From contig JAGXSE010000009.1 in NCBI GenBank assembly GCA_018333865.1, positions 75,460-139,459 on the forward strand: 64,000 bases of DNA, written 5' to 3'. Origin of the DNA: Syntrophomonadaceae bacterium. Lineage in GTDB: Bacteria > Bacillota > PH28-bin88. Position numbers and translations under genes: made by a program. Below, piece by piece: positions 1 to 64,000 of this stretch; within the stretch, counting starts at the first letter, position 1, and every line of letters starts with the position of its first letter. The notes beneath the pieces were generated by a model, which worked only from the letters and a program-made list of their open reading frames with translations, was not told the origin of the DNA and did no database searches.

Positions 1-911
1 GGCAAAACCTTGCAGGGCGACAAATACTCATCTATCTCTCCGTTTTCTATTCGCGGGGGACATACCGATAAACGCTTGTTACATATGTCAGATGCTTTGA
101 TAAAGCTGGCATAACCTTTTATAGATTCGCCCAATGATTCTAATTTACCATAGTCGGGGTATTCCTGTCCGGCCAAGTATTCAATCAGGGCTTCCCCTTC
201 ATTTGCAAAAATAACGTTGCAATATTTGCCTATTGGTCCCATTGAGTCCGCCGATCCAATAAATGAATTGACAAACCCGCCTCCGATTATTATAAATGCC
301 TCTGGCTTTATTTCCTTTATTATCCTGCAAAACAAAACGGCTATTAAAAGCTGACTCTCAAAGGTTATGTTTATACCAACAAGATCACAACCTTTAAAAT
401 CATATGCCATAAGCCATTCTCTGATAAGGAGCGAAAGCTTTGAATCTAGGAACTCAGCTGCGAAATTCTCAATATCATTCCAAACATTCCAACGGTATTT
501 GCTGTCAAGTCCATCCAATCTAAAACGCAAATCGTGATAATTAAACGAATACAAGTCATAACAGGCGCGGACATAATCTATCAGCTCCCAGTATTCGCTT
601 GAAGTTTTGCATATCGACATTTTGTTAATAAGCTCATTATAACTGGTAATATCCCTGCGCAGCCTTATAAATTTTCTGCAGGCCTCTACTTCCAGTTTGC
701 TAAGGTCGGCGTTATTTGGCAGTGCTTCGTTATTACACACTTCTATAATTGCATTTTCAACGACATATTTGACAAACATGTTGTTAAAATCACACAGGTA
801 AAACTCATAATTGACACTGGAAGCAAAACCCGCCATCTGGATCGGTCCAAGCAAAGGAACGGTAGGGTCGAAATTTGGCGGTATGAAAAGATGCATTCCT
901 TTTCTACTCAT
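1..911 (-). CDS. Cobalamin-binding-domain (class B) radical SAM protein, N-terminal ~303 aa only; continues past the window start
   Basis: My own translation of the minus strand from ATG (rc of 909-911) is open to position 1. It reads MSRKGMHLFIPPNFDPTVPLLGPIQMAGF…GINITFESQLLIAVLFCRIIKEIKPEAFIIIGGGFVNS, which resembles the B12-binding domain that precedes the radical SAM core in class B enzymes. It lies 10 nt downstream of the PqqD-like gene on the same strand. Confidence 0.5.
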   Translation of the reverse strand, partial: MSRKGMHLFIPPNFDPTVPLLGPIQMAGFASSVNYEFYLCDFNNMFVKYVVENAIIEVCNNEALPNNADLSKLEVEACRKFIRLRRDITSYNELINKMSICKTSSEYWELIDYVRACYDLYSFNYHDLRFRLDGLDSKYRWNVWNDIENFAAEFLDSKLSLLIREWLMAYDFKGCDLVGINITFESQLLIAVLFCRIIKEIKPEAFIIIGGGFVNSFIGSADSMGPIGKYCNVIFANEGEALIEYLAGQEYPDYGKLESLGESIKGYASFIKASDICNKRLSVCPPRIENGEIDEYLSPCKVL

Positions 912-920
912 ATAAATACC

Positions 921-1199
921 TCAGCCGATCCGCTTGATTAAGCCAAGTTTCAGGAAGCTGTCCAGAGTTTTCATTACCAGTTTATCAATGCCCTCACTCT
1001 GACAGCTGTCTTGTATTGCCTTGATAATAACATCAACCGTATTTATTCCATTGCACAACTCCCAGACTGACATGGCGTCCTCATTCAAAGATAGGGCAGG
1101 TGTAGTTTTCGACACCACCAGCAAACCAAAATTTTCTCTTCTGGTTTTTACACCTTCAACAACACCGAATATCATATCATTGGTTATCACATTTTCCAT
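921..1199 (-). CDS. PqqD-like peptide chaperone (RiPP recognition element)
   Basis: 92 aa. The pattern …ALSLNEDAMSVWELCNGINTVDVIIKAIQ…DSFLKLGLI matches PqqD/RRE proteins. It sits between radical SAM genes in one operon. Confidence 0.6.
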   Translation of the reverse strand: MENVITNDMIFGVVEGVKTRRENFGLLVVSKTTPALSLNEDAMSVWELCNGINTVDVIIKAIQDSCQSEGIDKLVMKTLDSFLKLGLIKRIG

Positions 1200-1217
1200 A
1201 TAAAAGAGCCTCCGTAA

Positions 1218-2219
1218 CTAAAATATTGCATATGGGTCGGCACCACAAATGTCGTTTGAATAAGCATATGCAGCAGCTCTGCATCCACCGCGGCATTCTC
1301 GGAAATGACCACAGTTAATGCACTCATCCGGTACATCTGATCCCAGAACATGCTGCTTGAAAATATTTGAGTTGCGTTTTATTTCCGCAAACGGGCTGTC
1401 AAGAATATTCCCGATATTGATCCTGGACATGCCGCACATTAAAACATTTCCATTTATATCTATATAAAATCTTGAGGTGCCAAAATGACAGTATTCACAA
1501 AAAGGCTTTAGGTCATCCGGTAACGCGCAATAAGGAACTGCATTTGCCATTATGACCTTGAGATCGGGGTACTGGTCGATTTTATGTTTAACTGTACTTA
1601 ACGCTGAAATCAGCTGTTGATGAGATAGTGCCAAATATGCATTATCTTTGCCGATACCTGTAGGAGTAAAGCGGGTAAGGGTAATTTCCCGCAGCCCGTT
1701 CGCATATAAAAACTCAATAAAATCACCAACGAAGCTAGAATTTTTACTTGTTAATACAAAGTTAGACGCTATTCTTACACCATTTCCCAACAGAAGCTTT
1801 AATGCGGAAAATGCCAAATCATAGCTACCGCCTACACAAGTCAATTCATCATGTATATGTGACGGACCATGAAGAGATATGTTTGCACCGTAAATACCAC
1901 ATTTTTTGAAAATTTTCACTGTATCATTGGTGATTAATGTACCGTTAGTTTGCACCATTGTCTTCGAGAATAAATTACAGCATTTCTCGATAATAGCGTT
2001 GATTTGAGGGTGTAATAAAGGCTCTCCGCCTGTTAGAACAATCTCCAGCACATCGCTTTGGGCTAATTTGTCGATTATTTCAAATGCCCTGTGGGTAACT
2101 AAAGGATTTTGGCTGTTGTAGCAAAAACGACAGAAAAGATTACACTGTTCCGTTAATTCGAGTTCCACCCTCATAGGGTTCATTTTTATATTTAGATCAA
2201 GCAGCTTATCTTTGTCCAT
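1218..2219 (-). CDS. Radical SAM enzyme with a SPASM-type C-terminal Cys cluster (sacti/ranthipeptide-synthase-like maturase 2)
   Basis: N-terminal CNLFCRFCYN (CxxxCxxC). C-terminal Cys-rich tail …CEYCHFGTSRF…CGMSRINIG…CINCGHFRECRGGC. It is a paralogue of the upstream gene. Confidence 0.85.
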   Translation of the reverse strand: MDKDKLLDLNIKMNPMRVELELTEQCNLFCRFCYNSQNPLVTHRAFEIIDKLAQSDVLEIVLTGGEPLLHPQINAIIEKCCNLFSKTMVQTNGTLITNDTVKIFKKCGIYGANISLHGPSHIHDELTCVGGSYDLAFSALKLLLGNGVRIASNFVLTSKNSSFVGDFIEFLYANGLREITLTRFTPTGIGKDNAYLALSHQQLISALSTVKHKIDQYPDLKVIMANAVPYCALPDDLKPFCEYCHFGTSRFYIDINGNVLMCGMSRINIGNILDSPFAEIKRNSNIFKQHVLGSDVPDECINCGHFRECRGGCRAAAYAYSNDICGADPYAIF

Positions 2220-2222
2220 AAG

Positions 2223-3236
2223 CTATTTCCCCCACTTCCTTGTGGAAATGGTTTCTCCACAAGCGTTTATCGACTCGTCATATACTACGCAGCCGCCTTT
2301 ACACCTGGGAAATTCTTCGCAGCTTCTGCAAGGAACAGGGATATGGCATAACGCTTCGTATTTTTTCCATCCGGGCGCATTCCATATATCATCAAAAGAA
2401 TGAATATTCAAGTCGCCAATTATATCATCCGATATGGTACAAGGTGTGACTTTTCCTGTAGGGCTGATCCTGCATAAACCATAGCCGTATTGACATGGTA
2501 TATTCAATATCCTCAATTTGCTGTGGTATTCGCTATCTATTTCACAATAAGGTACCGGTCCGGGTAAACTGACATCGCTTATTGCAGAGAAATCTTCTTT
2601 TACCTGCAAAAGCAGGTCTATGAGTTTCATGGTCGCTTTGGAATCAAGTAAAAGGCCTTTGTTGTTACTATTATTCAAAATATACCGGGTTGAGCACAAA
2701 GAATAGCAATCCAAACCAGCAGCCAATTTGCCGATGTTGTAAATATCTTCAAAATTTTCAGTTGAAGTGCATACATTAACCTCGACTTTTATTCCATTAT
2801 GTCTTAAGATTTTTATTCCATTTATCACATCGTCATAAGCACCAACTCTTCCCGTCATCTTATCGTGTTTCGATTTGTCGGAATGTAGTATTGACGTACA
2901 AACACTTTTCATGTATCTGGCTATAATTTTCGCTATTTGATCTGTTATTAAAGTGGCATTCGTATTCATGTGCAAATCAAATCCCAAAGTGCCGGCATAT
3001 TCAAGAATATTCTGAAAATCGGACCGCACCAACGGTTCACCGCCGTTAAAGTTAATTCTGAATACGCCGATTCCGCATAATTGATCCAATATTTGTTTGA
3101 TTTTTACAAGGCTCAACTCATTTCCATTGACATGCCCCATGGGATTATAACAAAAATAGCATCTATTATTGCATCGTTCGGTTATCTCAAATTGTACATA
3201 AAATGGAGCTTTACTCCGATTTATCCTTTCAATCAT
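2223..3236 (-). CDS. Radical SAM enzyme with a SPASM-type C-terminal Cys cluster (maturase 1)
   Basis: N-terminal CNNRCYFCYN. C-terminal …CQYGYGLCRISPTGKVTPC…CHIPVPCRSCEEFPRCKGGC. A 3-nt gap separates it from the next gene. Confidence 0.85.
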   Translation of the reverse strand: MIERINRSKAPFYVQFEITERCNNRCYFCYNPMGHVNGNELSLVKIKQILDQLCGIGVFRINFNGGEPLVRSDFQNILEYAGTLGFDLHMNTNATLITDQIAKIIARYMKSVCTSILHSDKSKHDKMTGRVGAYDDVINGIKILRHNGIKVEVNVCTSTENFEDIYNIGKLAAGLDCYSLCSTRYILNNSNNKGLLLDSKATMKLIDLLLQVKEDFSAISDVSLPGPVPYCEIDSEYHSKLRILNIPCQYGYGLCRISPTGKVTPCTISDDIIGDLNIHSFDDIWNAPGWKKYEALCHIPVPCRSCEEFPRCKGGCVVYDESINACGETISTRKWGK

Positions 3237-3305
3237 GCAAATTCTCCTTTAGTCAATTTGCGCAATGAGAGCAGTTGATTTATAAATAACGGGAGCAGTA
3301 TTATA

Positions 3306-3452
3306 TCACTTGCATGCGCTGCAAGCAGTACACGCAGTACAAGCACAACAGGCGTCCATGTCCCTAATATCGAAGACAACCTCGCTCTCGCTTGAAAAAG
3401 GAACTTTGAACGGGTCAAACACTTCTATCTTTGGAGAAAACTCTTTCTTCAT
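3306..3452 (-). CDS. Candidate RiPP precursor peptide of 48 aa: MKKEFSPKIEVFDPFKVPFSSESEVVFDIRDMDACCACTACTACSACK
   Basis: It is the first gene of the rSAM operon. A strong RBS (AAAGGAGGTGA) lies 5 nt before an internal ATG of the 70-aa ORF in the track. The C-terminal 14 residues carry six Cys, five of them at a strict 3-residue period. Confidence 0.55.
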   Translation of the reverse strand: MKKEFSPKIEVFDPFKVPFSSESEVVFDIRDMDACCACTACTACSACK

Positions 3453-3810
3453 GCCACTCACCTCCTTTAGTCCTAAAATTAAATTTACTGCTCTCATGCT
3501 GCAAACTCTCCCCCTCATTTGCTCCCTTAAAAAGCGTTGAAATACTGGTAAATACTATATTTGTTAAGGTTCAGATAGGAGGAACTTAGCTCCCTTATTT
3601 ATATCTAATTATATGTCAATTTTTTTCATGCTTGTCAATATAAACCAAATTATAAAATTATACTCTTATGATATATTACTTTGAAGCTATCAATTTCTTT
3701 ATGTATACCCGTACTCATAAAATATAAATGTGGTTCAAAGCTACTGAAAACTTGTGAAAGGTAAAAAAGAAACTGTAACAGAACTTTTATTCCATTACAG
3801 CCTCTTTCAT

Positions 3811-3888
3811 TGGAGCCCTCATCCGGAATCGAACCGGAGAAAACTCTTCCTTACCATGGAAGCGCTCTACCTACTGAGCTATGAGGGC
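3811..3888 (-). tRNA. tRNA-Thr (anticodon GGU) with 3' CCA encoded
   Basis: The reverse complement GCCCTCATAGCTCAGTAGGTAGAGCGCTTCCATGGTAAGGAAG…TCCGGTTCGATTCCGGATGAGGGCTCCA folds as a cloverleaf. The anticodon loop is AUGGUAA. The variable region is somewhat long at 7 nt. Confidence 0.65.
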
Positions 3889-4141
3889 ATACTAAGTTTG
3901 TTATAGCCGTATTGTTGCCGTTTATTGGCAGATTTAAGCACCGCTCTTTCATTACGATCCTTTTTCAACTTACATATCCATACTTCAAAAGCTTCGGGAT
4001 TGTTTTTCCCGTTTTTAATAGCAAAATTTTTTAACGCTTCCACTCTGCCGGTCAGTAGCAGTGCCTGAAATAAAACAGGCTGGATGTAAAGCCTATATAG
4101 GTGGGAATGAATTCTCTTATATTCATAATTGATTTTTCCTA

Positions 4142-6206
4142 TTATTTTTCTATGCTTTTTATAAGCTCATTTGCAATATTAGGACTTTCAAGACTCATGA
4201 TGCTTTCCTCTGCACTACCGAAGCTTAATAGATTTATACTCCCATACCATACAATCCTTTGATCTATAACTGCAAATTTTTGGTGTATGTTTGATTTAAA
4301 AACTATACTTACTCCCGCACCTTTCAGGATATCCAATGTCTCTCGCAAAGTTGTCATCTCCTTGCCATTGAAATCATCAGCCGGTCTGGTCACTACAATT
4401 ATTTTCACCTTATTTCCTAAAGCAACCTCCAGGTTTTGCATCATTTGTAAACTACGCTTTCTAGTAACAAACGGACTTACTATCAAAATCTCTCTTGCAG
4501 CATTCACTATGTCATTAGAATATACCGGCAAAAAGTTGCTTTTATCAAAAATAATGTCTATCGACTCTGTTGTAATACTTTCACCTTTTGCTTTATAGCC
4601 AATTGCGGCATATCCGGTAAGTCGCTTATTATACATTTTCTCCAGCATTCTTACATGGATATCTACATAATCGTAGATTTGCACTTCACTTTTTCCTTCA
4701 AATAACCTGTGAAGCCTCCCTGCATATTGCTGCAAGGTTCCTTTCCATGATATAGGCATAGCTAAAAATAAGGTGTCAAGCCTTGGTTCATCAAAGCCCT
4801 CTCCTATATATTTACCTGTCGCCACTAAAGTCAATGGCTTGTCAATCGCAATTGGTTTTATCTATCCAGCAAACTTCTATTCCCAGTCCTTCAAATACAG
4901 CTTTCAAATCTGCTTCACATCCTCTTGGCAGACATAAGTATTCTGCTGTCTCTTCAGCACATGAAATGATTCTGGGTTTATCAAAGGTCGGCATGCGCAT
5001 GGCTTGGGCTTTATAAAATTCAGGGTTTTTGAAAGCCGCCAAACGCTTCAAATGATTTAATGCCCTTTGGGAAATACTGAGTTTCGGTATAAATAACATA
5101 TTGGCTTTTACAATTTCAATACACTGCGGGAAATCATCTTTTAACAGTTTAATCCTGCTTGTTTCCCATGGCTTTTGTGCTTCTTCTTCATCTTTTTTCA
5201 GCACTCCAAGTTCATTTCCCTGGCATAATTTTGATATGAGTATCTCTATGTCATCTTCAGGAAGCTTCTGGATTGAGGCTAAAAATGCCCATTGATCATC
5301 GAATGGTTGAAAATGTTCATCTATAAAAACGCTGTTATTATCTTTTCTTGCAGCTTTTTGCAGCGGCAAAGCAATTAAATGGCCCAAGCCGCCTTTCGGC
5401 ATGGTATCCTGATTAGGAAAAAACCTGTCATATGACTTGAAAGTAATCTCATGCCGTTTGCTCATGGCATAGGTAAGCAATGCACTTCCGAATTTCCTTG
5501 CCAAAGAAGCGGCTATAGGACTTTCAAAGAAAAACCACATATGGGCTCCATTGCCTGACCGTGACCGTTCAACTGTAATAGGAATTTTAAACTCCGAACA
5601 CACCTCCCTCAATGTCGTGACGTCCTTTTGCCACTCTCCATCGTCAAAATCAATGGCTAAAAAATAACAGGTCTCATCAAGGTACATCGGATATATTCCT
5701 GCAATAAATTTATCTTGGCCGCGAAAATCGTTACTACGAAGATCTTTACCACGAAGATGAGCATCAATTACCTTTTCATCTAAAACAAGATAGTCTTTAT
5801 GCTTGCAGTCCGCACATTTAGTTTTTGACTTTTGACAGATACCCGGCTTCCATTCGTTGGCACATGCGGGAGCATATCCGGAAGTCCCTTTCTTACTGTT
5901 CTCCCATCTCTCGGCATAAACATCATCCCGACCTCTAAAGAGTGACATAAACAACTTGATCTTTTCTACAGAATCTGACCCGTTATTAACGGATGGATCT
6001 AAAACTTGAGCAGAATGGTTCTGTTCTGATATTTCCGGCTCAGGTTTATGTTCAAAAATATCATCAGGATTACCCTGTGATTCTTCGATACCGAGTTGAG
6101 CTTTCAAGCTTTTTATTTCTTCTCTTTGGTTTTTTATTTCCTCTCTCAAGTTTTTGTTCTCAGTCAGCAGCGTCTGATACTTTTCAAATAGCTCTTTAAA
6201 ATCCAT
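4142..6206 (-). pseudogene. Disrupted gene: AEP primase-polymerase-like N-terminus + SF2 helicase C-terminal domain + PLD/HKD nuclease, with a frameshift around 4835-4844
   Basis: Two adjacent ORFs in different frames are separated by 7 nt. The upstream ORF has the motifs LAIDFDD and SRSGNGAHMWFFF and ends in the start of a helicase-C domain. The downstream ORF continues …TLVATGKYIGEGFDEPRLDTLFLA…QYAGRLHR (helicase motif VI) and carries an HKD motif (HQKFAVIDQRIVWYGSINL). No Walker A/DExH N-domain was seen. Confidence 0.5.
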
Positions 6207-6312
6207 GTCTTTCCCCTGTATGCAATCAATTTATAATCGTTGCAAGATTAATTCTGCAACAATTGTTTGATTCGTTTATTTTTATTCGTATCATTTATTC
6301 GTATCAAAATGT

Positions 6313-8007
6313 TTATGAGTCGTTAAATTCAAGGTAATAATATGAAGATCGCCCTTTTTGAGCCAATTTTATACCATGAATTTCAAGCTCATGCATCATT
6401 CTTACAACCTGAAGCTTTGTAAGTCCGGTAAATTGCCTTATTTCTTCATTTGTAAGGTTACGTTCCTTCAACAATGTGAGAATACGAATTTTCATGGACT
6501 CTTTGTCGAGCCTCTTGTCCCGGTCATACTCCGTATCACGCTCAAGCAGAGCATATACTGATGCCTTTAAAGTATAGTACTTTCCTTTTGAGGCACCACC
6601 TGACTGTAAAAGCCCAAGCTGGTTTTCCATATTGTTCAACAATTCCCGGGCTTGTTCAATGCTTCTCTGGCATATGTTTGAAGCCTCTAAAGAAGTGATC
6701 TCTCTATGCCTCAGCAAATAATTCAATATAATAAGATGATCTACATCCAATAAAACACCATCATCAGCCATCTTCTTAACAAACCGCCTGAATGCCGGAA
6801 CAAGTGTAGATGCCAGCATCGTCAGTTCAATTGATTCACCAACCTGCCTATACTGCGGCGGTTCCTTGCCTTCAATAAGTAAAGCCTTATAAATTCTTGG
6901 CACTCCAAGGTTTGATCTGTTGACCAACCTCAATTTATCAAGCAAATCTGCCAAATGCGCATTTCTTGTAACCGGCTGATGATGAAGAATGTTCTCTGAA
7001 GTAATTCCACCAATAAAAGTACCCGGATTTGTGAGAATCAGTTTGTCAGGATAATGCTTCAACATAACTGCACTTGGAATTCTGTAATCCCTATGCATAA
7101 AAGCATTCAATAGTGCCTCGCGTAATGCTATCTTTGGATACTTGCTAAACTCAGGATGCACAAAACCAACTTCTATCGTGGTGGAAGGATTGTCAACCGC
7201 CATATACCTTTCCATTTCATATAACGCAATGGGTATTGCATGAACTCCATCATCCTTAATGGAATAATCCGTAGTTCTGAGCATCTTCCGGAATGACCAA
7301 TAATGATTCGGAATATATCTGGCAATTGCATCGTTTGTTCCGGTGAGAAGAAGTCCTCCAAAGGTGAGTCTGCCGTTTTTAATTGCTCCTACGGAAGAAA
7401 GCAAATCCTCATCAGACATTGAAGCTAATGTATCCGGAGCTCTTTCTTCAGTCATCATCATGCGGATTCTTTCCATGGCAACAGCGGAAAAAAGCTCTTT
7501 CCAGTGCATATCAGTCAGATTTGCAGTAAAATCCGCTGTTCCGCTCTGCTCCATTAGGTCTTTCCTCACAGAACCGGTCAACGGCTTACAATCCTTTCCA
7601 ACTCTTATAGTAGCGCTACCATCGGTCTCGGTATATGGTGGCATTCCGGGGAAAATACGCATTACAAGTATTTTACCTGTTCCTTCAGGAACGGTTATCC
7701 ATTCAAAATTAGCTGTAATGTGGGGCTCGGTTCTATCATAAATGGTCTTTTGAAGCATAACAGCATCCACATAAAGGGGCACTCCCTTTATTGCACCATT
7801 TCTACCCCTGACTTTATCTCTGACACCAAAAATTACTACTCCCCCACCGCCGTTTGACATGCACACAGCCATTTTAACAGCCAGATTCTCAGCATCATTG
7901 TTGCTTCTTTCATTCCATTCCTTAAAGTCCAGTTCCTGTCCTTCAAGGTCATCTGCTATATATGTATTCAGTTGCTCCAACAGGGTTAGGATTTCACTTG
8001 TTTTCAT
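6313..8007 (-). CDS. AlbA_2/Schlafen-like ATPase with a C-terminal winged-HTH (COG2865-type putative transcriptional regulator)
   Basis: 564 aa. The N-terminal divergent AAA/AlbA_2-like region contains …GGGGVVIFGVRDKV…. The C-terminal region resembles an HTH (…RNLTNEEIRQFTGLTKLQVVRMMHELE…). Confidence 0.65.
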   Translation of the reverse strand: MKTSEILTLLEQLNTYIADDLEGQELDFKEWNERSNNDAENLAVKMAVCMSNGGGGVVIFGVRDKVRGRNGAIKGVPLYVDAVMLQKTIYDRTEPHITANFEWITVPEGTGKILVMRIFPGMPPYTETDGSATIRVGKDCKPLTGSVRKDLMEQSGTADFTANLTDMHWKELFSAVAMERIRMMMTEERAPDTLASMSDEDLLSSVGAIKNGRLTFGGLLLTGTNDAIARYIPNHYWSFRKMLRTTDYSIKDDGVHAIPIALYEMERYMAVDNPSTTIEVGFVHPEFSKYPKIALREALLNAFMHRDYRIPSAVMLKHYPDKLILTNPGTFIGGITSENILHHQPVTRNAHLADLLDKLRLVNRSNLGVPRIYKALLIEGKEPPQYRQVGESIELTMLASTLVPAFRRFVKKMADDGVLLDVDHLIILNYLLRHREITSLEASNICQRSIEQARELLNNMENQLGLLQSGGASKGKYYTLKASVYALLERDTEYDRDKRLDKESMKIRILTLLKERNLTNEEIRQFTGLTKLQVVRMMHELEIHGIKLAQKGRSSYYYLEFNDS

Positions 8008-8036
8008 TGTAATACCTCATTTCTGCCATTCACAAA

Positions 8037-8429
8037 TTACTGAGCATGTTTCAATTTCATAATTGCTTGCCTTATCGCTTCACTTTCCGAAATATTATTT
8101 GTCTGACAATAATTATTCAATATTTCTACAATTTCCTCGTCCATCCGTATTGTAATCCTTTTTTCTTTAACAGTCTCTTTCTTTGGCCTTCCCTTTGCTA
8201 ATGGTTTTCTTCTGTACTGTTTTTTGTCAGACAGATATTCAATAATCAAGATTCTATCTCGCTCATAAAATTTCTTATTTTTAACAATCAACTCTTCCCA
8301 AAGCATCTTTGCCTTTTCTGCTGTCTCAGCCCATTCTTTTTGGTATTGTTCCTTTTCCTTGCTATTCTTAGACTTTGCTATCTGCTTTAACATTAAAGTC
8401 TGCAAATCCTTATAAGTTTCACACTTCAT
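8037..8429 (-). CDS. Ribbon-helix-helix (CopG-like) domain protein
   Basis: 130 aa, Lys/Glu-rich. The C-terminal stretch RITIRMDEEIVEILNNYCQTNNISESEAIRQAIMKL is typical of RHH DNA-binding proteins. Confidence 0.4.
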   Translation of the reverse strand: MKCETYKDLQTLMLKQIAKSKNSKEKEQYQKEWAETAEKAKMLWEELIVKNKKFYERDRILIIEYLSDKKQYRRKPLAKGRPKKETVKEKRITIRMDEEIVEILNNYCQTNNISESEAIRQAIMKLKHAQ

Positions 8430-8562
8430 ATCAGTAGCGTTGCATAAAACCTACCTACCAAAATTCTAGTGCAAGGATGCAAATACCATTATTATAATTT
8501 ATTACATTATTGGTGTATACACCCAAGTAGCTTTCTGGCCGCTGTGTAAAGGGACTAACCAC

Positions 8563-9893
8563 TTAACGGGTAGTCCTCATCCACATTTTGCCACATATGT
8601 GCTTGGTTACAGTATTACTGGGTCGTAGGACAGATAATTTAGAAGACCTGTCTCGCCTGCTACCACCTGCCTCACGGTTAGTTGATAAATTCCCTCATGA
8701 TCTATCCTTCGTCGGCCTCTTGAGCTTCGTTGGGGCGTCCGATAAAGCTTTTGGACGAAGGACGTGAACGGGTCGCAGAGGCAGGTGTGGATCAGCCTTT
8801 TAATTGTCAGTAAGGACCCCTTGTAGCCCACTTTCAGTTTTATCAGCATCAGCAGGCAGTAGGTGATGAGCGCTATGAATATCTGGTTTTCCACCGCTTG
8901 CTCGCTTGTCCCATAAAAGTGTTTTACGCGAAGGTGCTGTTTAATCCATTTGAAGAAGAGTTCGATTTGCCAGCGGTAGCGGTAGATGGTGCTTATTTCT
9001 TCGGCTGTTAGCTTAAAGTCGTTGGTGATGATGATTACCGGATTGCCTTGGGTATCCTCGGTTTCCGCCAGCCGTAAAGAGTATTTCATTTTGTTGACGC
9101 CTTCTTTACCCAGGTAAACGATTTGGTGTTTCTTAATGGGGCCATCGGGATCTACTGGAAGCTCTGCAACGACTTCAATTATCGCATTACCCTTTAAACG
9201 GGTAATAAATCTGATGCCTTTTTCGCAGTACTTATCAAACTTATTGTAGTCCACGTATCCCCGGTCAAAGACGTTTAAAGCATCTTCTTCCTCAACCACT
9301 AGGGTATCCATCTGGGTTTTGTCAGCAGGCTTGGTAGGGGTAATTACAACTTCATCAGGAAAAACCCCTTGCTCAAAAAATCTAAGCCCCAGATGTATCT
9401 TGATACCGCCTTTGGTCTTTCTAAATTTAGCCCAAAGGAACTGGGAAAGACACAGGCTAATGGTCGTGGAATCAATTAGGCGAAGACGTCCTAATTCTTG
9501 GCTAACGGTATCAAACCCAATTTCTTTTCCGGCTTGAGTTTTTACGTCATTAAACAGCAACTGGAGAACTTCTGTTGGCAGTTCCCTTAGTTTGCGGGAA
9601 ATCTGGGAAGCGCTGATGGATTTAAGAGCAATTGCTTCGCTAATCTTATCGTCACTGAGACTATAGCTGATGTCCCGTAAACCGCGTAGCTGTTCGATTT
9701 GAGCATTGGCTACAAGTTCAATGAGTTGTATGGTGTATAATTTTTTAGCGTATCTATCAACCCCCATTTCTTCTACTTGCTGCCGAAATTTTTCACTGGA
9801 AACTGGCCCAAAGAATTGATGAAATGTGGATATTGTGGTATCCTTGCCTTGCATAATTATCTCCCTTATTTTAGAGATTTGAGCAAGGACTAC
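8563..9893 (-). mobile_element. Complete IS4-family insertion sequence with ~11-14 bp terminal inverted repeats (…AGGACTACCC / GGGTAGTCCT…)
   Basis: Inverted repeats at 8567-8580 and 9877-9892 flank the transposase ORF. Confidence 0.5.
8607..9854 (-). CDS. IS4-family DDE transposase
   Basis: 415 aa with …TIYRYRWQIELFFKWIKQHL…, a signature of IS4/IS1634-group transposases. Confidence 0.85.
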   Translation of the reverse strand: MQGKDTTISTFHQFFGPVSSEKFRQQVEEMGVDRYAKKLYTIQLIELVANAQIEQLRGLRDISYSLSDDKISEAIALKSISASQISRKLRELPTEVLQLLFNDVKTQAGKEIGFDTVSQELGRLRLIDSTTISLCLSQFLWAKFRKTKGGIKIHLGLRFFEQGVFPDEVVITPTKPADKTQMDTLVVEEEDALNVFDRGYVDYNKFDKYCEKGIRFITRLKGNAIIEVVAELPVDPDGPIKKHQIVYLGKEGVNKMKYSLRLAETEDTQGNPVIIITNDFKLTAEEISTIYRYRWQIELFFKWIKQHLRVKHFYGTSEQAVENQIFIALITYCLLMLIKLKVGYKGSLLTIKRLIHTCLCDPFTSFVQKLYRTPQRSSRGRRRIDHEGIYQLTVRQVVAGETGLLNYLSYDPVIL

Positions 9894-9959
9894 CCTCTAT
9901 CTCTATTATAAGGGATTTTTCTTGCAAAAGCACGGTCTTTCCACTATTTTCATGGGATT

Positions 9960-10619
9960 TTGACGGTTGACAAATTGGTTTTTTGTTATTGCAACGTTAG
10001 TGTCGATGAATACACAAAAGAAAGCATCATCGACAAAGAGACCGGCGAGATTCTGAAAAACACGAAAATATTGCGCAGTGTGGATTTGGAAAAGGCGGAG
10101 AAAGACGCGATGTATGACGGCTATTTTTGCATCATTACCAGCGAACTTGACTATGATGAGCGAAAAATTCGCCAGGTGTACGGCGGCCTATGGCGGATCG
10201 AGCAGTCGTTTAGGATTATGAAGTCAGACCTTTATGCCAGACCTGTGTTTGTCAATAAAAATGAGCATATCCGTGCACATTTCCTGATTTGCTTTGCTAG
10301 CCTCCTTATCATCCGAATCATTCAGCATCGTATGGGAGAAAAGGCGTTGTCAGCTGAGCGGATCGCAAGAGCGCTTAATGCCGCAACATGTCAGGTTTTG
10401 AAAGGCGGCATCATTCATCTCGATATTGTCGGTGGCGCGATTGCATTCCAAAAGGTACTACACAAAAAAGGCGAGATTGTGGACACGCTGGCATATTCGG
10501 ATAAAGACGAAATTGCACTAGACTACAAGGTAATACAGGATATGTTCAGCACGGATTTCAACAATATTTATTCAAGGCAGGAGGTGTTCAACAAATTCCC
10601 AAAGAAGATATCTCTGTAG
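9960..10619 (+). pseudogene. IS1634/IS4-group transposase, C-terminal fragment (N-terminus missing)
   Basis: 219 aa with …YGGLWRIEQSFRIMKSDLYARPVFVNKNEHIRAHFLICF…, the conserved C-terminal block of IS1634-type transposases. There is no catalytic N-terminal part. It lies 67 bp from the IS4-family element. Confidence 0.6.
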
Positions 10620-10656
10620 CATAACAAAATTCAAATACGATCCTTGAATGAATGCG

Positions 10657-10722
10657 AGGGTTCCCGGAAAGAGAAAGGGTCCTAATCTCCAACCTAATTC
10701 AGCATGGTGTCCTTTTAATTCT
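10657..10722. repeat. ~66-bp repeat copy A (AGGGTTCCCGGAAAGAGAAAGGGTCCTAATCTCCAACCTAATTCAGCATGGTGTCCTTTTAATTC)
   Basis: Near-identical direct copy at 13772-13837. A partial copy lies at 14847-14870. Confidence 0.8.
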
Positions 10723-10762
10723 CCTCAACTTTAATTCCGCTTTTTCCCTGCCAAATCGTGTC

Positions 10763-11326
10763 TCATTTCTTGGTTCCATTATAAAGTGCCGGAGTAAGTG
10801 CGTGAATACAAGATTCAGAGATTTTGGCAAGCTGCTCCCATGACAAACTAAGTGTTGTTCGTTCGGGCTCCGGTGTTCTGCTACGCGTGTTCTGATCGAA
10901 AAATAGAAACACGTCCTCATTTATGTCTACTTTTCCATGACTGAGCGCATTGCGAAGTAATTTGAGGACATCTTTCCAATAATAGAGATTGCGGTTACCT
11001 TGGATCTGTTCGGGCGAGGGGAATTTCACGCCGTAGCGTTCAGTTACCTTGGGGAACTCTTCGAGTAGCTCATGCTCCAAGCCCGCCAGTTTAGCGGACT
11101 CCCAAAGCCACACGAGACATACGTAGGCAAATTGCAGAAAGGTACCTTGATGTAATAATGAGGGCATGACTTTAAATCCGTTGGCACTCGCCTCATAAGT
11201 GACCAACGCATTAATCTCTTTGCCTTTATCTTGCTGGAGAGCGGCCAGCAGGCGGACATTGAATAGGGACAGCTTCGCAATGTGGTAGCGCTCACGCGCT
11301 AAGTCAATATTGGAAATCATCACCAT
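10763..11326 (-). CDS. Hypothetical protein with a HEPN-like Rx4HG motif (LRNALSHG)
   Basis: 187 aa. The HEPN call rests only on the single motif. Confidence 0.4.
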   Translation of the reverse strand: MVMISNIDLARERYHIAKLSLFNVRLLAALQQDKGKEINALVTYEASANGFKVMPSLLHQGTFLQFAYVCLVWLWESAKLAGLEHELLEEFPKVTERYGVKFPSPEQIQGNRNLYYWKDVLKLLRNALSHGKVDINEDVFLFFDQNTRSRTPEPERTTLSLSWEQLAKISESCIHALTPALYNGTKK

Positions 11327-11480
11327 TCCTCCTTGTTTGTCTACTGCTTAGTGACAGCTGCTCAACGCTGACCGTTACATGCTGTTGTTGGGCCGTCACT
11401 ATCTTCTTAATACTGACCAGTTCCCAGCCGAACGATGACGGAGAGTATCCCAAGACCGGCTTCTTTCGGTTCACGGTTTT

Positions 11481-12515
11481 CTACATCGATTCGAATGTTG
11501 TCATTGCTACCCGTGTGCGTGAACACACCCAACGTTTTATCAAGTTCTCCGTTTCGCCGCCAACGCGCCGGACCACTGCCTGCAGGGCAGTCTGGAGGAT
11601 ACGCTCTGAGCGAGCGCCTAGGTTAGCACCAACGCGACATACTTCGCCTAAGCGTAGCCCCGTCCAGCACTGAACGAACTCGGCTAGACCAATGCATGTC
11701 AAGACACTTTCAACAGATGCTTCCGTTAATCCACCAAGGATTGTTGCTCTGCTCAACTGGCGATGTCGTCGGCAGTGGCATGGAAACCCATGCATCGACA
11801 GCACGTGACAGTCTGGGCAGCGGTCTGGGTCGAACCACCCGCAACCTTCGAGGTAGTGTAAGGAGTTACGCGAGCCTGCATTTTCGCTCAGGATAGCGGG
11901 AACAAGCTCCTTTGCGGAAAGGGATTTCCGGCCGCCCAATACTAGGGTGAGCACCCGTGCACTCACAATGATGAACTCCCCTGGAGGCGAGAGTAGGCAG
12001 TAGGCCCCCAGCATGCCTGAGCAGTTCCGGAAATGAACCTTGTTAAACCCTTTGAAGACACCAGAAACACCGGTAAACTCAGGAAAGCTCGTCAACATTG
12101 CAAGCTGCCCAAGATCGACTTCATACCTGGCTGCATCCCGTCCCGTGCTCCTGCCTTGTCGCTTGGCTTGAATTAGACACGCCCTCTGAAACACGGGCTG
12201 CCCATCGTGGACATACGTACCCAGCACAAAGAGGTCGGCGAGCTCCCGCTGATATTCGGTCTTACCGACTTGAAACTTTACCTGTGATTTGGAACCGTGC
12301 AGGAAAGCTGCCTCCACCTCTAACTTCAAGAACATCCCTTTGTTAAGCTTCACTTCGACTGATTGCATGTTGTGTATGGCTTGCACAATCGCCTGCACGC
12401 ACCCCACTTCGCCCTGCTGGGTGCCATATGCGTCTTCCAGCCCGCAACGAATTTGTGTAATGAGATCCCACTGCCAGTCTTGAACAACGGACGCTTGTAA
12501 GAATTTGTCAAGCAT
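11481..12515 (-). CDS. Hypothetical protein of 344 aa with no recognisable domain, GC-rich
   Basis: Long ORF with composition distinct from the AT-rich neighbours. It is co-directional with the MNT/HEPN pair upstream and the HEPN-like gene downstream. Confidence 0.5.
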   Translation of the reverse strand: MLDKFLQASVVQDWQWDLITQIRCGLEDAYGTQQGEVGCVQAIVQAIHNMQSVEVKLNKGMFLKLEVEAAFLHGSKSQVKFQVGKTEYQRELADLFVLGTYVHDGQPVFQRACLIQAKRQGRSTGRDAARYEVDLGQLAMLTSFPEFTGVSGVFKGFNKVHFRNCSGMLGAYCLLSPPGEFIIVSARVLTLVLGGRKSLSAKELVPAILSENAGSRNSLHYLEGCGWFDPDRCPDCHVLSMHGFPCHCRRHRQLSRATILGGLTEASVESVLTCIGLAEFVQCWTGLRLGEVCRVGANLGARSERILQTALQAVVRRVGGETENLIKRWVCSRTRVAMTTFESM

Positions 12516-12581
12516 TGCCAGAGTGACCTCCTGGGTATTTCATTCCAACTTGCGAAGATATTCCGGATTTAAGGGACTGTT

Positions 12582-12955
12582 TCATTTGTTCATCAAAGAC
12601 CTGATAGCCTTCAAAAAACTCTCCGCAGCAAGGATAGCCCGCTCCGTTTGTGGCTTGGATACGTGTGCCGTGCCCCCATAATCCCCAACATTTCGTATTT
12701 CAAAAAGCCAGTTTAAATCCTTGCCATGTTCCTTGTTTAATTTCCCCGTCTTAACGAATCTTTGATGGATCGAAGCAATGACTCCGCTATGCTTGCTGAA
12801 ATCCAAACCCTCGTTCAGCAAAACGGCTATGGCTGCATAATACGCACGCGATGCCGCAAAATCGTGGTAACCTTTAACAGCCAAGTCTTTAGCCACTTGG
12901 ATAGACTGCCCGGCTCGTTCCAGGTTGGCGGCAATTTCCTGCTCTAGTTCCGGCG

Positions 12956-12959
<4 letters not shown>
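12582..12959 (-). CDS. HEPN-domain protein, putative toxin partner of the MNT gene
   Basis: 125 aa. It overlaps the upstream nucleotidyltransferase gene by 4 nt. The motif region is EIRNVGDYGGTAH. Confidence 0.55.
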
Positions 12960-13273
<314 letters not shown>

Positions 13274-13309
13274 TCGAACACCACCCCCGCTATAGTTATT
13301 CTACAGGAA

Positions 13310-13843
13310 TTGGAGATTATTTGTAAAGTGAGTAGTTTGGGAATTTTTTCTTGGGTGGGGGGGGCGATTTGGGAGGAATATGGGGGACACCATACTAAAT
13401 TATTGCTTACGCATGACAATAGTCATATAATATCAGAGGCACTGGCAGCTGCTATAGGGGAAGCTCACCGCCGCTATACGCTGGAAGTAAACTTCCTTGA
13501 AGGTTGGAGCGGGCACCTTTGGCAGGGGCGCTTTTCCACTTATCCCATGGATGAATACCATCTTTATGCCTGTGCCCGTTATGTGGAACTTAATCCTGTA
13601 CGGGCGGGATTGGTTAGCAAAGCATGGCAATACCGTTGGAGCAGCGCTGCTGCTCATGTGGAGGGCCGGGACGATATCTTGTTGAAGGCCGGGCCGCTAT
13701 TGGAGATGATTGGCGACTGGCGAGAATATCTCTCCAAAGAGAGTTCGGATAAGGAAATTGCAGCCTTTGAAAGGGTTCCCGGAAAGAGAAAGGATCCTAA
13801 TCTCCAACCTAATTCAGCATGGTATCCCTTTAATTCCCTTTAA
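13310..13843 (+). pseudogene. RayT/IS200-like (Y1, COG1943) transposase remnant: N-terminus missing and HuH motif degenerate
   Basis: …GHLWQGRFSTYPMDEYHLYACARYVELNPVRAGLVSKAWQYRWSS… parallels the E. coli RayT block IWQPRFWEH…YIYINPVKHGWV…WPFSTF. The 3' end of the ORF runs into repeat copy B. Confidence 0.45.
13772..13837. repeat. ~66-bp repeat copy B, a direct repeat of 10657-10722
   Basis: 63/66 identical to copy A, followed by a terminator-like hairpin GGCCTCGCAAAGCCCGCGAGGCC-TTTATTTT at 13903-13940. Confidence 0.8.
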
Positions 13844-13946
13844 TTCAATAAAATAACGGCGGGAGACTTGACAGCCCCGCCATTCAATAACCGTCCTTAA
13901 ATATATCCAAAAGGCCTCGCAAAGCCCGCGAGGCCTTTATTTTCAA

Positions 13947-13995
13947 TGGAGCCCATAACCGAGATTGAACCGGTGACCTCCGCATTACCAAGGCG
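13947..13995 (-). other. Orphan 3' half (49 nt) of tRNA-Thr, an att-like direct repeat of 16119-16167
   Basis: TGGAGCCCATAACCGAGATTGAACCGGTGACCTCCGCATTACCAAGGCG has 47/49 identity to the 3' portion of the intact tRNA-Thr 2.1 kb away in the same orientation. Confidence 0.6.
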
Positions 13996-14041
13996 AAAAA
14001 TTCCATGTTTATCTGGAGTAAAGAAAAAGTGACCTGCGCCA

Positions 14042-14281
14042 CTATAGATACTTGTCAATGTATTCCTTCATCTCCAGTACAGTATTGAATTTTAATGACG
14101 AAGCTATAATTTTGGCGGTACCTGTGGCTACAGGGTCTTTGTCTTTGTGATAGTCAAACTTACATGTACGCCAAATACCGTCTCTGCCTATTCCTAAATA
14201 TATAGTTGAACCCTTTTCAGGTTTCATATTGAAATGTGAAAGAAGTTTACGTATATCTCCCTGGCAGAATCGTACAGGCAT
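14042..14281 (-). CDS. hicA: HicA-like mRNA interferase toxin
   Basis: 79 aa, …KGSTIYLGIGRDG…HKDKDPVATGTAKIIASSL…. It lies 2 nt downstream of the HicB-like gene. Confidence 0.45.
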   Translation of the reverse strand: MPVRFCQGDIRKLLSHFNMKPEKGSTIYLGIGRDGIWRTCKFDYHKDKDPVATGTAKIIASSLKFNTVLEMKEYIDKYL

Positions 14282-14283
14282 TT

Positions 14284-14763
14284 TTATAAACCCAACACTT
14301 TCTTTATAGCATCCCTATCCCCATGACATCTAAGAAGTTTAAGCAAAAATAATTGCTTTTGCTCAGACTCAACTTTTGAAAACATATCTAGTTTCTCAAC
14401 ATAAATAACAAGAAATTCCAGAACGCTATCAAGCAGATTATTAATAGCAGCTTCTAATGTAGTGCCGTCACCATAAAGGTCAATTTCCGGAAGAGATACA
14501 GTATGAATTCCAATTTCTTCATCAAACTCTATTTCAGGTGTAAAAATTAAATTGGAAAAAAGCCTGTCGAGGTAAGATGTTTTAATATGTGATACCATTT
14601 CGTTCTCATTATTTGCATTGAATGTTATTACTTCGATTCCTTTTAGTGCGATATTGTTAAGTTCAGAATAGTACTTCTTTGTATCTCGAATATTGAACTT
14701 TGGTATTGTTAATGACATTTTATTGACACCCTTTCTAGGTTCCATCATAATCCTCACTTTCAA
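14284..14763 (-). CDS. hicB: HicB-like antitoxin
   Basis: IGIHTVSLPEIDLYGDGTTLEAAINNLLDSVLEF fits the HicB N-domain pattern. Confidence 0.45.
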   Translation of the reverse strand: MKVRIMMEPRKGVNKMSLTIPKFNIRDTKKYYSELNNIALKGIEVITFNANNENEMVSHIKTSYLDRLFSNLIFTPEIEFDEEIGIHTVSLPEIDLYGDGTTLEAAINNLLDSVLEFLVIYVEKLDMFSKVESEQKQLFLLKLLRCHGDRDAIKKVLGL

Positions 14764-14846
14764 GTTTAATATAAATAGTTATCGTGGTCAAGGTGGTCAC
14801 CGTGGTCACGGTAATTTATTGTATTATATGTTAAAGAGCATAAAAT

Positions 14847-14870
14847 AATTCATGGTGTCCCTTTAATTCC
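14847..14870. repeat. Partial copy C of the ~66-bp repeat (AATTCATGGTGTCCCTTTAATTCC)
   Basis: Matches the 3' 24 nt of copies A and B. It sits at the 3' end of the Fic gene. Confidence 0.5.
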
Positions 14871-15921
14871 CCCTGATTTTCCGCCACTTGGCGTTTCTGC
14901 CCATCTCAATTGGTTCTATTAATTTTTGGTCTTTCAACTCCTTTAAGACACGGTAGATGGTGGGTCTGCTGATATCCGGGCAGATGTTTTCTAGATCCGA
15001 AATGGTAAATTGCTGAACAAAGCGGCGGATAGCCTCCTCGATCCGCTTGCTTTTGCTCCCCTTGTAGGAAGTAATGTTGCCTACCCTCTCCTCAAATTGC
15101 CGGTAGGCCGCCAAAAGAACTCCCAGGAAATATTCCAGCCAGGGCAACAAATCATGCTTGCCTTCACGCCAATTGATCGAGGACCTGTAGAGAGTCTCAT
15201 AATAAGATTCTTTTGTCTTTTCGATTAGCTTTTCCAGGCTTATGAACCTGCCTACTTCATAGCCCAATTTATACAGCACTAAAAGGGTTAAAAGCCTAAC
15301 CATGCGTCCGTTGCCGTCGCTGAAAGGATGTATGCAGAGAAAGTCAAGCACAAATGCTGCCGCAACAATTAAGGGATCGTTTTTCCCTTCTTCTATTTCA
15401 CGGGTCAGGGCATGGCAAAGCTCATCCATTACCCTTGGGGTATCAAAAGCAGAAACTGGCATAAACCTGATGAATCGTGTGCCATCTGGCCTGACTTCCA
15501 CTATCTCGCTATCGGAACTCTTCCAGCTGCCCCCCTTAAAACTGCTGAACGTGTAAAGGTCCCGGTGAAACTGCCTGATGACAGAAGGATTAACAGGGAT
15601 ATGCTCATAGGAAGCATAAATTGTCGCCAAGACATCCCTGTAGCCGGCAATTTCCCCTTCAGACCTGTCCCGGGGTGTGGCTGTCTCATCCATCAACTGC
15701 CTGAGCCTGGACGAGCTAATTGTTATTCCTTCAATACTGTTTGAAGCTTCTGTGCTTTGAATAACTGCCACTTGTCTCAATGCATCCAAGACTTGCGGTG
15801 ACTGCTGCCTGTACAGGTCCTGCTTTCCTTTGAACTGGTTAATCTGCCCGATAGTTGATACAACAGACATGGGGACAAGTAAACGTTCAAGATTAATAAA
15901 CGACTTCAATGTGATCAACAA
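14863..15921 (-). CDS. Fic/DOC family protein with a C-terminal wHTH
   Basis: HPFSDGNGRMVRLL matches the Fic motif HPFx[DE]GNGR. Confidence 0.8.
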   Translation of the reverse strand: MLITLKSFINLERLLVPMSVVSTIGQINQFKGKQDLYRQQSPQVLDALRQVAVIQSTEASNSIEGITISSSRLRQLMDETATPRDRSEGEIAGYRDVLATIYASYEHIPVNPSVIRQFHRDLYTFSSFKGGSWKSSDSEIVEVRPDGTRFIRFMPVSAFDTPRVMDELCHALTREIEEGKNDPLIVAAAFVLDFLCIHPFSDGNGRMVRLLTLLVLYKLGYEVGRFISLEKLIEKTKESYYETLYRSSINWREGKHDLLPWLEYFLGVLLAAYRQFEERVGNITSYKGSKSKRIEEAIRRFVQQFTISDLENICPDISRPTIYRVLKELKDQKLIEPIEMGRNAKWRKIRGN

Positions 15922-16118
15922 CCTTCTTTAATATTATCAAATATGCTCTTCGTGATAATATTTATAGCCAAATTATAATCTTTTTAAGCTATTAAGGCAA
16001 TAAAATAACGCCAATTGATCATGTTTTTCTCATCACGGCGTTCCTGGCTAGTAATATAGCTAGATAGGTTAAAAATAAAAAAACCGGATAGTTAATCCGA
16101 TTTTTGCTTTCATAAGGA

Positions 16119-16194
16119 TGGAGCCCATAACCGGGATTGAACCGGTGACCTCCGCCTTACCAAGGCGACGCTCTACCTACTGAGCTATATGGGC
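16119..16194 (-). tRNA. tRNA-Thr (anticodon GGU)
   Basis: Reverse complement GCCCATATAGCTCAGTAGGTAGAGCGTCGCCTTGGTAAGGCGGAGGTCACCGGTTCAATCCCGGTTATGGGCTCCA. Confidence 0.8.
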
Positions 16195-16195
16195 A

Positions 16196-16271
16196 TGGTT
16201 GCGGGGGATGGATTTGAACCAACGACCTTCGGGTTATGAGCCCGACGAGCTGCCAACTGCTCCACCCCGCA
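16196..16271 (-). tRNA. Initiator-type tRNA-Met (anticodon CAU, GGG/CCC anticodon stem)
   Basis: Reverse complement TGCGGGGTGGAGCAGTTGGCAGCTCGTCGGGCTCATAACCCGAAGGTCGTTGGTTCAAATCCATCCCCCGCAACCA is near-identical to bacterial tRNA-fMet. Confidence 0.8.
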
Positions 16272-16370
16272 TCAGAATGCATGACGCAGAATTATTGTCG
16301 AATTCGCGGAGCGAATTCCTTCAATACTTCCTGCCTCTTGCTTCTTGCCTCTAGCCTCTTGCCTCTTGAA

Positions 16371-16455
16371 TGGTGGAGAGGGCTGGATTTGAACCAGCGA
16401 AGGCTGAGCCAACAGATTTACAGTCTGCCCCCTTTGGCCGCTCGGGAACCTCTCC
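16371..16455 (-). tRNA. tRNA-Tyr (anticodon GUA) with a long variable arm
   Basis: Reverse complement GGAGAGGTTCCCGAGCGGCCAAAGGGGGCAGACTGTAAATCTGTTGGCTCAGCCTTCGCTGGTTCAAATCCAGCCCTCTCCACCA. Confidence 0.85.
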
Positions 16456-16605
16456 ACTAGGTCAGCTTAACTGACGAAGATAATTATAGCACCGGCCAGG
16501 TTTGGCGTCAAGAATAATCCACCGAAAACACCACCCATTTATTGGGAACTCAATTGGCAAGTCAAATGCACTCCGGATAACGGTTTAGGGTGCGAAAAAT
16601 TTCAG

Positions 16606-16640
16606 CCGGCGATACGCCGGCTTTGGTGGCTTAGGTCAAT
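16606..16640 (-). terminator. Rho-independent terminator downstream of sigH
   Basis: On the minus strand: AGCCGGCGUAUCGCCGGCU followed by GAAAUUUUUCG. Confidence 0.5.
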
Positions 16641-16644
16641 TTGA

Positions 16645-17289
16645 TTAATTGCCTCTTCTCTCCAGATATCGCTCCAACTTTCGCTTCACCCTTTGCAGGG
16701 CATTATCGATGGATTTGACATGGCGCTTAAGATCAATGGCTATTTCATGATAGGATTTGCCTTCCAGGTAAGACATTAACACCTGCCACTCCAAAGAACT
16801 GAGGATTTCTCCCATCTTCTCCTCGATGTCATCAAACTCTTCCCGGCTGATGATCAGCTCTTCCGGGTCAGTCACTTTGGAACCGGAGATAACATCCAGC
16901 AATGTACGGTCCGAATCTTCATCATAAATAGGCTTATTCAATGAAACATAGGAATTCAGGGGAATATGTTTCTGCCTGGTGGCGGTCTTAATAGCTGTGA
17001 TAATTTGCCTGGTAATGCACAGCTCGGCAAAAGCCCTGAAGGAAGAAAGCTTATCTCCCCGGAAGTCTCTGATTGCCTTATAAAGGCCAATCATACCCTC
17101 TTGAATAATATCCTCCCGGTCTGCCCCGATTAAAAAATAAGACCTGGCCTTCGCCCGTACAAAATTTTTATATTTATTAATTAAAAATTCCTGCGCAATA
17201 TCGTCGCCGTCTTGGGCCAGTTCGACGATGTCCTCATCAATCATCACTTCGAAGGCAACGCAGGTTTCTCGTTGGGCAGTAATGCTCAT
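16645..17289 (-). CDS. sigH: RNA polymerase sigma factor SigH
   Basis: 214 aa with sigma-70 regions 2 and 4. It holds the conserved position after yacP and rlmB. Confidence 0.85.
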   Translation of the reverse strand: MSITAQRETCVAFEVMIDEDIVELAQDGDDIAQEFLINKYKNFVRAKARSYFLIGADREDIIQEGMIGLYKAIRDFRGDKLSSFRAFAELCITRQIITAIKTATRQKHIPLNSYVSLNKPIYDEDSDRTLLDVISGSKVTDPEELIISREEFDDIEEKMGEILSSLEWQVLMSYLEGKSYHEIAIDLKRHVKSIDNALQRVKRKLERYLERRGN

Positions 17290-17447
17290 CGAATCGCCTC
17301 CATAATAAGAGATTAATTTGATGCAACTAAATATTTTGACGTGCGCAACTCAAGCGCCGATATAATTCTATGGAGGCAAGCAACGGCTTAGACCGTTGTC
17401 CAGTTCAATAATTAGATTATACAGGAAACCTTGTCCGTAGGCAAGGA

Positions 17448-18032
17448 CTACTTGCCCCGCCGCCACATTTCCAGCACCCTTTGCACGGTCTCAGGCAGGC
17501 GTCCGTCCAAAGCCAAGCGGCCAGGCACTTCCTCCTTTAAGTGTTCTTTTCTTAACTGGTGCATGGATTCATTTACCTTCTGAAAAAGCTCCCGCGCAGA
17601 CAACCTGATTGCTCCTTTTCCCAAGACCAGCTGTTGTTCAATCCAGTCTGAGGTGGCAACAGCTACCAACTGATTTGGGGGCCATAGACTGACCAGGCGC
17701 TCAATCACCAGATCGGCAGTTTCTCCTTCCCTGGAGAAGACTATTTCTATTCCGCCGACAGAACTTCTGCTGCCACTGGAGCCTTTGACATAACGGCCAT
17801 CGAAAACTACAATTACGTGGATGCCGGTATAAGCCTTATAGTTAGCCAGATATTCCACCAGCTTGTCCCTGGCATGCTCAAGGCTCTGGGATTTAAGCAG
17901 TGCCAGCTCAGGCCACCCGCTCAGCACATTATAGCCGTCCACAATCAGGCAGTCTTCCAAAGAGCACTCACCTCTTTGGCAGGCGCTGGCGCACCGCTTC
18001 AAACAGCAGGATTGAGGCAGAAACGGCGGCAT
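17448..18032 (-). CDS. yacP: NYN-domain ribonuclease YacP/Rae1
   Basis: …DCLIVDGYNVLSGW… matches the NYN domain. Gene order is conserved. Confidence 0.7.
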   Translation of the reverse strand: MPPFLPQSCCLKRCASACQRGECSLEDCLIVDGYNVLSGWPELALLKSQSLEHARDKLVEYLANYKAYTGIHVIVVFDGRYVKGSSGSRSSVGGIEIVFSREGETADLVIERLVSLWPPNQLVAVATSDWIEQQLVLGKGAIRLSARELFQKVNESMHQLRKEHLKEEVPGRLALDGRLPETVQRVLEMWRRGK

Positions 18033-18708
18033 TTAAAGAATTGAGCCTGCCCTGCATCGGGATTCGGACCAGGAAATCACATTTTTCCTTCACCAGCCGG
18101 CTCAAGCCCTTGCCTTCGCCGCCGATGACCAGGGCTAGGGGCCCGGAAAAATCCTCCTCATAGTGGAGCTTGACGGCTTCCATGGTCGCCCCGGCCACCC
18201 AAATACCCTTACCTTTAAGAAAATCAATGGTTTGGGCTATATTGCCCACCCTGGCCACCGGGACATACTCCACTGCCCCGGCAGAAGCCCTGGCAACCGC
18301 GGCAGTCAAAGGGACCCCATGCCGCTTGGGAATAACAACCCCATGGGCTCCGGCCGCATCAGCGCTGCGGAGGATAGCACCCAGGTTATGCGGGTCCTCC
18401 AGGTCATCTAACAGCACAAGCAAGGGAGGACTGGGAGACTGGGCCGCCGCTGCCAGGATTTCGTCAATGTCAACATAGGCCTTCGGAGCAGCCTGAGCAA
18501 TTACACCTTGGTGGCTCTGAGTCTGGGCTATGGCGTCCAGTTTTCTCCGGTCCACCTGTTGGACTGGAACGCCCAGTTCGCGGGCCAGCCGGTATATTTC
18601 CTGCATCCCTCTTTGGTTAATCCCTTCCGCCACCAGGACTTTGTTAATCGGCCGGTTGGCCCTTAAGGCCTCTAAGACTGTGTTTTTCCCTTCCACCAGA
18701 TCATTCAA
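17968..18708 (-). CDS. rlmB: 23S rRNA (guanosine-2'-O)-methyltransferase RlmB (YacO), SpoU family
   Basis: SpoU/TrmH motifs with an N-terminal substrate-binding domain. It overlaps yacP. Confidence 0.8.
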   Translation of the reverse strand: MNDLVEGKNTVLEALRANRPINKVLVAEGINQRGMQEIYRLARELGVPVQQVDRRKLDAIAQTQSHQGVIAQAAPKAYVDIDEILAAAAQSPSPPLLVLLDDLEDPHNLGAILRSADAAGAHGVVIPKRHGVPLTAAVARASAGAVEYVPVARVGNIAQTIDFLKGKGIWVAGATMEAVKLHYEEDFSGPLALVIGGEGKGLSRLVKEKCDFLVRIPMQGRLNSLNAAVSASILLFEAVRQRLPKR

Positions 18709-19139
18709 GTTTGGCTCCGCTCCTGTAATTTATTTTCTATAATATTCATCATCTGCCCCAGCACCGCTTCTAACCGGGGTTCTTCACCCTGCAGGTAAAG
18801 ATAGCCGATCAGGGCCTCCAGACCTGTGCTGTAACGGTATTCAATTATATTGGCGCTCCTCGGACCATGGCCTGATTTGGCGTTTCTCCCACGCCTGATC
18901 ACGTCTTTTTCCGCTTCGGTTAAAAAGGCATCCATCTCTTGCACAAGCATGGCCTGGGTAGTCGCCCTGACATACTCCACGGCCTGCCGGTGCATTTTGG
19001 GCAGGGGCGCCAGGGCTTTTCGCACCAAATGCTTACGCACATAGAGCTCATATACCGCATCACCAATATAGGCCAATATTAAAGGTGGCAGGCTTTGAGG
19101 GGAGACTCCTTCCGGTATGATTTCATCATTTTTTATCAT
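18705..19139 (-). CDS. mrnC: Mini-ribonuclease 3
   Basis: 144 aa RNase III-like protein between cysS and rlmB. Confidence 0.75.
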   Translation of the reverse strand: MIKNDEIIPEGVSPQSLPPLILAYIGDAVYELYVRKHLVRKALAPLPKMHRQAVEYVRATTQAMLVQEMDAFLTEAEKDVIRRGRNAKSGHGPRSANIIEYRYSTGLEALIGYLYLQGEEPRLEAVLGQMMNIIENKLQERSQT

Positions 19140-19171
19140 GCATCTCTCCCAGTCTTTGTCGTCGCTTTGCT

Positions 19172-20626
19172 TTAGCTTTCAGATCTCTTCCAGCGCACGC
19201 CCCGGGGAGTATCCTCTAAAACAATGTCCAGTTCTTTCAACCGGTCCCTGATGGCGTCCGACATTTGCCAGTCTTTCCGCTCTCTGCATTGCTGGCGCAC
19301 ATCTATGATCAGGTCCATCAACCGCTCAACCAATTCCTGGTCCGGCTGGTCTTTTTTCTCTTCCAGGCCCGTCAGGATCCCCAAAACCTGCCCGCCCAGT
19401 TGAATGAACAGGCTTTTGGCTTCAGCCAGGGCCTGGGCTTTGGCCTCAGACAAGACAAAGTGGCTGTCATTGATGCAGCTGTTAGCCTCCCGGCTCAAGT
19501 CAAACAGGGCGGCGATGGCCAAAGCGGTGTTAAAGTCGTCATTCATGGCCTGCTCGAAGGCATCTCTTACCGCCTGCAAAGCCTTTTGCAGTTCGGGGGC
19601 AGACGAGGGGGACGCGGTTTCTGGTACGGGATTTTTTAGTGTTTCTTGAATCAGGTTGACGGTGGCTTTTAACCGGGCCAGAGCTTTTTTGCTCATTTCC
19701 AGTTTTTGATCGTCAAAGTCCAGCGGGCTGCGGTAATGGGTCGATAACAGGTAAAACCTGACCACATCGCCCGGATATTTTACCAAAATATCCCGCAACA
19801 GGAAGAAGTTGCCCAGGGATTTGGACATTTTCTCCTGGTTGACGGTGATAAACCCGTTATGCAGCCAGTACCTGGCAAAGGGCCTGCCGGAAGCTGCCTC
19901 CGACTGGGCGATCTCATTTTCATGGTGCGGGAAGATCAGATCGCTACCGCCCCCGTGGATATCGAATTCCCAACCCAGATATTTTTGGGCCATGGCCGAA
20001 CACTCGATATGCCAACCGGGACGGCCAAGACCCCAGGGGCTTGGCCAGGAAGGTTCGCCTGGCTTGGCGCTCTTCCACAGAGCAAAATCCATGGGGTCCT
20101 GTTTGCGCAAGTCTACTTCCACCCTGGCGCCGGCCTGCAACTCATCCAAAGACCGGCCGGACAGCTTGCCATAGGGTGTAAAGGATCTGACAGCAAAATA
20201 GACGTCCTGATCTGCCTGATAGGCATGCCCACTATTAATCAGCCTCTGGACCAGCTCAATTATTTCCGGTATGTGCCGACTCACCTGGGGGTGGGCGTCT
20301 GCGCGCCTGACACCTAATTGATCGGCATCTTTATAATACTCCAGAATATATTTCTCCGCCAGGGCCATGGGATCCATTCCTTCTTCCCTGGCCCGGTTGA
20401 TAATTTTATCATCTACGTCGGTAAAGTTTTGAATGTAGGCAACCTGGTACCCCGCATACTCCAGGTACCGGCGGATGGTGTCAAAAATCACTAGTGGCCG
20501 GGCATTGCCCAGATGGATGTAGTTATAGGTAGTTGGGCCGCAAACATACATGCCAGCTTTGCCTTCCTGCACTGTTGTAAATTTTTCTTTTTTGTTAGTC
20601 AAGGTATTAAACGCTTGAATTGCCAT
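19172..20626 (-). CDS. cysS: Cysteine--tRNA ligase
   Basis: HIGNARP and KMSKSLGN class I motifs, 484 aa. Confidence 0.9.
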
Positions 20627-21281
20627 GCTTTACCTCCAATTCCGCAATGCGCTTTTCCATCTGTTCAATCTTTTTTTGCAGGCAAAGGATCATCTCCGAT
20701 ACCGGGTCTGGTAGCTGGTTGTGCTGCAGATCGATAGTTTGCAGGTAAAGTTCCGATACCTGGCGCCCGTTTTGTTTAACTACCCTGCCCGGCACCCCTA
20801 CTACCGTACTGTTAGGAGGAACGTCCTTTAAAACAACGGAGCCGGCCCCTATTTTAACATTATCCCCTACTGCAATGGATCCCAATACCTTGGCGCCGGC
20901 GCTGATCACCACATTATCCCCGATTGTGGGATGGCGTTTTCCTTTCTCCTTGCCTGTTCCGCCTAAGGTTACTCCCTGATACAGGGTCACATCATTTCCT
21001 ATCTCCGAGGTCTCCCCAATAACTACCCCCATGCCGTGATCGATAAACAAGCCCTCACCGATTTTAGCTCCGGGGTGGATTTCGATGCCGGTCAGCCAGC
21101 GGGAAAACTGGGAAATAAACCTGGCCGGCAAAAACCATCTCTTAGCGTATAGGCGATGGGCCAGACGGTGCATTAAAATGGCATGAAAGCCTGGATAACA
21201 AACGATAATCTCCAAGACGCTCCTGGCCGCCGGGTCTCTGTCGAAGACAACCTGAATATCTTTTTTTATTCGCTGCCACAT
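20607..21281 (-). CDS. cysE: Serine O-acetyltransferase
   Basis: Hexapeptide-repeat left-handed beta-helix. I chose the start at MWQRIKKD, with RBS GGAGGG 8 nt upstream. The longer track ORF covers the leader. Confidence 0.85.
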
Positions 21282-21289
21282 TTTTTTAC

Positions 21290-21570
21290 CCTCCGAATCA
21301 GCTGAAAAATAAAAACCCCTTCGCACTGCACTTAATGTACAGAGGCGAAAGGATTCGCGGTTCCACTCTGTTTGGGCAACACCAGCCCATCTCAGCAAAC
21401 TGTCCTTCAAAAACAGTTTCAGCTGTAACGGTGCCACCGTCAGGGGCCTACTGAACTTCGGCCCCACCCCTCCCGGGTGCACTTGGGTACAGTCTTTACC
21501 TGGTACCGCTTGCAGCCGGTGGCGGTACCTCTCTGCCGGAAGCCTGTACTTACTCTTCCCGATCCTTGGG
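21290..21570 (-). promoter_or_regulatory. T-box leader (Cys specifier) of the cysE-cysS operon
   Basis: The transcript carries the T-box sequence CAGAGUGGAACCGCGAAUCC, a terminator GUGCAGUGCGAAGGGGUUUUUAUUUUU, and a UGC in the candidate specifier region (CCGGCUGCAAGCGG). Confidence 0.55.
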
Positions 21571-21688
21571 TTTAGGTTATGATTATCCTTACCAGCAATT
21601 ATAAATTGGAGGTTTGGGCCATGTCAATAGACTGTGGCATTCTTTTTACGGCACAAAAAGTGTCCCGTTCACATTCTACACGCATTTA

Positions 21689-21717
21689 TTGCAGTCTTTT
21701 CAGAATCATGGTATAAT
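21689..21717 (+). promoter_or_regulatory. Sigma-A-type promoter for pabAB (TTGCAG-17-TATAAT)
   Basis: Hexamers at 21689-21694 and 21712-21717. Confidence 0.4.
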
Positions 21718-21769
21718 TGCGCCGGAATCGAGAAAATTTTCTTTGCATGGTGAAAAAGGCGGCAGTAAC

Positions 21770-22396
21770 ATGATTTTAATGATCGACAATTACGATTCCT
21801 TCACCTACAACCTGGTGCAGTACCTTACTGAAATGGCAGAATCGGTGCATACCTATCGCAACGATGATTTAAGCCTCAGTGACATTTACAAACTGTCGCC
21901 CAAAATGCTGGTTATTTCCCCCGGGCCCTGTACTCCCAACGAGGCCGGGATAACTTTAGCGGTGATCCGGGAATTTTGCGGCAAAATCCCCCTGCTGGGT
22001 GTCTGCCTTGGGCACCAGGCCATCGGGCAAATCTTCGGGGCAAAGGTGATCCGCGCCCAAAAACCGGTCCATGGTAAAACTTCTCTCATCACCCACGATG
22101 GAAAGACTATCTTTAACGGGTTGAAGAACCCCCTTTCAGTCTGCCGCTACCACTCCTTGATTATTGATCCGGCAACGATCCCCTCTTGCCTGGAGGTAAG
22201 CGCATGGACGGCAGACGGGGAAATCATGGGTATCAGGCACAGACACCATCTGGTAGAGGGTGTGCAATTCCATCCTGAAGCTATCCTCACTGAGGGTGGC
22301 AAACAGCTGTTGCAAAACTTTCTGCTGCTTGCCAAGGCAGTGCATGCAAAAAAACCGGGGGAGAACCATGAACAAGGCCAACAAACCTATCATTGA
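21770..22396 (+). CDS. pabA: Aminodeoxychorismate/anthranilate synthase glutamine amidotransferase component
   Basis: Class I GATase (…GVCLGHQ…). I set the start at [11 protein letters not shown]. The longer track ORF extends over the promoter. Confidence 0.8.
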
Positions 22397-23783
22397 ACCT
22401 ATAACAACCACGCTGAACGCATTTGAAATCTTCTTGCTTTTTAAGGACAAGCCCTACTGCTTCTTTTTGGATAGCGCTTTACCCCAAGCAAAGCTAGGCC
22501 GGTACTCCTTTATCGGCGCAGATCCCTTTCTTATTTTTCAAAGCAAAAATCTTGATGTTCAGATTATTGAAGGAAAAGGTCGCGCGGATTTAACCGGAAA
22601 GCCGCTGGACCTGCTCCGGGAGTACCTTCAGCGCTACCAGGTGATTAACCCCGCCTCTTTGCCCTTTGTGGGCGGAGCAGTGGGGTATTTCGGTTATGAC
22701 CTGAACCGGCAGATTGAGCGCCTGCCCTCTGTCAGCCGTGACGACACGGGCATTCCCGACTGCTGTTTGGGTTTTTACGACTGGGTTATCGTTTGCGATC
22801 ACCTGGAAAATAGAGTCTACGCTGCGACTACAGGACTGCCGGAAACCGATGCCATCAAGGCCCAAAAACAAGCTGTCGCAAAAATTAAGGAGCTAAAACG
22901 CATCGTTGCAGGCGGCAGCAAGGATGTGACTCTGCCGGCTCTGCCCATAGGCGAAACCATGCTTAAGTCTAATTTCTCTATAGAAGGCTATTGCCAGGCT
23001 ATCCAGCGGGCGATCGACTACATCTATGCCGGGGACATCTACCAGGTTAACCTCTCCCAGCGGTTTACCGGCGAATTCCCAGGAGATCCTGCCGGTTTGT
23101 ACCGGCGTTTGCGCAGCATCAACCCGGCGCCTTTTGCCGCTTATCTAAACTTTGACGAGGTGGCGGTAATCAGCAGTTCCCCGGAAAGGTTCGTCAAGGT
23201 AACTAGCGATTTAATTGAGACAAGGCCCATTAAGGGAACGCGGCCTCGCGGCAAGACCCCGGAAGAGGACCGGGCTTTGCAGGAAGAACTGCTTAATAGC
23301 GTGAAGGACCGGGCCGAGCTGGTGATGATTGTCGATTTGGAACGAAACGACTTGGGCCGGGTCTGCAAACCAGGAAGTGTGGAGGTAACGGAGCTGTTTA
23401 CTCTGGAGAGCTATGCGACCGTACACCACCTTGTGGCAACGGTTGTGGGCCGGCTGGCAAAAGACAAGGACTTGATCGACCTGTTAAAAGCCTCCTTCCC
23501 CGGCGGATCGATCACCGGGGCGCCGAAGATCCGTTCCATGGAGATCATTGAGGAACTGGAACCCACGAGAAGGAACATTTATACCGGATCCATCGGCTAC
23601 CTAGGGTTTGATGGCAATATGGACCTGAACATCGCCATCCGGACAATGGTCATTAAGGATAGGCAGGTTTATTTTCAGGCCGGCGGCGCCATTGTCGCCG
23701 ATTCCGTTCCCGAAGATGAGTACCAGGAGACCCTGGATAAGGCGCGGGCAATGATTAAGGCCTTAAACGGAAGGTTCGCTTAA
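22368..23783 (+). CDS. pabB: Aminodeoxychorismate synthase component I
   Basis: Chorismate-binding enzyme family. The start MNKANKP follows the RBS GGGGGAG and overlaps the end of pabA. Confidence 0.8.
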
Positions 23784-23810
23784 CTATTTGCATGGGGAAG
23801 GTGTGAGCCA

Positions 23811-24356
23811 ATGGCCCGGATTTTTTTTGCGATAGTTATGCCTGAAGAGATCAAGGATAAGCTGGAACTGCTGCAAGGCCGACTTGTGGTTGAGCCGGGG
23901 GCAGTCAAATGGGTTGAGAAACAAAACCTGCACCTGACACTGCAGTTTATCGGCGAGACGCCGGATGGTCAGATCCAGAAATTTCTGGATGATGCTGCCA
24001 GCGTTGCGGAAACAGCAGCCCGATTTACGATAAAAATAAGAGGTTTCGGCTCTTTCCCCAGCACATTCCGCCCGCGCGTGCTCTGGGCAGGGGTTGATGA
24101 GGGCAAAGAAAAGGTCCAGCAGCTTGCAGCCGGACTTTCAGAGAGAACAGGCATCCAACCTGAAAAGCCGTTTTCTCCCCATGTAACCCTGGGCAGGGTG
24201 CACCAGGGCCGCACTGTCCGCATCAGCAATGCCATGTTAAGCGAGCGGGACTTTTACGCCGGTGCTGTATCCGTGGAGGGCTTTGTCTGCATGGAAAGCA
24301 CATTAACACCCAAAGGCCCTGTCTATCGAGAAATAGCCAGACTCAATCTAAAGTAA
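23811..24356 (+). CDS. thpR: RNA 2',3'-cyclic phosphodiesterase (2H/LigT family)
   Basis: Two H-x-T-x motifs (HLTL, HVTL). Confidence 0.7.
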   Translation: MARIFFAIVMPEEIKDKLELLQGRLVVEPGAVKWVEKQNLHLTLQFIGETPDGQIQKFLDDAASVAETAARFTIKIRGFGSFPSTFRPRVLWAGVDEGKEKVQQLAAGLSERTGIQPEKPFSPHVTLGRVHQGRTVRISNAMLSERDFYAGAVSVEGFVCMESTLTPKGPVYREIARLNLK

Positions 24357-24409
24357 ATAATATTGACCTGACCCTTTAAAACAGGAAAATAATTCGACAT
24401 ATATAGCGA

Positions 24410-24460
24410 TGTATAAGTTGACAAATTTAAATGCCTCGCGCATACTATTAGATTAGAGAC
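24410..24460 (+). promoter_or_regulatory. Putative promoter of the phd/relE-type TA operon (TTGACA … TACTAT)
   Basis: AT-rich intergenic region with a TTGACA motif upstream. Confidence 0.3.
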
Positions 24461-24491
24461 ACTATTCTCAGTTAAGCGAGGTGAGTATACT

Positions 24492-24824
24492 ATGCTGAAA
24501 AACAACCCGTCCGTAAAAGCCGTCATGGATGCCATAGTCCCCATTACTCGTTTCAACCGAGGGGAAGCAAGCAAGATTTTTGACGAGGTCAATGCCAGAG
24601 GGGTAAAGATCGTTTTAAAAAACAATGTGCCGGCTTGCGTTCTGGTCCAGCCTGAGCGATATGAAGAAATGGTCGAGGCGCTGAATGATTACGCGCTCTT
24701 CTTTGAAGCCGAACGCCGCACAAAGGCATCGGGTTCTGATCAAACAATTCCGTCCGAAACCGTCTTGAAGCATCTTGGCATTAGCAAGGAGGATCTGCAA
24801 GATATCGAGGTGGAGATTGAATGA
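24492..24824 (+). CDS. Phd/YefM-family antitoxin
   Basis: 110 aa, …NVPACVLVQPERYEEM…. It overlaps the downstream toxin gene by 4 nt. Confidence 0.7.
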   Translation: MLKNNPSVKAVMDAIVPITRFNRGEASKIFDEVNARGVKIVLKNNVPACVLVQPERYEEMVEALNDYALFFEAERRTKASGSDQTIPSETVLKHLGISKEDLQDIEVEIE

Positions 24825-25141
24825 GCGCGTGGCGGATTGAGTACATCCGGGCAGCAGAAAAAGATTTGCTTTCGCTTGACCGTTCGCAGCAATTGCAGGT
24901 GCTCAAGGCAATAGAAAAAGTTTCAGCAAATCCTTTGCCCATAAACGAAGGAGGGCTTGGCAAACCATTGGGGAGTCTTAGCGGGAACAACCTGACAGGC
25001 TATCTAAAAATCAAGCTGCTGAAGCTCGGCCTTCGAGTGGTGTATCAAGTGATTCGCAAAGGATCAGTTATGAAAATTATCGTCATCTCTGTCCGTGACG
25101 ATGAAAGCGTGTATAAACTAGCAAAAAATCGTACGAAATAG
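24821..25141 (+). CDS. RelE/ParE-family toxin
   Basis: 106 aa with …GKPLGSLSGNNLTGYLKIKLLKLGLRVVYQV…. Confidence 0.7.
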   Translation: MSAWRIEYIRAAEKDLLSLDRSQQLQVLKAIEKVSANPLPINEGGLGKPLGSLSGNNLTGYLKIKLLKLGLRVVYQVIRKGSVMKIIVISVRDDESVYKLAKNRTK

Positions 25142-25234
25142 CGGCCTTGCGCAATGTGCCAATATAAAACTAAGTAGTAGTGTGTTGAAACTGCTTCGCA
25201 GTTTCTTCTGATTTATAGGCCTGGTAATCTGTGG

Positions 25235-25297
25235 TTGACATGGTAAATATGGAAATATATAATTATTGTCAACTGATTTTTATATAATAGTTAACAA
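25235..25297 (+). promoter_or_regulatory. bio operon promoter (TTGACA-17-TATAAT) with an overlapping BirA-type operator (TTGTCAAC-N16-GTTAACAA)
   Basis: -35 at 25235-25240. -10 at 25258-25263. Inverted repeat at 25266-25297. Confidence 0.5.
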
Positions 25298-25312
25298 AGG
25301 GGGCTGATTTGA

Positions 25313-26044
25313 TTGTCTTATCGGGGTTATTTTATCACCGGCACTGATACTGGTGTCGGAAAAACAGTTGTCACTGCCGGTTTGCTGGGAGCCTTGCGCA
25401 ACAAAAACATTGACGCCATCGCCATCAAACCAATGCAAAGCGGGGGAATATTGGATGCAGCCTTTTATTGTGCGACAACACCGCTGCCCTATCAGCCCGA
25501 GGAGCTGAGCGCCATCTGTCTGGAACTGCCCCTGGCTCCGGCAGTAGCCGCAGCAGAAGCCGGAATCGACATCGACCTGGCGAAAGTAATGGACCACTTT
25601 CATCAACTGGCCGGCAAACATGAGATGGTTTTAGCGGAGGGAGCCGGCGGGCTGCTGGTTCCTCTGACAGGGACCCATTATACGGTGGCAGACCTAGCTA
25701 AAGACATCGGCCTGCCTTTGCTGATTGTGGCCAGGCCCACTTTGGGTACGATTAATCATACCTGCCTGTCGGTAGCCTATGCCAGAGCCAGAGGCCTGGA
25801 GGTCGCCGGAATCATCATCAGCGGTTATCCCCACGAAAATCCGGGCTTAGCAGAGCGCACCAACCCGCAAATTATTGCCGAGATGGCAGAGGTGCCGGTC
25901 TTGGGCCTACTCCCTAATGTACAGGGCTTAATTAGCGAAGGAGAAGCACTAAATCCAGGCGCACTTGTTTCAGAAATCGAAAAACATGTAGATCTCGATG
26001 CATTGCTGTCAAAGGCAGATTTTCCCAGGACAAAGCAGGTGTAA
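25313..26044 (+). CDS. bioD: Dethiobiotin synthetase (TTG start)
   Basis: [10 protein letters not shown]-loop. Confidence 0.85.
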
Positions 26045-26045
26045 A

Positions 26046-27421
26046 ATGACTGTTGATTACCAGCTTTTGGCTCAATGGGATAAAGATTTTGTTTGGCATC
26101 CTTTTACCCAGATGCAAGTCTGGAACAATACCGAACCGGTTATTATCGAGCGGGGAGAGGGCCCCTATCTCGTTGATACTTCAGACAGAAGATACCTTGA
26201 CGGCGTATCTTCCCTCTGGGTTAATACCCATGGACACAGGCATCCTTTTTTAAATGCGGCAATTATCGAGCAGATGGACAAAATTGCTCATTCTACCTTA
26301 CTTGGCCTGGCCAATGTGCCCTCTATCCTTTTAGCAAAGAAACTGGTAGAAATCACTCCACCCCCGGGTTAACCAAAGTTTTCTACTCCGATGCCGGTGC
26401 TACCGCAGTGGAAATAGCCTTAAAAATGGCGTTCCAATACTGGCAGCAACAAGACAATCCTGCCCTGCGGCGCAAAAAGAAGTTTTTATCACTGGGAGAT
26501 GCCTACCATGGCGATACGATCGGGGCTGTGAGCGTAAGCGGGATGGATTTATTTAACGGCCTCTTCCGCGATTTGCTTTTTACAGGCTACCGGGCCCCTT
26601 CCCCCTATTGCTACCGCTGTCCTCTAAACCTTAAACAAGACAGGTGTGGTCTGGCTTGTGCGAATGCTGTAGAGGAAATAATGGCAGAACACCATGAAGA
26701 AATTGCCGCCATGGTTATCGAGCCTTTGGTCCAAGGCGCAGCCGGGATGATTACCGCGCCTCCAGGATATCTGCGCCGCATCCGGGAATTATGCACTAAA
26801 TATAATATCCTGCTGATCGCCGATGAGGTTGCCGTCGGCTTTGGCCGAACGGGCACAATGTTTGCCTGTGAGCAAGAAGAAGTCTGCCCGGACTTGATGT
26901 GTCTAGCCAAAGGATTGACCGGCGGCTATCTGCCCCTGGCAGCCACTTTAGCCACTGACCGGATTTATGAAGCCTTTCTGGGCGAGCATAAGGCATTGAA
27001 AACTTTTTTTCATGGCCACACCTATACGGGGAATCCCCTGGGATGTGTTGCCGCTTTAGCCAATCTGGATTTATTTGCAAAAAATAACCTCTTGCAGCAT
27101 GTCCAGGAGCTGGCCAGGGTTATGGCCAATGGACTGGAAAGGTTTCATGAGCTAGCCCATGTGGGAGACATCAGGCAGAGGGGACTGATGGTGGGGATTG
27201 AACTGGTACATGATAAAGAAACAAAATCACCCTACCCTTGGGAAGAAAATATTGGTCATCAGGTGATTTTAGCTGCCCGGAAACAGGGTTTGATTATCCG
27301 CCCTTTGGGCCCGGTGATTGTGCTGATGCCGGTTTTAAGTATTTCTGGGCCGCAACTGTTGGAAATCCTGGATATTACTTATCAATCAATTAAAATAGTA
27401 ACAGAATCGGGAGGGAAATAA
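26046..27421 (+). pseudogene. bioA: Adenosylmethionine-8-amino-7-oxononanoate aminotransferase, frameshifted in a C5 run near 26362-26366 (possible sequencing artefact)
   Basis: N-part …[11 protein letters not shown] and C-part (…)[21 protein letters not shown]… are contiguous BioA sequence in two frames. One extra C restores the frame. Confidence 0.6.
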
Positions 27422-27423
27422 GG

Positions 27424-28398
27424 ATGTCCAACCATTTGATCGACTGTTTGGAAAACAAGGTTCTCTCCGGTGAAGACATTACAATCGATGAAGCAAAAGA
27501 GCTGGCCCAACTGGAGGGACTTGATCTCTACCAGCTCTTTGCAGCCGCCGCCCGGATTCGAGATGTGCGGGCAGGGAAAAATGTTGACCTCTGTTCCATC
27601 ATCAACGCCATATCAGGTAATTGCACCGAGGATTGCAAATACTGTGCCCAATCTGGCCACTACCAGGCCCAGGTGGAAATTTACGGACTGTTGGACGAAG
27701 AAACAATTTTGGCGCGGGCGCGGCAGATGGAAGCGGCAGGGGCAGCGCGTTTTTCTCTGGTCACCAGCGGCCGGGATATTGCCGAGGAAGATTTTAGTAA
27801 AGTATTGGCTATCTACCGGCGGTTGGCTCTGGAAACAAACCTGAAACTCTGTGCTTCATTGGGGATTATCACCCAGGAGATGGCTGAAGAACTGGTTAAA
27901 GTAGGGGTGATCATGTATCACCATAATTTAGAAACAGCCGCCAGCTACTTCCCCCAGATTTGCACTACCCATACCTATGAGGAACGTGTTGCCACGATCA
28001 AGGCGGCCCAAAGAGCAGGCATGGAAGTTTGCAGCGGCGGAATCATCTCCATGGGAGAATCTATGGAACAGAGATTTGAGCTGGCCTTTGCCTTGAAAGA
28101 GCTAGGCATCAACTCCGTACCTATTAATATCCTGCATCCGATCAAAGGAACTGCCTTAGAGGGCCAGCCGCTTTTGCCGCCGCTAGAAATCTTAAAAACC
28201 ATTGCCATCTTCAGGTTTATTTTACCGGAGGCCAAACTGCGCTTCGCCGGCGGCAGGGAAAATGCCCTGGGAGACCTGCTGGCCTTAGGCTATATGGCAG
28301 GAATTAACGCTTCCTTGGTGGGCAGTTATTTGACCACTTCCGGCAGGTCTGTAGCTGCAGATATTAAGTTGATCAAAGATTTAGGGTTAGTTGTTTAA
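27424..28398 (+). CDS. bioB: Biotin synthase
   Basis: Radical SAM motif CTEDCKYC plus the second cluster. Confidence 0.9.
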   Translation: MSNHLIDCLENKVLSGEDITIDEAKELAQLEGLDLYQLFAAAARIRDVRAGKNVDLCSIINAISGNCTEDCKYCAQSGHYQAQVEIYGLLDEETILARARQMEAAGAARFSLVTSGRDIAEEDFSKVLAIYRRLALETNLKLCASLGIITQEMAEELVKVGVIMYHHNLETAASYFPQICTTHTYEERVATIKAAQRAGMEVCSGGIISMGESMEQRFELAFALKELGINSVPINILHPIKGTALEGQPLLPPLEILKTIAIFRFILPEAKLRFAGGRENALGDLLALGYMAGINASLVGSYLTTSGRSVAADIKLIKDLGLVV

Positions 28399-28424
28399 AT
28401 ATCTGGCAGCGGTGAGGTGGAGCT

Positions 28425-29603
28425 GTGGAGGAATTTTACCAGGAATTAGCCCGGGATTTAAGAGAACTGCAGGATAAAAATTTGTTCAGGGGATTAAGAA
28501 CCGTTTCCGGGCCCCCTGCCGAATGGGTGGAGATAGCTGGTAAAAGACTGCTCAACTTGAGCAGTAATAACTACCTGGGCCTTGCCGGCCATCCGCTCCT
28601 GAAAAAAGGCGCATTGGAGGCTGTGGAAAGGCTTGGTTGCGGGGCTACTGCTTCCAGGCTGATCGTAGGCAACTTTGACCTCTATGAAGAGGCAGAAAAA
28701 GAGCTGGCTGATTTCAAAAACACGGAAGCGGCCCTGATCTTCAATTCCGGCTATACCGCAAATGTAGGCATCATCACCTCACTGGTAACAAAGGGTGACT
28801 TGGTCCTCAGCGATAAACTTAACCATGCCAGCATCATCGACGGCATCTTGCTTAGCAAGGCAGACTATATCCGCTATCAGCACCGGGACCTGGCCAGCTT
28901 AGAGAAGGCCTTGGACCAGGCAAAAGGGTATCGACGGAAACTAATTGTTACCGATACTGTATTCAGTATGGATGGTGGCTTCGCTCCCTTACCAGAAATA
29001 GTAGCATTAAAGGAACACTACGGCGCTATCCTGATGATTGATGAAGCCCACGGTGGCGGCATTTTCGGCGACCATGGCCGGGGTGTAGCTGAGTTCTATG
29101 ATGTTGCCAAAAAGGTTGAGGTTAACATGGGCACTTTAAGCAAAGCCTTTGGCTGTGCCGGTGCTTATGTGGCAGGCAAAAAAATCCTCATCGATTATTT
29201 GCTGAATAAGGCCCGGAGCCTGATCTTCACTACCGGGCTGCCTCCCGCGGTAGTAGGCAGTATCCTGGCTGCCCTGCAAGTGGTGAAGACGGAGAAATGG
29301 CGCCGGGAACAGGTTTTGTTTAAGGCAGCCTGGATGCGGGAGCGATTGCAGGCAGCCGGTTTTAATCTCTTGAATGGGCAAAGTCAAATTATTCCTGTGA
29401 TTATTGGCGATAACGAGACTACCCTGGAATTCAGCCGCCGTCTGATGGCCGCCAATATTCTGGCAGTGGCAATCAGGCCGCCCACGGTCCCGGCTAATTC
29501 GGCCAGGCTCCGGTTAACGGTCATGGCTACCCATCGGGAAGAAGATTTGGAGATGGCAGTGGCAGCAGTAATCAAAATTGGGCAGGAGTTACAGGTAATC
29601 TAA
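28425..29603 (+). CDS. bioF: 8-amino-7-oxononanoate synthase (GTG start)
   Basis: PLP alpha-oxoamine synthase family, 392 aa. Confidence 0.85.
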   Translation: MEEFYQELARDLRELQDKNLFRGLRTVSGPPAEWVEIAGKRLLNLSSNNYLGLAGHPLLKKGALEAVERLGCGATASRLIVGNFDLYEEAEKELADFKNTEAALIFNSGYTANVGIITSLVTKGDLVLSDKLNHASIIDGILLSKADYIRYQHRDLASLEKALDQAKGYRRKLIVTDTVFSMDGGFAPLPEIVALKEHYGAILMIDEAHGGGIFGDHGRGVAEFYDVAKKVEVNMGTLSKAFGCAGAYVAGKKILIDYLLNKARSLIFTTGLPPAVVGSILAALQVVKTEKWRREQVLFKAAWMRERLQAAGFNLLNGQSQIIPVIIGDNETTLEFSRRLMAANILAVAIRPPTVPANSARLRLTVMATHREEDLEMAVAAVIKIGQELQVI

Positions 29604-29615
29604 GGAGAGCACAGG

Positions 29616-29837
29616 ATGCCTAAGCAAGACTTGATCTTAATTCACGGCTGGGGCAGGGATTTTCTCAGGTCATTAAAAAAGACTGGTGCCGACAGCTACT
29701 TGATGGATAGTTTGGCGAAAACTCAGGGACTTGGTCCGGAAATATTTAAACTAATAAAGGAATATGACTCAAGATTTAGAAGTAATCAGGGAGTTTACGC
29801 CAGTTATCATTGCTTGTATGGGTACGGCAGAAAATAA
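29616..29837 (+). pseudogene. alpha/beta-hydrolase N-terminal remnant (…LILIHGWG…), possibly BioH-like
   Basis: 73-aa ORF only, just downstream of bioF. Confidence 0.3.
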
Positions 29838-29907
29838 TGGATTAAATAGCAATACAAAACAGTCTGGGCTGTCTATGATTAAACCTGGAAAGTGGGGTTT
29901 TTCCGCT

Positions 29908-30777
29908 ATGACCAAGGATGGGTTTGCCGGAAGGGTGGTTGACGGGAAACTGGTTTTGGAAAAAGAGACCCTGGTGCCATGCCGGGATTTTGGTGTCCTC
30001 TATGGATACGGCTTGTTTGAGACCCTCAGGGTGTACCCGGAGGGGCACATCTTTGACCTGCAAAGACACCTGGAACGCCTCTTTGCTTCCTGTGCTGATC
30101 TAAAAATAGAACCAGGACTAAGCCTGGAAGAGTTGGCCGGTGCCGTGGGGGAATATGTGGCTCAAGCCGGGCTTAAAGAAGGGGCTTTACGGCTTACCGT
30201 CACCAAGGGTGACGCCAGCCGGGGTGTTCCTCCGGCCATCTTCTTTTCTTCCCGGCCAACAACCTACTCTCCCCTCAATTATGAAGAGGGTTTCACGGCC
30301 GTAATTTCTCCGGTGCGAAAAAACCAAGCCTCACCACTTGTTTACCACAAGACATTAAATTACCTGGATAACCTGCTGGCCCTGGAGGAGGCCCGCCAGG
30401 CAGGGGCCCAGGAAGCCCTGTTTTTAAACCATAAACTCCAGCTGACAGAAGGCACGATCAGCAACCTCTTTTTTGTAACGAATGGGATCCTCCACACGCC
30501 CGCTGTTGCCTGCGGTTTGCTGGCAGGTATTACGCGGCAAAGGGTCATCGACCTGGCCGCTGCTCTCGGTTATCATGTAATGGCAGGGGAATACGTTTTG
30601 ACAGACCTCTTAGCTGCCAACGAGGCCTTTTTGACCAATTCCTTAATGGAAGTGATGCCCCTCTGTCGAGTGAACGCCACCCCTATCAAAAACGGCAAAC
30701 CAGGATCAGTGACCAGAGAGCTGCTGTGGCACTACAAAACTCTGACGGGAACAACTCCTGCCGACAGCCAAGGGTAG
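29908..30777 (+). CDS. pabC: Class IV aminotransferase-fold protein, likely aminodeoxychorismate lyase
   Basis: Class IV PLP fold (…FGVLYGYGLFETLRVY…). The start is uncertain; the track ORF begins at 29764. Confidence 0.55.
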   Translation: MTKDGFAGRVVDGKLVLEKETLVPCRDFGVLYGYGLFETLRVYPEGHIFDLQRHLERLFASCADLKIEPGLSLEELAGAVGEYVAQAGLKEGALRLTVTKGDASRGVPPAIFFSSRPTTYSPLNYEEGFTAVISPVRKNQASPLVYHKTLNYLDNLLALEEARQAGAQEALFLNHKLQLTEGTISNLFFVTNGILHTPAVACGLLAGITRQRVIDLAAALGYHVMAGEYVLTDLLAANEAFLTNSLMEVMPLCRVNATPIKNGKPGSVTRELLWHYKTLTGTTPADSQG

Positions 30778-30803
30778 TCAGCCCCGGCACCTGCTCATGC
30801 GCT

Positions 30804-31364
30804 TCAAGCTTTGATCAGGGACAGGGCTTCGGCCCGCAGGGCCTCGTCATCGTGCAAAACACCCCGGACAGCGGAAGTAATGGTATAGGAACCGGGCTTG
30901 TTCACACCGCGCATGGTCATACACATATGCTCCGCCTCTACCACTACGATTACTCCCAAAGCCTTGGCATGCTCCATCACCGCATCGGCAATCTGCTTGG
31001 TTAAACGCTCCTGCAGCTGCGGCCGCTTGGCTAAGGTTTCGATCCCCCGGGCCAGTTTGCTTAACCCCACTACCTTGCCCTTGCGGGGAATATAACCCAC
31101 ATGTATCTTGCCAAAAAAGGGCAACAGGTGATGCTCGCACATGGAATAAAAGGAAATATTCCTGATCAAGACCAGCTCTTCATGTTCTTCCGCATACAAA
31201 ACGGTAAAGTCATCGGCAGGGTCTCGTTCCAGCCCGCCTAATACCTCCTGATACATCCTGGCAACTCTTTTCGGAGTATCTACCAGCCCTTCCCGGGCCG
31301 GATTTTCGCCGATTGCTTCTAAAATCATGGTTACTGCTTGTTCTATCTTCTGATGATCAAACAT
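30804..31364 (-). CDS. folE: GTP cyclohydrolase I
   Basis: …CEHHLLPF… with full-length similarity. Confidence 0.9.
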
Positions 31365-31893
31365 TTTGCTTTTTCCTTTCTGATTGGGGACATTCCATTA
31401 ATTGGGGACATTCCTTATACCACTCCACTTTTTCTCCTTGCCCTAACTCAGCCAAGATGTCCCGGGCAGTTTTGCCGCGAAAAATTGGCTCCTCACCGGC
31501 GATCTCTGCTAACGGCACCAGGACAAAGGCTCTTTGGAAACCCCTGGGGTGGGGGACTACCAATTCCGGTAGGCTTATTTCTTCTTCACCATAGAGCAGA
31601 AGATCAATATCAATGGTGCGGGGCCCCCAGCGCACTGTCCGCTCCCGCATCAGATCGGCTTCCATCTTTTTCAGCTCTTGCAGCAATTCCAATGGCCCAA
31701 GATCAGTGTCACAGGAGACGACAGCATTTAAAAACCAGTCCTGCTCCTTGTAGCCCACCGGCTCGGTCAGGTAAAGGGAAGACGCCTTTTTAAATGTTAT
31801 GCGGCTATGGTTTCTCAAGAGATGAACCGCCTGGCGGATGTGTTCCTCCTTCGGTTCAATATTGGAACCAAGCCCCAGATAGACAGTGGTCAT
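31357..31893 (-). CDS. folK: Hydroxymethyldihydropteridine pyrophosphokinase
   Basis: [11 protein letters not shown]… matches HPPK. Confidence 0.85.
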
Positions 31894-32270
31894 CCTGCCC
31901 GCCTCCTGGTTACTTCTACCGTCACCCCGGCTAACACCCCGGGGATGGGAGCCTCCGGTTTAGCTACAGTAATAGTTGTTTGGTCAATTTGGGGGAAACC
32001 CTGCAATACCGCGCCGGCGATCCTTTCAGCCAGGGTTTCGATCAGGTTGCAGCGCTTGCCTTCAACCAGTCCCTTCACGATCCGGTAGATTTCCGTATAA
32101 TCAATCCCCGCCTGAATGCTATCGGCGGCAGTGGCCTGCTTAAGGTCTAGCCACACCGCGGCATCAACCAGAAACCGCTGGCCCAGGGACTTCTCCTCCG
32201 GCAGCACCCCGTGGTAGCCGTAAAAAGCCATGCCTTTTAAAGTTATCTTGTCCATCATGTCTTCCTCCAT
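31890..32270 (-). CDS. folB: Dihydroneopterin aldolase
   Basis: 126 aa FolB fold. Confidence 0.8.
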   Translation of the reverse strand: MEEDMMDKITLKGMAFYGYHGVLPEEKSLGQRFLVDAAVWLDLKQATAADSIQAGIDYTEIYRIVKGLVEGKRCNLIETLAERIAGAVLQGFPQIDQTTITVAKPEAPIPGVLAGVTVEVTRRRAG

Positions 32271-33100
32271 CTGACGATAGCGTCGGTCATCCGGACCACC
32301 CGTTTCATGGCCTTGACATCATGCACCCGCACCAGGTCGGCGCCACCAGCGATGCTTAAGGCCACCGTGGCAGCAGTGCCTTCCAGCCTTTCCGCCGGCG
32401 GCAGGTCCAAGACCTTGCCGATGAAAGATTTCCTGGACGTGCCGGTTAAAATGGGTTGTCCCAGGGCTTTAAATTCCGCCAAGCGGTGCAGTATTTCCAG
32501 GCTATGACTGGCCGTCTTGCCAAATCCGATGCCGGGGTCAACGATTACCTTTTCCTTTTGCACCCCGGCTTGAAGGGCCATTTCTATCGAGCCCTGCAGG
32601 TATGCCATTACTTCCCCCACGACGTCGTCATAAACCGGGTTTTCCTGCATGTTCTTGGGGGTGCCTTTAATATGCATCACTACCACCGGGCAGCCGAATT
32701 CCGCCACAACTTCCGCCATTTGGGGGTCTGCCCTAAGCCCGCTGATGTCGTTGATGATTGTGGCTTTCCGCTTCAGGGCCTGCCTGGCCACCTCACTTTT
32801 GTAGGTATCAACGGAAATGGGGACGTTAACTTCCGTTACCAAGCGTTCCAGGACGGGGATAACCCGGGCAATTTCTTCTGCCAGCGGGACCGGGTCGGCA
32901 TAGGGCCGGGTGGACTCACCGCCGATATCAATAATATCGGCTCCTTCCGCGACCATTTCCTTGGCCCTTGCCACCGCCCGGTCCAGGCCCAGGTACAGGC
33001 CGCCGTCGGAAAATGAATCTGAGGTGATGTTAAGAATGCCCATGACATAGGTTTTCCAGCCAAACTCCAGGCTATAGCCGTTGTAGCAGATGCTTTTCAC
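32255..33100 (-). CDS. folP: Dihydropteroate synthase
   Basis: Pterin-binding TIM barrel. It overlaps the 3' end of gltX. Confidence 0.9.
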   Translation of the reverse strand: MKSICYNGYSLEFGWKTYVMGILNITSDSFSDGGLYLGLDRAVARAKEMVAEGADIIDIGGESTRPYADPVPLAEEIARVIPVLERLVTEVNVPISVDTYKSEVARQALKRKATIINDISGLRADPQMAEVVAEFGCPVVVMHIKGTPKNMQENPVYDDVVGEVMAYLQGSIEMALQAGVQKEKVIVDPGIGFGKTASHSLEILHRLAEFKALGQPILTGTSRKSFIGKVLDLPPAERLEGTAATVALSIAGGADLVRVHDVKAMKRVVRMTDAIVRWRKT

Positions 33101-34590
33101 GGGGCCGTCCCCTCCAAATCAGCCAGCCGGCTCAATACTCGTTCCCTTCCAATCACCGGGATAATGTCATGGAGTTCCGGGCCATGGATTTGCCCGGTAA
33201 TGGCAGCCCGGAGGGGCTGAAACACCTGCCGCCCGCCCAGTTTCAACTCTTTCGTGATGGATTTTAACATGCTTTTTACCGCTTGAGGCTCCAATTCTGC
33301 GATTTCATCCAGCTTCAGCCTAAATAATTTTATAACTTGAGGCACCTGCTCTTCCCCCAGGACCTCCCTGGCTTCGTTACTCAGTTCCACCCTGGCGGCG
33401 AAAAACAGGGGGCCGAATTGGGTAACCTGGGCCAGGTGGGTAAGATACGGACGCACAGCCAAAAACAGTTTTTCGGCCAGTTCCCGGTTTGCCGCCGCAG
33501 GATTAGCCGGGAGGTAGCCCGCTGACTGCAAATAGCCCATACCCAGTTCCGCCAGGCGTTCAACCGGGGTTTGCCTGATATAATAACCGCTGATCCAATC
33601 CAGCTTGTCCAGGTCAAAAACCGCCGGGTTTTTGGCAACCCGGTCCAGGGAGAAGGCCTGTACCAGCTCTGGCAGAGAAAAGATCTCCTGTTCCCCTTCC
33701 GGAGCCCACCCCAAGAGGGCTAAAAAGTTGACCAGAGCTTCCGGCAGATAGCCCATCTCCCGGTACTGCTGAACAGAGGTAGCCCCGTGGCGCTTGGACA
33801 TTTTGCTGCGGTCCTGGCCCAGGATAAGGGAAATATGGGCAAACTGCGGCAAGGTGGCTCCTAAGGCCTGGTAAACAAGGATCTGGCGCGGGGTGTTCGG
33901 GAGGTGTTCCTCCGCCCGGAGGACATGGGTAATATCCATGCTCAGGTCATCGATCACTACCGCAAAATTATAGGTGGGGATGCCGTCCGACTTCACAATC
34001 ACAAAATCGCCGATCCCGTCGCTGTCAAAAGATACCTGGCCCCGCACCAGGTCGTCCACAACCAGGGTTTGTCCCGCTGGTACCCGAAACCTTACCACAG
34101 GTTCACGGCCAAGGGCCCGCTGCTCTTTCTCCTCCTCCGGGGAAAGGCTCTTGCACTTGCCCAGGTACCGGGGCAACTCGCCTTTGGCTAAAAGCTCCTG
34201 CCGCTCCCGCTCCAACTCCTCCTCGGAACAATAACAATTATAGCAGTGGCCGGTTTGCCGCAACCTGGCCACGGCAGCATGGTAAGACTTGAGCCGCTCG
34301 GTTTGCCGGTAAGGGGCATAGGGACCCCCCGCATCCGGTCCTTCATCCCACTCGATACCCAGCCAGCGCAAGGAATCCATGATATTTTCCTCCGCGGCCC
34401 TACTGGACCGCTCCAAGTCGGTGTCCTCGATGCGCAAAACAAACTGGCCCCCCAGTTTTCTGGCAAACAAATAATTAAATAAAGCCGATCTGGCTCCCCC
34501 AATATGCAAAGGCCCTGTCGGGCTGGGGGCAAAGCGAACCCGCACCTTTTCCACAATTCCCCATCCCATCTTTAGATTTCTGGCAAACAC
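33097..34590 (-). CDS. gltX: Glutamate--tRNA ligase (start codon uncertain)
   Basis: HIGGARSALFNY (HIGH) and KMSKRHG (KMSKS). Confidence 0.9.
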   Translation of the reverse strand: MFARNLKMGWGIVEKVRVRFAPSPTGPLHIGGARSALFNYLFARKLGGQFVLRIEDTDLERSSRAAEENIMDSLRWLGIEWDEGPDAGGPYAPYRQTERLKSYHAAVARLRQTGHCYNCYCSEEELERERQELLAKGELPRYLGKCKSLSPEEEKEQRALGREPVVRFRVPAGQTLVVDDLVRGQVSFDSDGIGDFVIVKSDGIPTYNFAVVIDDLSMDITHVLRAEEHLPNTPRQILVYQALGATLPQFAHISLILGQDRSKMSKRHGATSVQQYREMGYLPEALVNFLALLGWAPEGEQEIFSLPELVQAFSLDRVAKNPAVFDLDKLDWISGYYIRQTPVERLAELGMGYLQSAGYLPANPAAANRELAEKLFLAVRPYLTHLAQVTQFGPLFFAARVELSNEAREVLGEEQVPQVIKLFRLKLDEIAELEPQAVKSMLKSITKELKLGGRQVFQPLRAAITGQIHGPELHDIIPVIGRERVLSRLADLEGTAP

Positions 34591-34694
34591 TCGCGAATGC
34601 TAATGCTTAGGCCATGTGGTATTATATCATACGGCCGACGGTTTGCTCAAGGTTATGCTGCTGCAAGGCAGACCCCCACGCCGCCTGTCCTTCT

Positions 34695-36074
34695 TTAATT
34701 ATTGTTGGATTTCTCCTGCCTGGCTTCGTCCTGATCGGCCTCGTCCTGGTCAGTTTCGTCCCGTTTGGATTCATCCTGGCCGGCTTTTTCCTGCCCGGTT
34801 TGCTCTCCATCGCCAGAATCCTGGGCTTTTTCGCCTGCTTTATTATCTAATAGCGGTACATCCCCATCCGGTTTGTATTTTTCTTCAACTTCTTCTCCCG
34901 GCCTTTCCCTATTGCTGTTAATCCCGCTCCGCTCCTCCCTGTCTTCGGGCTTTGCCTCCTCACTGGCAGGCTTACCTGTATCTGTGCTGACAGAACCCTC
35001 CTCGTCTTCGGGCTTAACTTCATCGTCATCAGCAGGCTCTTTGTAGTTTGTTTTCTCTTCCTCGCCCTGTCGATCGGTCTTTTCAAAGCCCTGGCCGGTT
35101 TTTAACATGCTGCGTATTCCGGCAATGGCACTGTCCGGGTTAGCCCCGTCGTCGACAATGTCTAACAGCCTTGTCAGCGCAGCTTCCAATCCTACGCTTC
35201 CCACTCCTGCGGCAACTAACTCCTTAATTAAGTTAATGGCCTCTTTTTCGGGGATACCAGCATCCAACAGATCAGGAAATAAATCTGCGATGGCGGCAAA
35301 CTGGCCGGCAAAGGCATCTTTTTCGATTTTCAACTCTGCTCCCGTTTTAAACAGCAGAGTAAGTATTTCGGGGGAGATCCCAGCGTCGAGCAGCCGGACA
35401 TAGCGCGAAGGCATCAGCCCGGCCTGCTCGGCAGCTCCAAATGTTTGGGCGTCCATCACGAACCGGTTTGCTGCGATCTCAATATTCAGCTCAAGCAACC
35501 GCCGGCTCACAGCCGAGTGCAGCGGATCCAGGGCAGCTGTCAGATTTTCCTGTTTTACGGCCGCAACAGGAGACATGACCAGGAGCACTCTCCTGCCGGG
35601 AGTGAGGATACCCTGATCATAAAACCTGTCCACAATCTCGACAACAGCCTGTTCTGCCTTTTTGCTGCGCAGCTTAAGTTGCTGGAATACCTCCCGCGCT
35701 CTGGGGTCCATCGCCTCAAAGCCGATGACCTTATTGTTGGAATCGATTGTCAGCCTGACGGCCGGATTTACCTCCAGCACAAGGTAAGCAAAAGCCTGCG
35801 GAGCCGGTGTAAATGCCTGCCAGGTAACCAACAGCAGTAATAAAGCCACTACCGGCAAAGCATATGCCATCTTGCGGCGCATGCCAAAAAACATGTCAGA
35901 TAATGACCGGAAGACAGGCAGTCTGGCAGGCTGCCTGGATTGGTGGGCATGATCAAGCAGGACACTTTTCAGCCGCTCTTTATGAAAAGGTGTCCGCACC
36001 TCGGGGAATCTTATATTTTCAAGCTCTTCAGCGAGTTGCAACTGTTCATTTGTAACTTTATCCATGGTTTTCAC
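34695..36074 (-). CDS. Anti-sigma factor, single TM helix, with a long acidic low-complexity C-terminal tail
   Basis: It follows the ECF sigma gene. A TM helix lies at ~aa 70-90. The tail is Asp/Glu/Lys-rich. Confidence 0.55.
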   Translation of the reverse strand: MKTMDKVTNEQLQLAEELENIRFPEVRTPFHKERLKSVLLDHAHQSRQPARLPVFRSLSDMFFGMRRKMAYALPVVALLLLLVTWQAFTPAPQAFAYLVLEVNPAVRLTIDSNNKVIGFEAMDPRAREVFQQLKLRSKKAEQAVVEIVDRFYDQGILTPGRRVLLVMSPVAAVKQENLTAALDPLHSAVSRRLLELNIEIAANRFVMDAQTFGAAEQAGLMPSRYVRLLDAGISPEILTLLFKTGAELKIEKDAFAGQFAAIADLFPDLLDAGIPEKEAINLIKELVAAGVGSVGLEAALTRLLDIVDDGANPDSAIAGIRSMLKTGQGFEKTDRQGEEEKTNYKEPADDDEVKPEDEEGSVSTDTGKPASEEAKPEDREERSGINSNRERPGEEVEEKYKPDGDVPLLDNKAGEKAQDSGDGEQTGQEKAGQDESKRDETDQDEADQDEARQEKSNNN

Positions 36075-36098
36075 TCCCCTGCCATTAATACTGTCGCT

Positions 36099-36704
36099 TC
36101 AGCTTAAAAGTTGCATCTTCTTCTCGCTTTGGAATTCTTTTTTCAGCCTTTCAAGCCCCCTGTGCAAAAGTGACTTAATTGTCCCTTCCGGCTTATCAAG
36201 GATCTGCCCGATTTCGGCAATTTGCTTGCCGGCAAAAAACCGCAGTGCTATAACCTCCTGATACTTTTGCGGCAGCAAATCGATTTTTTTGCGCACGGCC
36301 AAAAACTCCTGGCTTCTCAGGATTTCTTCCTGAGCGGCTATCGCTTCCTGTTCCACATCATCCCCTGATATGGGTTCAAAGCCCTCGTCTCTCAGCTTTT
36401 CCAGCGAAACTGATTTATAGCTGCCCTTCCTGAACCAGGCCGCTATCTCATTGGTGGCGATCTTGAACAGCCATGCTGAAAAAGGAACGTTCTGCCATTT
36501 GAATTTGCCGATATCTTTAAGGGCTTTTAAGAAAGTCTCCGCGGTTATGTCCTGCGCAACCTGGATATCGCCCGTTCTGCGCAGCGCATAGTTCAATATG
36601 CTGTCATAGTTTTGTTCATATAGTCTGCCAAAAGCTGCAGGGTCGTGTTTTGCCTGTTCGACCAGCTTTTTTTCATTTTCCAGTCCTGCAGCATCATATT
36701 TCAT
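36099..36704 (-). CDS. ECF-type RNA polymerase sigma-70 factor
   Basis: Sigma regions 2 and 4. I set the start at MKYDAAGLE. Confidence 0.8.
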   Translation of the reverse strand: MKYDAAGLENEKKLVEQAKHDPAAFGRLYEQNYDSILNYALRRTGDIQVAQDITAETFLKALKDIGKFKWQNVPFSAWLFKIATNEIAAWFRKGSYKSVSLEKLRDEGFEPISGDDVEQEAIAAQEEILRSQEFLAVRKKIDLLPQKYQEVIALRFFAGKQIAEIGQILDKPEGTIKSLLHRGLERLKKEFQSEKKMQLLS

Positions 36705-37185
36705 AATTTTCTCCCGCTGTCTCCAGCAGGACCACCGCCTGGGCGGCAATGCCTTCACCCCGGCCGGTAAACCCCAGCTGTTCCGTTGTGGTTGCTTTTA
36801 GCCCCACCGCCGCAAGGTCAATCTCCAGGGCTTTAGCCAGGTTTTGCCTCATTTCCCCCTTATAGTTAGCCAGCTTGGGTCGCTCGGCAATCACCACCAA
36901 ATCTACATTGCCCACCCGGTAGCCCTTAGCCTTGACCAGATCCATCACCCGGGACAGCAACAAGAAGCTGTCAATCCCGGCATACCGGGAATCGTCATCG
37001 GGAAAATGCTGCCCGATATCCCCCAGGGCCAAGGCCCCCAACAGGGCATCCATTAAAGCGTGCACCAGGACATCGGCATCGGAATGACCGGCCAGTCCCA
37101 ATTGATAAGGTATTTTTACTCCCCCCAGGATCAACGGCCGGCCGGGAACCAGCCTGTGCACATCAAAGCCTAAACCTACCCGCAA
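36694..37185 (-). CDS. ispF: 2-C-methyl-D-erythritol 2,4-cyclodiphosphate synthase
   Basis: GHSDADV motif. Confidence 0.9.
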   Translation of the reverse strand: MRVGLGFDVHRLVPGRPLILGGVKIPYQLGLAGHSDADVLVHALMDALLGALALGDIGQHFPDDDSRYAGIDSFLLLSRVMDLVKAKGYRVGNVDLVVIAERPKLANYKGEMRQNLAKALEIDLAAVGLKATTTEQLGFTGRGEGIAAQAVVLLETAGENYEI

Positions 37186-37879
37186 GTTTCTTCCTCCTCT
37201 CCAAAATGGCCTCTGCCAGAGCCAAGTCTTCAGGGGTTGTAATTTTTAAGTTTTCGTAATCCCCCATGACCAGCTTAACCGGCAGGCCGATCCCCTCTAA
37301 CAGAGAGGCCTCATCGGTTACTTCCTCACTGTCTATGTCCATCAGACGGAAGGCCTCCGTTATGACCTTAAGGCGAAACACCTGGGGAGTTTGGGCAGCC
37401 CAGAGGGTCTCCCGCTTGGGAGTGGAAACCACCACACCTCGATCGTCACTGATCTTAATCGTATCTTTTACCGGCACTGCGGCAATCGCACCGCCCCAGA
37501 CCAGGGCCTCTTTGGCTGCGGCCATTAAAAGCTCAGACGTGAAAAGTGGCCGCGCACCGTCATGCACAGCCACCAGTTCCTGTCTTCCCGACAAAGCATC
37601 TAAGCCGTTTTGGACTGAATCCACCCGACGGGCACCGCCCGCTACAATTTTCTTTACTTTGGCATATTTTTCGGGCTGGGCAACAGCCGACTGGTATAAG
37701 TCTTCTTCCCCGGAGGCTACCACCACGACAACTTCTGCAACTTCGGCACACTCTTCCAGGGTATCCAGGGAGTAGGCCAAAACCGGGCGGCCGCATAGCT
37801 TCAGATATACTTTGTTAATCCCTGCCCCCATGCGCTTTCCTGCCCCTGCAGCCACAACCACAACCGCTAAGTTATCCAC
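37163..37879 (-). CDS. ispD: 2-C-methyl-D-erythritol 4-phosphate cytidylyltransferase
   Basis: VVVAAGAGKRMG motif. Confidence 0.85.
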   Translation of the reverse strand: MDNLAVVVVAAGAGKRMGAGINKVYLKLCGRPVLAYSLDTLEECAEVAEVVVVVASGEEDLYQSAVAQPEKYAKVKKIVAGGARRVDSVQNGLDALSGRQELVAVHDGARPLFTSELLMAAAKEALVWGGAIAAVPVKDTIKISDDRGVVVSTPKRETLWAAQTPQVFRLKVITEAFRLMDIDSEEVTDEASLLEGIGLPVKLVMGDYENLKITTPEDLALAEAILERRKKLAGRFRL

Positions 37880-39075
37880 TGATAATCACCTCGATCAACC
37901 TGCTGGTGATGCCCGCTCCCCTGTCTTTTATCATAGTGGTTCTTCGGTTTGGCAAAAATCATCCGGCCGGCTGCCGTTTGCAAAACACTGGTAACTAACA
38001 CTGCTATGTTTTGCCCGATATAGCGGCGGCCGTTTTCCACCACGATCATGGTACCGTCATCCAGATAAGCTACCCCTTGGCCTGCTTCCTTGCCATCCTT
38101 GATCACCTGCACCTGCATTTCTTCCCCAGGGAGCACTACCGGTTTGACGGCATTGGCCAATTCGTTGATATTGAGCACCCGGATGCCTTGCAGTTCGGCC
38201 ACCTTATTCAGATTATAGTCATTGGTGATCACCTGGGCACCCATCTCTTTAGCTAAACGCACCAGTTTGCTGTCAACTTCCGCCAGGTCCTCATAGTCCT
38301 TTTCATGGATCCTGACCATCACATCAAGCTCTTTCCGGATCCTGTTCAGGATGTCCAATCCCCGCCGCCCCCGGTTACGCTTCAGCAAATCCGAAGAATC
38401 GGCAATATGGCGCAATTCCTCCAGCACAAAGCTGGGAATGATCAGGGTGCCGTCAATAAAACCGCTCTTACAGATGTCAGCGATCCTCCCGTCGATAATA
38501 ACACTGGTGTCGAGGATTTTGTACTGGCTTTTGGACTCAACCTTGCTAGCTTTTTCCTTGCTGCCCGAACGCTGAAAAAATAAAAAAGGCGACAGCAATT
38601 CCTCCCGTTTTTTGACCCCAAAGCTCCATCCCAGGTACCCCAAGATCAAGCTGCCCACAATCGGCAGGTAGTACCCTACATAGGGCAGCCGCTGAAAGGA
38701 TGCCCCAAATAAATTAGCTATTATAAGTCCGAGGATTAAACCAATAACCCCACCGATAATATCCTGGGTAGGCATCTTATGCATACGGGTTTCCAGCCAT
38801 TTGGTTGTCTGGACAACAATAGCAATCACCCTTGGCGCAACAGCATACCCTGCCAGTATCCCAATAACAGCAGCCAGACCTATGATGGCCCATTTTATCT
38901 GTACCGGCAGATCTGGATACCCCACACTTATTAACGCATGTACTACTGTAAAGCTGATGCCTCCCACCGTAAAACCGATAAATATTTTTACAATCTTGTT
39001 AAGCATTACCTCACCTCCTTTCATAGTCTTGCAGATTACTCCTACCATTATACAGTTAGCTGGAAAATACTGCAA
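37867..39075 (-). CDS. yacL: PIN/TRAM domain membrane-associated protein (YacL-like)
   Basis: N-terminal TM segments, a PIN domain (ILDTSVIIDGRI) and a C-terminal TRAM domain. Confidence 0.8.
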   Translation of the reverse strand: MQYFPANCIMVGVICKTMKGGEVMLNKIVKIFIGFTVGGISFTVVHALISVGYPDLPVQIKWAIIGLAAVIGILAGYAVAPRVIAIVVQTTKWLETRMHKMPTQDIIGGVIGLILGLIIANLFGASFQRLPYVGYYLPIVGSLILGYLGWSFGVKKREELLSPFLFFQRSGSKEKASKVESKSQYKILDTSVIIDGRIADICKSGFIDGTLIIPSFVLEELRHIADSSDLLKRNRGRRGLDILNRIRKELDVMVRIHEKDYEDLAEVDSKLVRLAKEMGAQVITNDYNLNKVAELQGIRVLNINELANAVKPVVLPGEEMQVQVIKDGKEAGQGVAYLDDGTMIVVENGRRYIGQNIAVLVTSVLQTAAGRMIFAKPKNHYDKRQGSGHHQQVDRGDYQWIT

Positions 39076-39140
39076 CCGCCATGATTAAAAGAAAAAAGGA
39101 ACCGCAGTTCCTTTTTCAGCGGACTTCTCGAACATCATCT

Positions 39141-39617
39141 TCAAGCTAACGCTCCTTCAAGGAGCAGTTCCACCTGTTCTTCGCCGGCATTTTTGGCCAG
39201 CACCAGCTCGCTGATTAATATCTGGCGGGCATTTTCCAGCATCTTTTTCTCTCCGGTCGAAAGGCCTTTTTCCTTATCCCGCAGGACCAGGTTGCGGACC
39301 ACTTCCGCCACCTCAAAGATGTCGCCGCTTTTGATTTTTTCCATATTAGCCCGGTACCGTCTGTTCCAACTGGCCTGCATGGTGCTTTGCTTTTCCTGCA
39401 AGATATTTATCACCTGCTGGATGCCTTCTTCATCAACTACTTCTCTCAAGCCAACCTCGTTTACATTATCCAGCGGGATCATCACCTTCATATCCCCAAT
39501 GGGTAGCCGCATAATATAATATTGCCGCAGTTGCCCCAGCACCTCTTTTTCTTCGATTGCCTCGATCACACCGGCACCATGCATCGGGTATACAACCTTG
39601 TCGCCGATTTTGAACAT
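39141..39617 (-). CDS. carD: CarD-family transcriptional regulator
   Basis: MFKIGDKVVYPMHGAGVI, an RNAP-interacting domain. Confidence 0.8.
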   Translation of the reverse strand: MFKIGDKVVYPMHGAGVIEAIEEKEVLGQLRQYYIMRLPIGDMKVMIPLDNVNEVGLREVVDEEGIQQVINILQEKQSTMQASWNRRYRANMEKIKSGDIFEVAEVVRNLVLRDKEKGLSTGEKKMLENARQILISELVLAKNAGEEQVELLLEGALA

Positions 39618-39765
39618 GGGCGTACCCCCTTAGCTCTAACTATGGAATTAGTATACCAAAGCTGAGGCCTCCTGTCAAATAAATGAGTATTATATCACAG
39701 GGTATTTTTGTATGTCAACATACTTTTTGTGCTTTTTTATGTCGCGCTTGCGGAGGGCCCTTACC

Positions 39766-41796
39766 CTATATGTCAGGCTGTTTTGGCAGCACTCTGGCAA
39801 TCTCTCCGGCATCCATTGGTTTAAAGCAGTAGTAGCCCTGGACTTCATCACAGGAGTTTTCCCTTAGAAATGAAAATTGTTTCTCTTCCTCCACCCCTTC
39901 GGCTAAGACCCTGATCCCAAAAGTTTTTCCCAACTGTAAAATAATCTTGATGATTTCCTCATCCTTGTTGCTGGTCCCGATGCCATGCACAAACCGCATG
40001 TCTATTTTAATCTTATCGACAGGCATAACTTTAAATCTATCGAGGGAGGAATAGCCGGAGCCGAAATCATCGATTGCCAGCTTTACACCCAATGCCTTCA
40101 GCCTGCCTATCATATCGCTGATGTTTTGGATCTCATTTGTGGTAATACCCTCGGTAATTTCCAATTCCAGAAATTCTGGTCTTAAGCCTGCATTCTCCAG
40201 GGCATTTTGGACAACTTCAACCAGGTCCGCATCCAGGAATTGGCCGAGGGACAGGTTAATTGCCATTGTTACCGGTTGCAGCCCGGCTTCCTGCCAGGCC
40301 TTATTCTGGAGGCAGGCCTGATTGATGGTCCAGGCCCCGATATTGCCGATTTGGCCGCTTTTTTCTGCCAGCGGGACAAAGATCCCCGGCGAAATCATCC
40401 CCAGGCGCGGGTGCCGCCACCTGAGCAAAGCTTCCACCCCCATGATCTCTTTGGATGCCGTTTTCAGCTGGGGCTGGTAGTGCAAGTAAAGCTCCTTTCG
40501 CTCCAAGGCCCAGTGCAGGTCATTGATGAGGACTATATTTAAGTAAGCGTCGTTTTTTATCTTGGCAGAGCAAAAAGCGTATCTGTTTTTGCCAATTTCT
40601 TTGGATACATACATGGCCATATCGGCATTTTTGATCAGAGCCTCGGGCTCCTCCCCATCCATCGGGAAGACGGCAATACCCATGCTTACAGAAATCAAGC
40701 ATCTTTGTCCTTCCACCGCCATGGGCTCCTTCATGTTCTCCAATACTTTGGCGGCAACCCTTTCTATGTCTGGGATATCGTCGGCCTGGGGCACCATGAT
40801 GAGAAACTCATCTCCGCCGAAACGGCTCACCACATCATACTCGCGCACGCTTTCTTTCATTCTTTGGCCCATTTGCTTTAATAACATGTCGCCGGCGGCA
40901 TGACCCATGGAATCGTTGATATGTTTGAAAGAATCAATGTCGATATACAACACTCCGACCAGCTTATCTGTCCGCATAGCCATATTGATAGCCTGTTTGA
41001 GCCGGTCTGTAAAGTGCTGCCGGTTGGGCAGGCCTGTTAAGCCGTCATGATAGGCCTTGTGCTGGACTTTTCTTTCAGCTTCTACCTTTAGCCATACATC
41101 TGCAATCATACGCGCCACAACCTGGCATGTTTCCTGCTGTTCTTCCTTCCACTCCGAACTTTTTACCTGTTTTTCCATTACAACGAGTCCCAACATCTGA
41201 TCTGCGTTTTTTAACGGGATGAATGTCAAGGCACCGGCCTTTATTTTCTCTGTCCATTGATCTTGCGTTTCATTGTGGGTTACAGGATTAACCTCTGCGG
41301 TGGCAAGGTGCTCTTTCTCCCAGAAAGGGCTCAAGCCGGTTAAAAAGGCAAAAACCTCTGCCTTTTTCGCGGTAGAAGTGAACAGAGCAGAATTGTTTCC
41401 GGGGCTGCACCACTGGTATGAGCGTGTCATTTGTTCCTCGTCCAGGAAAAATGCATTCACCCACTCCACCCGGAGGTGTTTTCCCCACCGGGCCAGCACT
41501 TCCCTGATTTTTTCATCGATGTCGCTATCACTGACCGTCATCAGCCCAGATGCCACATCTGACAAGAATTTTTCCCTGGTTGCCCTTTCCTTGTTTTCGG
41601 CAATTGCCTTCCTGAAAATATGATTAATGTAGTACACAAAGCCGATCATTGCTACCAGGATAACCATTCTTACCAGGTGGTCCGCTCCCGTGAATGTTAC
41701 CTGCAAAACAGGAATTCTAATCCAAGACCAGATCAATGAAAACATAACAGATATCCCCATCAGGGCAACTATTTTTTTATTGCTGAAAATAATCAT
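39766..41796 (-). CDS. GGDEF-EAL domain signalling protein with an N-terminal membrane/sensor region
   Basis: GGDEF motif region (RFGGDEFLI) and an EAL domain (…EITEG… …DDFGSGYSSL…). Confidence 0.85.
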   Translation of the reverse strand: MIIFSNKKIVALMGISVMFSLIWSWIRIPVLQVTFTGADHLVRMVILVAMIGFVYYINHIFRKAIAENKERATREKFLSDVASGLMTVSDSDIDEKIREVLARWGKHLRVEWVNAFFLDEEQMTRSYQWCSPGNNSALFTSTAKKAEVFAFLTGLSPFWEKEHLATAEVNPVTHNETQDQWTEKIKAGALTFIPLKNADQMLGLVVMEKQVKSSEWKEEQQETCQVVARMIADVWLKVEAERKVQHKAYHDGLTGLPNRQHFTDRLKQAINMAMRTDKLVGVLYIDIDSFKHINDSMGHAAGDMLLKQMGQRMKESVREYDVVSRFGGDEFLIMVPQADDIPDIERVAAKVLENMKEPMAVEGQRCLISVSMGIAVFPMDGEEPEALIKNADMAMYVSKEIGKNRYAFCSAKIKNDAYLNIVLINDLHWALERKELYLHYQPQLKTASKEIMGVEALLRWRHPRLGMISPGIFVPLAEKSGQIGNIGAWTINQACLQNKAWQEAGLQPVTMAINLSLGQFLDADLVEVVQNALENAGLRPEFLELEITEGITTNEIQNISDMIGRLKALGVKLAIDDFGSGYSSLDRFKVMPVDKIKIDMRFVHGIGTSNKDEEIIKIILQLGKTFGIRVLAEGVEEEKQFSFLRENSCDEVQGYYCFKPMDAGEIARVLPKQPDI

Positions 41797-42874
41797 AATT
41801 TAATACAAATACGACCGGCAAAGTCCAGGAGTGCGTTGCTGTGAATTCATAGATCAGCACCGTCAAAACCGGCAGCGCTGCTGCCAAGAGGATGCCGATG
41901 ATTGTGTCTTTTAAATCTGGTTTAAGGCCAAGGCTTCTGATAATATAGATGATTATTCCCGCCACCGTAAACACAGAGCTAAAAACTATCGCAAACGCCA
42001 AAGAAGCGCGATTGGTCAAAAACAGTGCCGCAAAGCTGACAAAACCGCCGAAAAAAAGTCCCATGGCCAGATAAAAGTGCAATTTTGCCTGGGCATATTC
42101 GTTTAACATCTGATTTTCCCAGGATACCATGTCCTTTGGCATTTGCCGCATCATCCCGTAGCGCCTGATGCAATAAAACATGGCAAACGCGATGATCAGG
42201 ATTGCGATTGGGCCTAACTGGGGGAAGCTGACTTGAAAAATCTCACTTATGGCATGTTCTGTTAAGGTCCCGATGATCAGGGCTGCTACGACAGCGTAGC
42301 CGATGATTCGCGCTATTTTTCTTTTTGTTCTTTCCCTGGCGGTCATGCCCCAAGTTAAAAGGAGAACGAGGCCTGTCAAAGCAAAGCCGATGTAGTGTGC
42401 CAGATGGGCCAAATCTAACGCTAAAATCCCAGCCATATTAACCCATCCGGCCGGGGTCTGGACCAGGTGATAAGCCTGCAAAGCCGTCTGGTCACAGATC
42501 CCATAGAGGAAAACATTCAGCAGGGCCGGCAAGTAAAGAAAGAGATACAGCCAGTATTTTTGCAAGAGGGCATTCCTTTCGGTTAAGAGCAGAACATAAT
42601 GCAAAAACAGGCTGTAATAAATGCCCCACCCGGCTGCGGCGAGGCGGCGCCAGAAAAGGGCCGTCTCGTAATCCGGGGCAGCGTTAGCGACAGCGAAGGC
42701 AAAGCCCCACCAGGACAGGCAAAGAAAGCTTAAACACAACAGGCGATGCAGGGCGGACCTGCTGTTGTAGGAAAGCACAAACAGCCCGGCGAAAAAATAA
42801 ACCGCGCTTGTAATCAGAAATATCAGGGATATGATACCTGACAAAGCCAAATCAACCACACCTCGCTTTGCCAT
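41777..42874 (-). CDS. Polytopic membrane protein (7TM-sensor-like), translationally coupled to the GGDEF-EAL gene
   Basis: About 10 predicted TM helices. 20-nt overlap with the downstream gene. Confidence 0.55.
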   Translation of the reverse strand: MAKRGVVDLALSGIISLIFLITSAVYFFAGLFVLSYNSRSALHRLLCLSFLCLSWWGFAFAVANAAPDYETALFWRRLAAAGWGIYYSLFLHYVLLLTERNALLQKYWLYLFLYLPALLNVFLYGICDQTALQAYHLVQTPAGWVNMAGILALDLAHLAHYIGFALTGLVLLLTWGMTARERTKRKIARIIGYAVVAALIIGTLTEHAISEIFQVSFPQLGPIAILIIAFAMFYCIRRYGMMRQMPKDMVSWENQMLNEYAQAKLHFYLAMGLFFGGFVSFAALFLTNRASLAFAIVFSSVFTVAGIIIYIIRSLGLKPDLKDTIIGILLAAALPVLTVLIYEFTATHSWTLPVVFVLNYDYFQQ

Positions 42875-42915
42875 TTAAAGCCTTCTAATTGGGGATATTT
42901 CTCGCAGCGTTGTCC

Positions 42916-44289
42916 TTAAGCAGGCAGTGCTGCCTCTACTGCCTCTTCCACCGATTGCACCAGGATGGTTATTTTGGGGTCAATGCCATTAAGCCCGTTA
43001 TTCCTGGGCACAATGCACCGCTTAAAGCCCAGCTTTGCCGCTTCTTTCACCCGCATCTCCAGGCCGCTTACCGAACGCACTTCTCCCGTCAGCCCAACCT
43101 CCCCCATTACTGCAATATCCCCGGGCACAGGCCGGTTTTTCAGGCTGGAGGCCAGAGCCAGACAGATGCCCAGGTCGGCGGCTGGCTCTTCCACCCGCAC
43201 CCCGCCGGCGACATTGACAAAAACATCGAAAGCCCCTAAATTGTATCCTAATTTTTTATCCATGACTGCAACCATCAAAAGGACCCGGTTCCAGTCCAGT
43301 CCGGTGACCAACCGGCGGGGATTGGGATAGCTGTTGCCGGTAACCAAAGCCTGCACTTCCAGCAAAACCGGCCGGGAACCTTCCATGCTGGCTACCACGA
43401 CTGAGCCAGGGGCTGATGCCGGTTTTTGGCTCAAGAATACTTCCGAGGGGTTTTTTACCTCCCGCAATCCAAGGCCGGTCATTTCGAACACCCCGATCTC
43501 ATTTGTCGAGCCAAAACGGTTCTTTACAGCTCTTAAGATGCGAAAAGCGTGATGCCGTTCACCTTCAAAGTAAAGCACCGTATCCACCATATGCTCCAGG
43601 ACCCGGGGACCTGCCAAATTGCCGTCCTTGGTGACGTGACCCACCAGCACCATGGGGATGTGCAAAGATTTGCCAACTGTCATCAAACGGGCGGCGCTTT
43701 CCCGCACCTGGGCCACGCTTCCGGGCGCCGAAGCCAGTTCCCCGGAGAACATGGTCTGAATAGAGTCGATGATTACCAGACCAGGCCGCAGAGTGGAGAT
43801 CACGCGGATAACCTCTTCCAGGCTGCTTTCGGGCAAGACAAACAAGCCAGATACCAAGGCCTGCAGCCTTTCTGCCCGGTACCGGATCTGTTCCCGGGAC
43901 TCCTCCCCGGTGACATACAACACCTGTTTCCCAGCCTCCGCAATCCGGCAAGCTGCCTGTAAAAGTAGGGTGGATTTGCCGATTCCCGGGTCTCCTCCAA
44001 CTAACACCAAAGCCCCGGGAATAACCCCGCCCCCTAAGACCCTGTCCAGCTCGCCGATGCCGGTGGAAAAGCGCTTTACAGCATCGGGGATCACGTCCAG
44101 CAGCAGCACCGGCTGAGCCACTTCTTTGCCCACAGTTTTAAAATCCTTGGCCTGGCACTGCTCTTCTACCAAGGAATTCCATTCTCCGCATCCGGGACAT
44201 TTACCCAGCCACTTGGGGGAGTCGTGGCCACACTGCTGGCAAACAAATCTGGTCTTTGATTTCATCCTCATTCCTCCGGCAATCGCCAC
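42916..44289 (-). CDS. radA: DNA repair protein RadA (Sms)
   Basis: Zn finger CQQCG…CPGC, Walker A GDPGIGKST, and a Lon-like C-domain. Confidence 0.9.
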   Translation of the reverse strand: MAIAGGMRMKSKTRFVCQQCGHDSPKWLGKCPGCGEWNSLVEEQCQAKDFKTVGKEVAQPVLLLDVIPDAVKRFSTGIGELDRVLGGGVIPGALVLVGGDPGIGKSTLLLQAACRIAEAGKQVLYVTGEESREQIRYRAERLQALVSGLFVLPESSLEEVIRVISTLRPGLVIIDSIQTMFSGELASAPGSVAQVRESAARLMTVGKSLHIPMVLVGHVTKDGNLAGPRVLEHMVDTVLYFEGERHHAFRILRAVKNRFGSTNEIGVFEMTGLGLREVKNPSEVFLSQKPASAPGSVVVASMEGSRPVLLEVQALVTGNSYPNPRRLVTGLDWNRVLLMVAVMDKKLGYNLGAFDVFVNVAGGVRVEEPAADLGICLALASSLKNRPVPGDIAVMGEVGLTGEVRSVSGLEMRVKEAAKLGFKRCIVPRNNGLNGIDPKITILVQSVEEAVEAALPA

Positions 44290-44342
44290 TATTTGCCTTT
44301 GTTGTTATAATTCTCGCGTTTTCACCAAATTCCTCTAACTTA

Positions 44343-44379
44343 ATAAAAAGACTAGGCCCAAGATATCTCTCAGGCCTAG
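44343..44379 (-). terminator. Rho-independent terminator after clpC
   Basis: CUAGGCCUGAGAGAUAUCUUGGGCCUAG + UCUUUUUAUU on the minus strand. Confidence 0.5.
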
Positions 44380-44415
44380 AAATCCCCTTATTAAAAAACT
44401 CTAAATCGCTAACTA

Positions 44416-46896
44416 TCAGTTGTTTTCCTTTTTCCGCAGCCTGATCTGATCGTCTGCAGCCTCGGCCACAACAGTATCTCCCGGAGCAAATTCCCCTGCC
44501 AGAAGCCCTTCTGACATCTGGTCTTCAATAATGTTCTGAATAGCTCTTCTTAAGGGGCGGGCGCCGTATACTTCGTCAAACCCTGTTTTTGCCAGGATGT
44601 CCCTGGCAGCATCGGTGACCTCAACCTGCAGGTTGTTATCCTTTAAGCGCTTGTTCAACTGGGCGATCATCAGGTCTACAATCTGGCGGATTTGCTCATG
44701 ATTGAGGGCGTGGAAGACAATCATGTCGTCCACCCGGTTCAAGAATTCGGGACGGAAGGTCCGCTTCAATTCTTCCATCACCCGGTTTTTCATTGCTTCG
44801 TAGGAGTCAGCAGCCTGATCCGCACCGGCTTTAAAGCCCATCCTGGCGTCTTTTCTAATGGTGACTGCTCCAACGTTGGATGTCATGATTAGGACTGCAT
44901 TCCTGAAGTCTACTGTCCTGCCCTTGCCGTCGGTCAGACGGCCGTCCTCCAGCACCTGGAGCAGAATGTTAAACACTTCCGGGTGGGCCTTTTCAATTTC
45001 GTCAAACAAGACTACGGAGTAAGGTTTGCGCCGCACCGCTTCTGTCAGCTGTCCCGCTTCTTCATACCCCACATACCCTGGCGGGGCGCCGATCAGCCTG
45101 GATACAGTATGTTTTTCCATGTACTCGGACATATCTACCCGCACCATGGCCTCCTCATCGCCAAACAGGGCTTCGGCCAGGGCTCTGGCCAGCTCAGTTT
45201 TTCCCACACCCGTTGGCCCCAGGAATATGAAGGACCCTACCGGCCGTTTTGGATCTTTCAAACCTGCCCGCGCTCGCCTGACCGCTTTGGAAACAGCCTT
45301 AACCGCTTCCTCCTGCCCAATTACCCGCTGGTGGAGGATGGATTCGAGCTTCATCAAACGGGCAGTTTCTTCTTCCGCCAGCTTGACTACCGGGACTCCG
45401 GTCCAGCTGGATACAATCTGGGCTATGTCATCCCCGGTGACTACGCTTTTTTCCAGGCCCCGCTCCCGGTGCCATTCGGACTTGCACTCCTCCAGCTCTT
45501 TTTTCAGCTGATGCTCATGGTCTCTTAATTTAGCGGCCTTTTCAAATTCCTGGCCATTGATGGCCGCCTCTTTTTCCCGCTTGGTTTCTTCCAACTTATC
45601 CTCCAGTTCTTTTAAGTCAGGCGGAGCGGTATGGGTACGCAGGCGGACCCGGGAGGCGGCCTCGTCAACCAGGTCGATGGCCTTATCCGGCAGGAACCGG
45701 TCGGTGATATAGCGATCCGACAGTCGGACCGCCGCTTCCAGGGCTTGATCAGCTATTTTCACCCGGTGGTGAGCTTCATAACGGTCCCGCAGGCCTTTCA
45801 GGATTTCCAGAGCTTCTTCCTGGGTAGGCTCTCCCACATTTATGGGTTGGAAACGCCGTTCCAGAGCCGCGTCTTTTTCGATATGCTTGCGGTACTCATC
45901 CAGCGTGGTGGCCCCGATGCACTGGAGTTCACCTCTGGCCAAAGCCGGCTTCAGGATGTTGGCTGCGTCAATAGCCCCTTCTGCCGCTCCGGCACCGATT
46001 AAGGTGTGCAGTTCGTCAATAAACAGGATAATATTGGCAGAGCTGCGAATCTCATTGGTTACCTTCTTTAAGCGCTCCTCAAACTCTCCCCTGTATTTTG
46101 TTCCTGCCACCATTCCGGAAAGGTCCAAGGCCACTACCCGCCTGCCAACCAGGGTTTCCGGCACTTGATTGTGAATAATCCGCTGAGCTAAACCCTCGGC
46201 AATGGCGGTCTTGCCTACCCCCGGTTCACCAATCAACACCGGGTTGTTTTTCGTCCGGCGGCTTAAAACCTGAATTACTCGCTCAATTTCTTTTTCCCGG
46301 CCAACTACGGGATCCAGCTTATCTTCCCGGGCCATTGCTGTAAGGTCCCGGCTGTATTCATCCAGAGTCGGGGTTTTAGACTTGCCGTCGGGGGATGTCC
46401 CGCACTGGCCGCCTGGACATGCCGGCCCGCTATTTGGGGATCCTTGCATTGCTCCGCCCAATAGGCCCGCCACCTGCTGTCTTATTGTATCGGCGCTGAT
46501 GTTAATGGCTGCCAGCAGTTTTGCAGCTACCCCTTCACCTTCCCGAATTAACCCCAGCAAGATGTGTTCCGTGCCAATATAGCCCACACCCTGCCGCCGG
46601 GCCTCATCATTGGCCAGCTCAAGTACGGTCTTGGCTCTGGGTGTAAAGCCAATCTGGGTTTTTTGCACCGGCTCTCCCTTGCCAATCATCTTTATTATTT
46701 CCTGCCTGACTTTTTCCAGGTCAATCCCCAGATTGATCAGAGCCTTGGCTGCCACTCCTTCACCTTCCCGGATCAGCCCGAGCAGCAGGTGTTCGGTACC
46801 GACAGCCTGGTGCCCAAGATTTATTGCCTCTTCCGCCGAAAGATTTAAAACTTTTTGTGCCCGCTCAGTAAAACGTGCCACTATATTCACCCCCAA
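44416..46896 (-). CDS. clpC: ATP-dependent Clp protease ATP-binding subunit ClpC
   Basis: Two Clp_N repeats, a UVR motif, and two AAA+ modules ([16 protein letters not shown]). Confidence 0.9.
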
Positions 46897-46960
46897 AGAT
46901 TAATCTTTTTTCATTGATGGTGAAGCTTTGCCTCACCATCATCCGCTGCTTTAAAGGAAA

Positions 46961-48034
46961 TTATTCCTTATTTTTTTGCCCGCTTAAGCTATGCCGGATC
47001 AGTGCCGCTCGCTTAATATCCCGATCTCCGGCATCCAACTGGGCTCCGGCAGATTTTTGCAAATAGGCCGGCTGAATAGTTAAGAGCAGTTCGTTAAATA
47101 TCCTGGCATCCACCCCCTTGATCAGCTTCAGGTCAATTCCCAGCCGGGCTTCTGACATCAGGGCCAGGGCCTCCTGGGAACTGATGATGCGGGCGCTGGA
47201 CAGGATGCCGTAAGCCCGGCAAACCCTGTCTTCCAGCTGCAGTTTGCTTTCCCGCAGCAAAATCTCCCTTGCTCCCCGCTCCTGGTCAATTATTTGTTTG
47301 GCGACTGCAGACAGGTTATGAATTATCTCTTCTTCGGTCTGGCCCAAGGTGATCTGGTTAGATATCTGAAAGATGTTCCCAATGGCTTCGGTGCCTTCAC
47401 CATATAAGCCCCGCACGGCCAGACCCACCTGAGATAAAGCGGTCAAAACCCTGCCAGCCTGCTTAGTCATTACCATGGCCGGCAGGTGAACCATAACTGA
47501 AGCACGCATACCGGTGCCAACATTGGTTGGGCAGGCTGTCAGATATCCCACGGCTTCATTAAAGGCATAGGAAAGGTGTTGTTCCAGGGCATTATCCAGC
47601 TCATCGGTCAGCCGCCATGCCTCATACAGCTGCAGGGCCGGCAATAAGCACTGGATGCGCAGGTGATCCTCCTCGTTAATCATAATACTTAAGGTTTCGT
47701 CCTGGTTCAAAAGCACCGCCTTATACCCGCCCGGTTGAGCATGCTGCGGGCTGATCATGTGTTTTTCTACTAGTATCTGCCGATCCATGGTGCCCAATTC
47801 TCCCAGCCTAATCAGTCGCAATTGGCTGAGAACCGATTCCTTTTGGCTCTCCAGCATGGCCTTATTAACAGCTTCTACAGCTTGCTGCTGGGCTTCCTCG
47901 CTCATATGGGGAAAAGGAAGTTCCGCCAGGTTGCGGGCTAGCCTGATTCTGCTGGAGATTACAATATCCGCATGGGGACCCGATCCTTCCATCCATTTGC
48001 TAAAGCCTTTTCCTTCTAGATCCCGTCTTAGCAT
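46961..48034 (-). CDS. mcsB: Protein-arginine kinase McsB
   Basis: Phosphagen-kinase-like fold. Position in the ctsR operon is conserved. Confidence 0.85.
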   Translation of the reverse strand: MLRRDLEGKGFSKWMEGSGPHADIVISSRIRLARNLAELPFPHMSEEAQQQAVEAVNKAMLESQKESVLSQLRLIRLGELGTMDRQILVEKHMISPQHAQPGGYKAVLLNQDETLSIMINEEDHLRIQCLLPALQLYEAWRLTDELDNALEQHLSYAFNEAVGYLTACPTNVGTGMRASVMVHLPAMVMTKQAGRVLTALSQVGLAVRGLYGEGTEAIGNIFQISNQITLGQTEEEIIHNLSAVAKQIIDQERGAREILLRESKLQLEDRVCRAYGILSSARIISSQEALALMSEARLGIDLKLIKGVDARIFNELLLTIQPAYLQKSAGAQLDAGDRDIKRAALIRHSLSGQKNKE

Positions 48035-48048
48035 CCCGGTTCACCCCC

Positions 48049-48573
48049 TTAATCTTCATTAAGCTCTCGTTCCAGTTCGCGAATGCGATCCCGGACTTTG
48101 GCAGCCACTTCGTATTCTTCCCGGCTGATGTGCTGCTGCAGTTCCAGCCTCAGCCTGGTCAGCTCCTGCCGCTGGCGGATTTTCCCGCCGGTCCGCCGGG
48201 GGACCTTGCCTAAATGATCAACCCCGCCGTGAACCTTTCTTAACAATGGCTGCAGCATCGGGGCAAAAAAGCCATAACAAGCATCACAACCCATTTTCCC
48301 AACCTGCTGAAACTGATGATAGGTCATGCCACAGGCCTCACACCGGCCTGGTCGCTTTGTCCCTGCCTCTTTCCGGTCTTCCACCCCGGATTCATAATCC
48401 AGCAGGCCCGCCAAGAACTTATGCACGGAAAAGGGTTCGAACCCCAGCGCCCATTGGGGCTGGTGTTTCACAGCACATTCCTCGCAAAGGTGCAAGTGCT
48501 CTTTCTTGTTGCCCATCACCTTGGTGATATGCACTGATGCAGCCCGCTCTTTGCATTCTTGACACATCATCAT
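48049..48573 (-). CDS. mcsA: McsA (UVR-motif zinc-finger activator of McsB)
   Basis: CxxC zinc fingers and a UvrB/C motif. Confidence 0.8.
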   Translation of the reverse strand: MMMCQECKERAASVHITKVMGNKKEHLHLCEECAVKHQPQWALGFEPFSVHKFLAGLLDYESGVEDRKEAGTKRPGRCEACGMTYHQFQQVGKMGCDACYGFFAPMLQPLLRKVHGGVDHLGKVPRRTGGKIRQRQELTRLRLELQQHISREEYEVAAKVRDRIRELERELNED

Positions 48574-48624
48574 TGATCACCCTTTCTTGCATGTTCAATC
48601 TCCCCCAAAGAAGATTTCAAAATA

Positions 48625-49101
48625 CTAACTCTCCGTCCCCTGCCATAAAGCAAGGACCATTGCTCGCAGCAGGTTGGCCCTGATCACATCCCTGTGGGGC
48701 AGATCAAGGACCAGGGTTTCCCGCCTGATCGCAGCCCGCATGATCTGGCTCTCCCGGCCGCTAAGATAACCTTCCGCAAATAATCGCTGAATAATTCTCT
48801 CCCCAGCCTCTTGCGAAAGTTTTTCCCCCAGGGAGATTTCCAACAGCTGCCGAAGTTGTTCTTCATTGTTGACGTTAATAGGCAGGCGCACAATCCGGAC
48901 ATACCCACCCCCGCCCCTGCGGGTCTCCACCAGGTATCCCTGCTCAATGGAGAACCTGGTAGTAAGAACATAATTGATCTGGGAAGGGGCACAGCTAAAC
49001 GTCTGAGCCAGCCAGCTGCGCTGTGTTTCGATTAAGCCCTCTCCGCTGCCGTCGAGCAGCTCTTTTAAATAGTTTCCAATTTGATCAGCCAGCGTTCCCA
49101 T
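48625..49101 (-). CDS. ctsR: Class III stress gene repressor CtsR
   Basis: I set the start at MGTLADQIGNYL, with RBS AGAGGGGTG. Confidence 0.85.
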   Translation of the reverse strand: MGTLADQIGNYLKELLDGSGEGLIETQRSWLAQTFSCAPSQINYVLTTRFSIEQGYLVETRRGGGGYVRIVRLPINVNNEEQLRQLLEISLGEKLSQEAGERIIQRLFAEGYLSGRESQIMRAAIRRETLVLDLPHRDVIRANLLRAMVLALWQGTES

Positions 49102-49128
49102 TGTTTTCACCCCTCTCTTTAATCGACA

Positions 49129-49199
49129 TTGACCTTTCATGACCTTTTGACCTTATTTGACCTTTAATTTTATTATGCATAATTTTCCGTTGTTTGCAA
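49129..49199 (-). promoter_or_regulatory. ctsR promoter (TTGCAA-17-ATAATA) overlapping two tandem CtsR operators (GGTCAAATAAGGTCAAA, AGGTCATGAAAGGTCAA)
   Basis: Heptad direct repeats lie at 49129-49166 on the minus strand. -10 at 49171-49176. -35 at 49194-49199. Confidence 0.65.
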
Positions 49200-49347
49200 G
49201 GGGTTAAAAAAATTTTTTAAATCTAGTTTTACCCTACAGAAATGAATAATCCCTCGATAATGTAAAAAAGCCTCCCCCAAGAGGAAGGCTGAAAATAACC
49301 ATCTGTCCATTCGTGCAATTTTATTTCTTGCCGGGCAAAATCAGCGG

Positions 49348-49830
49348 CTATGAAGACATCGGTTTAATTGTCCCCATGCTGCCCAATGGCTCACTTTCCC
49401 GCCAATAACGGTTTAAGACTAAAGTAACAATGACAGCTAACCCCAGGCGGACAAAAAACATGATTACGGCATTGGCTCCTAAGGCCGCAAAAACAGCTGT
49501 ATCTTCAAAAATTGCGTGGCACACTACCAAAAAGGCATTTAAGAGGTATAGATCCTTTTTGGTCATTTTACCTTCCTGGGCAGCCTGGATAATTAAGCCC
49601 GCCCCGTAGGTAAGGCCAAATATAATCCCTACCACTAAAGGCATGGAGGCTTCTTTGCTCATGCCTAAGGCCCTGGCAAAAGGAGCTGCGATCTCTGCTA
49701 GACGGTCAATCAGGTTGGCCTCTTTTAAAAACTCCATTATCACCATCAGGGGAATCACAAATACAGCAATTTTCAAGATGGTAGATAAGCTGCCTTTCAG
49801 GGCTTCAGCCAGAATCTCCAAAAATGGCAT
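49348..49830 (-). CDS. Nucleoside-recognition (Gate) domain membrane protein, SpmB-like
   Basis: 160 aa, polytopic. Confidence 0.5.
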   Translation of the reverse strand: MPFLEILAEALKGSLSTILKIAVFVIPLMVIMEFLKEANLIDRLAEIAAPFARALGMSKEASMPLVVGIIFGLTYGAGLIIQAAQEGKMTKKDLYLLNAFLVVCHAIFEDTAVFAALGANAVIMFFVRLGLAVIVTLVLNRYWRESEPLGSMGTIKPMSS

Positions 49831-49845
49831 CGAATGACCCTCCTG

Positions 49846-50274
49846 CTACATTATTAGGTTCAGTCCAATTCCGCACAAAAAGGCCAGACCAACTCGCATG
49901 GCCAACAACGGAAGGGCCGCAACCCCGGTTTTTTTGGTAATTGCAGTTTCCACCGGCAGACTATGAGCAATCAGCAGCACGGAGCCAATCACTGTGATCT
50001 GTTTGGCTGTAAGATCCAGGGAGGCGATAGCCCCCAAACCAGCATAAAAACTTACGCTCATGCCAAAAACCAGGGCCAAAGAGGCTTCTCCCGGAAGGCC
50101 CATCAACCTCATCAAGGGCTCTACCAGCTGGGCGAGCCAGGGCAGCAAAGGAGTATGTTTTAAAAAAGTCACAAAAATGTATACCGGCACAATAGTTTTG
50201 GCCAGAACAAGAGTCATATCCAAGCCTTTACGGCAGCCTCTGACTAGCAAGGTCTGATACTCTATGTTCAGCAC
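49846..50274 (-). CDS. Nucleoside-recognition (Gate) domain membrane protein, SpmA-like
   Basis: 142 aa, polytopic. Paired with the downstream gene. Confidence 0.5.
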   Translation of the reverse strand: MLNIEYQTLLVRGCRKGLDMTLVLAKTIVPVYIFVTFLKHTPLLPWLAQLVEPLMRLMGLPGEASLALVFGMSVSFYAGLGAIASLDLTAKQITVIGSVLLIAHSLPVETAITKKTGVAALPLLAMRVGLAFLCGIGLNLIM

Positions 50275-50345
50275 CGCCCTTTAACAAAATAAAATAAATA
50301 AAAAGAAACAACCTCCGGATGGACCGGAAGTCTTGATAGTATATT

Positions 50346-50420
50346 TGGCTCCCCGGGCGGGACTCGAACCTGCAACCACCCGGTTAACAGCCGGGTGCTC
50401 TACCATTGAGCTACCGAGGA
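50346..50420 (-). tRNA. tRNA-Asn (anticodon GUU)
   Basis: Reverse complement TCCTCGGTAGCTCAATGGTAGAGCACCCGGCTGTTAACCGGGTGGTTGCAGGTTCGAGTCCCGCCCGGGGAGCCA. Confidence 0.85.
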
Positions 50421-50602
50421 ATATTTTTTTCATCGACAAGATTTATTATAGCAGGACAGGCAAGTTTGTCAACCGGCAACGAGCTGGAGATTTTTTTTTG
50501 CTATATACCAAAGCTTGCCAGGAAAAAGTTTTAAATTAGCGAATTGGAACATTAATCGAGCGGCATAATTAAATAACTTATCCGACAAGGAGGCGGCTGG
50601 AA

Positions 50603-51367
50603 TTGATTTTGGATGATTTTAAACTTACGGGTAAGGTGGCTGTTGTCACCGGAGCCAGCACCGGGTTAGGACAGGCTATGGCGGTAGGTTTGGCGGAAGC
50701 TGGCGCAGATGTTGTGATAACGGGCAATTCCCATGCCCTGGACGATACTGCAGCTTCTATTGAAGCCGTTGGACAGAAATGCTTGGCCCTCAAAGTCGAC
50801 CTGACCAACCAAACATGTGCGGCAAGGATTATCGAACAGACTGCAACTCATTTTGGCCGGGTGGATATCCTTGTTAATAACGCGGGCAGCATCAGGCGCG
50901 CCCCTGCCATAGATTTTAGTGAAAAAGATTGGGATGATATCCTCAACCTTAACGCTAAGACCGTATTCTTTCTGAGCCAGGCGGCGGCCAGACAGATGTT
51001 AAAACAGGGCGAAGGGGGAAAAATAATCAATATCGCCTCCCTGCTCTCCTTTCAAGGCGGCATTCTGGTCCCTTCCTATGCCGCCAGCAAAGGAGCCGTA
51101 GCTTCCTTAACAAAGGCTTTGGCTAACGAGTGGGCCCCTTTAGGCATTAATGTCAACGCTATCGCCCCCGGCTATTTCATTACAAATGTTACTGAGGGCA
51201 TCTGGCGAGACGAAAAACGAAACAAGAGCGTCCTGGAGCGCATCCCAGCCGGCCGGTGGGGCAACCCGAAAGACTTGCAGGGGGCGGTGGTCTTCCTGGC
51301 TTCCCAAACCTCCAACTATTTGCACGGAAGTACTCTTCTGGTAGACGGAGGTTGGATGGGCAGGTAA
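50603..51367 (+). CDS. Short-chain dehydrogenase/reductase (KduD / gluconate 5-dehydrogenase-like), TTG start
   Basis: TGASTGLG Rossmann motif and a YxxxK active site. Confidence 0.8.
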   Translation: MILDDFKLTGKVAVVTGASTGLGQAMAVGLAEAGADVVITGNSHALDDTAASIEAVGQKCLALKVDLTNQTCAARIIEQTATHFGRVDILVNNAGSIRRAPAIDFSEKDWDDILNLNAKTVFFLSQAAARQMLKQGEGGKIINIASLLSFQGGILVPSYAASKGAVASLTKALANEWAPLGINVNAIAPGYFITNVTEGIWRDEKRNKSVLERIPAGRWGNPKDLQGAVVFLASQTSNYLHGSTLLVDGGWMGR

Positions 51368-51394
51368 CAAGGAAATAGTTAATAGAAAAGGAGC

Positions 51395-51622
51395 GTGAAT
51401 ATGGAAATGACTTTGATGATGCCCTTGATGATGCTCCTCATGTTTTTTGCTTGGTTGACAGGCATCGTTTTTCTTGTGGCCACAGTTCTTGCTGTCTATT
51501 ACTATATTGCGGGCAAAGAAGAGGAGTTTCAGCGAGCCAAGAAAGTTGCTGTGAGATTATTCTTGGCTGTAGCAGTACTGGCAGTGCTCTTCTCTTTGTT
51601 TCTGATTCCTGTCAGGTTGTAG
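51395..51622 (+). CDS. Small two-TM membrane protein
   Basis: 75 aa, hydrophobic. A terminator-like inverted repeat follows at 51624-51672. Confidence 0.35.
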   Translation: MNMEMTLMMPLMMLLMFFAWLTGIVFLVATVLAVYYYIAGKEEEFQRAKKVAVRLFLAVAVLAVLFSLFLIPVRL

Positions 51623-51699
51623 TACTGCCAGCAACTGCTGAAACTGCAGCAGTACTGGCAGCGGTACTTTGATGGGGCTGGTTCAACTGGGTCTTGGCT

Positions 51700-52767
51700 T
51701 CAGCGTGTGACAAAAGGAGCAGCCTGGCCTTGCTCCCTGTCAACCTTGATTTCCAGCAATTCATAAACCTGCCGCCCGATAGCACCGTCGGGATACAACT
51801 GATTTGCCTTTTGCAGCCTTACCACCGCGTTAAAAGTAGCTGTGCCGAAATAGCCGTCTGCAGATCCGCTCAAATAGCCTTTCTCAATTAATTTTTGCTG
51901 GACAATGGCCACATCATAGCCCCGGTCCCCTTTAAACAAGTCACGGCCAGGCGGCAACCCGGTTATTTCCACAGGGGTGCCCGCATTAATCCATTTATAT
52001 AGGGTAGCCACATGCTCGTTGAACATGCGGAGGCAACCCTCTGACATAGCCTCACCTATAGTCCAGGGATGGTTGGTGCCATGAATACCGTATTTCCCCC
52101 ACGGCACATCAAAGCCAAGCCAATACCCGCCAAACTGGCCCCGCCACCTGCCCTTGTCAACAACTCGAAAATTGCCGACCGGTGTTGGTGTTCTTGGTGT
52201 TCCCACAGCAACAGGAAAGGTGTAATACTCCTGGCCATCTGCATAGACGGCCAGAGTCCTGGTATTAATATCAATTTTGATGCTCAGTTTTCCTTGGGGC
52301 GGTTTTGCCGGTGGCTTCCACTGGGGAACACTACCTTCACCCAGTTTTTTCAGTGTGGCAATATCCACCACACCCGTTGGGGCCAGTCCGCTTTCCGCTT
52401 GAAAGCGCTTTACACTGGCAACGGTCCGTGGCCCATATACACCGTCTATTTCCCCGACCAAAAATCTAAGCTCCTGCAGCCTAATTTGCACTTCTTCCAC
52501 ATCGGGCCCGGCCATTGGCGGTCTGGTAAACTTGAGTACCCGCTCATGGGTAAAGCTGTCTGTATGGAAACCACAGGTTTCATCCCTAAAAGCTGCGCTG
52601 GGATGAGAAGCCCCTGGCCAATAGGTGGTGGCCAAGATAAAAAATCCAACTGCAATCGGTATGAGAAAAAACCATTTCCGTCTCAGGATCAACACCACGC
52701 ATCCCTCTGTTTCCGCTAATTCTATTAGATTATATATGCGTGTTGCCAAGAGAAAAGAAATGGACAT
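51700..52767 (-). CDS. L,D-transpeptidase (YkuD domain) with peptidoglycan-binding repeats
   Basis: N-terminal TM segment, two PG-binding-like repeats, and a C-terminal catalytic YkuD domain. Confidence 0.7.
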   Translation of the reverse strand: MSISFLLATRIYNLIELAETEGCVVLILRRKWFFLIPIAVGFFILATTYWPGASHPSAAFRDETCGFHTDSFTHERVLKFTRPPMAGPDVEEVQIRLQELRFLVGEIDGVYGPRTVASVKRFQAESGLAPTGVVDIATLKKLGEGSVPQWKPPAKPPQGKLSIKIDINTRTLAVYADGQEYYTFPVAVGTPRTPTPVGNFRVVDKGRWRGQFGGYWLGFDVPWGKYGIHGTNHPWTIGEAMSEGCLRMFNEHVATLYKWINAGTPVEITGLPPGRDLFKGDRGYDVAIVQQKLIEKGYLSGSADGYFGTATFNAVVRLQKANQLYPDGAIGRQVYELLEIKVDREQGQAAPFVTR

Positions 52768-52788
52768 GAGAAGATAAATTGGCCGCTG

Positions 52789-53763
52789 CTATCTCTTGAC
52801 CTCAGGGTTTAAACAGTTGGGAGGCTGTTCCCCCCGCATGGCAGCCAGGACATTTTCCACTGCCATGAGGCCCATTTTGGTCCTGGTCTCGAACGTGGCG
52901 CTGGCAATATGAGGCAACAAGATCACATTATCCAACTCCAACAGGGCCGGTGTTATTTCCGGTTCCCACTCATAAACATCGAGCCCTGCTGCCCAGATTT
53001 CGCCCGCCTTTAAAGCTCTCGCCAGGGCAATTTCGTCGATGACCGGCCCCCGGGATGTATTGACCAGGACAGCTGACTTTTTCATCATTTTCAATTCTTT
53101 TTCGCTGATCAGGTGGTAGGTCTCCGGTGTCAACGGGACATGGAGGGCAACAAAGTCCGCCTCCTTTAAAAGTGTTTCTTGATCAACAAATAATGCCCCT
53201 GTTTCTGCCTCCATCGCCGGATTTGGTTTGATATCGGTATAAATTATCCGCATCCGGAAACCCTTCGCCCTTAAAGCAAATTCGCTGCCAATCCTGCCGC
53301 TTCCGATAATTCCCAAGGTTTTCCTGGTAACCTCTTGGCCTAACAGCATCATCGGCCCCCATCCTTTAAACCTGCCTGCCCTGGTGAGCTTATCCCCTTC
53401 CACTACCCGGCGGGCTGCCGCCATCAAGAGGGTCCAGGCCATGTCGGCGGTTGCATCAGTCAACACCCCCGGGGTGTTGCTCACCAGGATGCCCCGAGCG
53501 GTTGCCGCCGGAATGTCTATGTTGTTGAAACCGACAGCGTAGTTGGCAAAGATTTTTGCATTTTTGGCTGCATCAAAAACCTCTGCATCAATGGTATCCG
53601 TCAACAGCGGAATCACGGCATCCCGCCCTGGCACCTTTTGCAATAATTCTGATCTGTGCAATACCCGATCTTCTGGATTCACTTCCACATCGCAATGTTC
53701 TGCCAATAGGTCCATTGCCGGCTGAGGCAACATCCTGGTAACATAGACATCCCATTTTCTCAT
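52789..53763 (-). CDS. D-isomer-specific 2-hydroxyacid dehydrogenase (glyoxylate/hydroxypyruvate reductase-like)
   Basis: GIIGSGRIG NAD-binding motif. I set the start at MRKWDVYVT, with RBS AGGAGG. Confidence 0.8.
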   Translation of the reverse strand: MRKWDVYVTRMLPQPAMDLLAEHCDVEVNPEDRVLHRSELLQKVPGRDAVIPLLTDTIDAEVFDAAKNAKIFANYAVGFNNIDIPAATARGILVSNTPGVLTDATADMAWTLLMAAARRVVEGDKLTRAGRFKGWGPMMLLGQEVTRKTLGIIGSGRIGSEFALRAKGFRMRIIYTDIKPNPAMEAETGALFVDQETLLKEADFVALHVPLTPETYHLISEKELKMMKKSAVLVNTSRGPVIDEIALARALKAGEIWAAGLDVYEWEPEITPALLELDNVILLPHIASATFETRTKMGLMAVENVLAAMRGEQPPNCLNPEVKR

Positions 53764-53863
53764 TACACTAAACCTCCTGAAATTGTTGCTGCCCCTAATA
53801 TACCAGGATCTGGTCCAGGTATGCAAGTCAACAATCCCCGCAAAAAGCGCAGTCTCAGTTGAA

Positions 53864-54247
53864 TTACCTGACAGTAGCCGGTGTCTCGTGAACGGCTTCT
53901 TCAACAACCCGGTTTTTCTGGTCAACAAATACAACCAGGGGGCGGTGTTTTTTGGCCTGCTCATTTTCCATTAGTACATAGGATATGATGATGACTACAT
54001 CCCCTGGCTGGACTAACCGGGCCGCAGCGCCGTTAACACATATTGTCCCGCTTTCGGGGGGACCTTCTATGACATAGGTTTCAAATCTCTGGCCGTTATT
54101 GTTGTTAACAACCTGTACTTTTTCGTTGGGGAATATATCGGCTGCCGCCATTAAGCGACTGTCAATGGTAATACTGCCTACGTAGTTGAGATTCGCTTCT
54201 GTCACTGCCGCCCGGTGTATTTTTGATTTCATCATCTGCCTGTACAA
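53864..54247 (-). CDS. panD: Aspartate 1-decarboxylase
   Basis: [29 protein letters not shown] is nearly identical to the PanD N-terminus. Confidence 0.85.
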
Positions 54248-55125
54248 TGTTCTCCCACCTCCAGCACAATGTTGTCAATCAAACGGGTAGTGCCGAAAAA
54301 CACAGCTACAGCCAAAAGCGCCGGGCCCTTAACAATATCTATCTCCGCCAGGGTCTTGGCATCACGTGCTTCCACATAATCAATCCTTGCTAAAGGCTCT
54401 GCCTCAATCTCCCGGCGGACGGCTTCCGCCAGCACGGCTGCCTGCAACTCCCCGTGGCAGAGCAGGCGCTTTGCTTTAATCAGGGCCCGATTGATCACTG
54501 CAGCGGCCTTTCGCTCCTCCGCAGACAGATATATGTTTCTGGAACTCATGGCCAGCCCGTCTGCTTCCCTTACAGTTGGCAAAACCCGGATCTCGGCCGG
54601 AATATTCAAATCCTCCGCCATGCGGGTAATCAGGATTGCCTGTTGGGCATCTTTCTGGCCGAAATAGGCGGTATCAGGCAGTACAATGTTTAATAGTTTG
54701 GTCACCACGGTGGTCACCCCCCTGAAATGGCCGGGGCGGGACCTGCCGCACATGATCTCAGATAGGTTGTCTACCTGAACATAGGTTTTAAACCCTGGCG
54801 GGTAAATCTCTTTTACCTCGGGGTAAAAAATTGCGTCAACCCCCACTGTTTGGGCTAGTTCCTGATCCCGGCTGAAGTCCCTGGGGTAAAAGGCAAAGTC
54901 TTCTCCCTGGCTAAACTGGGTGGGATTAACAAAGATACTGATTACCACTGCACCGCACTCTTCTTTGGCAATTCGCATCAGCTGCAAGTGTCCCTCATGC
55001 AAAGCCCCCATAGTTGGTACAAAACCAACAGTTTTTCCCTGGCCCCTCTTTTTTTGGACTAGGGCGCGAACCTCCTGGATTGTAGACAACACTTCCATTA
55101 TCATCCGCCTCCTGTTTTCCCCCAA
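54232..55125 (-). CDS. panC: Pantoate--beta-alanine ligase
   Basis: …[11 protein letters not shown]… HIGH-like motif. Confidence 0.9.
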
Positions 55126-55137
55126 AAAGCTACTGCC

Positions 55138-55172
55138 TTCCTGTCAGGACAGGAAGGCAGAAAAAAACGTAC
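55138..55172 (-). terminator. Perfect 13-bp inverted repeat hairpin (CUGCCUUCCUGUC…GACAGGAAGGCAG) between the 123-aa gene and panC
   Basis: T-rich on the minus side and A-rich on the plus side. It may act as a terminator or attenuator. Confidence 0.35.
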
Positions 55173-55350
55173 TTGCTTTCCGTCCCGGTCCATAGGATCC
55201 AAGCGGCTTTTGATTTTTGGGTAACTACGTAATAGGTGCAGCTCCAGCAGGATGCTGCCCTTAGCCGTATTTTAACATGCCTTTGGAAGGGGAGCAATAG
55301 GCCTGGTGCATTACATTGAAAACTGTCTTAATTAGAACAAAACTTGGCAC

Positions 55351-55722
55351 CTATTCTTTTAAGCTGCTTAAAATAAGTTGATGCAGTTCCTCGGCCATAT
55401 TACGCAGGCCGAAGGGTTGAGCTCTCAGCTTCCTGATCAGGCGCCGGTAATGGGCCACAGTGCCCATCAGGATCACATCGGTTGTTTCAACAGTATGATT
55501 AATAACTCCCCTATGCAAAGCAGCCTCTCCGCCAATGGAGAGCATTTCCTGTTTCAGGATGTTGGCTGCTTTAAAGCTGACCATTTCCAGCTTAACCACG
55601 CGAAATAAGGCCTTTGGGGCCATCAGCCCCACACCGGCCTCGTCGCACCCAACCTGGCGGATAGCTTCTTTGGCCTGTTCCAGAGTGTTAATTGCCATGA
55701 GCCTCATCGCAAACACCTCCAA
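55351..55722 (-). CDS. Conserved hypothetical protein of 123 aa
   Basis: Clean ORF upstream of panC and panD. No motif I can name with confidence. Confidence 0.45.
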   Translation of the reverse strand: MEVFAMRLMAINTLEQAKEAIRQVGCDEAGVGLMAPKALFRVVKLEMVSFKAANILKQEMLSIGGEAALHRGVINHTVETTDVILMGTVAHYRRLIRKLRAQPFGLRNMAEELHQLILSSLKE

Positions 55723-55779
55723 TAATCAAGAAACCCCGGTTAATGCTGGCGGCACCCCAGGGTTCCTTGAATTTATGTT

Positions 55780-57468
55780 TTAGAACAGACCTGCGATCTT
55801 GCCGTCCTCGTCAATGTCAATCACATTGGCGGCCGGCTTCTTGGGCAGACCGGGCATGGTCATCAGGGCCCCGGTAATGCAGATCAAAAACCCGGCGCCA
55901 GCTGACAGGCGGACTTCCCGCACATTAATTTTAAAGTTCCGCGGGCGTCCCAGTTTAGTAAGGTCATCGGAGAAGGAGTACTGGGTTTTGGCCATGCAGA
56001 TTGGCAGGTTACCATAGCCCATTTCAGTGAATTTTTCAATGGCTTTTTCTGCTTCGGAGGCGTAAACTACACCGTCAGCCCCATAGATTTCAGTGCAGAT
56101 CTTGGCAATTTTTTCTTTAATCGGCAGGGCCGTGTCATACAGTACGCGGAAGTCAGACGGTTTGTTTTCGATAGCGCGGAGAACCTTTGTGGCTAATTCT
56201 TTGCCGCCTTCGCCGCCTTGAGCCCAGACGTTAGAGATGGCCACCTCAGCGCCCATTGCCTGCACCCGGTCGTAGAGGGCTTTCTTCTCGGCTTCGGTAT
56301 CGGTCGGGAATGCGTTCACAGCCACTACAACCGGCACGCCAAATTTGGACACGTTCTCAATGTGTTTTTCCAGGTTTTCGATACCCTTAGACAGAGCATC
56401 CAGGTTCTCCTTGCCCAGTTCTGTCTTGGGTATGCCACCATGCATTTTCAATGCCCTGACCGTAGCTACGATTACAGCTGCCGCTGGCTTGAAGCCGGCA
56501 AAGCGGCACTTTAAGTCGAAGAATTTTTCCGCTCCCAGATCCGCGCCAAAGCCTGCTTCGGTCACCACATAGTCGGCCAGTTTCAGGGCCATCTTGGTAG
56601 CGGTGATACTGTTGCAGCCATGCGCAATGTTGGCAAAGGGGCCGCCATGGAGGAAGGCCGGGGTATTTTCCAGGGTTTGCACCAGGTTTGGTTTAATAGC
56701 GTCCTTCATCAAAAGCGCCATGGAACCCTGGGCCTCCAGGTCAGCCGCGGTAACTGCCTTGCCGTCATAGGTGTAAGCGACTACAATCTTGGCAAAGCGG
56801 GCTTTTAAGTCCATCAGGTCGCTGGATAGGCAGAGTATGGCCATAATTTCAGAGGCCACGGAAATATCAAAGCCAGACTCTCTGGGTACGCCTTCGGTCC
56901 TGCCGCCAAGACCAATGATAATCTTCCGGAGAGCCCTGTCGTTCAAGTCAATTACCCGGCGGAAAACAATCTGGCGGGGATCAATATTAAGAACATTCCC
57001 CTGGTGGATGTGGTTATCAATCAAAGCAGCCAGGAGGTTATGAGCATAGGTGACAGCGTGGATATCTCCGGTAAAATGCAGGTTGATGTCTTCCATAGGA
57101 ACAACCTGGGCATAGCCACCGCCGGCAGCGCCGCCTTTTACCCCGAAACTGGGCCCCAAAGAAGGCTCCCTTAAGCAAACAATTACATTTTTGCCCAATT
57201 TGGCCAAGCCATCAGTCAGGCCTACGCTGGTGGTAGTTTTTCCTTCACCGGCAGGAGTGGGGTTGATTGCCGTAACCAAAATCAATTTGCCGTCCGGCTT
57301 GTCCTTTAAACGCTTATAAACACCGAGGGATACTTTTCCTTTGTACTTTCCATAAAGATCAATCTCGTCCTCATCAATACCTAACTGCCGTGCAATCTCC
57401 ATTACCGGCTTCATTTTCGCCGCCTGGGCAATCTCAATATCACTGGGAACAGTTGCCAAATCGATCAC
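55780..57468 (-). CDS. fhs: Formate--tetrahydrofolate ligase (GTG start)
   Basis: 562 aa, …[11 protein letters not shown]… P-loop. Confidence 0.9.
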
Positions 57469-57779
57469 TCCTTTTATTCTTTTTCCTTACTATTTCAATG
57501 GCCATCCGGAAAAGATGGACCACCTCCACCGAATTCACTGGATTAGAGAGAAAAAGCTGAATTGATTGATAATGCCGGTTTCAGTTGAAGCACTGGTCAG
57601 CAAGCTGGTGCAGCACCAAAGCCATTATGTTCCACATTTCACACACTTTACATTATAATTTGTTCGCATAAATAATGCAATCCCATGTTACTTTTGCCGT
57701 TAAAGGAGTGGCCTTGACATTATGCCAATATAATGTATACTGAAGCTGTATACGCTTACATTACCAGGAGGAGTTTACG

Positions 57780-58031
57780 ATGGCGGTTCGTACCCAAATC
57801 TATTTGCCGGAGGATCTGTACCAGCGCCTGCGGGCTAGTGCGTCTGCTACGGGCAAATCTATGGCCGAACAGATCAGGGAATCCCTTGAACTCTACTTGA
57901 CGGAAAGTGAAGCCGCAACGCCCAAGCCGGAGGATCCTATCTGGCAGCTTGCCGGGCGTACTACGAGTGTGGATGGGGATTTGTCCGAAAACCATGATCG
58001 GTACCTTTACAGAAAGGACCAAAAAAAGTGA
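57780..58031 (+). CDS. RHH-type antitoxin (VapB-like)
   Basis: 83 aa. It overlaps the PIN toxin gene by 4 nt. Confidence 0.6.
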   Translation: MAVRTQIYLPEDLYQRLRASASATGKSMAEQIRESLELYLTESEAATPKPEDPIWQLAGRTTSVDGDLSENHDRYLYRKDQKK

Positions 58032-58438
58032 GCAGACCACTATTTGTTGACACTTCGGGATGGTGTGCCATTTATGATTGCGCTGATTCCCGGCACCCGG
58101 AAGCTGTGGAACTCTGGCATGCTCTGGCGAAAACTACAGGGCTGCTTTACACCACGGACTACGTAGTGGATGAAACCATCACACTGTTGCGGGTACGCGT
58201 AGGCCACTCTCCCGCCGTGGAATTCGGGAAGACTGTTCTAAGCAGCAAAGTGATCAGGATGATTCCGATTTCTGCTGAAAGGTGGCAAAAGGCGTGGGAC
58301 CTGTTTGTTCGGTATCAGGATAAAGAGTTCTCCTTTACGGATTGTGCCAGCTTTGCCGTCATGCGTGAGTTGAAGCTGCAGGAGGCCATGGCTTTTGACC
58401 AACACTTCACTCAAATGGGTTTCACCACTGTTCCTTAA
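58028..58438 (+). CDS. vapC: PIN-domain toxin VapC
   Basis: LFVDTSGW… with conserved acidic residues. Confidence 0.75.
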   Translation: MSRPLFVDTSGWCAIYDCADSRHPEAVELWHALAKTTGLLYTTDYVVDETITLLRVRVGHSPAVEFGKTVLSSKVIRMIPISAERWQKAWDLFVRYQDKEFSFTDCASFAVMRELKLQEAMAFDQHFTQMGFTTVP

Positions 58439-58539
58439 GGCCTGTAGCTCTTACTATGATGCGGATCATTCAAAAGAAAACCGACAAACTATACTCTGCT
58501 TAAAAGATTGAGGTTTTACTCTATATATTTATGACAAAA

Positions 58540-58612
58540 CTCTAAGGCCGCTATCGCCCTTATAGCAAGGGTTAGCGGCCTTTTTTTGTGGGTTTGGTGT
58601 AAAAGTCAGGAT
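58540..58612. repeat. ~72-bp repeat copy 1 (CCGCTATCGCCCTTATAGCAAGGGTTAGCGGCCTTTTTTTGTGGGTTTGGTGTAAAAGTCAGGAT)
   Basis: Direct repeat of 59437-59510 at ~88% identity. It contains a hairpin followed by a T-run. Confidence 0.75.
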
Positions 58613-58636
58613 TATTAAGAGGTCCGGATTTTATAT

Positions 58637-59227
58637 TTATAGCCATTGCACCTGCAAAAGTGCACCAAGTCCGAAATAAATAGAGCCTAGCAGTAAGAAG
58701 CTGAGCGAAAGGCCGGCAAGCAGGAAGATGCCATCCCTGTTAAGCAGGCCGATACCAAGGAGCATGACAACAAACGCAGGGAGAGTGTTCATAAAGGGGA
58801 GGGGAGTAAAAAGAATAATGCCCATCAGGATAATGGTCAGGGCGACTATACGCAGCATCAGGGCCGTTTTCATGAACATCCAACGGGCACGAGAAAAGCG
58901 TTCTATGATTTTGAAGAAGGCAACCCCCCGAACCAGCAGTTTATGGGCTGCCTTCTCAGAAATCGTGTAGTTCCTGACACTCTGCGGCAACCAAGGATAT
59001 TTTCTGTCGAACAGCATCTGGAATCCGATGATGGTGTAAATCAGGCCGATGGTGGCGGCTGAACCGGGAGGCAGGACGGGAAACATAGTGGGCAGGGCCA
59101 GAAGTACGAGCAACATGCCGAAACCGCGCTCGGCGATGCGGGTCATCAGCTCGCCAATATTAATTTGGCAACCCATGCGACAACTCAGCACCGACTGCAG
59201 GGTAGCAGATAAAGTTTCGTTTTGCAT
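58637..59227 (-). CDS. exoD: ExoD-family membrane protein (exopolysaccharide synthesis)
   Basis: 196 aa. Hydrophobic segments and the pattern …IAERGFGMLLVLLALP… fit the ExoD family. Confidence 0.65.
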   Translation of the reverse strand: MQNETLSATLQSVLSCRMGCQINIGELMTRIAERGFGMLLVLLALPTMFPVLPPGSAATIGLIYTIIGFQMLFDRKYPWLPQSVRNYTISEKAAHKLLVRGVAFFKIIERFSRARWMFMKTALMLRIVALTIILMGIILFTPLPFMNTLPAFVVMLLGIGLLNRDGIFLLAGLSLSFLLLGSIYFGLGALLQVQWL

Positions 59228-59436
59228 CAGGCAGAATCACCTTCCGTAACTACATCTTGATATATGCATTATGCCATAATCTTATCAATGTAATCCTTGG
59301 GGTGTCAATGCTTTTAAAAAGCCTGTGATCGGAATCCAAAATGATGTCGAAAAGAATCATAATTATGACACAACCAGCCAGAAGTCAGGCTCCGTTAGTT
59401 TTACCTGACTTTCACACCAAGCGCATAAAAAAAGAC

Positions 59437-59510
59437 CGCTATCGCCCTTATACCATGGGTTTGCGGCCATTTTTTGTGGGTTTGGTGTAAAAGTCAGGAT
59501 ACTAGATGCT
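59437..59510. repeat. ~72-bp repeat copy 2
   Basis: See copy 1. The two copies flank exoD. Confidence 0.75.
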
Positions 59511-59843
59511 TATTCTATCATAGAAGGTACAAGGTTTTCAATTGACAACAATCTGACAATAATGATAATATTCTAATAAGCAACTGAATATTTAGTAATA
59601 TTTCATTATTGGTTATCTATGATTAGCTAAAAAGAATTCCATGGAGGTGAGAGTAAAAATTAAAGAAATTTTTTCCCTGGACTGGTAAACCAGTATCAAT
59701 TTATTGCTTCGCTACAAATTTTAACCGAAAGCGGAGGTGACAAATAATGTGATGAAGGTACCTGCACTGTTTTTGTTGGTGATGAAAGTGCCATATTAAT
59801 TCAAAAAAATCTGTTAAATTAAAATTTTATGGGAGGAATGAAG

Positions 59844-61091
59844 ATGAGAAGGTTAAGGAAACAGACCGGGCTGGTAGTTTTGTTGTTAATTATGTTTACC
59901 TTTAGTCTTTCACTGATTGGCTGTGCCCCCAAGCAGGCAGCGCAGCCGCCGGCTCCGGCACCTGCTCCGGCTCCGGCACCGGCACCAGCACCGGCACCGG
60001 CACCAGCACCGGCTCCGGCTCCGGCACCTGCTCCGGCTCCGGCACCTGCTCCAACGCCGGCACCTGCTCCAGCACCAACCCCGGCACCTGCCCCGGCACC
60101 TGCTCCAGCGCCGGTGCCAGCACCAGCCCCAACACCTCGACCTGGCGCTGTTACTCCTGCCCCAGCACCAGCACCAGCTCCTGCTCCTGCTCCTACGCCC
60201 CCGCCGCGTAGAGATGCTATTGTTAGTATAGGTGTCGGGGCTTTAGGCGGCCTTTTCCACCCTGTTGGGAGCGCTATAGCTGAAATAATTAACAAACATG
60301 TGCCCGGCGCCAGGGCAACTGTGGAGATTACCGGCGGAGCTATAGAAACCCAGCGGATGGTAAGCGCTGGAGAAATTCCAGTGGCATTTACCAATGCCAA
60401 TTTACTATTTGATGGTTTTCATGGGAGAGGAATTTTCAGTGACAAGTCTCAACCCAACTTAAGGGCTCTATTAAACATTATGCCAAGTATAGTCCATATT
60501 GTTGTCATGGAAGCTAGCGGAATAAGGTCGATTGCGGACCTCACAGGGAGAAGGGTAGCACTTGGGCCTGCCGGTGGTGCACCAGCTGTACTGTTTGCTG
60601 AGTATGCCAGGGTTTATGGGCTTACTATGAAGGACATCACTCCCAGCTTTGTTTCCTTTGCCGACGGGACGGCGGCGGTGCGGGACGGACATGTCCATGC
60701 GTCAGTAATACATGGATCGCCTCCTCATTCGATAGTAATGGAACTAGGCGCCAGAGGCGTCCCCTTTAGGATTTTAAGCTTTGAGCGAGAGTGGGATAAG
60801 ATCCGTACTGAACTTCCATATCTGCAGCGATTTGTCATCCCGAAAGGCACTTATAGAGGTATTAATGAAGATGTAGTGACCATCGCTGTTCCGAACATTA
60901 TGTTTGCCACTACTAATATGCCGGACGAGTTAGCTTACCAAATTGTTAAAAATGTCTACCAGCACATTAGTATCCTTGTAGGTGCGGTAAGAGCCGCTGA
61001 GTTAATGAGACCAGAAACCGGTTGGCAGACTGCAATTCCGCTTCATCCCGGTGCTGAGAGATTCTTTAGAGAAAAAGGTGTAATTAAATAA
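59844..61091 (+). CDS. TAXI-family TRAP transporter solute-binding lipoprotein with a long (Pro-Ala)n linker
   Basis: Lipobox LSLIGC, then ~80 residues of PAPA/PTPA repeats, then a TAXI domain (…GGAIETQRMVSAGEIPVAFTNANL…). The start was chosen by RBS GGGAGG spacing. Confidence 0.7.
   Translation: MRRLRKQTGLVVLLLIMFTFSLSLIGCAPKQAAQPPAPAPAPAPAPAPAPAPAPAPAPAPAPAPAPAPAPTPAPAPAPTPAPAPAPAPAPVPAPAPTPRPGAVTPAPAPAPAPAPAPTPPPRRDAIVSIGVGALGGLFHPVGSAIAEIINKHVPGARATVEITGGAIETQRMVSAGEIPVAFTNANLLFDGFHGRGIFSDKSQPNLRALLNIMPSIVHIVVMEASGIRSIADLTGRRVALGPAGGAPAVLFAEYARVYGLTMKDITPSFVSFADGTAAVRDGHVHASVIHGSPPHSIVMELGARGVPFRILSFEREWDKIRTELPYLQRFVIPKGTYRGINEDVVTIAVPNIMFATTNMPDELAYQIVKNVYQHISILVGAVRAAELMRPETGWQTAIPLHPGAERFFREKGVIK
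59944..60200 (+). repeat. Tandem hexanucleotide (GCNCCG) coding repeat giving the (PA)n linker
   Basis: gcaccggcaccagcaccggctccggct… over ~250 bp. It produces spurious ORFs in other frames and on the opposite strand. Confidence 0.85.
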
Positions 61092-61378
61092 TAATTTTGC
61101 TTTGCGCTTACTAACATTGGTGAAGGCTGTAGCCCTTAAAATCATCACCAAGGCATATTTGGGAAGAACGGATTGGCAGTTGGTGGACACCCAACACCCT
61201 CTCTTCCTAAACTAGTTGTTTAACCGGGTCTTGGCTTCAGCGGGGGATTGCTATCCCCGCTGAAGCTTAGAGCCAGATAGTTGGAAAAGCCCCTACTAAA
61301 ACAATTTAGCCTCATATCGCTGTAGATAATCCATGACAGCATTTTTGTCCGGAAAAATAATAAAGTGAGGTGCCGCAA

Positions 61379-62410
61379 ATGGAGAAAAAATACGGAATTG
61401 GATGGATTTGGGGAAGGGACTATCTGTACGTTGCTACAGTTGTTCCTTACAAAGAGGATTCTTTTGAAGTGGATTATGATGCCTTCTGTAAGCAGATACG
61501 GTATTTTTTACAGCCTAAATTCGTTGATGCAGGTGGAGCAATAATTGTAAACCCTGAAGCCGGGGAAGTTTTCTATCTGGAAGCAGAAGAAAAGAAAAAG
61601 ATTATCGAAATAGCTTTAAATGAGGTTGGCGGTAAGTTCCCCGTTTTTACCGGAGTAAGCCATGTTACAACTGAGGGTACAGTTAAAGAAGCGGTTACCG
61701 CCAAGGACTTGGGTGTAGACGGAATATTCTTTGTTCCTCCTATGGGTTCAGGTGATGTGACATATGCATGGAACTCCGAGCTTTATCCTGAAGTTTGGAT
61801 TGATATGATGAAAGCCATCGCAGATACTACTGACTTACCAATGATGGTTCACCCAACTTCAGGATTCCATCCAAGATATGGTGTTGGTCTACCTGTGGGC
61901 CCAACACTGAAAATATGTCAGGAGGTTCGCCATATTATCGGTTGGAAGATGACATACAATTATACCGGATGGAAGACAGTAACTGAAGCTCTCAGGACTT
62001 TAAAGCATCACGTAGGTGTCCTGGGTGCCCCCGGGGACCTTTACCACTGGGCATTATTAAACAAATATTTTGACGGCACTGTAAACGGTGCTTATGTTTA
62101 TGCAATGGAGCCCATGATTGACCACATTGAAGCATGGCGCAATAATGACCTTATTGAGGCCCGCAGAATCTGGGAAAACGGCTTGGGAAAGCTACAGGAC
62201 TTTGTTTATGGTGACTATGCCCGTCTGCATATCCGGTATAAAATTGGAGCTTGGCTGCGTGGCTTAGTACCACATCCTTTTATGCGTCCTCCTCAGCCCA
62301 AACCGATGATTGCCGAATGCAAGGAAATGGCTAAATTGTTAAAAGATTGTGCAGTTGAAGTAATATTAGATAATCAAATAGAGAAAGTAACGGCTAAGCT
62401 ACCCCGTTAA
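61379..62410 (+). CDS. Dihydrodipicolinate synthase/N-acetylneuraminate lyase-family (class I aldolase) protein
   Basis: 344 aa, …PVFTGVSHVTTEGTVKEA…. RBS GTGAGGTG sits 6 nt upstream of the ATG. The family assignment is tentative. Confidence 0.5.
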   Translation: MEKKYGIGWIWGRDYLYVATVVPYKEDSFEVDYDAFCKQIRYFLQPKFVDAGGAIIVNPEAGEVFYLEAEEKKKIIEIALNEVGGKFPVFTGVSHVTTEGTVKEAVTAKDLGVDGIFFVPPMGSGDVTYAWNSELYPEVWIDMMKAIADTTDLPMMVHPTSGFHPRYGVGLPVGPTLKICQEVRHIIGWKMTYNYTGWKTVTEALRTLKHHVGVLGAPGDLYHWALLNKYFDGTVNGAYVYAMEPMIDHIEAWRNNDLIEARRIWENGLGKLQDFVYGDYARLHIRYKIGAWLRGLVPHPFMRPPQPKPMIAECKEMAKLLKDCAVEVILDNQIEKVTAKLPR

Positions 62411-62523
62411 GTAAAACTTGGATACAGATGACAGTAGGTGATATATTCAAAATATATTCATATTGCTCAAGATATCGTTAGCTATCTACCTGTTTTAATC
62501 CTTTTATTTTAGGAGGAGAGATT

Positions 62524-63282
62524 GTGAGACTAATTGATTTAAGTGTCTATCTTGAAGAAAATCCGTTTGCGGAACCGTTCCCTATGAGTATTACGCCGCA
62601 CAAGCATGAGGAATCTGCCCTTACGATGGCCAGTAGGCTCGGCATAGAACCAAGCGCGTTCAACGACAGCATGGCGCTGACGCATGAGGATTTCAGCGGG
62701 CAGTTCCATTGCGGCACCCATGTAGATGCCCCGTTCCACTTCGGTCCTATCGTAGAGGGAAAGCCCGCCAAGGGAATTGATGAGGTTCCCCTGGAATGGT
62801 TCTACAATGACGGCGTCAGACTGGATATGCGTCACATCCCGCATAACGGCTTGATTATGGCTGATGATATTAAGGAAGCGCTTGCAAAAATTAACTACAC
62901 ACTGAAGCCCATGGACATCGTTCTAATCTGGACGGATTTTGACAAGCTGATTTATCAGCCGGAGTATCTGAAAAAGCAGCCTGGCATGAGCCGTGAAGCG
63001 ACCGAATACATCCTTGACCAGGGTGTTAAGGTTATCGGAATCGATGCCTATGGCTTTGACCGTTCCTTCGGCTATCAGGCAGAGGCCTATAAGAGGGGCG
63101 AAGTTAAAGAGCTATTCCCCGGCCATATGGTTGGCAGAGAACGTGAATATGTCCACATGGAAAAGCTCGGTCAGCTGGATCAGCTGCCAACCGCTACCGG
63201 CTTCAAGGTTATCTGCTTCCCTACCAAGGGAAGGCATTGCACAGCTGGCATGACCCGCGTTGTTGCTGTATACGAAGACTGA
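62524..63282 (+). CDS. Cyclase-family protein (kynurenine formamidase-like), GTG start
   Basis: HCGTHVDAPFHF matches the HxGTHxDxPxH motif. Confidence 0.75.
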   Translation: MRLIDLSVYLEENPFAEPFPMSITPHKHEESALTMASRLGIEPSAFNDSMALTHEDFSGQFHCGTHVDAPFHFGPIVEGKPAKGIDEVPLEWFYNDGVRLDMRHIPHNGLIMADDIKEALAKINYTLKPMDIVLIWTDFDKLIYQPEYLKKQPGMSREATEYILDQGVKVIGIDAYGFDRSFGYQAEAYKRGEVKELFPGHMVGREREYVHMEKLGQLDQLPTATGFKVICFPTKGRHCTAGMTRVVAVYED

Positions 63283-63407
63283 TTCAGCCCCTTTTGTTGT
63301 TAAAGTAGCATGCTTTGTAAAAGTGCAAACAGAGCAACTGCCGGCGAAACCAGAAAGCTCAGGGGACTCACTCTTAAAAAGTAGTCAATGCTACAGGAGG
63401 TAATGTT

Positions 63408-64000
63408 ATGGAAAAGGGTTCTCAACCTATCTACAAAATGAAGGTAGAAGGAATAGATATTATGGTGCTAACCCGCGATGGCAAGCAAATAGCGGTAGAC
63501 ATTTACCGTCCTGACGCACCGGGTAAATTTCCTGCTTTGTTTTCTTTTGCCCTGCACAATAAGTTTTTGCAGGGGCAGGAAGTATATGAGGCGTGCAACA
63601 ACCAACCGGCCTGGTCGCCCCTGTGGACCGGTCCCGCGGAATGTGGAGACAGCAAATATTTTGCATCCAGAGGTTATGTGCATGTAATTGGGAATCAAAG
63701 GGGTTACGGTAATTCCAGTTCCGGCAACCCCTTTGCGGAGGGCCGTACAGACGCTTATGACGTTATTGAATGGATTGCGCAACAACCCTGGTGTGACGGG
63801 AATATCGGTATGGTGGGTATTTCGGGGTTTGGTTTCAACCAGATCATAGCTGCTTTGACAGAGCCCCCGCATCTTAAGGCTATTTTCCCCTTTGATCCCC
63901 GAGGTCTTTCTTTCCGTGACTTTTACCCTGGGGGTGTGCTGCATTCCTTTTGGTTCCATCTTATGAAATATAGTTGTGAGCACCCCGTGGAATTTCAATT
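63408..64000 (+). CDS. CocE/NonD-family (S15 X-Pro dipeptidyl-peptidase-like) hydrolase, N-terminal part; continues past the window end
   Basis: RBS AGGAGG lies 7 nt before the ATG. The frame is open to the window end. …GYVHVIGNQRGYGNSSG… is typical of alpha/beta hydrolases of this family. Confidence 0.55.
   Translation, partial: MEKGSQPIYKMKVEGIDIMVLTRDGKQIAVDIYRPDAPGKFPALFSFALHNKFLQGQEVYEACNNQPAWSPLWTGPAECGDSKYFASRGYVHVIGNQRGYGNSSSGNPFAEGRTDAYDVIEWIAQQPWCDGNIGMVGISGFGFNQIIAALTEPPHLKAIFPFDPRGLSFRDFYPGGVLHSFWFHLMKYSCEHPVEFQ

Follow-up and report, generated by a model that had tools for sequence, protein, structure and literature searches.

Sactipeptide and ranthipeptide clusters, represented by AlbA, SkfB, CteB/SCIFF, PapB/freyrasin and NxxcB, have been reviewed earlier (PMC10114670, PMC8172795), and PapB is described in PMC9413430. 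These clusters, found in anaerobic Firmicutes hosts, combine a Cys-rich precursor with periodic cysteines, radical SAM (rSAM)/SPASM maturases and a PqqD-type RRE, and their cores follow Cx3D, NxxC or SCIFF patterns. The PQQ (PqqA/D/E) and mycofactocin (MftA/B/C) systems use a small peptide based on Glu/Tyr or Val-Tyr, a stand-alone PqqD-family chaperone and a SPASM rSAM, and have no exporter. Three further systems are defined in silico (TIGRFAMs/NCBIfam): SynChlorMet (ScmE/F), with two PqqE-like SPASM enzymes and a PqqD homologue, GeoRSP, and the ACGX-repeat system, whose short repeat peptide contains Ala-Cys. SPASM enzymes are also known to form C-C and C-O links and to carry out epimerisation and decarboxylation. 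UvrA-like proteins encoded in biosynthetic gene clusters give self-resistance to DNA binders (PMC9328131, PMC10192343, PMC10413001).

The window analysed here is a 64,000-nucleotide stretch of DNA from a Syntrophomonadaceae bacterium. Its positions 1-3452 on the minus strand are quite probably the 5' half of an operon of nine genes (A to I) that is mobile, processes a ribosomally made peptide and belongs to an undescribed radical-SAM RiPP family; that the nine genes are a RiPP cassette of a new family is highly probable. The cassette resembles the sactipeptide and ranthipeptide clusters in its precursor, maturases, RRE and hosts. However, its core has a Cys period of three with an invariant Ala partner, its RRE is a separate protein, and it combines three SPASM-type enzymes with a B12-type rSAM, a methyltransferase, a UvrA-like ATPase and an M19 hydrolase while lacking the usual exporter or protease.

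Organization of the cassette

All five co-directional minus-strand genes that the first-pass annotation had placed at positions 1-3700 were recovered as ORFs and in Pfam/NCBIfam scans. The first four encode a 48-aa peptide, two rSAM/SPASM proteins and a PqqD-like protein, and the fifth is the beginning of a gene for a B12-type rSAM (Table 1). The gaps from A to E are 69, 3, 18 and 9 nt and not 3-107 nt as first given. On the source contig, available in public data, the rest of gene E lies beyond position 1 and is followed by genes for a class I methyltransferase (F), a UvrA-like ATPase (G), a third rSAM/SPASM-like protein (H) and an M19-type metallohydrolase (I). It had been suggested that a protease or exporter may lie in this part: a peptidase-family enzyme (I) is indeed present there together with F, G and H, but none of the nine genes encodes a membrane exporter. 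A classical leader peptidase is likewise absent from the cassette genes of the source contig. The lack of both would be unusual for a secreted antimicrobial.

Neither the peptide nor any other protein of the cassette scores up to the cutoff of a curated NCBIfam family. This agrees with the earlier view that the peptide does not look like SCIFF or freyrasin, and it excludes the other curated families as well. The region upstream of the peptide gene holds a candidate promoter (Table 1); promoter-like sites in the region are no more numerous than in shuffled sequence.

Table 1. Features located in the window
Feature	Positions	Strand	Remarks
Gene E, N-terminal 303 of 680 aa	1..911	-	ORF begins at 911; cut by the window edge
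Gene D, PqqD-like, 92 aa	921..1199	-	PF05402 25.6 bits (gathering score 23.4)
Gene C (rSAM-2), 333 aa	1218..2219	-	Radical_SAM E=2.1e-20; SPASM 28.0 bits
Gene B (rSAM-1), 337 aa	2223..3236	-	Pfam Radical_SAM E=4.9e-24; SPASM 29.4 bits (gathering score 21.5)
Gene A, 48-aa precursor	3306..3452	-	Stop included; MKKEFSPKIEVFDPFKVPFSSESEVVFDIRDMDACCACTACTACSACK
Shine-Dalgarno AAGGAGG	3461..3467	-	8 nt 5' of the gene A ATG; read directly
Candidate operon promoter TTCAAA-17-TATAAT	3657..3685	-	Consensus match only (10/12); ~200 nt upstream of the peptide gene
tRNA-Thr(GGT)	3811..3888	-	Adjacent only in this host; does not belong to the cassette

The precursor peptide

Gene A encodes a translated precursor of 48 aa, in which the leader is conserved and the core almost invariant. 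The strong ribosome-binding site reported for it is confirmed, and 7 other loci also have an AGGAGG-type site ahead of the peptide gene. The leader covers approximately residues 1-33 and carries the motif F-x-P-x-h-E-h-F-D-P-F-x-x-P-F, while the core, DACCACTACTACSACK, can be written as (Ala-Cys-x)5 and places 6 Cys within 15 residues. Across loci the core follows the consensus DACCACTAC(S/T)ACSACK of (Ala-Cys-x) repeats, and the last residue, after the final Cys, is variable (K/R/G). The repeat comprises three residues (A-C-x), whereas that of the ACGX system comprises four.

The peptide is conserved in homologous gene clusters, and 28 homologous peptide clusters were found, with an invariant core. 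A profile search of 1.84 billion representatives returned 39 peptide matches with cores of (A-C-x)3-7, and residues A34, A37, A40, C35, C38 and C41 are invariant or nearly so, distant relatives included. Among 8 loci, all 16 of the core codon columns vary in DNA with a single replacement (T/S), the codons varying synonymously, and the peptide is under clear purifying selection. It is also the best conserved product of the cassette, with 77-83% identity compared to 35-74% for the enzymes. Such an invariant core is atypical of bacteriocins. An NCBIfam scan of the peptide matched no model, and the core sequence occurs in no searchable paper.

Enzymes B and C and the presumed recognition protein D

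By sequence, both B and C belong to the SPASM-type rSAM enzymes, and neither has an RRE of its own. B carries a CX3CX2C motif (C22x3C26x2C29) and a complete set of SPASM cysteines (C303-x2-C306-x5-C312-x3-C316), without an N-terminal RRE. Its orthologues share 64-74% identity, and the cysteines are invariant across 8 of them. The corresponding motifs of C are C26x3C30x2C33 and C300-x2-C303-x5-C309-x3-C313. Both motifs are present in both proteins, as first described, although the two supposed paralogues turn out to be just 27% identical.

Among PDB sequences, B matches PqqE best (66 bits) and SkfB next, and C matches SkfB best (61.5 bits), followed by PqqE, SuiB and anSME. The peptide maturases matched by the two enzymes are of the PqqE, SkfB, SuiB, MftC, StsB and PapB types, with E-values of 1e-17 to 1e-27 against the SkfB, AlbA, StsB and PapB models. 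However, all sactipeptide and ranthipeptide models remain under cutoff (PapB 76.6 against 340, StsB 93.5 against 625, SkfB 79.8 against 300), and so do PqqE (111 against 381) and MftC (105-107 against 265). The models of the in-silico-defined systems also stay below their common cutoff of 400 (ScmE 93.7, ScmF 68-70, GeoRSP 119, rSAM_ACGX 57-58). The top NCBIfam matches of B and C include the non-thioether enzymes NirJ2, PqqE, AhbD and MftC, with scores similar to those of sactisynthases.

The C-terminus of C has a weak match (28 bits) to anSME in the PDB, which would fit a reading of the rSAMs as anaerobic sulfatase-maturating or other housekeeping SPASM enzymes next to a spurious small ORF. 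This reading is ruled out: a search for a sulfatase neighbour, suggested at the outset, found none at any cassette locus examined, and the peptide is conserved, preceded by a strong Shine-Dalgarno sequence and under purifying selection.

D is presumed, from its sequence family, to be the stand-alone PqqD-type leader recognition element (RRE) for B and C. Its PqqD-like nature was correctly recognized earlier, its PF05402 match being above the gathering score, and it is kept at all loci with 34-48% identity, but it falls under the cutoffs of the PqqD and MftB models.

The B12-type enzyme E

The complete gene E encodes 680 aa (L001:11309-13351 on the source contig). Its window part comprises only the Rossmann-like N-terminal domain, with a helical insertion of ~130 aa, and its radical SAM motif, CX4CX2C (C311), lies beyond position 1. 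The full protein contains a radical SAM core (PF04055, E=3.8e-14), and the AF2 model (pLDDT 91.6) gives MgmA, OxsB, TsrM, AprD4 and TokK as the top Foldseek matches. Its Pfam B12-binding match is sub-threshold (13 bits), and several members of the family match PF02310 (B12-binding). Its modelled structure makes E a B12-type rSAM, whose CX4CX2C motif is unusual, and it is from the fold alone that we infer cobalamin binding. The earlier assignment as a B12-domain rSAM is borne out by the full protein, with its rSAM core and B12-rSAM-like fold; in the window the B12-binding match is sub-threshold and C311 is missing.

E shares the N-terminal Rossmann-like domain and the rSAM barrel with MgmA, TsrM, OxsB and TokK, but differs from known B12-rSAMs in its motif, the helical insertion and, in the model, an additional C-terminal beta/alpha domain. 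Against TIGR03975 rSAM_ocin_1 (B12-dependent peptide C-methyltransferases of the PoyC/TbtI type) it scores 48 bits with a cutoff of 282. The family is tight, with ~60 clusters and a sharp score gap to the nearest relatives.

Genes F to I

F is a class I SAM methyltransferase. G is a 570-aa minimal UvrA-like double ABC ATPase, in which the Walker A/B motifs, LSGGE and the C-terminal zinc finger (C376/C379/C398/C401) are invariant, while in ATP site 2 the Walker B glutamate and H-loop histidine are missing. The best superposition of the G model is with an engineered UvrA from which the UvrB-binding and insertion domains are absent (TM 0.84). G also matches Ecm16 (7sh1) with 219 bits by sequence and a TM of 0.77-0.79. 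Like Ecm16, DrrC and MtrX, G is a UvrA-derived double ABC ATPase of a biosynthetic operon that lacks the UvrB-binding domain and keeps the Zn3 finger. However, those proteins are about 760-810 aa long and belong to PKS/NRPS clusters of actinomycetes, whereas G is much shorter, is missing the insertion domain as well as most of signature domain I, has a degenerate ATP site 2 and is found in a RiPP cassette of anaerobic Firmicutes and Spirochaetes. By analogy, the presence of this DNA-repair-like protein hints at a DNA-directed activity of the cassette. One short UvrA-like homologue is located outside any cassette, which means that G is not necessarily an immunity protein.

H is a small rSAM whose SPASM domain is truncated. 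Its best NCBIfam matches are a tungsten-cofactor oxidoreductase maturase (101 bits) and a 'putative metalloenzyme maturase' (96 bits), which together with the cysteine density of the core might suggest that the peptide binds a metal or metallocluster, as metallophore or cluster scaffold, with the rSAMs as metallocofactor-type maturases. This is very unlikely: the scores are far under the cutoffs (380 and 400 bits), the source contig and the loci compared hold no metal transporter or receptor within the cassette, and the invariant Ala beside each Cys would be left unexplained.

I is a metallohydrolase of the M19/amidohydrolase fold (PF01244, 87.9 bits against a gathering score of 26), and its PDB matches include GliJ. 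It resembles M19 membrane dipeptidases (renal dipeptidase, gliotoxin GliJ) in that the binuclear-metal ligand positions are all conserved (H8, H10, E71, D129, H132, H153, D233), but only the C-terminal two-thirds of the profile is aligned and the first metal motif is HxH and not HxD. Literature searches found no paper that ties an M19 enzyme to a RiPP pathway.

The dipeptidase relationship of I bears on a different role for the peptide, in which it would be consumed as a scaffold in making a small intracellular molecule or a cofactor, in the manner of PQQ or mycofactocin. The rSAMs and methyltransferases would modify each Ala-Cys-x repeat and I would excise it, giving several copies of a small sulfur-containing compound per precursor. 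A tandem core of 3-7 copies, invariant across phyla as cofactor precursors, unlike bacteriocins, typically are, PqqE and MftC among the best matches of B and C, the stand-alone PqqD and the lack of an exporter would all fit. We nevertheless consider it improbable, since the rare and patchy distribution in low-GC islands beside transposases is ill-suited to a core cofactor, it is not obvious what a UvrA-like DNA-binding ATPase would do in making one, and no partner dehydrogenase or cofactor-dependent enzyme is conserved adjoining the cassette on the source contig or at the loci compared.

Distribution and genomic context

The nine genes recur in identical order in at least 7 other loci, with different flanks each time. 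These loci belong to Clostridium, Lachnospiraceae, a termite-gut spirochaete and unassigned metagenome contigs, the named carriers being Clostridium sp. 19966, Pillotina sp., two Lachnospiraceae MAGs and further metagenome contigs. Given this recurrence and the purifying selection on the peptide, the association of the gene set is far beyond chance. In the present host the cassette occupies an island of 0.37-0.42 GC with sharp edges in a genome of ~0.50 GC; within the window, the AT-rich character reported earlier is seen as a GC of 0.39 at 1-8000 against about 0.50 at 16-64 kb. Low GC and the rare, patchy, cross-phylum distribution support horizontal acquisition, as first suggested. The adjoining tRNA-Thr is real but is not a feature of the cassette, other loci being flanked otherwise.

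Some flanks would speak for a defence role. TOTE (AEP-TOTE, PLD), a Schlafen/AlbA_2 ATPase, an RHH protein and an IS element lie beside the cassette in this host, AbiEii adjoins it in locus L012 and a 1388-aa SNF2-type helicase in L010. An anti-phage or conflict system, in which an rSAM-made peptide or metabolite acts on invading DNA and G is the DNA sensor or effector, would also suit the missing exporter and the match of the rSAM cores to the PADLOC prokaryotic viperin models, which is at domain level only. However, PADLOC gave no system-level match, only generic rSAM, methyltransferase and ABC domains, the flanks in Clostridium sp. 19966 and locus L099 are housekeeping genes or transposases, and a leader/core peptide with an RRE is a signature of RiPP biosynthesis. 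A defence role is thus quite unlikely, and biosynthesis of a RiPP remains our preferred reading. Every testable element of the first interpretation was supported.

Proposed pathway

The cassette appears to turn its Cys-rich peptide into a natural product by means of four radical enzymes. D would bind the leader motif and offer the core to B and C, which would abstract hydrogen, so that each invariant Cys sulfur is most likely joined to a carbon of a neighbouring invariant Ala (or x), giving a ladder of small thioether rings. Such thioether chemistry on the peptide is a tentative proposal. E might C-methylate an unactivated carbon, F might add an S-, N- or O-methyl group, and H could perform one more radical step. 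G may protect, or otherwise act on, the DNA of the producer, and in that case analogy with UvrA-like immunity proteins of the Ecm16/DrrC type would imply a DNA-directed product; we regard a DNA-related target as a somewhat doubtful possibility. M19 enzymes cleave Cys-Xaa bonds, and I might shorten the peptide, taking off for instance the last, variable residue (K/R/G) that follows the final Cys.

Organization of the cassette

The five genes that the first-pass annotation had placed at the start of the window are all present at positions 1-3518 on the minus strand, as seen from the ORFs and from a Pfam scan, and belong to a nine-gene cassette (A to I) that continues beyond position 1. An exact-protein look-up finds the identical C protein on 17 public contigs (longest read, 195 kb), and the cassette locus on the source contig, L001, holds the complete operon: peptide gene A, the radical SAM (rSAM) enzymes B and C, the PqqD-like protein D, the B12-type rSAM E, the methyltransferase F, the UvrA-like ATPase G, a third rSAM H and the M19 hydrolase I. 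Genes A to E are separated by 69, 3, 18 and 9 nt in that order, and some cassette genes overlap or abut in L001 (G/H by 4 nt, H/I by 8 nt). Gene I is followed there by unrelated genes in convergent orientation. A protease or an exporter had been thought possible past position 1. The former is borne out in part by I, which is the sole peptidase-family protein of the cassette, while a search for membrane-spanning profiles found none in the cassette products and hence no exporter in the cassette.

Features of the cassette, its relatives and its surroundings (identity to the window proteins from tblastn and look-ups)
Feature	Location	Strand	Description	Identity
tRNA-Thr(GGT)	window 3811-3888	minus	followed by terminator-like hairpin
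Promoter-like site	window 3685-3657	minus	sequence match
Shine-Dalgarno of A	window 3467-3461	minus	AAGGAGG, read from sequence
A, peptide gene	window ATG 3452 to TGA 3308-3306	minus	48 aa, MKKEFSPKIEVFDPFKVPFSSESEVVFDIRDMDACCACTACTACSACK	77-81%
B, rSAM-1	window 3236-2223	minus	337 aa	64-74%
C, rSAM-2	window 2219-1218	minus	333 aa	51-60%
D, PqqD-like protein	window 1199-921	minus	92 aa	34-48%
E, fifth ORF	window, from 911 off the edge	minus	303 aa inside window	42-57%
E, complete	L001 11309-13351		680-aa rSAM
F	L001		class I SAM methyltransferase, 254 aa	43-51%
G	L001		570-aa double ABC ATPase; UvrA by far best match (TIGR00630, 366 bits)	45-55%
H	L001		317-aa rSAM, SPASM match	46-59%
I	L001		295-aa Peptidase_M19 protein	35-43%
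Gene X	L010:6453-7286
Gene X	L013:691-1491
Gene X	L098:3446-4201
Gene X	L099:814-1614
Gene X	L096:280-1041
Mis-called peptide region	window 3306-3518
Mis-called peptide region	L099:345-856		true 48-aa ORF ends at 696
Distant precursor region	L094:629-2417		short contig
Transposase genes	L099:10351-12671		IS21-type IstB and Mu-like
Short UvrA-like protein	L101:10001-11743		P0258, 580 aa
Apparently broken TOTE gene	window 4142-6206	minus	conflict-system gene
Schlafen/AlbA_2-HATPase_c_4 protein	window 6313-8007
RHH protein	window 8037-8429
DDE_Tnp_1 transposase	window 8607-9854
Transposase fragment	window 9960-10619
Fic protein	window 14863-15921
CysRS	window 19172-20626		housekeeping gene

The precursor peptide

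Gene A opens the operon beside its own candidate modifying enzymes, and both leader and core of its product are conserved in 28 + 39 relatives. Its homologues form 28 clusters at 90% identity, all unnamed or 'hypothetical', and originate from Clostridium sp. 19966, Pillotina sp. (a termite-gut spirochaete), a Spirochaetaceae MAG and many metagenomes. Alignment reveals the leader motif F5-x-P7-x-h-E10-h-F12-D-P-F15-x-x-P18-F19 and the invariant core D-A-C-C-A-C-T-A-C-(S/T)-A-C-S-A-C-K, a stretch of 15 residues with Cys at every third residue and Ala before each. The peptide profile matches 39 proteins among 1.84 billion cluster representatives, and the distant relatives keep the leader motif and carry 3-7 copies of the repeat (for example AACCACTACTACR, ACSACSACK, PCTACSVCSACG, CAPCTACSACVACNACVACR and ACSACSACSACCCACTACGTGH). 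Across all relatives, Cys and the preceding Ala of each repeat are invariant or nearly so and the third position is occupied by C, T, S, V, N or P.

Since every one of the 16 core codon columns varies across the eight loci compared, AGY/TCN serine switches included, with only one amino-acid change, A is evidently, as judged from its sequence, translated and subject to strong purifying selection. The ORF that the first-pass annotation proposed as precursor is conserved in homologous clusters, as attested by the 28 clusters, by loci of the same gene order and by this selection. From Firmicutes to Spirochaetes the core does not change; such invariance is unusual among bacteriocins and implies that its structure or target is under tight constraint. 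A metal-binding role for such a Cys-rich peptide is a weak alternative.

No real match to A is present in the curated families of NCBIfam and Pfam, and its core strings occur in no paper of the searchable literature (full text). Assignment of A as a SCIFF peptide is rejected, as an NCBIfam scan at E<=0.1 gave solely a spurious phage_P10 match. Automatic callers replace the peptide gene in the window by a 63-70-aa product from upstream starts, and in L099 two wrong-frame ORFs are called in its place. Such frequent mis-calling helps explain, in part, why the cassette family has been overlooked. A second 48-aa ORF downstream in L013 was considered as a further peptide copy and proved not to be one. 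In L094, an 82-aa ORF lies after a distant precursor with the core CAPCTACSACVACNACVACR and before a homologue of B (50% identity), which suggests remote relatives of the cassette with a variant gene order.

SPASM enzymes and the presumed recognition protein

Both B and C pass the Radical_SAM and SPASM (PF13186) thresholds of Pfam, as anticipated for the two SPASM-type enzymes of the first-pass annotation, and are only 27% identical to each other. Each contains CX3CX2C together with a complete C-terminal 7-Cys SPASM motif (CX2CX5CX3C), and these Cys are invariant in the orthologues. Both proteins start directly with the rSAM motif and so carry no RRE of their own, in line with a stand-alone D that serves the two. 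D passes the PqqD profile PF05402 (25.6 bits vs a gathering score of 23.4) and its gene is found in every locus, in keeping with its earlier reading as a stand-alone PqqD-like RRE. The third enzyme, H, matches PF13186 with 46.9 bits, but its last motif is shortened to CX2CC; it also carries CX3CX2C and a CX12GX4C element.

The nearest NCBIfam relatives of B and C are NirJ2, PqqE, AhbD, MftC, GeoRSP, StsB, SkfB, DynA and PapB, that is, SPASM enzymes which modify peptides or tetrapyrroles, with scores that are a fraction of the cutoffs. Among PDB sequences, the solved relatives are PqqE, SkfB, SuiB, CteB and anSME. A sulfatase gene is found at none of the loci, which refutes the reading of these enzymes as sulfatase-maturating anSMEs and agrees with the earlier assignment.

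The B12-type radical SAM enzyme

The proposal that the fifth gene encodes a cobalamin-type rSAM is favoured by the fold and less so by the profile. The top Foldseek matches of the model of E (m41a7a231dd6a, pLDDT 91.6) include the cobalamin-dependent rSAMs MgmA, OxsB, TsrM and TokK, whereas the B12-binding match (PF02310) of the 303 aa inside the window is sub-threshold (13 bits vs 32.1). Some members of the E family do match PF02310. The family comprises ~60 clusters and is delimited by a sharp score gap (426 to 280 bits). Just past the window, from residue 311 onwards, E carries CX4CX2C (CYWGKCKFC) instead of the canonical CX3CX2C; this spacing is invariant in the family and also present in the more distant B12-rSAM relatives P0089 and P0095.

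The model predicts a ~130-aa helical insertion within the Rossmann domain and an additional C-terminal beta/alpha domain. The order of elements in the latter (model residues ~570-645) is beta-beta-beta-alpha-alpha-alpha, an RRE-like topology. Comparison of this domain with the cassette PqqD proteins by hhalign is negative (probability 0.3%), and for this reason we do not claim a fused RRE for E. Some distant homologues of E carry a Pfam PqqD domain.

A minimal UvrA-like protein inside the operon

Alignment of G with UvrA (2r6f) reveals that the beginning of UvrA is matched by residues 1-47 and its C-terminal half by residues 182-570, and that residues 48-181 stand in for ~480 aa, comprising most of signature domain I, the UvrB-binding domain and the insertion domain. 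G has thus the class II UvrA architecture, a tandem ABC ATPase without the UvrB-binding domain, encoded and conserved inside the operon. Across 61 sequences there is no variation in Walker A1, Walker B1 (D158-E159), H191, Walker A2, LSGGE or the zinc finger (C376/C379/C398/C401); ATP site 2 has neither the Walker B Glu nor the H-loop His. The model of G (pLDDT 88.8) superposes best on the engineered T. maritima UvrA d117-399 (TM 0.84) and on 3ux8, and also matches Ecm16. The short-UvrA family comprises ~75 clusters, and a gap between 397 and 319 bits sets it apart from the canonical 940-aa UvrA. For about 30 clusters the longest-contig value is the same in the E-family and short-UvrA lists, which is consistent with co-location.

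In L101, a Clostridia MAG encodes a short UvrA-like protein 42% identical to G outside any cassette, with ribosomal protein L31 on one side and a MazG-like gene on the other. As this homologue stands alone, the minimal-UvrA architecture exists outside the cassette too. Our searches of the literature returned no description of a RiPP operon with a conserved minimal UvrA reduced to NBD core and zinc finger.

Hydrolase I and an optional gene

The match of I to PF01244 is 87.9 bits, compared with a gathering score of 26, and its amidohydrolase metal ligands H8, H10, E71, H132, H153 and D233 are invariant. The first metal motif is HxH as opposed to HxD. The closest solved relatives are the amidohydrolase 2i5g and the gliotoxin dipeptidase GliJ. 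About half of the cassettes, but not that of the window, contain an additional gene X of 266-277 aa, ~50% identical between loci, directly after the peptide gene or, in L098, directly before it. Gene X has no match in Pfam, NCBIfam, PADLOC or PDB sequences; nucleotidyl-cyclase-like motifs are a by-eye impression to which we give no weight.

Comparison with known families

The cassette rSAMs fall far below the family cutoffs of the thioether-forming AlbA (64-65 bits vs 850), SkfB (68-80 vs 300), StsB (87-94 vs 625) and PapB (77 vs 340). Scores for the SynChlorMet enzymes ScmE (93.7 bits) and ScmF (68-70 bits), as well as for GeoRSP (119 bits) and rSAM_ACGX (57-58 bits), are likewise below the equivalog cutoff of 400, and E reaches 48.2 bits with the RiPP C-methyltransferase family TIGR03975 (rSAM_ocin_1), for which the curated cutoff is 281.85. 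In the searchable literature, nothing relevant was found on RiPP or rSAM systems with UvrA or M19-type partners, and 'ACGX' retrieves solely unrelated papers. The precursor type, the enzyme subfamilies and the gene combination (four rSAMs with a minimal UvrA and an M19 hydrolase) have no counterpart in NCBIfam release 20, Pfam, PADLOC or the searchable literature, and on these sequence comparisons the cassette is a putative new family, or a variant, of radical-SAM RiPP cluster. It is not a categorically new system, as its logic is that of known rSAM RiPPs.

Proposed function

The architecture of leader/core peptide, RRE, maturases, tailoring enzymes and hydrolase is very probably that of a RiPP pathway. 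Our proposal for its chemistry draws on what is known of SPASM peptide maturases (PMC10114670, PMC8172795, PMC9413430). Given these precedents and the invariant Ala-Cys pairing, the likeliest of the options is that B and C would form, by radical chemistry, several small S-C thioether rings in the core. E would then perform C-methylation, F heteroatom methylation and H an additional radical step. Trimming would be left to I, which might remove the variable residue that ends the peptide after its last Cys, by analogy with M19 cleavage of Cys-Xaa. The invariance and repeat structure of the core, the absence of an exporter and the dipeptidase family of I would also suit a pathway in which repeat units are excised to give a cofactor or small metabolite, PQQ- or mycofactocin-like. 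However, the cassette is rare and island-borne and the partner enzymes of such a pathway are absent.

Radical-SAM RiPPs are a main source of new peptide chemistry, and here four rSAMs, a methyltransferase and a metallohydrolase would converge on one 15-residue core. Since none of the enzymes can be placed in a curated family, new cross-link or methylation chemistry is likely, and a substrate of only 48 aa makes it open to direct test. As a target for experiments, the cassette, the function of which we infer, is compact, clearly defined and tractable; its chances of yielding new chemistry are good, and it might also reveal a new mode of action.

As G resembles the UvrA-like proteins Ecm16, DrrC and MtrX (PMC9328131, PMC10192343, PMC10413001), the product or pathway may interact with DNA, which we treat by analogy as a lead and not as a finding. 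It is conceivable, though rather unlikely, that the cassette makes the first rSAM-derived ribosomal peptide acting on DNA, a methylated Ala-Cys thioether ladder with protection by a minimised UvrA and tailoring by an M19 peptidase. The rings would then be radical 'lanthionine-like' or sactionine ones and the product compact, and with the M19 hydrolase RiPP tailoring would gain a new kind of peptidase. If G is an immunity protein, it would be a natural minimal model of UvrA, and resistance-guided mining for DNA-targeting agents, so far applied to actinomycete PKS/NRPS clusters, would extend to RiPPs of gut and digester anaerobes.

Distribution and genomic surroundings

Look-ups and tblastn with the nine proteins reveal A to I in identical order in L009, L010, L013, L014, L098, L099 and L100. 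Flanks are unrelated in every one of these loci, so the unit of inheritance extends exactly from the peptide gene to the M19 gene. The peptide, with the highest identity across loci, is the most conserved product. A scan of 185,579 species-representative genomes finds at least two close loci, both in Lachnospiraceae MAGs, and a metagenome scan with the peptide profile finds at least three loci. Among the carriers found, Clostridium sp. 19966 is the sole named genome of isolate type. Of the G genes looked up, that of L099 (P0245) has been sampled most widely, with its product in 133 blocks of the collection.

In L001, GC is 0.36-0.39 over the cassette, within a wider island of 0.36-0.44 that begins near position 1000, and rises to 0.55 immediately past gene I; the window beyond 16 kb is at ~0.50. 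This low-GC island with its GC jump makes horizontal acquisition well supported at the level of sequence, as the first-pass annotation had suggested from the composition and the adjacent tRNA. Adjacency to tRNA-Thr is a feature of this host only, given the different flanks elsewhere, and the tRNA is rejected as a component of the cassette. IS21-type IstB and Mu-like transposase genes lie directly after the L099 cassette, an arrangement in line with a mobile cassette.

That the cassette could be a defence system is suggested by the genes that adjoin it in three loci, namely TOTE, Schlafen/AlbA_2, AbiEii and an SNF2 helicase. The other loci lend this no support, however, and PADLOC-DB 2.0 gives no system-specific match, only the generic viperin rSAM core, mad2/mad3 methyltransferase and ABC domains.

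The TOTE gene in the window looks broken: a 454-aa AEP-TOTE primase ORF (PF22548, E=7e-102) is followed by a 7-nt gap with its stop codon and by a 230-aa ORF which, by eye, opens partway through a helicase C-terminal motif and has a PLD nuclease domain at its end; the helicase core seems to be missing. Beyond the cassette the low-GC stretch goes on, carrying mobile and defence-type genes as far as the Fic gene, and housekeeping genes such as that for CysRS follow from there on.

Follow-up and report, generated by a model that had tools for sequence, protein, structure and literature searches.

A cysteine-triplet peptide gene beside paired radical-SAM enzymes: probable precursor of an undescribed RiPP family associated with a UvrA-like ATPase

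We analysed a 64,000-nucleotide stretch of DNA (the window) from a Syntrophomonadaceae bacterium (GCA_018333865.1, contig JAGXSE010000009.1, positions 75,460 to 139,459). A short open reading frame (ORF) in this window is probably the structural gene of a post-translationally tailored ribosomal peptide, that is, a RiPP precursor, of an undescribed family. At this locus the precursor reading is well supported: the ORF is short, consists of a conserved leader and a separate core, and lies next to the gene for a radical SAM/SPASM maturase. Related peptides are widespread, and their core and enzyme set fit no curated family.

Radical-SAM peptide clusters are a main source of new enzyme chemistry. 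In this family the core consists of Ala-Cys-(Thr/Ser/Cys) triplets that are residue-fixed across phyla, and the operon studied here carries up to four radical-SAM enzymes outside curated families. Were the tail to be converted into a chain of small rings bridged by sulfur, it would be a new peptide scaffold. The recurring link to a UvrA-like ATPase could make the family more than a set of radical-SAM-tailored ribosomal peptides. Should that ATPase confer resistance, strict anaerobes would be making a ribosomal peptide directed at DNA. Microcin B17 is a DNA gyrase poison; we know of no DNA-binding ribosomal peptide with UvrA-type protection.

The precursor gene and its conserved core

The precursor gene lies on the minus strand at 3306..3452 and comprises 48 codons followed by TGA (ATG at 3452-3450, TGA at 3308-3306). 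Direct translation of that strand gives MKKEFSPKIEVFDPFKVPFSSESEVVFDIRDMDACCACTACTACSACK, which has the form MKKEF…DACCACTACTACSACK. Its leader holds 8 acidic and 5 basic residues and four Phe, and Cys residues stand at positions 35, 36, 38, 41, 44 and 47. A preliminary description of this DNA had reported six Cys with strict 3-residue periodicity, arranged as C-x2-C five times plus one doubled Cys. Five of the six (35, 38, 41, 44 and 47) do share one register, but we counted four C-x2-C intervals, and the sixth, Cys36, is an extra residue beside Cys35. The repetitive core DNA had been read correctly (tgt tgt gct tgt act gcg tgt act gct tgc agc gca tgc aag tga).

The preliminary description had also pointed out a 70-codon ORF that starts 22 codons upstream, which we located at 3518, and had preferred the internal ATG because of its ribosome binding site. 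Our results agree. A strong Shine-Dalgarno sequence, AAAGGAGGTG, read directly at 3459..3468 on the minus strand, precedes the ATG at 3452, with 8 nt from GGAGG to the internal ATG. Conservation among homologs opens at the internal Met, and in many homologs from loci anchored on rSAM1, the first radical-SAM gene of the operon, in-frame stops occur 1-10 codons before the conserved Met. In the closest homolog (L009), upstream extension is blocked by an in-frame TGA that lies 13 codons ahead of the start; the start position itself is ATA in this homolog, behind the same Shine-Dalgarno sequence and arrangement. Conservation from the internal Met, together with the upstream stops in homologs, therefore indicates that the 48-aa reading is right. 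Database calls of family members retrieved in our peptide profile search are mostly 47-54 aa.

Regulatory signals around the gene were less distinct. The best-scoring promoter-like site, TTCAAA-17-TATAAT (10 of 12; 3657..3685, minus strand), lies about 200 nt upstream of the precursor. It is weak evidence for a promoter, and the region holds as many such sites in total as shuffling predicts. Between the precursor and rSAM1, no attenuator hairpin rose above shuffle expectation (z = 0.9).

To survey the family, we collected 124 relatives of rSAM1 at E < 1e-20 and fetched 48 loci via rSAM1 homologs. Of these 48, 41 carried a peptide that shared the leader and had a tail of Cys triplets, on the same strand and at a median of 69 nt upstream of rSAM1. 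One non-MAG strain was identified among the loci, Clostridium sp. 19966 (L011). The seven loci without one include two contigs that start inside the gene and two distant enzymes (29-30%). The pairing of a short precursor-type peptide with a radical-SAM pair, as first described, is thus genuine. Loss of the Cys periodicity in orthologous loci had been named as an outcome that would count against the proposal; the periodicity is conserved, with the same type of tail in those 41 loci.

The leader motif F5-S-P-K-I-E-V-F-D-P-F-K-V-P-F19 is encoded at 3396..3440 (minus strand). In our leader alignment (A2), P18 and F19 are invariant and F5, P7, E10 and F12 are at least 90% conserved, giving the family consensus F-x-P-x-[IVM]-E-[IVM]-F-x-x-F-x-x-P-F. 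The core, A34-CCACTACTACSAC-K48, is encoded at 3309..3353 (minus strand) and is built of Ala-Cys-(Cys/Thr/Ser) triplets with an Ala-Cys-Lys end. Across 120 family members, Ala precedes Cys in 396 of 407 cases and Thr, Ser or Cys follows it in 403 of 407. From these residue statistics we take the repeating unit to be Ala-Cys-(Thr/Ser/Cys) and write the family core as (Ala-Cys-Thr/Ser/Cys)n-Ala-Cys-Lys/Arg. The period of three in the C-x2-C repeat proposed earlier is kept, but the triplet describes the unit better. Read this way, Cys36 would simply fill the Ser/Thr slot of the first triplet.

Two main cores recur. The window's clade mainly carries ACCACTAC[ST]ACSAC[KR], and the second core, ACCACTACTACR, is identical across distant phyla. 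A variant, ACSACSACSACSACSACK, was found at locus L036, two tandem precursors at L039, and a tail reading KCTPCQCCACR in a distant clade. The unit is constant, whereas its copy number ranges between 3 and at least 6 (L036, L016 and L039).

Each codon column of the core (19 and 10 loci) uses 2-7 synonymous codons with the amino acid unchanged, and the core Ser is encoded by both TCN and AGY codons across loci. Since synonymous codons vary and residues are fixed, the core is under protein-level selection and is not a DNA repeat. These codon comparisons show the precursor to be, as judged from sequence, a translated peptide under very strong purifying selection. The back-translated pattern TGY-NNN-GCN-TGY-NNN-GCN-TGY matched three times in the 64-kb window, in overlapping positions that all fall in the precursor, against 0.05 expected; none of 100 shuffles reached three matches.

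In protein databases, the peptide profile retrieved at least 245 clusters at 90% identity, some from Patescibacteria. All named members are annotated "hypothetical protein", and the precursor has no match in Pfam or NCBIfam. Our literature search found no description of a Cys-triplet peptide family, including in the main text of a RiPP radical-SAM compendium of 15,000 enzymes, in a text search where the core letters A, C and T double as primer DNA.

The operon and its predicted chemistry

The precursor is the first gene of a same-strand operon. Within the window it is followed by two SPASM radical-SAM enzymes, a PqqD-type protein and a B12-type radical-SAM enzyme, all on the minus strand. rSAM1 (337 aa; 2223..3236) matches Pfam Radical_SAM and SPASM, and rSAM2 (333 aa; 1218..2219), also a radical SAM/SPASM protein, is 27% identical to it. 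The motifs CX3CX2C and CX2CX5CX3C, the pattern of SPASM maturases, are kept in both enzymes and in all complete homologs. The discrete 92-aa PqqD-family protein (921..1199; 25.6 bits against a Pfam PqqD cutoff of 23.4) is likely the leader-binding element (RRE), with binding predicted from sequence. The B12-type enzyme is represented by its N-terminal 303 codons (1..911), an open frame cut by the window edge; its full gene, of 680 aa, is present in L001. Longer contigs with an identical rSAM1 extend the operon beyond the edge with a class-I SAM methyltransferase, a 570-aa UvrA-like ATPase, a third SPASM/twitch radical-SAM enzyme (rSAM3) and an M19 peptidase, after which come housekeeping genes on the opposite strand. 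The operon thus carries four radical-SAM enzymes, compared with the two seen previously.

Among the 13 loci with at least 7.5 kb of downstream sequence, rSAM2 was present in all 13, the B12 enzyme in 12, and PqqD and the UvrA-like ATPase in 11 each. These genes travel with the precursor and rSAM1 in Bacillota, Spirochaetota, Desulfobacterota and others. The methyltransferase, rSAM3 and the M19 peptidase are mainly limited to the window's clade. In clade B, an unannotated protein of 451-583 aa lies between PqqD and the B12 enzyme; it has no family match and no similarity to the longer B12 enzyme of clade A. Thermincola, in clade B, has two further B12 enzymes. No exporter and no leader protease were found among the genes of the window-type cluster.

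The GC content of the operon is 38%, against 51-58% in the flanking genes and a window mean of 48%, and the operon's neighbours are a tRNA-Thr gene and a run of mobile and defence genes. Low GC and these surroundings show that the operon was acquired horizontally. We considered two tRNA-Thr copies as integration repeats and rejected them: they are different full tRNA genes, with 79% column identity over aligned 141-nt stretches that include flanks. PADLOC matches within the operon were mostly at the level of fold: pVip for the radical-SAM domains, and AriA and PtuA (<30 bits) for the ATPase. In the same PADLOC search, which was run without curated cutoffs, the ATPase scored 102 bits to mad3 and 53 to mad8 and the methyltransferase 40 to mad2, all MADS components.

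Neither rSAM1 nor rSAM2 reached the cutoff of any NCBIfam family. Their best matches, at about 94-119 bits, were NirJ2, AhbD, PqqE, MftC, GeoRSP and ScmE. Scores to the sactisynthase families were far lower than the cutoffs for AlbA (64-65 bits against 850), SkfB (68-80 against 300) and StsB (87-94 against 625), as were those of rSAM2 to PapB (76.6 against 340) and of the pair to the ACGX maturase TIGR04340 (57-58 against 400). The equivalog models for PqqE (111 and 81 bits against 381) and MftC (105 and 107 against 265) likewise did not claim the two enzymes, and no SCIFF maturase appeared among the 25 best families for either. By sequence, the best solved relative is PqqE for rSAM1 and the thioether-forming SkfB for rSAM2. 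An AlphaFold (AF2) model of rSAM1 (pLDDT 80.7) is closest to SkfB, BlsE, PqqE, SuiB, CteB, anSME and TigE. BlsE is a nucleoside enzyme; the other neighbours are peptide-modifying. The model places rSAM1 among SPASM/twitch enzymes that mostly modify peptides, a fold-level placement that cannot tell their chemistries apart. The B12-type enzyme gives weak matches to PhpK-type and RiPP C-methyltransferase families, and its clade-B orthologs match the Pfam B12-binding domain.

We propose that the PqqD protein would bind the F-x-P-x-I-E-V-F-x-x-F-x-x-P-F leader and present the tail to the rSAM1/rSAM2 pair. Because repeat number varies while the unit is constant, the pair may act repeatedly, on one Ala-Cys-(Thr/Ser/Cys) unit at a time. 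Each Cys sulfur would be joined to a carbon of a neighbouring residue, yielding a string of small thioether rings, the ladder suggested in the preliminary description; the strict placement of Ala and of a hydroxyl or thiol residue around each Cys points to a reaction between residues that are directly adjacent. Several small rings are formed on a repeated motif by PapB, and in enteropeptin two neighbouring residues close a six-membered ring. In TrnC/TrnD, two radical-SAM enzymes are known to cooperate in forming thioethers (PMC12093266). By analogy, sulfur-to-carbon crosslinking appears the most likely reaction, at somewhat less than an even chance. Counting against it, the best-scoring families NirJ2, AhbD, PqqE, MftC and GeoRSP do not form thioethers. 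The B12 enzyme and the methyltransferase would probably add methyl groups, the M19 peptidase would probably trim the product, and the UvrA-like ATPase would protect the producer as Ecm16 and DrrC do.

The UvrA-like ATPase and peptides without nearby tailoring genes

The 570-aa ATPase was first labelled ABC_tran. We rejected a transporter: the protein scores 366 bits against TIGR00630 (cutoff 730), and its PDB matches include UvrA, UvrA2 (2vf7) and Ecm16 (7sh1), which identify a UvrA paralog. Residues 120-542 align to UvrA 475-903, and an N-terminal Walker A site is present. With two ATP-binding domains, a score below the true-UvrA cutoff and no UvrB-binding region, the protein has the makeup of the Ecm16/DrrC type. 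The corresponding ATPases of clade B and of the distant clade are longer, at 730-790 aa. The UvrA DNA-binding domain is clear in the distant-clade protein (L026, 48.7 bits) and falls just under the Pfam cutoff in clade B (L020). A CxxC…CxxC zinc module is kept in all ATPases from rSAM clusters. UvrA-like genes in biosynthetic clusters give self-resistance to DNA binders (PMC9328131, PMC10413001). Most simply, the operon's paralog may be a self-protection protein like Ecm16/DrrC, in which case the product would act on DNA.

Eight contexts anchored on the peptide itself look different. They come from Parcubacteria, other Patescibacteria-type contigs, one DPANN-like archaeon (which carries fibrillarin and Nop genes) and one contig on which portal and capsid genes of a phage lie. 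The peptides keep the leader and the exact core AAACCACTACTACR. Within 9 kb of the peptide, no radical-SAM maturase or PqqD gene was found in any of the eight, the sole radical-SAM-domain gene being one of 232 aa beside NrdD genes (L063). A profile scan and the back-translated core pattern both gave no matches in IMG/VR, which marks the phage-like locus (L062) as an exception. These contexts form the main objection to a simple RiPP-precursor reading for the whole family. Either modification is not always needed, or the radical-SAM enzymes are encoded elsewhere in those genomes. They also offer a testable lead into poorly understood organisms.

In six of the eight contexts a UvrA-like ATPase of 465-490 aa lies directly adjacent to the peptide and is the only recurrent neighbour; an ABC transporter of about 600 aa is nearby in three of these six. 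In one genome the peptide and the ATPase are apart on the same contig. Among themselves, from bacteria to archaea, these minimal ATPases share 52-71% identity; with the versions in rSAM clusters they share 30-37%. They do not have the zinc module, and a DNA-based reading is weaker for them on that account. For three further homologs of the minimal ATPase, no peptide lies within 5 kb; the association is therefore one-sided, with an ATPase family that extends beyond the peptide family.

A possible reading of these contexts, which we hold tentatively and think improbable although not negligible, is that the conserved unit is the Cys-triplet peptide plus the UvrA-like ATPase. The two would form a mobile two-gene module of free-living anaerobes, Patescibacteria, DPANN archaea and at least one phage, in which the peptide, bare or tailored, has DNA or the ATPase itself as its target and is in turn counteracted or handled by the ATPase. 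If true, the family would be the first among ribosomal peptide families to have UvrA-type protection, and ultra-small organisms would have a conflict or toxin-immunity system based on a peptide.

The same contexts bear on an unlikely alternative, in which the unmodified peptide is a small metal- or iron-sulfur-binding partner of the ATPase and the radical-SAM genes are a later add-on in some lineages. The six ultra-small-organism contexts in which the ATPase recurs without maturase or PqqD fit this idea, as do the zinc-free minimal ATPases and a leader that is still conserved where no PqqD is near. C-x2-C-x2-C with Ala before Cys also resembles C-I-A-C-G-A-C, the cluster motif of clostridial ferredoxins. 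The window argues otherwise, with two intact SPASM enzymes and PqqD, a hallmark of peptide modification, directly following the peptide. Restriction of the post-Cys position to Thr, Ser or Cys would be needless for a pure metal site, and the variable repeat number speaks against one as well. The pairing is not obligatory, given the three ATPase homologs without a nearby peptide, and small genomes could encode their radical-SAM genes elsewhere.

Still less probable is that the tail is excised to yield a small redox cofactor or metal chelator, in the manner of PQQ or mycofactocin, rather than an antibiotic-like peptide. A discrete PqqD, small SPASM enzymes without fused leader-binding domains, PqqE and MftC among the best family matches (PqqE also as the best solved relative of rSAM1 by sequence), the identity of the second core across distant phyla and the lack of an exporter in the window cluster are all consistent with it. 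The scores, however, lie far under the cutoffs for PqqE (111 against 381) and MftC (105-107 against 265), and a variable number of units is at odds with a cofactor made from fixed residues. No partner oxidoreductase co-travels with the genes; the conserved neighbour is the UvrA-like ATPase, and ABC transporters of about 600 aa with membrane domains occur in several minimal contexts.

We consider it very doubtful that Cys and the following Ser, Thr or Cys form thiazole and oxazole rings of the microcin B17 type, flat paired rings that would bind DNA or gyrase. Each unit does pair two ring-forming residues behind a small one, microcin B17 has Gly-Cys-Ser and Gly-Ser-Cys sites that resemble the Ala-Cys-(Thr/Ser/Cys) unit, and a product directed at DNA would suit a UvrA-like protein. 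In the cluster proteins scanned (L001, L020, L023 and L026), however, there was no YcaO cyclodehydratase, E1-like partner or flavin dehydrogenase, and to our knowledge radical-SAM enzymes do not make azoles on peptides. Finally, translation from an upstream ATG (3518 or 3497) into a non-precursor protein of 63-70 aa, or an ORF that is a chance product of a DNA repeat, is hardly credible: AAGGGAG does lie 5 nt before the ATG at 3518 and some gene callers report a 63-aa product, but this reading is already contradicted by the comparative sequence data, namely an upstream extension without conservation, the homolog stops (including the TGA in L009), the 47-54-aa database calls and the codon pattern of the core.

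Comparison with known systems

The operon resembles the Ecm16 and DrrC systems in that a UvrA paralog sits inside a biosynthetic operon, with 7sh1 among the PDB matches. It differs in that the known examples we found are actinobacterial polyketide or non-ribosomal clusters. The window-type ATPase is also shorter (570 aa), and the CPR/DPANN type (about 466 aa) is without the zinc module. A genome-mining paper on UvrA-like genes names RiPPs only as one of its cluster classes and gives no detail.

Two adjacent SPASM enzymes, both with intact clusters, beside a Cys-containing precursor recall thuricin CD (TrnC/TrnD, PMC12093266). The link to sactipeptides extends to SkfB, which among solved structures is closest to rSAM2 in sequence and to rSAM1 in fold. 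However, sactipeptide cores are hairpins with donor Cys on one side and acceptors on the other, whereas the core described here is a linear series of Ala-Cys-Ser/Thr triplets. PqqD is separate here and not an enzyme-fused leader-binding domain, the sactisynthase family cutoffs are not reached, and the cluster adds a B12 enzyme and a UvrA-like ATPase.

PqqA/PqqD/PqqE and MftA/MftB/MftC share with our operon a short precursor, a discrete PqqD-type chaperone and a SPASM enzyme of about 330-380 aa. Those systems act at one fixed site, in contrast to the variable-length Cys repeat and the two to four radical-SAM enzymes found here. The TigB/TigE poly-cyclopropylglycine peptides (TVGG repeats, PMC9062424) have a repeated core motif of which each copy is modified by a radical-SAM enzyme, and TigE is a structural neighbour of rSAM1, but their chemistry takes place on Val methyl groups and involves no Cys.

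Two systems defined by bioinformatics only are also similar. The ACGX-repeat system (TIGR04340) has a repeat peptide containing Ala-Cys, and the SynChlorMet ScmE/ScmF cassette (TIGR04250, TIGR04251) has a SPASM pair with a Cys-motif peptide. ACGX has a period of 4 with Gly, unlike the Ala-Cys-(Thr/Ser/Cys) unit with a period of 3, and our enzymes score 58-94 bits against ACGX and SynChlorMet cutoffs of 400.

In freyrasin, a ranthipeptide, the SPASM enzyme PapB (NCBIfam NF047865) converts a repeated short Cys motif into several small thioether rings, unit by unit. The freyrasin units are C-x3-D and engage the Asp beta-carbon, whereas the core studied here has a period of 3 and contains no Asp. 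By analogy, freyrasin/PapB would be the best precedent for the proposed "ladder" of rings along the Ala-Cys-(Thr/Ser/Cys) tail.

Precursor genes in homologous loci and on a phage-like contig

The closest ortholog of the precursor, the 48-residue cysteine-triplet peptide encoded by the first gene of the peptide operon (positions 3306 to 3452, minus strand), lies in locus L009, where the peptide is 95% identical. At the start position of this ortholog (7796-7798) the sequence reads ATA, and the Shine-Dalgarno sequence upstream is intact. The ATA may serve as a rare start codon, an in-frame GTG three codons upstream may be used in its place, or the assembly may be in error at this site. Locus L039 carries a tandem pair of precursor genes (open reading frames 2-214 and 225-467), whose cores are longer and differ from one another (…PCTACSACGVCSACSACSACWG and …PCACTACTACSACGGCACACSACM).

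The peptide gene was also found on a phage-like contig, L062 (9001-9150), flanked by genes encoding a 909-residue AAA protein and the major head protein. Genes for a portal protein and an exonuclease lie close by, and a UvrA-like ATPase gene was not seen on this contig. Neither a profile scan nor a back-translated core pattern run against IMG/VR found the core on another viral contig.

tRNA genes, RNA elements and the gene block beside the cluster

Directly upstream of the precursor is a tRNA-Thr(GGU) gene (3811-3888, minus strand). A second, different tRNA-Thr(GGU) gene (16119-16194, minus strand) adjoins tRNA-Met and tRNA-Tyr in a tRNA group spanning 16119-16455 on the same strand. The copy at 3811 scores lower than that at 16119 and has a T-rich variable region. 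We rejected the two as integration repeats: they are separate genes, with 79% column identity over aligned 141-nt stretches that include flanks. Immediately after the tRNA-Thr gene at 3811 is a terminator-like 20-bp stem with a T tract (3765-3808, minus strand), which separates this gene from the peptide operon's promoter-like site (3657-3685, minus strand). Elsewhere in the window, the Rfam "pan motif" cis-regulatory RNA was detected at 55176-55261 (minus strand; 62 bits against a gathering cutoff of 36).

The region between the two tRNA-Thr genes holds a block of conflict-related and mobile genes (4142-9854, minus strand) with a low GC content of 39-45%. The block encodes a PLD-like nuclease, a TOTE-type archaeo-eukaryotic primase (340 bits), a Schlafen/AlbA_2 and HATPase protein, a ribbon-helix-helix protein and an IS4 transposase. 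This stretch, which borders the peptide cluster, resembles a defence island. Farther along in L001, a longer contig with an identical rSAM1, are HEPN and nucleotidyltransferase genes.

rSAM1 cysteines and cluster composition

The SPASM enzyme rSAM1 (2223-3236, minus strand) has four invariant barrel cysteines beyond the radical-SAM/SPASM set (C113, C156, C181 and C231), three of which sit in C-T-S or C-S-T motifs (VCTS, VCTS and LCST).

The L039 cluster includes rSAM3, a further SPASM enzyme, and neither a B12 enzyme nor a UvrA-like gene was found within the approximately 6 kb available downstream of its rSAM1. Locus L016, from an alphaproteobacterium, resembles L039. Clade-B clusters encode a protein of 451-583 residues between PqqD, the putative leader-binding protein, and the B12 enzyme (L020, 2403-4154; L023, 10306-11661). 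This protein has no match in Pfam or NCBIfam, and identity between the L020 and L023 versions is only 19%. The Thermincola cluster (L023) contains three B12-binding radical-SAM genes (6087-7658, 11678-13246 and 15501-16889), compared with one in the window's clade.
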